In this document: positions 1 to 32,000 of the stretch, piece after piece | Layout of the letters: the number at the start of each line of letters is the position of its first letter | Position numbering within the stretch: position 1 is the first letter of the stretch | Source of the DNA: Aliivibrio fischeri ES114 | Lineage (GTDB): Bacteria; Pseudomonadota; Gammaproteobacteria; Enterobacterales; Vibrionaceae | DNA length: 32,000 nucleotides | Assembly: GCF_000011805.1 (NCBI RefSeq) | Contig: NC_006840.2 | Direction: 5' to 3' (one strand) | Notes under the pieces: generated by a model | Told to the model about the DNA's origin: nothing | What the model saw: the letters and a program-made list of their open reading frames with translations, nothing else | The model's database searches: none | Made by a program: the position numbers and the translations under genes

Positions 1-606
1 ACCATTACATAGTGCGTTATTTTTAAAGTATCCATAGGTGCCAGAGACTGAGTTTCGACCAAATAGTTGAATTCGATGTTTTGCCCAACTGGTATGTATC
101 CCAAGCTCTTGCCAGCGGCTGATCGACTTTAAAGCACCACAACGCAAAGTGGCAGAAAAGATAGCATCAAGCTGAGAAAAATTGAGTCCTTTAATTGGGT
201 TATCCTGATGAACAAAAATTCCGAGGGCATCAATTGCGACTCGGATTTCAGTTGGAGGATAACCAAATTGTCTTTCAAATGCGGCTTTTTCACTTTGCCG
301 CATTTTTCGGCTCATGGGTCCAAATTGCGCAGTACTTTCAATAAGAGCTGGCGCTGCGGTCGAAGAACCTGATGCTTGAATTTGTATATGAACTCTAGGG
401 TAAATACGTTGAAAATCTTCAGCCCATAGCGTCATCATATTTGCTAACGTATCAGAACCAATTGAAGATAAATTGCCAGAAATACCCGACACTCTCTCAT
501 AAGGAGCAAGTGTCCCCTCATCAGCTAAACCATTATTTGCAAAGCACAACCAAAGTAATCCTACAGGGAAGAATCCCTTAAACCACTTTATAATTCTACT
601 TTGCAT
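1..606 (-). CDS. pstS: PstS-family periplasmic phosphate-binding protein, N-terminal ~202 codons (3' end runs off the window start)
   Basis: Hand translation from ATG at 606: [31 protein letters not shown]...[53 protein letters not shown]... Signal peptide plus GSDT/SGSS/SR motifs typical of PstS. Starts 23 nt downstream of phoR. Absent from the ORF track because no stop lies in the window. Confidence 0.6.
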
Positions 607-629
607 ATTAATCATGATTCTGTACTTAC

Positions 630-1925
630 TTAAAGAATGAGTTTTTTAGGTAATGTAAATGAGAAAGTACTGCCTTTTCCTAACTTACTTTTTATTTCAA
701 GCTGAGAGTCATGATGACTAAGCGCATGCTTAACAATTGCTAGCCCTAATCCACTACCACCCGTTTCTCTAGAACGTGCTTTATCTACACGATAGAAACG
801 TTCCGTCAAACGAGGAATATGTTGCGGCTCTATCCCTTGTCCACTATCGGTAACTTTTAGCTCAGCACCACTGAATGTTGATTGCCAATCAACAATAATT
901 TCAGCACCATCTGTTGTGTGTTTTACGGCGTTATACACTAAATTTGAAATAGCACTACGTAATTGATCTTCATCACCTTTAACTTTGAGATTATGATCAA
1001 CATTAAAGGTGATTTTATGATTTCTTTCGCCGCTTAGCGCTACGGCTTCTTTCTCTAAAATATCCAACATTGAAGGAACATCTACACGATCTTCTAGCAT
1101 TGATGTTGCTGCTGCTTCTATTTTAGATAAAGTTAATAGTTGTTCGACTAAGCCTTCCATACGAGACAACTGCTCAGTCATTACACCATGCGCACGATTC
1201 CACATAGGTCCAACTAACATGTCAGGATCTTCCGACATTTCCAAATAACCGCGAAGAACCGTCATTGGTGTACGTAATTCATGAGATACGTTAGCAAAGA
1301 AGTTACGACGCATGCCTTCAAGTTGCTTAATTTGAGAAACGTCACGTACCACCATTAGATATTCACCATCACTGTATGGTGCAATACGTATTTCTAACGT
1401 TTTATCACTATTGATTGGTGATTTCATATCCAATGGAAAATCAAAATGTTGACCCATCAAATACTGCACAAAATCAGGCGTTCTAATTAAATTAGTGATC
1501 GGTTGACCAGAATCATCAGGCCAACGAAAACCAAGAAGAGATTGTGCTAATGTGTTACACCAAACGATATTTCCTTCGTGGCGAAAAACCACTACCGCAT
1601 CTGGTAAGGCTTCTGCACCTTGACGGAATCGACGGATCAAACCAGATAACTCTTTGCGACGCTTCTTATGTCTTTTTTGCAGACGATACGTCTCATCAAA
1701 AATAGGTTCCCAACTACCAGATGCTGATGGAGGTGTCGCCTTTCGGCCTTCATGTAACCAACGTGACATCTTAATTTGGTTATGAAGATGCCAAATTAAT
1801 AAAATAAAGGAGGCAAGGAACAGCAATGGCCATAGCGCATCAAATAGATACCCTACAATAACCCAAGGAACATAGAAAAAAACCAATTCTCCAATCAATT
1901 TTTTCCATGAAAGACGCTCAACCAT
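630..1925 (-). CDS. phoR: Phosphate regulon sensor histidine kinase PhoR
   Basis: 431 aa. N-terminal TM segments, H-box SHELRTPMT, and ATP-binding boxes ([18 protein letters not shown]). Directly downstream of phoB. Confidence 0.9.
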
Positions 1926-1951
1926 TACCTTTATACCTTACAATAATTAAA

Positions 1952-2644
1952 TTATGACGCTTGTACAGAGAAGCGATAGCCCGCACCACGAACCGTTTGA
2001 ACTAAACGATCATGACCTTCTACTTCCAACGCTTTACGTAAACGACGAATATGAACATCTACCGTTCTATCTTCTACATACACATTCGTGCCCCATACGT
2101 TATTTAATAACTGTTCACGACTGTATACACGTTCTTGGTGTGTCATAAAGAAATGCAGCATTTTAAACTCAGTCGGTCCCATATCTAGCGGCTTATCATT
2201 TGCCGTCACACGATGAGATACAGGATCAAGTTTAAGACCTTGTACATCAATCAGCTCTTCGATTGATGTTGGAGAGACACGACGAATTACCGCTTTTAAA
2301 CGTGCCATTAATTCCTTTGGTGAAAATGGTTTGGTGATGTAATCATCCGCGCCCACTTCTAGGCCACGAACCTTGTCTTCTTCTTCACCGCGAGCGGTTA
2401 ACATGACCACAGGGATCTTTTTTGTAAACTCATCACGCTTAAGGTGTTTTATTAAATTAATGCCTGAACCACCAGGTAGCATCCAATCTAGCAAGATTAG
2501 ATCAGGATAAGGTTCACAAAGTAGGGATAGCGCAGAGTCATAATCTTCTGCTTCGATAGGTTCATAACCTTTTTGCTCTAGTACAAAACACAACATTTCA
2601 CGAATTGGTGCTTCATCTTCTACAACAAGGATCCTTCTAGCCAT
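1952..2644 (-). CDS. phoB: Phosphate regulon response regulator PhoB
   Basis: 230 aa. Receiver domain ([17 protein letters not shown]) plus OmpR-type winged helix ([20 protein letters not shown]). Confidence 0.92.
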
Positions 2645-2697
2645 TCTCTTTTACCTAAGTTAACCAACAAAAATTGTGAAGCTATTATTAAAGCTAA

Positions 2698-2717
2698 TTA
2701 TGACACTTTTGTGACTA
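2698..2717 (-). promoter_or_regulatory. Putative Pho box upstream of phoB
   Basis: Minus strand reads TAGTCACAAAAGTGTCATAA, two direct CTGTCAT-like 7-mers with 11-bp phasing. An AT-rich -10 region (TTTAAT/TAATAAT) follows, ~55 nt upstream of the phoB ATG. Confidence 0.5.
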
Positions 2718-2855
2718 TTGAAAAGAAAAGTTCATATTCTATGCAATGAAAAGTCACTTCATAGGGATTTATTTAAGATCCTAAAAACTCTACAAGCATA
2801 ATTGTTCAAAATTTCATATCATAGGCACACTAAAAAAAGATAGGAATTCAGCATC

Positions 2856-3770
2856 ATGATGTGGTTTAAAAATTGTTTAATTTATCGTTTTACTAAAGAG
2901 ATTGACCTCAATCCAGAACAACTTGAAAAACAACTGAACGATTTTCGTTTCACGCCATGTGGCAGCCAAGATATGCAAAAATTTGGCTGGGTGACAGCAA
3001 TGGGCCGACACGGTGATATGCTGACTCACGTAGCAAGCAATAATATTCTTATCTGTGCCAAGAAAGAAGAAAAAATGCTTCCTGCATCTGTCATTAAAGA
3101 GTCAATGAATGCAAAAATTGATGCGCTTGAAGCAGAACAAGGTCGCCCACTAAAGAAAAAAGAAAAAGACGCAATTAAAGACGATATCGTGGTTGATTTG
3201 CTTCCTCGCGCATTCAGCAAACACCAACAAACGTATGCGTTAATCCTCCCTGAATCTGGCTTTATCATTGTCGATGCTGGCAGTTACAAAAAAGCAGAAG
3301 ACGTTTTAGCACTACTTCGTAAATCTATTGGTAGTCTACCTGTTGTTCCTCTAACATCGACTCAACCAATTGAGAATGCATTAACGGAATGGGTGAAAAC
3401 AGGCACTTGCCCTCAAGGCTTTGAAATGGGTGAAGAAGCCGAACTAAAAGCAATTTTAGAAGATGGCGGCGTGATCCGTTGTAAACAACAAGAACTTGTA
3501 TGTGATGAGATCCATGCTCACATTGATGCGAACAAAGTAGTTACAAAATTAGCGCTAACTTGGCAAGAACGTTTAGAGTTTATCCTTGCCGATGACCTGT
3601 CTCTAAAACGTTTAAAATTCAGCGATGAAATTAAAGATCAAAACGAAGATATTGGTTTTGAAGACAAAGCTGCACGCTTTGATGCAGATTTCTCTCTAAT
3701 GAGTTCTGAGCTTGATGCACTTCTACCTGATCTTTTCAAAGCACTTGGTGGCATTGAAGAGAAAGAGTAA
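2856..3770 (+). CDS. rdgC: Recombination-associated protein RdgC
   Basis: 304 aa. The N-terminus M(M)[10 protein letters not shown] matches the RdgC signature start (E. coli MLWFKNLMVYRL). The true start may be the second ATG at 2859. Confidence 0.88.
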
Positions 3771-3778
3771 AAGCAGGG

Positions 3779-3820
3779 TTCAGGTCGGATCGCAAGCGAA
3801 GCGACCTGAAACCTTTCTTT
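3779..3820 (+). terminator. Intrinsic terminator after rdgC
   Basis: 9-bp stem TTCAGGTCG (3779-3787) / CGACCTGAA (3802-3810) followed by a T-rich tract. Confidence 0.55.
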
Positions 3821-3924
3821 ATACCCTAGCACTTCCCTCACTTTCCATGTAAAATCCGGCCTCCTTCATATCTTCAGTGATATGAACTGACTTGAGATCA
3901 GAATACTAAAATTGGGAAGCAATC

Positions 3925-5313
3925 ATGTTTAAACCAGAACTACTTTCGCCTGCGGGCAGCCTTAAAAATATGCGTTACGCGTTTGCCTACGGTGCAGATG
4001 CAGTATATGCAGGCCAACCACGTTACAGCCTTCGTGTTCGTAACAACGAATTCAACCATGAAAATCTGCAAATCGGTATTAACGAAGCACACGCGCAAGG
4101 TAAGAAACTGTATGTGGTATGTAATATCCAACCACATAACTCAAAGTTAAAAACCTTCATTCGTGACTTAAAACCAATCGTAGATATGGGTCCTGATGCC
4201 CTAATCATGTCAGATCCTGGTTTAATCATGATGGTTCGTGAAGCTTTCCCTGATGTAGTTATCCACTTATCAGTTCAAGCTAACGCTGTAAACTGGGCTA
4301 CGGTTAAGTTCTGGGCTAGCCAAGGTGTTGAGCGTGTGATCTTATCTCGTGAATTATCACTAGAAGAAATTGAAGAGATCCGTGAACACTGCCCTGATAC
4401 TGAATTAGAAATTTTCGTACACGGTGCATTATGCATGGCGTACTCAGGTCGTTGTCTGCTATCTGGTTACATGAACAAGCGTGACCCTAACCAAGGTACA
4501 TGTACTAATGCATGTCGCTGGGAATACAAAACAGAAGCAGCAAAAGAAGACGAAAATGGTCAAATCGTTGAAGCTAATCCAACAGGTGTTGAGATCCAAG
4601 ACGTTGAAGTTCAAAACGAACGTCCAGACAACACTCTAGGCTTAGGTAAACCAACAGACGAAGTAGTTCTTCTTTCTGAATCTCACCGTCCTGAAGAGAA
4701 AATGGCTGCATTTGAAGATGAGCATGGTACTTACATCATGAACTCTAAAGATCTTCGTGCAATCCAACACGTTGAGCGTCTAACTAAAATGGGTGTTCAC
4801 TCTCTTAAAATTGAAGGTCGTACTAAGTCTTTCTACTACTGTGCTCGTACTGCTCAAGTTTACCGTAAAGCGATTGATGATGCCGTTGCAGGTAAACCAT
4901 TTGATGAAAGCCTAATGGGTACGCTAGAAAGCCTAGCTCACCGTGGCTACACAGAAGGTTTCCTACGTCGTCACACACACGATGCATACCAAAACTACGA
5001 TTACGGTTACTCTATCTCTGACTCTCAACAATTCGTCGGTGAATTCACAGGTAAACGTCGTGGTGATTTAGCTGAAGTTGATGTTAAGAATAAATTCCTA
5101 TTAGGTGACTCTGTTGAGATCATGACACCACAAGGTAACCTAACACTGACTCTAGATGTAATGGAAAACCGTAAGAGTGAAGCGGTTGAAGAAGCAAAAG
5201 GCAATGGCCACTTTGTTTTAATTCCAGTACCTGCAAATGTGGATCTAGAATACGGTCTTCTAATGCGTAACTTACACACGGGTGAAGATACTCGTAATCC
5301 ACACGGCAAGTAA
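3925..5313 (+). CDS. yegQ: Peptidase U32 family protein YegQ (tRNA hydroxylation TrhP-type)
   Basis: 462 aa. Near-colinear with remembered E. coli YegQ (MFKPELLSPAG.LKNMRYAFAYGADAVYAGQPRYSLRVRNNEFNHENL...RNPHGK). Confidence 0.9.
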   Translation: MFKPELLSPAGSLKNMRYAFAYGADAVYAGQPRYSLRVRNNEFNHENLQIGINEAHAQGKKLYVVCNIQPHNSKLKTFIRDLKPIVDMGPDALIMSDPGLIMMVREAFPDVVIHLSVQANAVNWATVKFWASQGVERVILSRELSLEEIEEIREHCPDTELEIFVHGALCMAYSGRCLLSGYMNKRDPNQGTCTNACRWEYKTEAAKEDENGQIVEANPTGVEIQDVEVQNERPDNTLGLGKPTDEVVLLSESHRPEEKMAAFEDEHGTYIMNSKDLRAIQHVERLTKMGVHSLKIEGRTKSFYYCARTAQVYRKAIDDAVAGKPFDESLMGTLESLAHRGYTEGFLRRHTHDAYQNYDYGYSISDSQQFVGEFTGKRRGDLAEVDVKNKFLLGDSVEIMTPQGNLTLTLDVMENRKSEAVEEAKGNGHFVLIPVPANVDLEYGLLMRNLHTGEDTRNPHGK

Positions 5314-5316
5314 GTA

Positions 5317-5571
5317 ATGGCGTTATTGATCAATAAAAAATGCATTAACTGCGATATGTGTGAACCTGAGTGTCCAAATGAGGCAATCAGTATGGGTGAT
5401 GAGATTTACGAAATTAATCCAGACCTTTGTACTGAATGTAAAGGCCACTACGATGCGCCAACGTGTCAGTCAGTTTGCCCTATCAGTAACTGCGTTATTT
5501 CAGATCCAGATAATGTAGAAACAGATGAAGAGTTATTAGAAAAATTCGTTAAGATCCAAGGTCTAGCGTAA
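5317..5571 (+). CDS. yfhL: YfhL-type 4Fe-4S dicluster ferredoxin
   Basis: 84 aa. MALLI.KKCINCDMCEPECPNEAISMGD.IYEIN with two CxxCxxCxxxCP-type cluster motifs. Starts 3 nt after yegQ. Confidence 0.88.
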   Translation: MALLINKKCINCDMCEPECPNEAISMGDEIYEINPDLCTECKGHYDAPTCQSVCPISNCVISDPDNVETDEELLEKFVKIQGLA

Positions 5572-5595
5572 AGTAATCATCTCTTCTGAACCAAA

Positions 5596-5636
5596 TAAAA
5601 ATGCCCAGCGATATCACTATCTCTGGGCATTTTTCT
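5596..5636. terminator. Bidirectional intrinsic terminator between convergent yfhL and the 5653-6747 gene
   Basis: Stem ATGCCCAG (5601-5608) / CTGGGCAT (5623-5630), flanked by an A-run upstream and TTTTT downstream. Confidence 0.7.
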
Positions 5637-5652
5637 ATCAGGCTTACAGAGC

Positions 5653-6747
5653 TTACTTTTTCACAAGGCCGTATGGCTTACTAATGAATATTTGGGGTTG
5701 ATTTTGAATCGTTGGTGCAGCATTAGGTGTCTGCCAATCCAGTAACATAATCGCTAATACGTTCCTATGCTCACCCTCTTTAAGATTAATGCTGTTCGAC
5801 GTTGATGGCACCATGTTCTTTTCACGATTAATCGCATTTTGAATGTGCTTTTGTGTTTTATAGACCACAGGATCATCTTCTAACCCTGCAAGTAAAAAAG
5901 TAATACCAACTTCAGCAATAATATCTTCTTTCGCTCTTTTTAAAATCGTATCGGCATTTTTACGCAGATAATCGTATATCCATTGATGATCGGACTCTTT
6001 AATTGGATGCTGATAATACTGAGAATCAGCTAATAAGATATGAGTTAATCCATAAATCTTATTGCCAAATTGCTGATCAGATAGTTGCTCATCTTGAGCA
6101 TCAGGATAAGTTAATCGAAACGCATCAACAAACTCATTCACCACATCTTGCTCACCGAGTTGACGTAGCCAATATACTTGATTAGCTAACTGAGCAGCCC
6201 ACGCTTTAATCATCGCGGGATCTGTTGCGTATTTTTTAAAATCGTAACGACGAATAATTTCTCTCAGCTGTTTATCATTCTTATGCTTCAATCCATACTC
6301 ATCCGCTCTGGCCATAGAACCCAGTAAATCGACACCTAAGTATAAATATTCCGGCATCACTTTAGTTGCGTTATAACGCAAAACACTTCGCTCATCCATA
6401 TCATCAATATACGTGCTTAATCGTTTTTTAGCATAGGCTTGGATTTGCTCTGGTGTATGAACTTCTGAAGAAAATTGATTCAAACGACTTGCGACACGAG
6501 CCATATCTGACCAAATAGCAGCGGTATATTTTGGATCCATGGTTTGACGGTACATACGCAACCCATAATGACCCGATTTAAAAGCCGGTAATGTATAGAG
6601 TTGAGTCTCATAGGTATAGCGGATTGAAGTGGCATCTTGAGCAAAACTAGGGACGGTTTTACCACCTTCCATGATTTCAGCATTTACAAATGTTGAACTC
6701 AACAGCACCAACATACATAAATAAATCGTTCTTTTGAATAACGTCAT
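5653..6747 (-). CDS. Secreted hypothetical protein (unknown function)
   Basis: Start moved to ATG 6747, preceded by AAAGAGGGA SD. This gives MTLFKRTIYLCMLVLLSSTFVNA, a cleavable signal peptide. I recognise no catalytic motif. Confidence 0.7.
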   Translation of the reverse strand: MTLFKRTIYLCMLVLLSSTFVNAEIMEGGKTVPSFAQDATSIRYTYETQLYTLPAFKSGHYGLRMYRQTMDPKYTAAIWSDMARVASRLNQFSSEVHTPEQIQAYAKKRLSTYIDDMDERSVLRYNATKVMPEYLYLGVDLLGSMARADEYGLKHKNDKQLREIIRRYDFKKYATDPAMIKAWAAQLANQVYWLRQLGEQDVVNEFVDAFRLTYPDAQDEQLSDQQFGNKIYGLTHILLADSQYYQHPIKESDHQWIYDYLRKNADTILKRAKEDIIAEVGITFLLAGLEDDPVVYKTQKHIQNAINREKNMVPSTSNSINLKEGEHRNVLAIMLLDWQTPNAAPTIQNQPQIFISKPYGLVKK

Positions 6748-6860
6748 ATATCCCTCTTTATTCAATTCCACCATAACTTACTGGTTAGATATTAAGCTAA
6801 AGAGAACAAAAATAGTCAATTGGGTGTCAAAGAATTGAGACGTTAATTAATAGTAAGTAT

Positions 6861-6902
6861 AAAAAAAGAGCAATGATACTGACTAGCATCATTGCTCTTT
6901 TT
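6861..6902 (-). terminator. Intrinsic terminator after dnaJ
   Basis: 11-bp stem AGAGCAATGAT (6868-6878) / ATCATTGCTCT (6888-6898). The minus strand then reads TTTTTTT. Confidence 0.8.
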
Positions 6903-6924
6903 AGTATTTAACTAATAAACTGAA

Positions 6925-8064
6925 TTATTTAGTTAAATCATCAAAGAAGTTTTTCACTCCAGATAAGAAGCCTTCTGATTTTGGATTATGCTTTTTCGCA
7001 TCTTTACCATCAAAAGATTCTTGGAACTCTTGCAGTAATTCTTTTTGACGTTTAGTTAACTTAACTGGCGTTTCAACAATAAGTTTAACGATTAAATCAC
7101 CAGCACTGTGTGTACGAACGCCTTTAACGCCCTTACCACGCATACGGAACATACGTCCTGTTTGCGTTTCTAGTGGCACTTTTAAGCTTACGCGACCATC
7201 AAGAGTAGGAACTTCAACTTCACCACCTAATGCAGCCATCGTAAAGCTTACAGGTACTTCACAGTATAAGTTGTTACCGTCACGCTCAAAAATATTGTGC
7301 TCTTTTACGTGAACTTGTACGTATAGATCACCTGCTGGAGCGCCATGCTCTCCCGCTTCACCTTCGCCAGATAGACGAATACGATCACCTGTATCAACGC
7401 CAGATGGGATCTTAACGTTAAGTGTTTTCGTTTTGTGTACTCGACCTTCACCATGACATGAATTACATGGGTCTTTAATGATCTTGCCTTTACCGTGACA
7501 CGTTGGACATGCTTGTTGTACAGCAAAGAAGCCTTGACGCATCTGAACTTGGCCTTGACCGTGACAAGTACTACATGTTGTAGATGATGTGCCTTTCTTA
7601 GCACCTGTACCTTCACATGGATCACACGAGACTAAAGTCGGTACTTCAATTTCTTTATCACACCCACGACCCGCTTCTTCTAAAGTCAGTTCCATGTTGT
7701 AACGTAAATCAGAACCACGCTGTGCACGTTGCTGGCCACCACGGCGACCACCACCGAAGATATCACCAAATACATCACCGAAGATATCACCAAAATCTGC
7801 ACCGCCGCCACCAAAGCCGCCGCCGCCCATACCACCTTGTTCAAAGGCTGCATGGCCATATTGATCATAAGCTGAACGTTTTTGAGCATCAGTTAAGATT
7901 TCATATGCAACTTTAACTTCTTTAAACTTCTCAGCAGCTGTATCGTCTCCCTGATTGCGGTCAGGGTGGAACTTCATTGCTAAGCGCTTATAGGCTTTCT
8001 TAATATCACGCTCTGAAGCATCACGGCTTACGCCCAACACTTCATAAAAATCACGTTTAGACAT
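6925..8064 (-). CDS. dnaJ: Molecular chaperone DnaJ (Hsp40)
   Basis: J-domain [12 protein letters not shown]...KFHPDRN, a G/F-rich linker, and four CxxCxGxG zinc-finger repeats. The ORF-track start at 8115 adds 17 non-homologous residues, so ATG 8064 is preferred. Confidence 0.93.
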
Positions 8065-8120
8065 GCTTTGGTCACCAATTCTTTTGATACCGCCGGTTAC
8101 AAGCACCATCGGCATGAGTT

Positions 8121-8166
8121 CAATCTAGATAATCAGGTTCAGGTTCGAGAATGATTATCTAGATTG
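8121..8166. repeat. 46-bp palindromic element in the dnaK-dnaJ spacer (15-bp perfect arms)
   Basis: CAATCTAGATAATCA (8121-8135) / TGATTATCTAGATTG (8152-8166). The loop GGTTCAGGTTCGAGAA carries the AACCTGAAC motif shared with the 16638-16834 element. Confidence 0.75.
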
Positions 8167-8240
8167 ACCTAATAATATATCAACCTAAACAAGTACCAAC
8201 TCATTCTTGCTTGTTAGATATTCAGGTTGATATTACAAAC

Positions 8241-8274
8241 TTGCGGGCGGTAGAGAAAACTCCAACGCCCGCAA
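8241..8274 (-). other. GC-rich hairpin in the dnaK-dnaJ spacer (possible partial terminator or attenuator)
   Basis: 9-bp stem TTGCGGGCG (8241-8249) / CGCCCGCAA (8266-8274). Only a weak U-tract follows on the minus strand. Confidence 0.35.
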
Positions 8275-8444
8275 TATATTTTCCATTCGAAGCATTCAAG
8301 ATATAGGGCTTTTGCTCTTTTCTTAAATAGCTAAGGCAATGATTTCTTTAAGCTAGAAGTGTTAAGTTCAAGGAGAAAGCACGGAGTTTACGTTAGTAAA
8401 TGAGTACTTTCGACGCAGGAATTAACCCTTCTAGCGACAAGAAA

Positions 8445-10349
8445 TTACTTGTCTTTTACTTCTTCGAATTCAGCGTCTACTACATCGTCATCTTGCTTAG
8501 GTTGCTCACCTGCGTCAGCACCTTGTTGTGCTTGAGCTTTCTGTTGAGCAATTTCCATTAGCTTTTGCGCTGCTTGCATTAGCTCTTGAGTTTTCGCATC
8601 AATCGCTTCTTTGTCGTTACCAGATTTAACTTCTTCTAACGCTTTGATTGCTGCTTCAATTTTCTCTTTTTCATCAGCTGGAAGTGCATCACCTGCTTCT
8701 TCGATTTGCTTTTGAGTACCGTGAATCATTTGGTCTGCTTGGTTACGTGCTGTTACTAGCTCTTCGAACTTTTTGTCCGCGTCTTTGTTAGCTTCAGCTT
8801 CTTGTACCATTGCTTCGATTTCTTCGTCAGTTAGACCGCCTGAAGCTTGGATTGTGATCTTCTGCTCTTTACCTGTAGCTTTATCTTTTGCTGATACGTT
8901 TAGGATACCATCTGCATCTAGGTCGAATGTTACTTCGATTTGTGGCATACCACGTGGTGCAGGTTGGATACCTTCTAGGTTAAATTGACCTAGAGACTTG
9001 TTGTAAGTCGCTTGCTTACGCTCACCTTGAAGTACGTGAATAGTTACCGCACTTTGGTTGTCTTCAGCAGTTGAGAACGTTTGATCCGCTTTTGTTGGGA
9101 TTGTTGTGTTCTTCTCGATTAGCTTAGTCATCACGCCACCCATCGTTTCGATACCGAAAGATAGAGGAGTAACGTCTAGAAGTAGAACGTCTTTAACGTC
9201 ACCAGCTAGTACACCACCTTGAACTGCAGCACCCATTGCTACTGCTTCATCAGGGTTTACGTCACGACGAGCTTCTTTACCGAAGAACTCAGCAACTTTA
9301 GCTTGAACCATAGGCATACGAGTTTGACCACCAACTAGGATAACGTCAGTGATTTCGTCTACTGATAGGTCAGCATCTGCTAGAGCTACTTTTAGAGGCT
9401 CAAGAGAACGCAATACTAAGTCTTCAACTAGAGATTCTAGTTTTGCACGAGTAACTTTAACGTTCATGTGCTTAGGACCAGTTGCATCAGCAGTAACGTA
9501 AGGTAGGTTTACGTCAGTTTGTTGTGCAGAAGAAAGCTCGATTTTTGCTTTTTCAGCAGCTTCTTTAACACGTTGCATCGCAAGAGGATCGTTCTTAAGG
9601 TTGATGCCTTGCTCTTTTTCAAACTCAGATACTAAGTAGTTGATTAGACGGTTATCAAAGTCTTCACCACCTAGGTGTGTGTCACCGTTAGTTGCAAGAA
9701 CTTCGAACGTTTGCTCGCCATCAACATTGTCAATTTCGATGATAGAGATATCGAATGTACCACCACCAAGGTCGTAAACAGCGATAGTGCGATCGCCACC
9801 TTTTTTGTCTAGACCGTAAGCTAGTGCCGCTGCTGTTGGTTCGTTGATGATACGTTTAACATCAAGACCTGCAATACGACCAGCATCTTTAGTTGCTTGA
9901 CGTTGAGCATCGTTAAAGTAAGCAGGAACAGTAACAACTGCACCAGTTACTTCTTCGCCTAGGAAGTCTTCAGCTGTTTTCTTCATTTTCTTAAGAACTT
10001 CAGCAGATACTTGAGGAGCAGCCATTTTTTGGCCTTTCGCTTCTACCCATGCATCACCGTTGTCAGCTTTAACGATTTTGAATGGCATGATTTCGATATC
10101 ACGCTGTACTTCTTCATCTTCAAAACGACGACCGATAAGACGCTTAATAGCAAATAACGTGTTTTGCGGGTTAGTTACCGCTTGACGTTTAGCTGGTTGA
10201 CCTACAAGAGTTTCGCCATCTGTGTATGCAATTACCGATGCCGTTGTACGTTCACCTTCTGCGTTCTCCAAAACACGTGGCGTATCGCCATCAAGAACAG
10301 CAACACAAGAGTTAGTAGTACCTAAGTCAATACCAATGATCTTACCCAT
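8445..10349 (-). CDS. dnaK: Molecular chaperone DnaK (Hsp70)
   Basis: 634 aa with Hsp70 signatures [25 protein letters not shown] and [11 protein letters not shown]. Confidence 0.97.
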
Positions 10350-10441
10350 CAGGTTATCTCCAAATTTATCTATTCAAACTTACCCAAAACAACTTGAGTA
10401 AGGGTTGGGAGTGAATCCCATAATTCATTCTATGACTAATT

Positions 10442-10470
10442 AATAAGGGCGCTAAATCACAATTCAAGGG
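10442..10470 (-). promoter_or_regulatory. sigma32 heat-shock promoter of dnaK
   Basis: Minus strand: CCCTTGAA - 13 nt - CCCTTATT. This matches the CTTGAA-N13-15-CCCCATnT consensus and lies ~95 nt upstream of the dnaK ATG. Confidence 0.7.
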
Positions 10471-10508
10471 ATGAAATAAAAAAAATTCAATTTTATTTCC
10501 ATCTGAAC

Positions 10509-10536
10509 AAAAAAAAGCCTAACAATCATGTCAGGC
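10509..10536 (-). terminator. Intrinsic terminator after the 10570-11529 gene
   Basis: Minus strand: GCCTGACA-TGAT-TGTTAGGC, an 8-bp stem with one G-U pair, followed by T8. Confidence 0.75.
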
Positions 10537-10569
10537 TCAATCATTCTAGATATTTTCAGTTCATATTAA

Positions 10570-11529
10570 CTAATAAGAATCATTACAACTCATTGGTTCA
10601 AAATGAATGGGAGGCGGATTTTTATGCCATTCTTCTTTTGTTAAATAGGTTTTACCACCAGATTTAATGTATGGACTGTTATCATCAACAATGGATAAAT
10701 CATCAGGAGCTACCGTGCCCATATAATACCAAGTTGGTGTTGTGGTTAAATATTGGAAACGGCTTCCACCAGCACCTGGAAGGTAATTGGCATTAGATAA
10801 ATCGCCATGTGAAACTGAAGTGTTTACTGTTGGATAATAATCGGCACCAGTACTAATCAATACTTTTGCTGTAGCAACATCTTGTTTGCCTTGCGGCTTA
10901 TCAGGTACAAGCCAAGCTTTCATTCGAACAAATGCAGCAAGAACGTTTTCTCCATCAATTTCAACTTTACTGGTTCCACCGTGTAATGGGTAATGCTCAG
11001 TGTGTAATTCGTATTCTTTAAACCCTTCAGCATTACGACGATAAGGCACATCTTCAATATACTTAATGATGTTATGAGAATAGTAAGCAGCCCAGTTAAC
11101 TTGTGCTTTAGTTACCGTAACATTTACCCACTCAGCAGTCAGTGGGTCCATCGAACCATCGGTAGATTGAAGCAGCCACATGTCCGCATCACCAATCACC
11201 ACTCGAACGTTTCTTGATGTGTTTTTTTGGTCTTCAAAAACCGTAAACCATTGAGTCATTCCACTCCATGGTTCAGACGTTGTCATGCTTTTATCTATGA
11301 TCTCATCAGCCCAATACGAAGGTGCAGCATCTCCTCTAGGGATCCCTTGAACTATCGTTGCTCCATTTGCCCACCCAGAGGTCGTAGGTGCATTGTACAA
11401 TTTAGCATCATTGGGTAATGCCATTGATGAATAGGTATCAGAAGCAACAACATGCTCAGCCAAGCTCAATGGGCTATATAAGCATAGTGCGCTAAGAAAT
11501 ATCGATGCTAATTTCATATTCTTTTTCAT
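10570..11529 (-). CDS. Secreted hypothetical protein inserted between grpE and dnaK
   Basis: 319 aa. Signal peptide MKKNMKLASIFLSALCLYSPLSLAEH. It has its own terminator. I recognise no family. Confidence 0.7.
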   Translation of the reverse strand: MKKNMKLASIFLSALCLYSPLSLAEHVVASDTYSSMALPNDAKLYNAPTTSGWANGATIVQGIPRGDAAPSYWADEIIDKSMTTSEPWSGMTQWFTVFEDQKNTSRNVRVVIGDADMWLLQSTDGSMDPLTAEWVNVTVTKAQVNWAAYYSHNIIKYIEDVPYRRNAEGFKEYELHTEHYPLHGGTSKVEIDGENVLAAFVRMKAWLVPDKPQGKQDVATAKVLISTGADYYPTVNTSVSHGDLSNANYLPGAGGSRFQYLTTTPTWYYMGTVAPDDLSIVDDNSPYIKSGGKTYLTKEEWHKNPPPIHFEPMSCNDSY

Positions 11530-11690
11530 ATCCTTTAGGTTAACTCATATCATTCCATGATGATTAAAATGTAGTAAAAAACAAAAGAAATAACGACACC
11601 AATGACGACAAATATACAAACCTTTGAAGCTCATTCCTTATTTATAAGGCACATTCTAAAAACAGAGACATTACATCTTAAAAAAAAGAC

Positions 11691-11722
11691 AAAAAAAAGC
11701 GATCCCGAACTCGGAACCGCTT
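11691..11722 (-). terminator. Intrinsic terminator after grpE
   Basis: Minus strand: AAGCGGTTCCGAGTTCGGGATCGCTT hairpin followed by T8. Confidence 0.75.
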
Positions 11723-11757
11723 GATTTTTAATCATAATTTGAATCAAAAAATGATGA

Positions 11758-12342
11758 TTATTGAGCAACCATTACCATTGCTGGACGTAATACTTGATCA
11801 TTTAATGTGTAGCCTTTTTGCATCACGATCATAACTGTATTTGATTCATGATCTGGGCTTGCTTGCATGCCAATTGCTTGATGAAGTTCAGGGTTAAACG
11901 CTTCACCCATTGGGTTAATTACCGTTAAGCCGAATTTCTCAACCGTCGATACAAACGTTTGAAGTGTTAGTTCAACACCTTCAAGCAATGCTTTTGCAGC
12001 TTCATTTTCTTTATCACCGCTTTCAAGAGCACGCTCTAAGTTATCTAGAACAGGAAGAAGCTCACCAGCAAATTTCTTCAGTGCGTATTTACGCGCTTTA
12101 TCAACGTCTTCTTCAGCACGACGACGAACATTTTGCTCTTCAGCTTTTGCTCGTAGAACCGTATCTTGTTGTTCTTTAACTTGTGCTTGGCTAGCAAGTA
12201 GTGCTGCTTCTAGTTCTGCAATTTTTGCTTCTTGGCTATCTTCAGCAGATTCATTCCATTCCACATCAGCTTCTGTGCCAACTGCTTCAACTTGCTCTTC
12301 TACTACTGCTTCTTCGTTTACTTTGTTTTCTTCGTTACTCAT
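11758..12342 (-). CDS. grpE: Nucleotide exchange factor GrpE
   Basis: 194 aa. Acidic N-terminus, coiled coil ([43 protein letters not shown]) and a C-terminal beta domain typical of GrpE. Confidence 0.93.
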
Positions 12343-12438
12343 TACTGCTTTCTCCAGAATGCTAATGACTAGCTATATAAAGCGATCTTAATACAAACCA
12401 AGGCGTCGCTCTATACGCAAATTAAAACTTTGACATTA

Positions 12439-12467
12439 TTATGGGGACTAAATAGTGCGATTCAAGC
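12439..12467 (-). promoter_or_regulatory. sigma32 heat-shock promoter of grpE
   Basis: Minus strand: CTTGAAT - 13 nt (CGCACTATTTAGT) - CCCCATAA, a near-consensus sigma32 promoter. Confidence 0.75.
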
Positions 12468-12510
12468 ATAATAGTACGAATTGTAACATTTGTTCCCCAT
12501 TTCATGATGG

Positions 12511-13404
12511 ATGATGGATATGAAAAGAGCCTTTAACGTTATTGCTATCATTGGTAAACCAAGAGATCCTAATGCGATAAAAACGCATTTATCGATTTAT
12601 CACTGGCTTACTGATCAAAATTATACGGTCCTTCTCGATGACCGTTTACGTGAAGCCCTACCTGAAATTCCAGCTGACCGTTTCAATCATCTATTAAAGT
12701 TAGGGGAATTAGCTGATCTTGCCATTGTTGTTGGTGGTGATGGCAATATGCTAGGTGCTGCACGTGTACTCTCTCGATTTGATATTTCAGTCATTGGGGT
12801 TAATAGAGGTAATCTTGGTTTCTTAACTGATCTTGATCCAGATAACTTTGAAGAACCTCTGCAAGCGGTATTAAATGGTGACTTTGTAAAAGAAGAGCGC
12901 TTTTTATTAGAAGCTGAAGTTCATCGCCATGGGCAAGTTAAAAGCCATAATTCAGCCTTTAATGAAGTGGTACTTCACCCAGGCCAAGTCGCACACATGA
13001 TTGAATTTGAAGTGTATATTGATGACACTTTTGCTTTCTCTCAACGCTCAGATGGTTTGATTATCTCAACGCCTACAGGATCAACGGCCTATTCACTCTC
13101 TGGTGGCGGCCCGATTCTATCTCCAAACTTAAATGCCATCTCAATTGTACCAATGTTTCCACATACACTTTCAAGTCGCCCCTTGGTGGTCGAAGGAAAG
13201 CGTCACATTAAGTTGTGCATATCTCCAGAGAACCGCACCACGTTAGAAGTAAGCTGTGATGGGCAAGTCTCTCTGCCTGTTAGTCCGGGTGATGAAGTAC
13301 ATATTTTCCAAAGCCCATCAAGACTAAAGCTGATTCATCCTAAAGATTACAGCTACTATCATATACTTAGAAATAAGCTAGGGTGGTCAAGTAAGTTGTT
13401 CTAA
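12511..13404 (+). CDS. nadK: NAD kinase
   Basis: 297 aa with the [11 protein letters not shown] motif, [11 protein letters not shown] and [17 protein letters not shown]. The C-terminal KLGWSSKLF resembles E. coli NadK. The start may be one of the nearby downstream ATGs. Confidence 0.92.
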
Positions 13405-13447
13405 CGAGTAAAGTTAAGTTAGTCACAAAAAATTTAAATTCACTTTA

Positions 13448-13485
13448 CTGTATAAAGAAACAGTATATACTGTGTCTATATACAG
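13448..13485 (+). promoter_or_regulatory. Two LexA (SOS) boxes in the recN promoter
   Basis: CTGTATAAAGAAACAG (13448-13463) and CTGTGTCTATATACAG (13470-13485). Both fit CTGT-N8-ACAG and lie 37-75 nt upstream of the recN ATG. Confidence 0.85.
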
Positions 13486-13521
13486 TGTTTTTCGTATTTT
13501 AAATTTCGCAGAGACTGACTT

Positions 13522-15189
13522 ATGTTGGCACATATTAAAATTACTCATTTTGCTATCGTAAAATCTTTAGAGCTTGATCTAACCAAAGGCATGACAACCA
13601 TCACTGGTGAGACTGGTGCAGGTAAATCCATCGCCATTGATGCCCTTGGTTTGTGTCTTGGTGATCGCGCAGAAGCTTCCATGGTTCGCCAAGGGGAAGA
13701 AAAAGCGGAAATCACCGTTCTTTTTACTCTAGAAAACAACATTAATGCCAAACGTTGGTTAGAAGATAACGAACTTTATGATGGCAATGATTGTATTTTA
13801 CGTCGTGTCATTACCAAAGAAGGCCGCTCGCGTGGCTTTATCAATGGTAGCCCTGTCCCTGCAGCTCAACTAAAAACATTAGGCCATTTGTTGATTAACA
13901 TTCATGGCCAACATGCTCACCATGAACTAATGAAACCTGAATACCAACTCAATATGTTGGATCAATATGCAGGACATGTTTCATTATTAAATAAAACTCG
14001 CAGCCGTTATCAAGCATGGCGACAAGCTGACAATGCGTTAAAACAAATGATTAAGCATAGTCAACAAAACGAAGCTCAAAAACAGCTGATCGAATATCAA
14101 ATAAAAGAGCTGAATGAGCTTGCATTAGGTGAAGAAGAATTCACTCAATTAGAAGAAGACCATAAGCGCCTTTCTAATTCTGGTGAATTAGTTGAATGCA
14201 GCCAACAAGCCATCTCTATTTTGTATGAAAATGATGAAGTGAATGCGCTTCAATTACTGCAATATGCCAATAATCATATTCAACAATTAGGTCAATTAGA
14301 TCCTCAACTTGCTCCTTTATCTGAAATGTTGAATGAAGCCATGATTCAGGTTGAAGAAGCCAATCATGAAATCAAAAACTACCTTGATAATATTGATGTT
14401 GATCCTGAGCAAATTGCTTTTGTTGAAGAGCGCTTTAGTCGAGTAATGTCGATGGCAAAAAAACACCATGTTCTTGCTGACGAATTATATGAACATCACC
14501 AACAGTTATTAGCAGAATATGATCGCCTTGATTGCTCTGATGAAAAACGTGAACAGCGTGAACAAGAAGTAGAAGAACTAAAACAACACTTCTTAGAAGC
14601 GGCACATAAGTTAACGAAAAGTCGTCAACGTTACGCAAAAGAATTAAACAACAAAATTACCGACAGCATGCAAACTTTAAGCATGGAAAAAGCGGTATTC
14701 GATATTCAAATTGAAAGTGATGCACATACGAAGATTTCACCTCTCGGCATCGATACCTTGTGCTTTAAGGTATCCACAAACCCGGGGCAACCACTGCAAC
14801 CAATTGCTAAAGTGGCTTCAGGTGGTGAGTTATCACGTATTTCACTGGCTATCCAAGTGATTACGGCGCAAAAAGTTGATACACCAAGCCTGATTTTCGA
14901 TGAGGTTGATGTAGGTATCAGCGGACCGACTGCGGCAGTCGTAGGTAAAATGCTACGCACTCTAGGTGAATCAACTCAAGTGTTGTGCGTAACTCACTTA
15001 CCTCAAGTTGCAGGTTGTGGCCATAACCAACTGTTTGTTGCTAAGCATACAAAATCAGGTAAAACTGAAACCCAAATGCGAGCATTAAACTTAGAAGAAC
15101 GTGTAGAAGAGCTAGCTCGCTTACTTGGCGGAACTCAAATTACTGCTCACACATTAGCCAACGCAAAAGAATTACTGAACGCAGCTTAA
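13522..15189 (+). CDS. recN: DNA repair protein RecN
   Basis: 555 aa. Walker A GETGAGKS, a long central coiled coil, signature [13 protein letters not shown] and Walker [10 protein letters not shown]. Confidence 0.95.
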
Positions 15190-15215
15190 TATCTACAGCA
15201 TCCGTTTATCGACTC

Positions 15216-15252
15216 AAAAAGCCAATATTATTTTATTAATATTGGCTTTTTT
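15216..15252 (+). terminator. Intrinsic terminator after recN
   Basis: Stem GCCAATATTA (15221-15230) / TAATATTGGC (15237-15246) followed by TTTTTT. Confidence 0.75.
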
Positions 15253-15404
15253 AATGAAAGTAATCACTAAAATCGAAAGAATCAATGCAACTAGATTCAA
15301 AATTTAGGGTCAAAACACACTAGAACACGCTTAACCTTTTTACTTCTTAGGTCAGCTTGTTTATCATCTGTTTAATTATTTAAAAGGCTAAAGCTGTACG
15401 AACT

Positions 15405-15761
15405 ATGCAATTCAAAAAATGGATCATTGCTCTACCCCTCGCTGTTGGACTACTGGGTGGTTGCTCGTTATTAGAGCCATTGGTATATCGAATCGATATT
15501 GCCCAAGGTAATTACGTTGAACAAGAAGCTGTCGACAAACTGCGATTTGGCATGACCAAACAACAAGTACAGTTTGTAATGGGTTCACCAATGCTCGTTG
15601 AGTCTGGTTATCCAAATACGTGGTACTACATTTATCACTTTACTCATGGCCACGAAAAATCAATTCAAAAGAACTTAATCGTTCACTTTGATGACAATGG
15701 TAACCTAACCAATATGGAAGGCGACTTCCCGATGAGTGACAGTTTCTTCGAGAAGCTTTAA
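15405..15761 (+). CDS. bamE: Outer membrane assembly lipoprotein BamE (SmpA)
   Basis: 118 aa. Lipobox LLGGC, then [10 protein letters not shown]...[14 protein letters not shown], typical of BamE. Conserved position between recN and ratA/smpB. Confidence 0.88.
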
Positions 15762-15784
15762 TTTCCTCACCGTATTTCAAACAC

Positions 15785-15822
15785 AAAAAAACCGGATCTC
15801 GTTTAACGAAATCCGGTTTTTT
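15785..15822. terminator. Bidirectional intrinsic terminator between bamE and rnfH
   Basis: Stem ACCGGAT (15791-15797) / ATCCGGT (15811-15817), with an A-run upstream and a T-run downstream. Confidence 0.7.
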
Positions 15823-15841
15823 ATTTTCTTAAACTAAGAAA

Positions 15842-16153
15842 TTATTTTTTTGCCGCTTCTTTCTTAGCTTGCTCAGCTCTTTTTCGACGAATTTCTTTTG
15901 GATCAGCTAATAGTGGGCGATAGATTTCAATGCGATCTTTATCTCGAATTGTCGAATCTAGTTTAACGTTACGGCTAAACACACCGACTTTATTCACTTT
16001 TAAATCAATCTCAGGGTAACGTTCTAATACGCCAGATTGAACAATGATCTCTTCTACGGTTTGTTCTGCTTTTACCGCTAATTTAAATACAACTTGTTCC
16101 GTTGGCAGAGCATAAACAACTTCTACGTGGATCATTTCGTTAATTACAGTCAT
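15842..16153 (-). CDS. rnfH: RnfH/YfjF (RatB) family ubiquitin-like protein
   Basis: 103 aa. VEVVYALP..Q...L.V.......E.I..SG...........NKVGVFSR......D.....DRIEIYRPL.ADPKE.RR.RA matches remembered YfjF. Overlaps the end of ratA. Confidence 0.82.
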   Translation of the reverse strand: MTVINEMIHVEVVYALPTEQVVFKLAVKAEQTVEEIIVQSGVLERYPEIDLKVNKVGVFSRNVKLDSTIRDKDRIEIYRPLLADPKEIRRKRAEQAKKEAAKK

Positions 16154-16577
16154 ATACTTGCTTCGCTCTTTGAGTAAATGAATTCACCATATTATTAGTT
16201 AATTCTTGAAACACTTTCCCAAATGCCATCGCAACTAACGCATTGGAAAATTCAAAATCTAACTTTAACTCAACCTTACAAGCGGTTTCATCGAGTGCCA
16301 TAAAATGCCAACCGCCGGTTAATGATTTAAATGGGCCATCAACAAGATTCATTCCAATCATTTCAGAGTCAATTAAGGTATTTTTGGTTGTAAATGTTTT
16401 CTTTATGCCCGCTTTTGCGACATCAACAGACGCTACCATTGTACTTTCTGTTTGCTCTAAGATCTTAGAACCTGAGCAACCAGGTAAAAACTGAGGGTAT
16501 GACGCAACATCATTGACTAAATCGTACATCTGCTTTGCGCTAAACGGCACTAATGCAGATCGGCTAACCTGAGGCAT
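16140..16577 (-). CDS. ratA: SRPBCC-family RatA/YfjG (ribosome association toxin / CoQ-binding homologue)
   Basis: 145 aa. MPQVSRSALVPFSAKQMYDLVNDVASYPQFLPGCSGSKILE...LVDGPFKSLTGGW.F is colinear with remembered E. coli RatA. Confidence 0.88.
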   Translation of the reverse strand: MPQVSRSALVPFSAKQMYDLVNDVASYPQFLPGCSGSKILEQTESTMVASVDVAKAGIKKTFTTKNTLIDSEMIGMNLVDGPFKSLTGGWHFMALDETACKVELKLDFEFSNALVAMAFGKVFQELTNNMVNSFTQRAKQVYDCN

Positions 16578-16637
16578 AAATTATCCTTTACATTATAGAG
16601 GTAAGCATCATACCATCTTGAATTAGCTTGAGTATAT

Positions 16638-16834
16638 ATAACCTGAACTCGAGATAAAAAAGGCTATTAAATACCTATATCTATCATATAAAGCATTCTA
16701 TTCAGTGCTGTAATTTTAGATGCATAACTAGGCAAAATCATAAGTCAATAGCGAGTCTATTGCGTTGATTTTAACAACGTTAGGCGCTAAAAGTATGGTA
16801 CTGAAAGGCTTAAGTTGTCTCGAGTTCAGGTTAT
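16638..16834. repeat. MITE-like element: 17-bp perfect terminal inverted repeats flanking 163 bp in the ratA-smpB spacer
   Basis: ATAACCTGAACTCGAGA (16638-16654) is the exact reverse complement of TCTCGAGTTCAGGTTAT (16818-16834). It shares the AACCTGAAC and TTATCTAG motifs with the 8121-8166 element. Confidence 0.6.
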
Positions 16835-16873
16835 CTAGTCAAACCACTTCCCTATCAGTATAATGTGGGCATT

Positions 16874-17359
16874 ATGGCAAAGAAAAAATCAAAAGATAAA
16901 GCGGGCAGTAATACCATTGCTATGAACAAGCAAGCTCGCCACGAATATTTCATTGATGATGAAATCGAAGCTGGGATTGAACTCCAAGGCTGGGAAGTTA
17001 AATCTCTTCGTTCTGGTAAAGTGAACATCGCTGAAAGTTACGTTTACGTACGCGATGGCGAAATTTTTATTAGTGGTATGACAATCACACCGCTACAAGC
17101 AGCATCGACTCACGTTATTGCGAATCCAACTCGTATTCGTAAATTACTGATGAGCCGTAAAGAAATTGATAACCTTATTGGCCGTGTAAACCGTGAAGGT
17201 ATGACACTGGTTGCAACGACAATGTACTGGGTTCGTTCTTGGGCGAAAATCAAAGTTGGCGTAGCTAAAGGTAAAAAACTGCACGATAAACGTACAGATT
17301 CAAAAGAAAAAGACTGGAACAGAGATAAAGCACGAATTATGAAGAGTAGTTTGCGTTAA
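16874..17359 (+). CDS. smpB: SsrA-binding protein SmpB
   Basis: [46 protein letters not shown]...[10 protein letters not shown] is colinear with SmpB. ATG 16874 is preferred over the GTG at 16865 used by the ORF track. Confidence 0.93.
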
Positions 17360-17432
17360 TTTCAACCAGTTAGATTGATACTAACTAGACAGACGCTGTT
17401 TTTCTGTTAGTATCATCTGGTAACAAAACTTT

Positions 17433-17799
17433 GGGGCTGATTCAGGATTCGACGGGAATTTTGAAACCCGAGGAGCATGTCGTGGGGCGGTTGGCCACGT
17501 AAAAAGCCGCAAAAAAATAGTCGCAAACGACGAAAACTACGCACTAGCAGCTTAATAACCTGCTGAGAGCTCTCCTGCCCTAGCTTCTGCTTGTAAGACG
17601 GGGAATAACAGGGGATCAAACCCAAACGAGCTAGAACGGATTCTCCCGCCTGAGAGATGAACTTCGAATTATAATTCAGGATAGCCATAAGATAGCGTGT
17701 CGGTTCGCAGTTTTACGGTGAAATCAAAGATCGACTAAACATGTAGCGCCAACGGTGAACGATTTTCGGACGGGGGTTCAAATCCCCCCAGCTCCACCA
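17433..17799 (+). ncRNA. ssrA: tmRNA (SsrA), 367 nt
   Basis: 5' GGGGCTGATTCAGGATTCGACGGG. Tag reading frame GCAAACGACGAAAACTACGCACTAGCAGCTTAA = ANDENYALAA-stop at 17523-17555. tRNA-like 3' end GGACGGGGGTTCAAATCCCCCCAGCTCCACCA. Confidence 0.97.
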
Positions 17800-17803
17800 A
17801 TTT

Positions 17804-17838
17804 AAACCCCTGTAATCAATAGGTTACAGGGGTTTTTC
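17804..17838 (+). terminator. ssrA intrinsic terminator
   Basis: Stem CCCCTGTAA (17807-17815) / TTACAGGGG (17824-17832) followed by TTTTT. Confidence 0.85.
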
Positions 17839-17894
17839 GTTTTAATGGCGGTTAAATGGCGGCTGTTTTTCGATAGGTATTAATAAATGATACT

Positions 17895-17988
17895 AATTAT
17901 TGGGTGGCGAACTGAGCAAGATTAGTCATACCGCTTCCAAGGATACGGCGCACCGAAGTGCTCTCACTCAGCCCACCATAATTTATTA
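17895..17988 (-). ncRNA. Structured RNA element, copy 1 (c4/CI-type antisense RNA candidate); core 17903-17977
   Basis: Minus strand: GGTGGGCTGAGTGAGAGCACTTCGGTGCGCCGTATCCTTGGAAGCGGTATGACTAATCTTGCTCAGTTCGCCACC. Closing helices GGTGG/CCACC and CTGAG/CTCAG, and an internal GCAC-UUCG-GUGC tetraloop hairpin. Shares conserved ends and the leader TAAATTAT with copy 2. Begins at the ant-like stop codon. Confidence 0.55.
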
Positions 17989-18534
17989 TTTACAGATTAA
18001 CCGAAGTTGTTCATTTACTGCATTCGCTATTTCAAGCAAATCCTTCACTTTAAAGAAACCAGGTTCTCTTACTATGCTTGGGATATCTGACGGAGCAAAT
18101 ACCATTGCATCATCAGGAACCGGAGTAACTGAAACCACGCTATCCATCTCTAACATGGTTAATATGCGAGTTCGTCTTTTTGGATGTGATTGCAAGTAAT
18201 CATTCTTTTGAGGACTGGTTTCTTTGTCTAATACATCCAATACCCATTTACGAAATTCTTTTGCTTTATTAGTTCGTGAGAACATAGCAAGCAAATGAGC
18301 GCCACGAAGAGAAAATATTCTTGCGTTTTGTTCGACGCCTCTAGGGTCGGTCAATTTGACCGAACCACTCATAGAAGAACTAAACTCATCGATATTTCTG
18401 GCATAAATTCGATTTAAAGCACTTGTATCTTTATAACCTAAAGCCGCTCCAATTTGAGATGCAGATAGCCAAATTTTATTATTTTGTTCAATAAGATTGA
18501 AATGAGTATTTTGAAAAGTAAGTTGATTGGTCAT
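17986..18534 (-). CDS. Phage antirepressor-like protein (BRO-N / P22 Ant N-terminal type domain)
   Basis: Start set to ATG 18534, with GGAGG SD 5 nt upstream; the ORF track used TTG 18546. MTNQLTFQNTHFNLIEQNNKIWLSASQIGAALGYKDTSALNRIYARNIDEF...RIFSLRGAHLLAMFSRTNKAKEFRKWVLDVL fits the antirepressor N-terminal domain pattern. The C-terminal half is unassigned. Confidence 0.6.
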   Translation of the reverse strand: MTNQLTFQNTHFNLIEQNNKIWLSASQIGAALGYKDTSALNRIYARNIDEFSSSMSGSVKLTDPRGVEQNARIFSLRGAHLLAMFSRTNKAKEFRKWVLDVLDKETSPQKNDYLQSHPKRRTRILTMLEMDSVVSVTPVPDDAMVFAPSDIPSIVREPGFFKVKDLLEIANAVNEQLRLICK

Positions 18535-18582
18535 AACGACCTCCAAGTGTCTAATTTTTATAAATCACCACTCAAAGGTATC

Positions 18583-18677
18583 AATCATTTGGTGGCGAAC
18601 CGAGCAAGGTTGATACTACCGCGACACAAGGAAAACGGCCCGAACGAATCGGCCTCACTCGGCCCACCATAATTTAG
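18583..18677 (-). ncRNA. Structured RNA element, copy 2 (c4/CI-type antisense RNA candidate); core 18591-18668
   Basis: Minus strand: GGTGGGCCGAGTGAGGCCGATTCGTTCGGGCCGTTTTCCTTGTGTCGCGGTAGTATCAACCTTGCTCGGTTCGCCACC. Same architecture as copy 1, but helix 2 is CCGAG/CTCGG (compensatory double change) and the hairpin stem sequence is different. Lies 56 nt upstream of the ant-like ATG. Confidence 0.55.
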
Positions 18678-18697
18678 ATGTGCTAAAGCATACGCAT

Positions 18698-18780
18698 AAA
18701 AAAACCAGCAAGATGCTGGCGATATACGCCTTGTTATCATTTCAGAGTATCAATTCTGTCATTGGATTTTGCCAATGAGT
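18698..18780 (-). ncRNA. Candidate ~80-nt small RNA bounded by a promoter and an intrinsic terminator
   Basis: Downstream of the 18787-18814 promoter. Contains hairpin CATTGG-CAAAAT-CCAATG and ends with CCAGC-ATCTT-GCTGG followed by TTTTTTT (18719-18698). There is no plausible ORF with an RBS. Confidence 0.45.
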
Positions 18781-18786
18781 CGGTAG

Positions 18787-18814
18787 ATTAAACGCAACAA
18801 AGGGAAACTGTCAA
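18787..18814 (-). promoter_or_regulatory. sigma70-type promoter (minus strand)
   Basis: TTGACA (18814-18809), a 16-nt spacer, then TTTAAT (18792-18787). Confidence 0.5.
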
Positions 18815-18852
18815 TAAAAAGATGATTTTAATTGTGTGTTTTTGATGACTCC

Positions 18853-18879
18853 CCGAGGTACTCAAATTGAGTACCTCGG
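18853..18879. repeat. 27-bp perfect palindrome P-a
   Basis: CCGAGGTACTCAA-A-TTGAGTACCTCGG, with 13-bp arms and no flanking U-tract. Confidence 0.8.
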
Positions 18880-19050
18880 AAGGAATCACTTAAAAAACTC
18901 ATTTTTATTTGTGCATACGTGATCAATTTATTTATCTCTCAATCCAAACTGACCACTTACCTTCTTTATGGATTATCTTATGAAAACGTTTCTTCGTATC
19001 TTTTTGTCCTTGGCATTGGTTCTGTTCAGTTCACCTTTGTACTAATTATA

Positions 19051-19077
19051 CTGAGACGGTCAATTTGACCGTCTCAG
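19051..19077. repeat. 27-bp perfect palindrome P-b (probable terminator of the tail operon and/or operator)
   Basis: CTGAGACGGTCAA-T-TTGACCGTCTCAG, 17 nt downstream of the tape-measure stop. It abuts a perfect minus-strand TATAAT (19050-19045). The 15-nt core CGGTCAATTTGACCG recurs at 18348-18362. Confidence 0.8.
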
Positions 19078-19093
19078 TAACTTCAGTGAAATT

Positions 19094-20980
19094 CTAATAA
19101 CTCATGCTCATATTGCCGAGATTCAAATTTAAATCCGTGCCCTTTTCGCTTGTTACTTTATCCACGCTTACTTGCTTATCTGATTTAATTGTTAAACTGA
19201 CTTCTGATTGACTTCTTACGGTTTGATTTGTTAACGGTGCCGCTTTTGACATTGGAATAATATTGCCTGATAAACTTTGCTGCTGGGCCGTTGCTGAACT
19301 CGTGGTCGTTTGATTCACGGTTTCATCGGTTGTGATCCCAAGCTTGGCATTTTTATCTTTCAGGCTTGCCATCTTATCTTTGATTTTATCAACCTCAGCC
19401 CCTGCAGCATCCGCTGATGTTTTCCAACCATCTGGAATAAGAGAATCCGGTAACATATTAAATAGAGACTTGATACCATCTATCACCCCGCCAATACATG
19501 ATCTAACTACATTAAATATCGGTTCCAAGAGTTCTAATTTATCTAACAAATAAATTATACCAACTACTGCACCGCCAATTGCCGCCACCATCATCCCAAT
19601 TGGGTTTGCCATTATGACGGCATTAATTCCAATCAATGCAATTTTTACTATGGCGAGTGTAGCTAATATCCCTTTAAAGTTTTCAGACACAAACAGAATA
19701 ACGTTACCCAAAAACTTAAACGCATTGATGGTACCCGTTACCGTATCTCTCAACTTTGCTACCGCTTCATCTCTCCATTCTGTGTTTTTCATGTTCGTGG
19801 CCAGCGTGCCAAACATTACTGACAATTCTTTCATGATAGGAGTAAGCGCATGGATTTTTAAAGACTCAACAATAATCCCCATGGTTTTTATTGTTGAAGT
19901 GAACTCTGCAGCGCTCTTTGTTGATTCTTCACTAACTGGCCCACCTGTTTCTTGTAATTGTTGCCTCGCTTTATCTAACCCATCCGTTCCTGATTTAAGA
20001 ACGGCGAGCATTTTCTCACTGTCTCCACCAAAGAACTCATCAGCCATAAAGTTTTGCTTTGCGACATCTTTCTCTGCAGATATTTCACGAACTAATACTT
20101 GATAGGCTTCCATTGAGTTTTTTGCGTTTTTTAAATCTTCATACGCTTTTTGATTACCAGTATCTTTGAAGTAATCATTCATTGAACCTGAGCCAAAAGA
20201 TTTCATCTCACCCCAGCGCAATGTCATTTCTTTTAATGCGGCATCCATATCACCCGCTTCGGCATTAACCCCTTTCGCTTGAAGCCTTAGTGCTTGCAAC
20301 TCACCCACTGGCATGCTGATGTCTCTTGCTGCACTTGATAATTCATTTATCTTATCTGCAGTTTCTGTGACTGCTGCACCAACCCCCGCTAACGAACCAA
20401 TCATAGCAATACTGCCAACTGCCATGCCTTGGCTCTTTTCAAAACTAGGCATCTTAATAGATTTACTTAAACGATTTAGCGGTGACATTGTGGCTTGTAA
20501 TCGTTCATATCGCTTGCTAACAACATCAATTCGCTTTGCGTGATGTAACTGACTTTTAGATAAGCGGTCAAACTCATTATCTAACTTACTAACATCTACC
20601 CCTGTTTTTTGCATTCGCTTACTGGTGTCATGAAGGGCATTTTCATAGGCCTTATGATTATCAGCAAGCTTATCCACTTTCTCTTGTTGCTTTACTAGCT
20701 TATTAGTTAGTGCTGCACTTGGCTCGTCTGTTTCCGCCATTTGCTGTTTAAGTTTAAGTAAGGCTTCGGCTGCGGCTTCTCCCTCTAATGCGTTTTTATC
20801 CAGCTCTTTTTGTATTTGTTGATATGATGCGATCATCGTTAATGCGGCCGAATCATCCGATTGCGCTTGCTGAATCGACTTGATTTTTTTCGCATAATAA
20901 TCTGAATCACTGCTCATGGTTTTTAATGGCTTTGTTGTTTTGTTTACAACATCCATTACAACCGATAAATTCATTTTCAT
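19094..20980 (-). CDS. Phage tail tape measure protein
   Basis: 628 aa. Long alpha-helical coiled-coil N-terminus, central hydrophobic segments (ILATLAIVKIALIGINAVIMANPIGMMVAAIGGAVVGIIYLL). Positioned immediately after the gpE/E' chaperone pair. AGGAAA SD. Confidence 0.85.
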   Translation of the reverse strand: MKMNLSVVMDVVNKTTKPLKTMSSDSDYYAKKIKSIQQAQSDDSAALTMIASYQQIQKELDKNALEGEAAAEALLKLKQQMAETDEPSAALTNKLVKQQEKVDKLADNHKAYENALHDTSKRMQKTGVDVSKLDNEFDRLSKSQLHHAKRIDVVSKRYERLQATMSPLNRLSKSIKMPSFEKSQGMAVGSIAMIGSLAGVGAAVTETADKINELSSAARDISMPVGELQALRLQAKGVNAEAGDMDAALKEMTLRWGEMKSFGSGSMNDYFKDTGNQKAYEDLKNAKNSMEAYQVLVREISAEKDVAKQNFMADEFFGGDSEKMLAVLKSGTDGLDKARQQLQETGGPVSEESTKSAAEFTSTIKTMGIIVESLKIHALTPIMKELSVMFGTLATNMKNTEWRDEAVAKLRDTVTGTINAFKFLGNVILFVSENFKGILATLAIVKIALIGINAVIMANPIGMMVAAIGGAVVGIIYLLDKLELLEPIFNVVRSCIGGVIDGIKSLFNMLPDSLIPDGWKTSADAAGAEVDKIKDKMASLKDKNAKLGITTDETVNQTTTSSATAQQQSLSGNIIPMSKAAPLTNQTVRSQSEVSLTIKSDKQVSVDKVTSEKGTDLNLNLGNMSMSY

Positions 20981-21003
20981 ATTTTTTCCTAAAATGTAGA
21001 TAT

Positions 21004-21028
21004 AAAAAAAGAGAGCTAAGTGCTCTCT
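21004..21028 (-). terminator. Intrinsic-terminator-like hairpin between gpE' and the tape-measure gene
   Basis: Minus strand: AGAGAGC-ACTTA-GCTCTCT followed by TTTTTT. The E' stop codon TAG lies in the loop. It ends ~24 nt before the tape-measure ATG. Confidence 0.45.
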
Positions 21029-21425
21029 TGTTGGTGTCGAACTCGCGCTTCTTCTCGAAATAAAATTAAATCGCTTAAGCTGAGTTTATCTATTTCACTT
21101 GGCTGCCAATGAAACACCACTGCTAGGTCGGCGTAATACGTTTCAACCCGCTCAATTAGCGCTTCATATCCACGAAAAAAGAGGCTATTTCCGTCATTAA
21201 TGGGGCGAAGTTTTCAGTCTCCATATTCAAAATATCTCGCTCATTTAATTCGGAGATACGAGGAAGTAAGATATATACCGCATCAAAATGCATTTCACAT
21301 ACCTGGACTAAATTCAAACCACGCAGATCACCAGCTGTCGGTTTGCGAAGCTCTAACTCTGATACTTCTTTACCATCCACTTCCATCGGTGTTGCCAGTT
21401 TTACTTTGAACATTTTATTACTCAT
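21016..21425 (-). CDS. Tail assembly chaperone gpE+E'-like fusion made by programmed -1 frameshift
   Basis: Slippery heptamer T_TTT_TTC at 21180-21174 (minus), near the end of gpE. The -1 frame continues open as RGYEALIERVETYYADLAVVFHWQPSEIDKLSLSDLILFREEARVRHQQEST-stop (TAG at 21018-21016). The position equals that of the P2 TTTTTTG site. Confidence 0.7.
21156..21425 (-). CDS. Tail assembly chaperone gpE-like (zero-frame product)
   Basis: 89 aa. ...ELELRKPTAGDLRGLNLVQV...LLPRISELNERDILNMETENFAPLMTEIASFF parallels remembered P2 gpE (LMKPSAGTLRGVSL...LPRMT...VVGFL). The start overlaps the upstream gene stop. Confidence 0.8.
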   Translation of the reverse strand: MSNKMFKVKLATPMEVDGKEVSELELRKPTAGDLRGLNLVQVCEMHFDAVYILLPRISELNERDILNMETENFAPLMTEIASFFVDMKR

Positions 21426-22125
21426 GCCCTAACGCCTCTTTTAATTCTTTTACTCGGATTTTACGTCCGCCTTTATTTGGATCAATGGCCATCACGACTT
21501 CATACAATGCCAATGCTTCTTCGTTCATTTCAGCATCAAACAGTAGATCACCCGCGAGGCGAAACATTTTCACTTTTAGTGGTGCATTAGTAGCAAGTTT
21601 GCCTTCCAGCACATCGTTAACCGCACCACTTAACAACGCCGTGTTAAACGTTTTTTTGGCTTTATACGCTTCTTCTGAATATTTAAAAACAATATCACAA
21701 TACGCAGTTTGTCCATTTGACTTCCAATTTGCAGGGGTATTTAACCCACTCAAAATGGCCGCTTTAAAATCATCATGAATTTGCAATAAGAAACCACAAT
21801 CCACTTGCCACTGATAAAACCACCAAACTACATCAAGCCCTTCCAGATTATTGCCATGTGACTTGAGCAACTTGTTTATCAGTGGGGTGTATTTTTTTAT
21901 GAGTTCTTTTTTAAATGGCACTTTTTCGTTAGAACCAGCGAGCGTTCTTGAGTATTCCAAATCCATTTTTAAAATATTCTGGATCTCATCCCACGGCTTT
22001 TCTTCTAGCGGCGCTCTTGGTGCTGGTGTCAATTCGGCTTCTACTCGTTCCATTTCATTTAATTGGACTTGGTGAATATCTTGCTTTGCCGTTCGAGCCT
22101 TTCGTTTCAATAATAACGTGTACAT
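21418..22125 (-). CDS. gpM-like terminase small (endonuclease) subunit, in an atypical position
   Basis: 235 aa. By eye the pattern parallels remembered P2 gpM: K.ELI....P.....L......L.....WW...W..D.G.......D.......GL..P and a C-terminal ...LKVKMFRLAGDLL....EEAL.LY..........G.K.RVKELKEAL. This rests only on memory of the Phage_term_smal family. Confidence 0.5.
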   Translation of the reverse strand: MYTLLLKRKARTAKQDIHQVQLNEMERVEAELTPAPRAPLEEKPWDEIQNILKMDLEYSRTLAGSNEKVPFKKELIKKYTPLINKLLKSHGNNLEGLDVVWWFYQWQVDCGFLLQIHDDFKAAILSGLNTPANWKSNGQTAYCDIVFKYSEEAYKAKKTFNTALLSGAVNDVLEGKLATNAPLKVKMFRLAGDLLFDAEMNEEALALYEVVMAIDPNKGGRKIRVKELKEALGHE

Positions 22126-22141
22126 ATCACCCCCATTTTTA

Positions 22142-22507
22142 TTATTGAGATATTAATTCATAGCCGTAAAACGTCACTTCTAACTGACCATCTTTAACAC
22201 TTAACTCCAACGGATCACCAACCCACGCATTCATTAATGTGTAGCTTTTTCCGCTGTTTGTGTTTAGCGTGAGGTTTTCACCTGTAAAATTTCGGATGTC
22301 CTCTTCATCCGTCGTTTTAGCGTGAGCAATTGTTACTTTAATGAATGGGGCACCATCAAACACTTCACCATGCCCCAACACGCCAGAGTCGCCCATTACT
22401 GGCTCTCGCTTTAAACCACCAAAATTAATTGTTGCGCCTTCTTTGGTTGGTAATCGTCCTAATGAACCGGCATCTAAAAAACCACGCGATGTGATTACTG
22501 TACTCAT
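22142..22507 (-). CDS. Phage tail tube protein
   Basis: 121 aa, directly downstream of the sheath gene. Size and sequence style (…GGLKREPVMGDSGVLGHGEVFDGAPFIKVTI…) fit the short Mu-type tube family. Confidence 0.75.
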   Translation of the reverse strand: MSTVITSRGFLDAGSLGRLPTKEGATINFGGLKREPVMGDSGVLGHGEVFDGAPFIKVTIAHAKTTDEEDIRNFTGENLTLNTNSGKSYTLMNAWVGDPLELSVKDGQLEVTFYGYELISQ

Positions 22508-22532
22508 AACTTACTCCAAGAAACTCATTGAG

Positions 22533-23666
22533 TTACTTTCTAAATTGAATCTTACCTGCGGTAATAATCAAACCATTGATAAATTGAGGGCTGTCCTGAT
22601 AATTAATTCGGCTTTTATTGTTTGTATCTAACTCAACAATTAACGATTTCTTATAGCCTTCAAAATCTTGAACAATACCTTGATACTCTAATTCTTTATA
22701 AAGCGTTAACAGTGCGCCCTTGATCATGCTTGGGGTAGCAATGACTTGCCCAGGCGCAAAGTTGGTTCCGTCTTTCGCTAATTTATGACGACCATATTTG
22801 CTTTGAATTAATGAACGTTGCTTTTGTCGAAAATACATTGCTGTGGCTGGTGTCATTAGATCTAAATAACTGTTATCAGCCACGCCTGCTGCGTTTTCTG
22901 TGTATGCCGTTACTGGACGCTCAACCATGACTTCACGAGCGGATGAAACGGCGTAAGTTCCCATACCTTCATGCAGCAATAAGTTGCGTTCTGCCCAGTC
23001 GAACTCATTTGCAGCAATAGAGTAAACACCGTTTAGCTTTAATGTTTGCAATGGGCGACAAGGATCATTAGCTAACGATGGGGCAATTTGTCCGGCCCAT
23101 GCTGCCAATGCTTCTGCTTCACTCAATTCGGTATTCGCTGAATCACCTACATCATTGATTGACATAAAACCAATTAATGGGCAGTTAGATTTTGAACCAA
23201 ATGTCACTAGCTCGGCGTGATTGGCTTTTTTGGCTAAATACGCAATACCAGGGATCATTTGCAACGCTTCATAACGTTTATCCAAAAACTCACCCAACTG
23301 GCGAATACTGGCATCGTCGTTTAATGAACAGATAATGTGATGATATTGCTTATCACCCAACGCAGCTAAAGCGCTAACTAAATCCGAACCTTCAACGCTA
23401 ACCGCATAAATCGGCATGCTTTCGTTTTGCTTAGTGAAGTATTTCAGCATTTTAGTGATGTCTGATTCACCAAACTGATCACGAGCTGAATCTTCATTCA
23501 TGCAAAGTACCACGGTATTTGCTGCCACTTTCGCATCAGCAATCGCATTACCAATCACAAGAACAAGCTGTTGGTCTTCTGCACTGTTTGCCTGGCTATT
23601 ATCAATTTCAATATAAACACCGGGTACTAATGCATTATTTGGAACTTCACTAAAACTAATGCTCAT
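22533..23666 (-). CDS. Phage contractile tail sheath protein
   Basis: 377 aa. The N-terminus MSISFSEVPNNALVPGVYIEIDNS is typical of sheath proteins. A tube gene follows. Confidence 0.82.
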   Translation of the reverse strand: MSISFSEVPNNALVPGVYIEIDNSQANSAEDQQLVLVIGNAIADAKVAANTVVLCMNEDSARDQFGESDITKMLKYFTKQNESMPIYAVSVEGSDLVSALAALGDKQYHHIICSLNDDASIRQLGEFLDKRYEALQMIPGIAYLAKKANHAELVTFGSKSNCPLIGFMSINDVGDSANTELSEAEALAAWAGQIAPSLANDPCRPLQTLKLNGVYSIAANEFDWAERNLLLHEGMGTYAVSSAREVMVERPVTAYTENAAGVADNSYLDLMTPATAMYFRQKQRSLIQSKYGRHKLAKDGTNFAPGQVIATPSMIKGALLTLYKELEYQGIVQDFEGYKKSLIVELDTNNKSRINYQDSPQFINGLIITAGKIQFRK

Positions 23667-23833
23667 TATTCGGTTTCCTTTATTTTTTTTGTTTTAACAA
23701 TTCCGACTGACCCTTCTTTTAGACGGCGTAACCAATAGATGTTTCTTGGCTTTTCTTCCCCTGTCTTTTTTAATGGCTGTCGTGTTTCAGGATCACGGAC
23801 AAGCAATCCTTTTACTGGCTTTAGTGTTAGCAT
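23666..23833 (-). CDS. Small conserved phage protein upstream of sheath (55 aa, not in ORF track; DUF2635-like, tentative)
   Basis: Hand translation: MLTLKPVKGLLVRDPETRQPLKKTGEEKPRNIYWLRRLKEGSVGIVKTKKIKETE. The ATG abuts the upstream stop (TAAATG) and its stop overlaps the sheath ATG (TAATG), indicating translational coupling. Confidence 0.6.
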   Translation of the reverse strand: MLTLKPVKGLLVRDPETRQPLKKTGEEKPRNIYWLRRLKEGSVGIVKTKKIKETE

Positions 23834-24355
23834 TTAACTCTCCACGCTTGCTTTGTAATGTTCGGCCACCATGGCAAGCAACTCTCGCTCAAACGATGGT
23901 GTCCAACCGATGATGGTTCGCTTTGGCATTTTATAGTTTCGTTTTACGGCTGTTCCGCCTTCCCATCGACTGGTGTTTGAATTGTAGAAACCATTCACTC
24001 TCGTCGTGAACGAAACGCTTTTACCTTCATTGTGAACTCTGGCCATATTGCCAACTACGCCAGCCAAACCCACTTCAAAGTCATCTTTACTTACTCTGGT
24101 TCTTAATGCGCGACCAAACCCAAGCAGCATGTTTTTATTGTCTTTCGCTTTTTTGCTCTTGCTGTCTAATGTGATTTTTCGTCTGGCTCTTTTCTTATAA
24201 GCTTTACCATCAATATCACGCTGCTGTCGGATCTGCTGCCTAAAGAACTGCCGAGAACGGTTGGCCAATCGTCGATTTAATTCAAATGCTTCTGCATCGG
24301 TTAACAGCAAGTTGTTAATTGCATGGCTTAATTGCTCTGGGCTAGTTAACTGCAT
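23834..24355 (-). CDS. Phage virion morphogenesis / tail completion protein (gpS / Mu G type)
   Basis: 173 aa. The N-terminal ...LNRRLANRSRQFFRQQIRQQRDIDGKAYKK... pattern fits the Phage_tail_S family. Positioned after the gpR-like gene. Confidence 0.65.
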   Translation of the reverse strand: MQLTSPEQLSHAINNLLLTDAEAFELNRRLANRSRQFFRQQIRQQRDIDGKAYKKRARRKITLDSKSKKAKDNKNMLLGFGRALRTRVSKDDFEVGLAGVVGNMARVHNEGKSVSFTTRVNGFYNSNTSRWEGGTAVKRNYKMPKRTIIGWTPSFERELLAMVAEHYKASVES

Positions 24356-24819
24356 GATGCTGGTAAATCCTTAGGCCCATTAATGAACTGAAGTGATAGT
24401 AAATCCTCTTCTACCACCGCCTCTTCAAATTGACTGACACACTCGTATCGAATGCCATTTTGCAACCAACTGCCCTTTTCATTTTCAATAAGCGAATAGG
24501 ACTCTTGGATATCAATACGCAACTTAATATCGCACTTGCCTTTATCTAACAGTTCTGTCGCAAAGGATGGTGGTGCTAACCCTTTTTCTTCACGGGCCAC
24601 ATCATATTTATTAAGCCAGGCGATCAGATGCATCATTAAAATATGCGGTTGAATCTCTGCTGAATAGATATCAACCAAAACGGTATAAGCAATATCGAAT
24701 CCATCAACAATCAAGCCTTGGGTACATATCAACTCGCCATCTTCTGCCCACACGTTTAAGTGTTTAGGTTCAGTAACATGATGGGCAAATAACTCACTTA
24801 AACTTTGCAGCGCTTTCAT
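24346..24819 (-). CDS. Tail completion protein gpR-like
   Basis: 157 aa. ...LNVWAEDGEL......YTVLVDIYSAEIQPHILMMHLIAWLNKY.......G.....F....LDKGKCDIKLRIDIQE parallels remembered P2 gpR. The TAATG overlap with the upstream gene suggests coupling. Confidence 0.6.
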   Translation of the reverse strand: MKALQSLSELFAHHVTEPKHLNVWAEDGELICTQGLIVDGFDIAYTVLVDIYSAEIQPHILMMHLIAWLNKYDVAREEKGLAPPSFATELLDKGKCDIKLRIDIQESYSLIENEKGSWLQNGIRYECVSQFEEAVVEEDLLSLQFINGPKDLPASCS

Positions 24820-25268
24820 TACACCACCGCAAAAAAGTAGGTTTCTTTACCGTTAAGCAATAAATCAATCGCACGACGATATTGAACTAATGCATGATCA
24901 GCTTTTGCTTGAATGGCCTCTTGTCTGTCTGCCGCCTCTTTTGTGGCATTCATGCTTAATTGATTGTTAATAATGGCATTCGCAGCTAATGAAAATACAG
25001 CTTGTTTGTATAACAGCGTTCCTGTTTGTGTTTCACCAAACCGCTCCATTGATAACGCATCCAGTGTTTTAAATGGTGTTATGGTTTCCATTAGTTCACG
25101 ATTTACTGTCACTCTCGCAACGGTTGCATTGTGTAAAATTCCCGCTTCTGTTTCATCGCTCAAAAAATGAAACACACGCTGAAACTCTGATATTGCTAGT
25201 TCTGGATAGATATCTGTCTTTGGTAGCACCGATGCATATTCTTCGTCTTTATTTCCAACAAACTGCAT
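24819..25268 (-). CDS. Head completion/stabilisation protein gpL-like
   Basis: 149 aa. The pattern F.RVFHF......A.......A...VNREL.........L............LYKQAVFSLAAN parallels remembered P2 gpL. It is the first gene after the capsid gene. Confidence 0.6.
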   Translation of the reverse strand: MQFVGNKDEEYASVLPKTDIYPELAISEFQRVFHFLSDETEAGILHNATVARVTVNRELMETITPFKTLDALSMERFGETQTGTLLYKQAVFSLAANAIINNQLSMNATKEAADRQEAIQAKADHALVQYRRAIDLLLNGKETYFFAVV

Positions 25269-25379
25269 AAGAACCTCGTTAGGTGCAGGCTAAACACTTA
25301 GCTAATAGCAAAACATAAACTCTTTTGATAAAGCGGTGTTTGCCTGCATGGGGGGTGTACTTTTATTGAATCAGTGTGG

Positions 25380-26414
25380 TTATACCCACGCGCCATCAAT
25401 CCATAATTTCACGTTATCAAACTCAAGCGCTGCGGCTTTTGCTAACTGCTCAACAACATAAGCCATGTTCATTGATTCAAAGTTTTCAATTTGATCACGC
25501 TTATCATTCTTTACTGCAACAGAGCGTCGAATTGAATCTTTTTGAATGTAAAGAGAAAGGTTCTTAAAGCTTGTGACAAAAATCCCTGTTGGCGGGAACG
25601 ATGGCGGACAGAACGCAGGTAAACCGCCGTAAGTGCCGATCACTTGTTTGTCTTCAATTAATGACTTCTCACTCGGCGTGTTGCCGTGTGCTGTATAAAA
25701 TTTAGCTTTATCGTATGCAAGAAGATCAGAACCAATCAGGGCTACTAAATCATTTGCATTTGCGCATTCATCAGCAAGTAATCCCTTCACGTTCATCACG
25801 GCCAAATCAAGATTAATAAAATCACCGCCTTCACCAATGCGAATTTCGTTTGCGGTTTCACCTTGAGTCAACATTGCATCAGGATTGTTGTCACGAATGG
25901 CTTGGAACCAACCTTTACAAACATCTTCACCATTCGGGTTTGCTGATGCATCTGTATCTTCTGCACAAGATTTGCCATACCAACCGATAGTCACTTTATT
26001 CATGTCGATTTGCTCTCGCGTTTGCGAGTTAATGAGCTGATTAAAATTAGGGAGGTGCGCAAACGCATCTAACTGCTCGTAACGAATGTGCGAATCAAAA
26101 TCCACCTTTTCACACAAATACGGCATCGGCTTCATGTTGTATACCGCTTTCGTTTGGCGCTCTTTGCCTGCTTTTGTGTTTGTTCGGCTCGCAATCATTC
26201 CTGTCACGCCAAGGCCAATCGCTTCACCTTTTTGGTTGCTTACTGGCACAATATTAATTTTACCCAGCAACCAATTTCGCTCACGAATTTGAGCAATGAT
26301 TTTTTGAGCGCCATTAGGCGTAACATTAAATTTTTCAGTTACATCTGATACGTTATTTGATGCAGCAACGGCTTTTTTATAACCCTCTACTGCTAATTTT
26401 GTTTTCTTTTGCAT
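25380..26414 (-). CDS. Major capsid protein, P2 gpN family
   Basis: 344 aa, immediately downstream of the gpO-like scaffold gene. Size and position match P2 N. Confidence 0.8.
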   Translation of the reverse strand: MQKKTKLAVEGYKKAVAASNNVSDVTEKFNVTPNGAQKIIAQIRERNWLLGKINIVPVSNQKGEAIGLGVTGMIASRTNTKAGKERQTKAVYNMKPMPYLCEKVDFDSHIRYEQLDAFAHLPNFNQLINSQTREQIDMNKVTIGWYGKSCAEDTDASANPNGEDVCKGWFQAIRDNNPDAMLTQGETANEIRIGEGGDFINLDLAVMNVKGLLADECANANDLVALIGSDLLAYDKAKFYTAHGNTPSEKSLIEDKQVIGTYGGLPAFCPPSFPPTGIFVTSFKNLSLYIQKDSIRRSVAVKNDKRDQIENFESMNMAYVVEQLAKAAALEFDNVKLWIDGAWV

Positions 26415-26476
26415 TATTTAAAATCCACTATTTTTTTAGAATAAAAAGAGAAGGAGAAAGATCACTAAACGACTAT

Positions 26477-27289
26477 TTATAAATACTCAGTATCGCCATC
26501 GACACCCGCTAGATTTCGATTTGGTTCATCAGTGATGTTGCTTAGTTTGGTTACCACATCGTCTAACTTAGTCGATAACGCATCCACTTTTTCTGCCAAC
26601 TCTGTTTCATTATTTTCTTCTTCAACAGGGGCACTTTCTTCTTTGTTAAGCGTTGCTGCTAAACTTGTTACCTGAGCTGTCAATGCGGTAACCGCTGCAG
26701 TTTGTGCTTGCAGTAATTCTTTTAATTCTTCGTTCATGTCTTCACTCTCTTCTAATGATTGAGTTTTATCCGGCTCACCTAAGCTCAGGAGTTGTTTAAG
26801 TCTCGACAAGAATTTACGGTCTTCTTGTACGTCTACGTCAATATTGTTTGATAAATCATCTTTGCTGATGGTCGCCCCACTGCTGAAGTACGATTTATCT
26901 TTGTTTTTTTCTTTTGCTGATAAGTGCATTTCAGTCGTACCGACGGAGGCGGGCTCATCGGTCAATGCCAATCCGGTCAAGTAGCTTTTACCCGTCCCCT
27001 GAAAATTCGCTCGAATTTCACATGAGGTATGAAGCAACTGCCCTTTTTCAATTGTGCTCAGCAAAAGTGAATTTGGCTTTAACACTGCGAATAACTGATC
27101 ATCTCGTTTTTCAACTGAAAGGACTGAACCAAACTTATCACTCCATGACCAATGTTCTTCATTGATTCGAGCGTTATAGCGTTTTGGGTCATACGTCTCT
27201 GCAATATCATCAATGACAGATTGTTCAATATTACGACCGTCTACCGTTGGCCCTGCTGTTAAGATGCAAATCGGCTCTGATACAAACAT
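26477..27289 (-). CDS. Capsid scaffolding protein/protease, P2 gpO family
   Basis: 270 aa. ...GPTVDGRNIEQSVIDDIAETYDPKRYNARINEEH...TSCEIRANFQGTGKSYLTGLALTDEPASVGT parallels P2 gpO (DGRVISAQDIQEMAETFDPRVYGCRINLEH...[31 protein letters not shown]). Confidence 0.88.
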   Translation of the reverse strand: MFVSEPICILTAGPTVDGRNIEQSVIDDIAETYDPKRYNARINEEHWSWSDKFGSVLSVEKRDDQLFAVLKPNSLLLSTIEKGQLLHTSCEIRANFQGTGKSYLTGLALTDEPASVGTTEMHLSAKEKNKDKSYFSSGATISKDDLSNNIDVDVQEDRKFLSRLKQLLSLGEPDKTQSLEESEDMNEELKELLQAQTAAVTALTAQVTSLAATLNKEESAPVEEENNETELAEKVDALSTKLDDVVTKLSNITDEPNRNLAGVDGDTEYL

Positions 27290-27402
27290 GCTGCTTATCT
27301 CCTAAATTTTCTGATTTTAATTTAGCGAAAATACACGTCTTTTTATATTCATCCTGTTTCTATATTCGGTATATAGAATCCTGATTTACTGAGGGATTTC
27401 TT

Positions 27403-29187
27403 TTGTTATTGCACACTGTAATGATGAAAATGAACTCACCTATTCCACCCGAAAAACCTATTTATACCCAAGTGCAGACTTGCGCTCTGGGGTATTACTT
27501 ACGCCAGTACAAAACGGCTGAAATTGCCGAAGCGTTGGATATTGCGCCGAGAACGGTTCAACAATGGATTGCTAAATTTGGCTGGAAACAAATGCGTGAT
27601 GATGCGCCTGTTGAGTTGATGCTTCGACAACGAATTGCGTATTTGCTCTGGGTAGACCAAAAGCATGAATCTCAGCTCAAAGAGCTTGAAACGTTACTTG
27701 AACAAAAATACAAACGTGACGCAGCTGAACGTCGACGAACAACGCCGAAACACTCTGGCGGTTATGTTGATGAGAAACGCGGAAGACCGAGCAATAAAGT
27801 TAAAAATGACATTTCGTGTATTACTGCAGAGATGCTTGCTGATTTTCGTGAAAAAACATTCTTTGCGTATCAAAAAGACATTCACGCTCAAAAATGCAAT
27901 GACGAATTAAACGAGTTCCGTTTTTATTTGAAATCTCGCCAAATCGGTTTGACGTATTACTTTGCTTTTGAAGCCTTTGAAGATGCGATCATTAATGGCG
28001 ATAACCAGGTGTTTTTGTCTGCATCTCGTAAGCAATCTGAAATATTTAAAAACTACATTCGCAAATTTGCGCTTGAGATTGGTGACGTTGAACTCAAAGG
28101 TAAAGATGAGCTGCAGTTAAGCAATGGTGCCACGCTTTACTTTTTATCTACGAACGCAAGAACGAGCCAAGGCTTTAACGGCCACGTTTATTTTGATGAA
28201 GTGTTTTGGATCCCTAAATTTGGTGAATTAGATGATTACGCTGGCGGTATGTCTATTCAATCCAAATACCGCACCACTTATTTATCTACGCCATCAACGA
28301 CAGCTCACGAAGCTTATCCAAAATGGACAGGTGACAAATCACTTGGCATTGATATTAGCCACAAAGCATTAAAAAAAGGCTCACTTGGCAGCGATGGCAT
28401 ATTCCGCCAAATCATCACGATTGATGATGCGATTGAAGGCGGCGCTACGTTCTTCAATATGGACAAACTACGCCGTAAATATCCTGATAAATCCGTATTT
28501 AATAACTTACTTCGCTGTGTGTTCTTAGATGATGCTTCGTCTTTCTTTAGCATTAAATCACTGCTTGCTTGTAAGACTGATACAGATAATTGGAAAGATG
28601 TTGATTTAGAATCGCTTCACCCGGTTGGCCGTCGTGAAGTGCTTGTTGGATATGATCCGCGAGGTGGCGGACAAGGTGAAGGCGCGGATGATGCAGGGTT
28701 AATTGTTTCTCTTAAGCCGATTATTAAAGGGGGTGCGTTCCGATTTATTGAACGTGTTCGCTTAAAAGGCTCTAGTTATGAAGATCAAGCCGCTGCAATT
28801 GAAGCTATTTGCAAAAAATACAATGTCGTTTATTTAGCCATTGATGTTGGCGGTGTCGGCTCTGCTGTTGCGGAGTTAGTAAGAAAATTTTATCCAGGCT
28901 TAACTACGTTAGATTATTCGCCAGAAATGAAGCGAATGATGGCATACAAAGCTCGTGAAATTATTAATGCTGGCCGACTTCAATTTGATAATGAGTGGGA
29001 TGACTTGGTGCATTCTTTCTTAATGATCCGTCAACATACAACAAAAATGAGCAATCAAATTACATTTGTGTCTGCTCGTAACAAAGTAGGCTCTCATGCT
29101 GATTTAGCCTGGGCAGCAATGCACGTTTTACATTGGGAGCCTATCGACATTTTACGCGATGACTCAACCACCGTTTCATTCTTATAA
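27403..29187 (+). CDS. Terminase large (ATPase) subunit, P2 gpP family
   Basis: 594 aa from TTG 27403 (GAGGGA SD 7 nt upstream); the alternative ATG is at 27421. Divergent from gpO as in P2. An ATPase-like region (RQIGLTYYFAFEA...VYFDEVFW) is followed by the nuclease half. Confidence 0.85.
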   Translation: MLLHTVMMKMNSPIPPEKPIYTQVQTCALGYYLRQYKTAEIAEALDIAPRTVQQWIAKFGWKQMRDDAPVELMLRQRIAYLLWVDQKHESQLKELETLLEQKYKRDAAERRRTTPKHSGGYVDEKRGRPSNKVKNDISCITAEMLADFREKTFFAYQKDIHAQKCNDELNEFRFYLKSRQIGLTYYFAFEAFEDAIINGDNQVFLSASRKQSEIFKNYIRKFALEIGDVELKGKDELQLSNGATLYFLSTNARTSQGFNGHVYFDEVFWIPKFGELDDYAGGMSIQSKYRTTYLSTPSTTAHEAYPKWTGDKSLGIDISHKALKKGSLGSDGIFRQIITIDDAIEGGATFFNMDKLRRKYPDKSVFNNLLRCVFLDDASSFFSIKSLLACKTDTDNWKDVDLESLHPVGRREVLVGYDPRGGGQGEGADDAGLIVSLKPIIKGGAFRFIERVRLKGSSYEDQAAAIEAICKKYNVVYLAIDVGGVGSAVAELVRKFYPGLTTLDYSPEMKRMMAYKAREIINAGRLQFDNEWDDLVHSFLMIRQHTTKMSNQITFVSARNKVGSHADLAWAAMHVLHWEPIDILRDDSTTVSFL

Positions 29188-29198
29188 GAGAGTATATT

Positions 29199-30170
29199 TT
29201 GATAACTTTTGACGTACCTGAAAGTGTAATGACGAGTGATATTCTCAGTTACATGGAAACCGCACTTGTTGATGGGTTATATGAACCACCCATCCCACTT
29301 GAAACACTTGCAAAAGCAACACGCGCAAATGCTATGCACGGTTCTGCATTATATGTAAAAAGTTGCATGGCTTCATATACTGCAAAATTATCTCCAATCA
29401 TCAGTAAGCGTGATTTTAAACGCTTTATTTATGATTACTTGGTGTTTGGGAATGGGTATTTATTGATTGTGCGAAATGCATTTAATGATGTTGTGAAAAT
29501 AAAGCATTTACCCGCGCTTTATATGCGAGCACAAGCCACCATTGGACGGTATACCTATAAACCAAATACTTACAATGACGAGGGACGCATTGATTATAAA
29601 CAAGGACAGGTTTTTCACTTAAAAGAGTACGATATTTGCCAAGAGATATACGGCATGCCGCAATACATTGGCTCTCTAAGTTCAATTTGGCTAAATGAAG
29701 ATGCTACCTTGTTTCGCCGCAAGTACTACATCAACGGGGCGCATGCGGGTTATTTGCTTTACATGAATGATCCGAATTTAACCGGCGAACAAGAAAAAGA
29801 GATTGAAAACAAATTAAAGAAACAAGCAGGGATTGGGGCATTTAAAAATTTATTCATTAACGGTAAGGGCAAAGATGGAAAACCGCCAGAACTGACACCA
29901 ATCGGACAAGTTGAAGCCAAGGATGCATTTAAAGATGTGAAAGGTATGACGACAAATGACGTACTTGCTAGTCATCGCATTCCACTGGATTTAATGAGCA
30001 TTGTTCGTGAGGGATTCAGCTCAAGCGGTGATTTAAATAAAGTGGACCGTATTTTTTATAAGAATGAATTGGTACCGCTTTTAGAATCGGTTTGTGAACT
30101 CAATGATTTTATTGATGCGGATGTGATTTCAATTAATGATTACGTGGCGTTAGATCAGAGCGCTGCATAA
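29199..30170 (+). CDS. Portal protein, P2 gpQ / PBSX family
   Basis: 323 aa, immediately downstream of the terminase, matching the P2 P-Q arrangement. Uses a TTG start as in the ORF track. Confidence 0.8.
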   Translation: MITFDVPESVMTSDILSYMETALVDGLYEPPIPLETLAKATRANAMHGSALYVKSCMASYTAKLSPIISKRDFKRFIYDYLVFGNGYLLIVRNAFNDVVKIKHLPALYMRAQATIGRYTYKPNTYNDEGRIDYKQGQVFHLKEYDICQEIYGMPQYIGSLSSIWLNEDATLFRRKYYINGAHAGYLLYMNDPNLTGEQEKEIENKLKKQAGIGAFKNLFINGKGKDGKPPELTPIGQVEAKDAFKDVKGMTTNDVLASHRIPLDLMSIVREGFSSSGDLNKVDRIFYKNELVPLLESVCELNDFIDADVISINDYVALDQSAA

Positions 30171-30426
30171 GTTCAACAAGAGAACGATGCTTTGCTCTGC
30201 ATTCTTGATATTGAATAATAACCGCTCTTGTCCATTTGGCATGAGCGGTTTTTTCTATTGTTGCTGGTAACGGTAACGGATCACAAAGTGTAGTTAAAGC
30301 GCTATCAATTGTACGATTAATATTTATTTGCTGTGTTGATGATATGCTGTAATTCGAGCAACTCGTTATCATCAACGTTATTGCACTGACAAGAATCGCT
30401 TTCTTGATGCGTAAATGTGAAATCAT
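30133..30426 (-). CDS. o-spanin (Rz1-like outer-membrane lipoprotein)
   Basis: ATG 30426 gives MISHLRIKKAILVSAITLMITSC. This has a lipobox-like ITSC, then a short mature part with the DPLPLP proline motif. It overlaps the 3' third of the i-spanin gene in another frame. Confidence 0.65.
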   Translation of the reverse strand: MISHLRIKKAILVSAITLMITSCSNYSISSTQQININRTIDSALTTLCDPLPLPATIEKTAHAKWTRAVIIQYQECRAKHRSLVELMQRSDLTPRNH

Positions 30427-30667
30427 ATTGCGCCACTTCTTTATCAAATTGATATTGCTTATTTAAATACTGCTCAACTATTACTTTGTCTTTAGCTATG
30501 TCTTTATTTGTTTCATCAACTATCTTGCGTGTTAGCTCTGTTTCTCTTGATTGCATTTGGAACATGGCAAGCTGAAAGCCGTTATCATGTCCTTGTCGAT
30601 ATACCCCCCAAACTGCAGCGATAATCAAAGATATACAGATAACAATTGTGATTAATTTAACTTGCAT
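30317..30667 (-). CDS. i-spanin (Rz-like)
   Basis: ATG 30667 gives MQVKLITIVICISLIIAAVWGVY, an N-terminal TM anchor, followed by charged coiled-coil sequence. It starts 1 nt after the upstream stop. Confidence 0.65.
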   Translation of the reverse strand: MQVKLITIVICISLIIAAVWGVYRQGHDNGFQLAMFQMQSRETELTRKIVDETNKDIAKDKVIVEQYLNKQYQFDKEVAQYDFTFTHQESDSCQCNNVDDNELLELQHIINTANKY

Positions 30668-30668
30668 G

Positions 30669-30869
30669 TTATTGCTTCCCTGCGTCCATATAAAATTTAC
30701 AGAAACCCACAAATACACCCGTTATTGCTGCGTATTGTACCAATGCAAATTCACTGTGCTTATCAATGGGTACTGCAAAAAAATAATCGTTAAACTCAAG
30801 CCACATGTAACCGACAAATAAGCTCATTAGCTTTGGCCATAACCGCCATTTTTCAATGCGCTGGTGCAT
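30669..30869 (-). CDS. Small two-TM membrane protein (holin candidate)
   Basis: 66 aa from ATG 30869, or 70 aa from GTG 30881. Hydrophobic segments LWPKLMSLFVGYMWLEF and FALVQYAAITGVFVGFCKFYM. Lies between the endolysin and spanin genes. Confidence 0.5.
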   Translation of the reverse strand: MHQRIEKWRLWPKLMSLFVGYMWLEFNDYFFAVPIDKHSEFALVQYAAITGVFVGFCKFYMDAGKQ

Positions 30870-30874
30870 GTCAT

Positions 30875-31264
30875 TTAACACAATTCAAAATGCACTAAGT
30901 CATCAAAGTTATTGTCTTTAAGTTCATTATCTTTATCCCAGTCACCGCCCCAACGGATCGCAACCCCCATTGATACACCAACACCAACAACTAAACCAGC
31001 AAAGTAACTGAATCGCTCTCGGTCATTCCAGTCGATAGGATAAGGGGCAACATCAACAGCGCGACTTGGTAATGTGTTGTGTTTGCCATTTGGATATTTC
31101 ACCTGGCTTTTACCTTCCGCAAATGCAGTATTTTGCTCTTCTTCTGTTCGATGGCCACAAAGAATGGAGCAGTCGCAAAGCTCAAGAACGCGAGTGAATA
31201 CTTTTATTAAATCAGGGTGGCAAGTAGCTAAACGTGCCGCGCTTGTTTTACTGAATTTATTCAT
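30875..31264 (-). CDS. Endolysin, peptidase M15 (VanY / L-alanyl-D-glutamate peptidase type)
   Basis: ATG 31264 is preferred over TTG 31288. Zn-ligand pattern CGHRTEEEQ ... SRAVDV ... DLVHFE (H-x6-D ... H), typical of M15 phage endolysins. Confidence 0.75.
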   Translation of the reverse strand: MNKFSKTSAARLATCHPDLIKVFTRVLELCDCSILCGHRTEEEQNTAFAEGKSQVKYPNGKHNTLPSRAVDVAPYPIDWNDRERFSYFAGLVVGVGVSMGVAIRWGGDWDKDNELKDNNFDDLVHFELC

Positions 31265-31265
31265 T

Positions 31266-31499
31266 TTATAACGCCTTAACTGCAGCAACGATTGCTGTGA
31301 TGAGTGCGGCCAGTATTAATCTTACTAACCATGTTTTATCTGATTCTAATTTACCTATGCGCTCAGAATGTGACTCTTGCTTTGTACGAGTCTCTGTTAG
31401 CATTTCAAGAACCTTTTTTAATGTTGTATTTTGCTCACGCGTTAATTCGACAAGATGACTCATCGTTACATCAATACGTGCAATATCTTTCTCCGGCAT
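31266..31499 (-). CDS. Tail-anchored small membrane protein (holin/antiholin candidate)
   Basis: 77 aa. Soluble charged N-terminus, then a single C-terminal TM, WLVRLILAALITAIVAAV. First gene of the lysis cluster. Confidence 0.45.
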   Translation of the reverse strand: MPEKDIARIDVTMSHLVELTREQNTTLKKVLEMLTETRTKQESHSERIGKLESDKTWLVRLILAALITAIVAAVKAL

Positions 31500-31585
31500 A
31501 ATTGACTCAATGTGATAACGTTAGTGCTCAGTGTATCGCGCGCGTAAAGTAGTTAATATTGATGAAAATCCTATATTCCAAATGT

Positions 31586-31610
31586 AGAAAACCCCGCACA
31601 ATGGCAGGGC
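31586..31610 (-). terminator. Intrinsic terminator upstream of the lysis cluster
   Basis: Minus strand: CCCTGC-CATTGT-GCGGGG (one G-U pair) followed by TTTTCT, 25 nt after the 104-aa ORF stop. Confidence 0.55.
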
Positions 31611-31634
31611 TTGGTGGGAGAGATAAATATAGTT

Positions 31635-31949
31635 TTACTCTTCTAAGGTTGCATTTTGCGGAGCGTATCGATTCATAATATCTGGTCGAATTGGTATACT
31701 TCTAGTCGCCGCTGTTGGATTTATCGCTCTTATGTATTCTTTTACTTCTCGCATTTGTTCATCTGAAATATCAGCGAGCTCTAAGCGATAATCCTCTTCA
31801 ACACGTATAGCGACTGCTTTCTCTGAACCAAATAATGTTATTGCTTCATTAAGTAAATCTTCTTCTGTTGGAATGTACGGTTCGTACTGCTTAATTATTC
31901 CGAACTCGCCAAGTCTTGCTCGCTTATACCACTCAACGCCGTGAGACAT
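31635..31949 (-). CDS. Phage hypothetical protein (may be the C-terminal part of a longer gene)
   Basis: 104 aa from ATG 31949. The same frame stays open upstream to position 32000 (VTEITEPVEFVASAFDV-M...), so the true start may lie outside the window. Confidence 0.5.
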   Translation of the reverse strand: MSHGVEWYKRARLGEFGIIKQYEPYIPTEEDLLNEAITLFGSEKAVAIRVEEDYRLELADISDEQMREVKEYIRAINPTAATRSIPIRPDIMNRYAPQNATLEE

Positions 31950-32000
31950 AACATCAAAAGCCGAAGCAACAAACTCAACTGGCTCTGTGATTTCAGTAAC

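Follow-up and report, generated by a model that had tools for sequence, protein, structure and literature searches.

The ssrA end of a P2-like prophage in Aliivibrio fischeri ES114 carries two C4-type antisense RNA genes on one strand, one on either side of an antirepressor gene. Our preferred reading, to which we give nearly an even chance, is that this locus is the C4 immunity module of the prophage with one extra C4 gene. The upstream RNA (copy 2) is very probably a canonical C4 switch that silences the antirepressor gene ant, with transcription, processing, and repression as predicted from sequence. The downstream RNA (copy 1) is an orphan: it is a heteroimmune C4 that acts in trans, or else a truncated remnant; a function in trans would be plausible for it, though somewhat short of probable. 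The features of the locus within the window, which is the whole 32-kb stretch of DNA that was analysed, are as follows.

17433-17799, plus strand: tmRNA gene (ssrA), the prophage integration site (ARAGORN; RF00023, 250.9 bits)
17804-17835, no strand assigned: ssrA hairpin terminator
17841-17862, minus strand: direct repeats CCGCCATTTAA and CCGCCATTAAA, read from the sequence
17890-17898, minus strand: a2-like remnant AAUUAGUAU, at the usual a2 distance past the CCACC of copy 1
17900-17983, minus strand: copy 1, orphan C4 antisense RNA (RF01695, 61.5 bits, E 9e-10, model positions 1-87)
17986-18534, minus strand: ant, antirepressor gene, 182 aa, Bro-N domain (Pfam, PHROG)
18535-18587, minus strand: ant leader, with a2 UUGAUAC (18584-18578) and b2 GACACUUGGAGG (18551-18540)
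18588-18674, minus strand: copy 2, canonical C4 antisense RNA (RF01695, 69.4 bits, E 1e-11, model positions 1-87)
18699-18778, minus strand: IsrK-like 5' leader/sRNA (Rfam RF01394, 55.3 bits, gathering score 50)
18787-18814, minus strand: putative module promoter, TTGACA (18814-18809), 16-nt spacer, TTTAAT (18792-18787)

Two c4-like RNAs on the minus strand had been proposed in an earlier sequence-only reading of this DNA, and the Rfam C4 scan (gathering score 45 bits) matched both at full length. The copies share a 32-nt direct repeat with 84% identity. Their shared termini and differing interiors were found where that reading had placed them, as were the change of an outer-stem pair (in its helix 2) from U-A in copy 1 to C-G in copy 2 and the differing stems of hairpin 1, GCAC-UUCG-GUGC in copy 1 and CCGA-UUCGU-UCGG in copy 2. 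For both RNAs the minimum-energy fold was the C4 architecture, a three-helix fold in which a 17-bp outer stem is joined by one hairpin with a tetraloop and another with the b' loop (-37.1 kcal/mol, z -3.4 for copy 2; -36.5 kcal/mol, z -4.8 for copy 1). The proposed minus-strand polarity agreed with the far weaker folds of the plus strand (-25.6 and -24.4 kcal/mol). Covariation across homologues, which had been suggested as a check, was also found: 99.1% of the cells in the C4 family alignment were paired, 16 of the 26 pairs had double changes, compensatory changes occurred in all three helices, and none of 500 shuffles attained the observed pairing values.

The relationship between C4 loops and their flanks was measured on 51 non-redundant modules. 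A perfect complement to a' of at least 7 nt was present upstream in 92% and downstream in 100% of these modules, and a complement to b' of at least 6 nt in 86% and 84%, respectively. All four pairings were present in 67% of the native modules, while only 0.5% of mismatched C4/flank pairs had them all, showing covariation between C4 loops and the targets on either side. A C4 was located 50-150 nt upstream in about 65 of the roughly 160 loci encoding Ant homologues, and related Vibrio phages had the order IsrK, C4, antirepressor, as in ES114. An IsrK motif regular expression was unfit for the enterobacterial modules, and a1/a2 complementarity was used for these instead.

Copy 2 obeyed this target rule, its complements being 8, 7, 6, and 5+5 nt long. 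Its a' segment, AGUAUCAA (18617-18610; the second pairing segment, GUAUCAA), was matched by a complement of 8 nt on the upstream side and one of 7 nt on the downstream side, and its b' loop was UUUCCUUGUGUC (18634-18623). The upstream complements of a' and b' were a1, UUGAUACU (18753-18746), in the loop of hairpin 2 of the IsrK-like element, and b1, AACAAGG (18735-18729), in the same element. Downstream, a' paired with a2 over 7 nt, while b' paired with b2 through 5 bp, a 2x2 mismatch, and a further 5 bp, with b2 spanning the ant Shine-Dalgarno GGAGG (18544-18540). This last pairing, already recognized in the sequence-only reading, had a duplex energy of -13.5 kcal/mol, compared with -6.7 +/- 2.0 for shuffled loops (RNAduplex). 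The distance of 56 nt from copy 2 to the ant start codon was likewise reproduced, the CCACC of copy 2 ending at 18591 and the ATG lying at 18534-18532, and the antirepressor-like character of the product was borne out by matches to Pfam Bro-N (PF02498, 7.9e-15) and PHROG 5060 'anti-repressor Ant' (2.3e-38). Copy 2 has the arrangement of an immI-type module, with a2/b2 downstream, b2 over the ribosome-binding site, a1/b1 upstream, and an antirepressor gene. The a' segment with its partners a1 and a2, as well as the a2-like remnant after copy 1, had been missed in the sequence-only reading.

That reading had suggested running the Rfam isrK model on the locus, and the match it gave, to an element the reading itself did not contain, scored above the threshold of 50. 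This element closes with an intrinsic terminator of its own (stem 18720-18704 and a U7 run) and is directly upstream of the C4 and the antirepressor gene, as for members of IsrK (RF01394). RF03163 (c4-a1b1) was not reported in the ES114 window by the Rfam scan, but was reported in Gifsy-1. The site at 18787-18814 is a candidate promoter for the module, with a predicted transcription start near A18780; a TTGAC(A/T) hexamer occurred at equal distance before the IsrK element in three other loci (L166, L164, and L102), and a stricter consensus promoter scan did not list the ES114 site. The context AUUAU / GGUGGG, containing the GGU cleavage site of C4 precursors, was present in both copies, and in copy 2 RNase P likely cleaves before G18668. 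As described in PMC5320573, which cites Hartmann 1995, the C4 precursors of P1 and P7 are RNase P substrates.

In the mechanism we propose, the single promoter would give rise to an IsrK-like leader ending at the terminator, and read-through transcripts would extend into copy 2 and ant. The C4 of copy 2 would be excised by RNase P, by analogy with P1 and P7, and its a' segment and b' loop would base-pair with the ant leader at a2 and b2. Since b2 spans the Shine-Dalgarno, Ant would remain untranslated and the prophage repressor would stay active. The IsrK-like RNA, in which a1 and b1 represent the same two sites, would hold or titrate the C4, as IsrK does in Gifsy-1. This series of IsrK-like RNA, copy 2, and ant is the standard module of IsrK/c4-a1b1, C4, and antirepressor, and is not new.

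Copy 1 occupies the ant 3' UTR. It had been described as beginning at the ant stop codon, and its first base was indeed found 2 nt past the TAA at 17988-17986. Its b' loop is AUCCUUGGAA (17944-17935; core CCUUGGAA) and its a' segment is AUGACUAA (17929-17922; core ACUAAUC). A search of its own flanks for a and b complements gave only 4, 6, 6, and 3 nt, and no targets. Copy 1 has no IsrK leader or a1/b1, and the coding sequence reaches its first base. Downstream, the only immI-type element was the a2-like remnant with its 6-nt match; there was no b2, no Shine-Dalgarno, and no gene or ORF. Copy 1 therefore belongs to the RNA family without forming a complete module. The remnant AAUUAGUAU was compared with the leader of L164 (CCACCCAGCGAUUAGUACC) and with the corresponding sequences of two relatives, L294 (AAUUAGUACC) and L295 (AAUUAGCACC). 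Resemblance to a leader stops just past AAUUAGUAU, and the conserved attachment-site arm starts about 10 nt further on. The match of a' with the adjacent remnant was 6 nt in ES114 and 4 nt in L294, a drift that would be expected under relaxed constraint. The only promoter-like site before copy 1 (TGAACA-17-AATAAT, 18013-17985) was no better than chance. Copy 1 lies downstream of ant, whose expression copy 2 should shut off, and its RNA, with no promoter of its own, may be scarce in the lysogen. Orphans made up 4 of the roughly 130 C4s examined. The orphan of L102 is also located past a stop codon, about 54 nt downstream of a glutaredoxin-like gene, and neither it nor the orphan of L294 had a matching module among the loci collected.

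The adjacency to ssrA noted in the sequence-only reading was confirmed by the tmRNA gene at 17433-17799. The sole hairpin able to end ant-C4 transcription on the minus strand is the ssrA terminator, which has a weak U tract on that strand. The direct repeats at 17841-17862, probably integrase arm sites, are the start of a conserved attachment-site arm that bounds a variable cargo slot. They were kept in L294, L295, and the sister prophage L305, despite the different cargo of the latter. Unrelated cargo occupies in L305 the slot held by ant and the C4s in ES114, and the proximity of these genes to ssrA reflects the attachment site alone.

An orphan C4 with an intact fold was found at the same site in L294, where Ant is 80% identical, and in L295/L296, and the orphan started 2 nt past the ant stop in all three relatives. 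The flanks of the orphan were 93-100% identical and the interior 77-87%, with changes limited to hairpin 1, in which every pair was compensated, b', and a'. At 13-23% divergence, all three versions still folded perfectly as C4 (z -3.8 to -5.5). In L295 the promoter, IsrK, copy 2, and the 5' end of ant have been lost to a deletion, and the orphan was kept. The L295 orphan carries the loops of the canonical copy 2 of ES114, and is a mosaic of orphan termini and a copy-2-type interior. Loop cassettes have been swapped between diverged relatives at the orphan position. No relatives were found in exact-pattern scans of viral and metagenome contigs for the att arm or for the junction of the ant stop and the C4, nor in a scan of viral contigs only for the joint b'+a' cassette of copy 1; the prophage family carrying ant and the orphan C4 is rare outside Aliivibrio assemblies. 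The literature searched had nothing relevant on C4 in V. fischeri or on VF_2003-2005.

The lack of complementarity between copy 1 and ant had earlier been taken to suggest that it is a heteroimmune variant, serves as a decoy, or has decayed. This reading held up: copy 1 had no cis targets and matched the sites of another phage. Against its own locus the pairing energy was -5.8 kcal/mol, equal to background, while it paired with the leaders of L164 and L166 at -13.9 kcal/mol. L164 is a Photobacterium phosphoreum prophage in which the C4 controls a Rha gene. The target sites in leaders of this type are GAUUAGUAC...UUCCAAGGAGG (the rha leader was also given as GAUUAGUACC...UUCCAAGGAGG), and those that fit copy 1 are GAUUAGU and UUCCAAGG. 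With both target sites of L164, copy 1 formed complements of 7/7 nt (a) and 9/9 nt (b), which is the level of native modules. Since the L164 module was retrieved using the b' loop of copy 1 as the query, only the a match is independent, and an a match turns up in about 9% of random module pairs. The matching module was found in Photobacterium, not Aliivibrio, and the b' loop of copy 1 was shared exactly by nine phage C4s. The two C4 copies of ES114 are orthogonal in specificity.

Targets of copy 1 were also sought closer to home. Neither the 32-kb window nor about 30 kb of prophage contained a pair of a and b sites; the hits were self-antisense, and other candidates were no better than chance, so the idea of a cis target at some other place in this DNA was rejected. 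Among the candidates, the pair AUUAGUAC...CCAAGGA at about 19040-19010 on the minus strand had an estimated chance expectation of 0.2-0.3 and no covariation in L294 or L295, and in L303 and L304 there was a contiguous UUAGUUCCAAGG site, also at chance level. A gapped scan for the target pattern gave chance-level matches only and was not used. Regulation of the integrase by copy 1 across attP, in the manner of lambda sib, was rejected because in this family of prophages int runs convergent to the ant operon, with its 5' end about 1 kb from att in L303, and because no a and b site pair was found in L302, L303, or L304. The sequence AUUAGUCAUA (10440-10431, minus strand), where the dnaK transcript is predicted to begin, is a 10-nt perfect complement to a' of copy 1, and 0.8% of shuffles attained the duplex energy of -10.9 kcal/mol. 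By chance the window should contain about 0.18 such 10-mers, and b' had no partner in the dnaK Shine-Dalgarno region (-6.6 kcal/mol, equal to background). With a' fitting and b' not, dnaK was rejected as a target of copy 1.

Several explanations of copy 1 have to be weighed. It may be a functionless leftover of a second or foreign module that was cut after a2 when the ant cassette recombined near attP, and that has not yet decayed or has been refreshed by gene conversion. This is a serious contender, though it stays well below an even chance. The end of leader-like sequence right past the remnant with the att arm some 10 nt on, the missing b2, Shine-Dalgarno, and ORF, the poor match of a' to the a2 remnant in ES114 and L294, the unrelated cargo in the L305 slot, and the failure to find a target in about 30 kb of prophage are all consistent with it, as is the L295 mosaic, which shows recombination and not selection in place. 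However, three orphans at 13-23% divergence fold perfectly with each stem change compensated, their loops are whole specificity cassettes rather than degraded ones, the b' loop of copy 1 being identical in nine phage C4s, and the orphan survived the L295 deletion that destroyed the rest of the module. A role in cis that involves no pairing with a target, in which RNase P cleavage at copy 1, a tRNA-like substrate joined to the stop codon, would set the 3' end of the ant mRNA, strip the terminator hairpin, determine the stability of the mRNA, and limit the duration of Ant, would agree with the fixed start 2 nt past the stop in all three relatives, with the RNase P substrates known from P1 and P7, and with the position of the L102 orphan after the stop of the glutaredoxin-like gene. 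Such a role needs neither intact a' and b' cassettes nor their swapping between strains, and L295 keeps its orphan though ant is destroyed, which makes it improbable.

Recruitment of copy 1 to control some other gene of the host genome or the prophage, an idea already published for the many C4-like sRNAs of Acinetobacter baumannii (PMC5320573), would be in line with the a' complement at the dnaK transcript. We regard it as very improbable given the unpartnered b' and the chance expectation at that site, the differing a' of L294 and L295, and the empty searches of the window and the remaining prophage. It is scarcely credible that the two repeats are DNA recombination sites and not RNA genes: the conserved termini seem to provide homology for interior exchange, as in the L295 mosaic, but the folding is strand-specific, three helices have compensatory changes, loops co-vary with targets, both copies score in Rfam, and the end points of the L295 deletion are not at these repeats.

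In the preferred reading of an immunity module with an extra C4 gene, copy 1 would be the front end (C4 and a2) of a Photobacterium phosphoreum-type module, imported or cut off by recombination. It would most likely still be made, co-transcribed with ant and freed by RNase P, and would act only in trans: heteroimmune phages with GAUUAGU and UUCCAAGG as target sites would have their C4-controlled gene silenced. A more specific form of this proposal, unlikely but still to be reckoned with, is that the orphan is a dedicated cross-immunity RNA bearing the cassette of a rival phage, by which a prophage firing its Ant would silence heteroimmune Ant or Rha switches, with recombination between the termini swapping cassettes in an arms race. 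If the orphan is active, one prophage would have an RNA repressor aimed at the lysis-lysogeny switch of another phage, a simple and swappable form of inter-phage interference. If it is only a remnant, the locus would be nothing out of the ordinary within a known family. Orphan activity is open to direct test, since ES114 is a model organism with tractable genetics.

C4-type RNAs are a textbook case of RNA-based phage immunity. The c4 RNA of P1 and P7, about 77 nt in length, combines a long outer stem with a tetraloop hairpin and a b' hairpin; it shares a transcript with its target, and its a' and b' pair with a2 and b2, of which b2 lies over the ribosome-binding site (PMC5320573, PMC12197685). 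In the immI region a1/b1 copies are located upstream, an antirepressor is controlled, and loop differences explain the heteroimmunity of the two phages (PMC5320573, PMC12197685). The copy 2 module resembles P1/P7 immI (Citron & Schuster 1990) in its fold, its a and b pairings, and its antirepressor. The ES114 host phage is P2-like and integrated at ssrA, whereas P1 is a plasmid prophage. In P1, c4 acts on icd, the gene upstream of ant, and affects ant by polarity, whereas b2 of ES114 covers the Shine-Dalgarno of ant itself. In place of the strict c4-icd-ant order of P1, 56 nt with no icd-like gene separate the C4 from the ATG, and the ES114 locus appears to work like immI but is not that operon. 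To our knowledge there is no second c4 in P1. The CI RNA of P4 (seqA/seqB/seqC) is a small RNA processed from the transcript under its control, and its internal sequence pairs with repeats before and after it. It resembles the ES114 C4 in this processing from the target transcript and in the repeats on either side. P4 CI acts by ending transcription, whereas C4 blocks a ribosome-binding site, and no search in this study matched P4 CI.

Gifsy-1 (Hershko-Shalev 2016, PMC4825925) has the same order as ES114: IsrK with a terminator, a C4, and a Bro-N type antirepressor. The Rfam scan of that locus gave isrK/c4-a1b1, C4, and anrP. The 'orf45' region and the processed fragment STnc1160 of about 80 nt coincide with the C4 match, and by coordinates the orf45 start is the conserved AUG of the C4 leader. 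The orf45/STnc1160 region is a C4 RNA, and IsrK is its a1/b1 partner. In Gifsy-1 anrP translation is coupled to orf45, whereas ant has its own Shine-Dalgarno; the ES114 equivalent of orf45 has 29 codons (18670-18581) and stops 47 nt before ant. Gifsy-1 also has an sRNA gene after the antirepressor, IsrJ, but it consists of a hairpin and terminator (RF01393) and was rejected as a counterpart of copy 1 because it is not C4-like. In A. baumannii AB5075 there are 21 dispersed C4-like sRNAs with variable loops, most of them with a conserved 5' 'Region 1' (Weiss 2016, PMC5320573); they are apparently processed at GGW, and incoming phages or host mRNAs have been proposed as targets (PMC5320573). They share the C4 fold and variable loops with the ES114 copies but, unlike copy 1, are not described in the 3' UTR of an antirepressor gene under another C4.

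Tandem arrays of complete IsrK-C4-gene modules with differing specificities are common: one IMG/VR contig (L320) had three, at 656-nt spacing, and nine others (L316, L308, L346, L314, L367, L343, L381, L020, and L123) had two each. We know of no published description of such arrays. Like ES114, they combine in one locus several C4s that differ in a' and b', with a short gene between them; unlike copy 1, each C4 of an array has its own IsrK, a1/a2/b1/b2, and gene. The novelty is narrower than in the sequence-only reading: the upstream half is known and multi-C4 loci are common, and the unusual part of the ES114 locus is a C4 in the ant 3' UTR that has no nearby target, IsrK leader, b2/Shine-Dalgarno, or gene of its own.

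The sequence-only reading had described two divergent c4-like structured RNAs on the minus strand, one on either side of an antirepressor-like gene next to ssrA, and this finding was correct and well read. Both RNAs matched RF01695 over its full length, above the gathering threshold of 45 bits: copy 2, upstream of the gene, at 18588-18674 (-) with 69.4 bits, and copy 1, downstream of it, at 17900-17983 (-) with 61.5 bits. The gene between them (ant) encodes a Bro-N antirepressor. The C4 architecture was the minimum free energy structure of each copy (z = -3.4 and -4.8) and the plus strand folded poorly, in agreement with the minus-strand polarity that had been proposed. The finer points held as well. 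One outer-stem pair differs with compensation, being U-A in copy 1 and C-G in copy 2, and hairpin 1 is kept in two versions with unrelated stems. Between copy 2 and the ant ATG lie 56 nt, copy 1 begins at the ant stop codon, and the copy 2 loop pairs with the ant leader GACACUUGGAGG as 5+5 bp.

Overlooked by that reading was an IsrK-like RNA (RF01394, 55.3 bits) at 18699-18778 (-), directly upstream of copy 2. It carries its own intrinsic terminator, and inspection of the sequence immediately before it revealed a candidate promoter (TTGACA-16-TTTAAT). The order IsrK-C4-antirepressor was also present in three Vibrio phages, and the upstream half of the locus is a textbook module, already recognised by Rfam. 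A perfect 27-bp palindrome (CCGAGGTACTCAATTTGAGTACCTCGG, minus-strand reading) was observed at 18853-18879, 39 nt upstream of the -35 element of the IsrK promoter; in L294, a metagenome contig with a syntenic prophage, both arms have changed jointly (CTGAGG...CCTCAG). The palindrome is a candidate prophage-repressor operator, or else a candidate RNA hairpin. In P1 the c4-ant operon is controlled by C1, to which this putative operator would be comparable.

Each C4 RNA has two specificity segments: b' is the loop of the second hairpin, and a', of seven or eight bases, links this hairpin to the 3' strand of the outer stem. In one locus (L166), a' (GUCUCAA) has UUGAGAC as its partner in two places, the loop of IsrK hairpin 2 (a1) and ~6 nt after CCACC (a2), and b' (CCUUGGAA) likewise has UUCCAAGG as its partner in the single-stranded part of IsrK (b1) and over the gene's Shine-Dalgarno (b2). 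The pattern was the same, with different letters, in L164, a prophage of Photobacterium phosphoreum in which a Rha-family gene is under C4 control. C4s were gathered with a covariance model that we built (R1), and the pairing rule was scored on 51 non-redundant modules. A perfect complement to a' of at least 7 nt was found upstream in 92% and downstream in 100% of these modules, and for b' complements of 6 nt or longer lay upstream in 86% of modules and downstream in 84%. The four pairings occurred together in 67% of the native modules versus 0.5% of mismatched C4/flank pairs. Such covariation of loop and target over many specificities, as read from these sequences, strongly supports a P1-type mechanism. 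Copy 2 of ES114 follows the rule, with all four sites present.

Pairing sites of copy 2
18753-18746, minus strand: a1, UUGAUACU
18735-18729, minus strand: b1, AACAAGG
18584-18578, minus strand: a2, UUGAUAC
18551-18540, minus strand: b2, GACACUUGGAGG

Two U-U mismatches break the b'-b2 duplex of copy 2 (-13.5 kcal/mol), whereas that of one Vibrio phage (L001) is an uninterrupted 11 bp; ES114 may therefore repress ant somewhat less strongly. By analogy with P1/P7 and Gifsy-1, a single promoter would yield the IsrK-like RNA and, through read-through, C4 and ant. RNase P would free C4 by cleavage between AUUAU and GG, the released RNA would block the ant Shine-Dalgarno by pairing with a2 and b2, and the IsrK-like RNA, which carries a1 and b1, would sequester or titrate C4.

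Copy 1 is an orphan. The ant coding sequence reaches within two bases of it, which leaves no space for a promoter and an IsrK leader. Its loops (b' AUCCUUGGAA, a' AUGACUAA) are unlike those of copy 2, and no pairing partners were found in its flanks, where the longest complements were 4, 6, 6 and 3 nt. On its 3' side there is solely an a2-like AAUUAGUAU at the correct distance, past which leader similarity ends and a conserved attachment-site arm starts. No pairing was found between copy 1 and the ES114 ant leader (-5.8 kcal/mol, equal to background), and the two copies are thus orthogonal.

Close relatives were scarce, and three versions of the orphan locus were recovered: the ES114 window, L294 (from ENA), and L295/L296, which are Logan assemblies of a natural deletion variant present in five samples (L295 positions 1-860). 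The L294 prophage, which also ends in ssrA, encodes an Ant 80% identical to that of ES114 and has the order IsrK, canonical C4, ant, second C4 at the stop codon; its canonical C4 has a new b specificity that co-varies with its own b1 and b2 (CCUUUGAA versus UUCAAAGG). The deletion in L295/L296 (~0.5 kb) took out the promoter, IsrK and the canonical C4 together with the first ~57 ant codons, but the C4 after the ant stop codon is intact despite this loss. One deletion junction lies at the ant-internal copy of a palindrome, CGGTCAATTTGACCG. In ES114 this 15-bp palindrome occurs twice, inside ant (18348-18362) and in a hairpin after the tape measure gene (19057-19071).

Across the three versions, identity was 93-100% over the final 70 nt of ant and over the 120 nt that lead to ssrA, and just 77-87% in the orphan interior. 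The differences sit in hairpin 1, where all four pairs have been exchanged for other pairs, in one outer-stem pair (A-U versus G-C), and in b' and a'. Each of the three has a perfect fold (z from -3.8 to -5.5). In L295, orphan-type termini enclose the interior and loop cassettes of the ES114 canonical copy, which makes this orphan a recombinant; the conserved C4 termini evidently permit exchange of whole specificity cassettes. The arrangement was seldom encountered elsewhere. About 65 of ~160 loci around Ant homologues had one C4 upstream of ant, and none had a C4 after the ant stop codon. In a further sample of 75 C4s each had at least one cis partner (a1 or a2). The sole other true orphan found, a target-less C4 in Psychromonas aquimarina (L102, 3615-3697; the same as L298 8019-8101), lies ~54 nt past the stop codon of a glutaredoxin-like gene, and the promoter of a complete IsrK-C4-ant module follows it directly, in an island whose integrase is convergent with ant. 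In its downstream half the ES114 locus represents a rare and conserved variant.

The locus occupies the end of a prophage, with the following landmarks.

Landmarks around the C4 locus
17433-17799, plus strand: ssrA (tmRNA), with smpB immediately before
17841-17862: direct repeats CCGCCATTTAA and CCGCCATTAAA, which separate the cargo slot from the ssrA terminator
19094-20980: VF_2004, 628-aa protein

RecN, BamE and RatA, encoded left of ssrA, are identical to the Aliivibrio fischeri ES114 proteins. The rest of the window, right of ssrA, is a P2-like myovirus prophage with the gene order tape measure, tail chaperone, tube, sheath, head-tail connectors, capsid, scaffold, terminase and portal; baseplate and fibre genes, replication genes, a cro/cI switch and the integrase lie farther out. 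Comparison of related prophages identified the stretch from the tape measure gene to attP as a variable cargo site, which in the same prophage of Aliivibrio sp. S4MY4 holds a 68-aa gene and an Aca2/HigA-like gene, without a C4. The direct repeats are kept in L294, L295 and L305, a sister prophage with other cargo, and are likely candidates for the arm-type integrase binding sites of attP. A small-terminase-like gene (21418-22125 (-); Pfam Phage_term_smal, PHROG 74) lies between the tail tube and tail chaperone genes, an odd location for a packaging gene, and L294 and L305 share this order. On the strand opposite to the ant module, an ORF for 25 hydrophobic residues (MDYLMKTFLRIFLSLALVLFSSPLY, 18968-19045 (+)) is followed by a strong hairpin (ACTGAGACGGTCAATTTGACCGTCTCAGT, 19050-19078). 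The ORF had no Pfam match. It is kept in L294 and L295, where the changes are conservative, and is missing in L305; it may encode a small membrane peptide or be a type I toxin-like gene. The ant-C4 transcript is followed by a single hairpin, that of the ssrA terminator in reverse (17800-17842 (-)), with a poor U tract (UUUAAAUU); read-through past it would give RNA antisense to the tmRNA 3' end.

An exact search with the copy 1 b' hairpin retrieved the same b' loop in nine phage C4s; there its partner, UUCCAAGGAGG, lies at the Shine-Dalgarno of the gene under control. One of these was L164, and copy 1 is complementary to the two a sites of that module over 7 and 7 nt (GAUUAGUAC, facing ACUAAUC of copy 1) and to its two b sites over 9 and 9 nt, a match equal to that of a native C4, with a b' duplex of -13.9 kcal/mol. 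Since L164 was retrieved by the b' loop, the a match alone counts as independent, and random module pairs give a matches at ~9%. The a2 remnant beside copy 1 (AUUAGUAU; AUUAGUAC in L294) is of the L164 type, so that the orphan resembles the leading part of an L164-type module. No matching module was found for the L294 and L102 orphans among the loci sampled, and no a and b site pair for copy 1 in the 32-kb window or in fetched prophage DNA out to the integrase. A 10-nt perfect complement to its a' (AUUAGUCAUA) occurs at 10431-10440 (-), at the 5' end of the transcript of dnaK (8445-10349) and directly after a sigma-32-like promoter (CTTGAA-N13-CCCTTATTA). We rejected dnaK as a target because b' has no partner near its Shine-Dalgarno, and the a' match, being consistent with chance, probably is chance. 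A simple lambda sib-like arrangement was ruled out, since the integrase gene and the ant operon converge on attP from its two sides.

We tentatively favour, at somewhat less than an even chance, an orphan that would be co-transcribed with ant, released by RNase P and active in trans on phages with GAUUAGU/UUCCAAGG-type sites. The position of copy 1 behind a gene that copy 2 keeps silent weakens the case for trans action: copy 1 may be made mainly after the switch is thrown, unless a promoter-like site before it (18013-17985), which scored at chance level, is real. Ranked a close second is the possibility that copy 1 is a functionless truncated module. It seems improbable, and we place it third, that copy 1 acts in cis by shaping the 3' end of the ant mRNA.

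The whole locus is not a new kind of system. Loci with several C4s of differing specificity are common: at least nine have two complete modules, besides L320, which has three complete IsrK-C4-gene modules at 656-nt spacing (9700-11210). Such tandem arrays of two or three complete modules, spaced at ~656 nt, include L320 together with L316, L308, L346, L314, L367 and L343. The modules of these arrays differ in a'/b' specificity and control paralogous short ORFs (~100 codons) after each C4, and they look like arrays of orthogonal RNA switches. In A. baumannii, 21 C4-like sRNAs with variable loops have been described (PMC5320573). The coordinates place the start of the Gifsy-1 'orf45' that Hershko-Shalev et al. 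described (L004 34073-34214) at the conserved C4-leader AUG (AAUUAUGG), from which it spans the whole C4 RNA up to the anrP start, so the ~80-nt processed 'orf45/STnc1160' RNA of that paper coincides with, and is, the Gifsy-1 C4 RNA; term searches of the paper, with terms other than 'c4' itself, showed no mention of C4. In Rfam the Gifsy-1 order is isrK, c4-a1b1 (RF03163, 'a1, b1 targets of C4 antisense RNA'), C4 and anrP, and isrK, C4 and antirepressor thus follow one another as in ES114. However, the RNA that follows anrP in Gifsy-1 is IsrJ, which is not C4-like, whereas ES114 has a C4 in that place.
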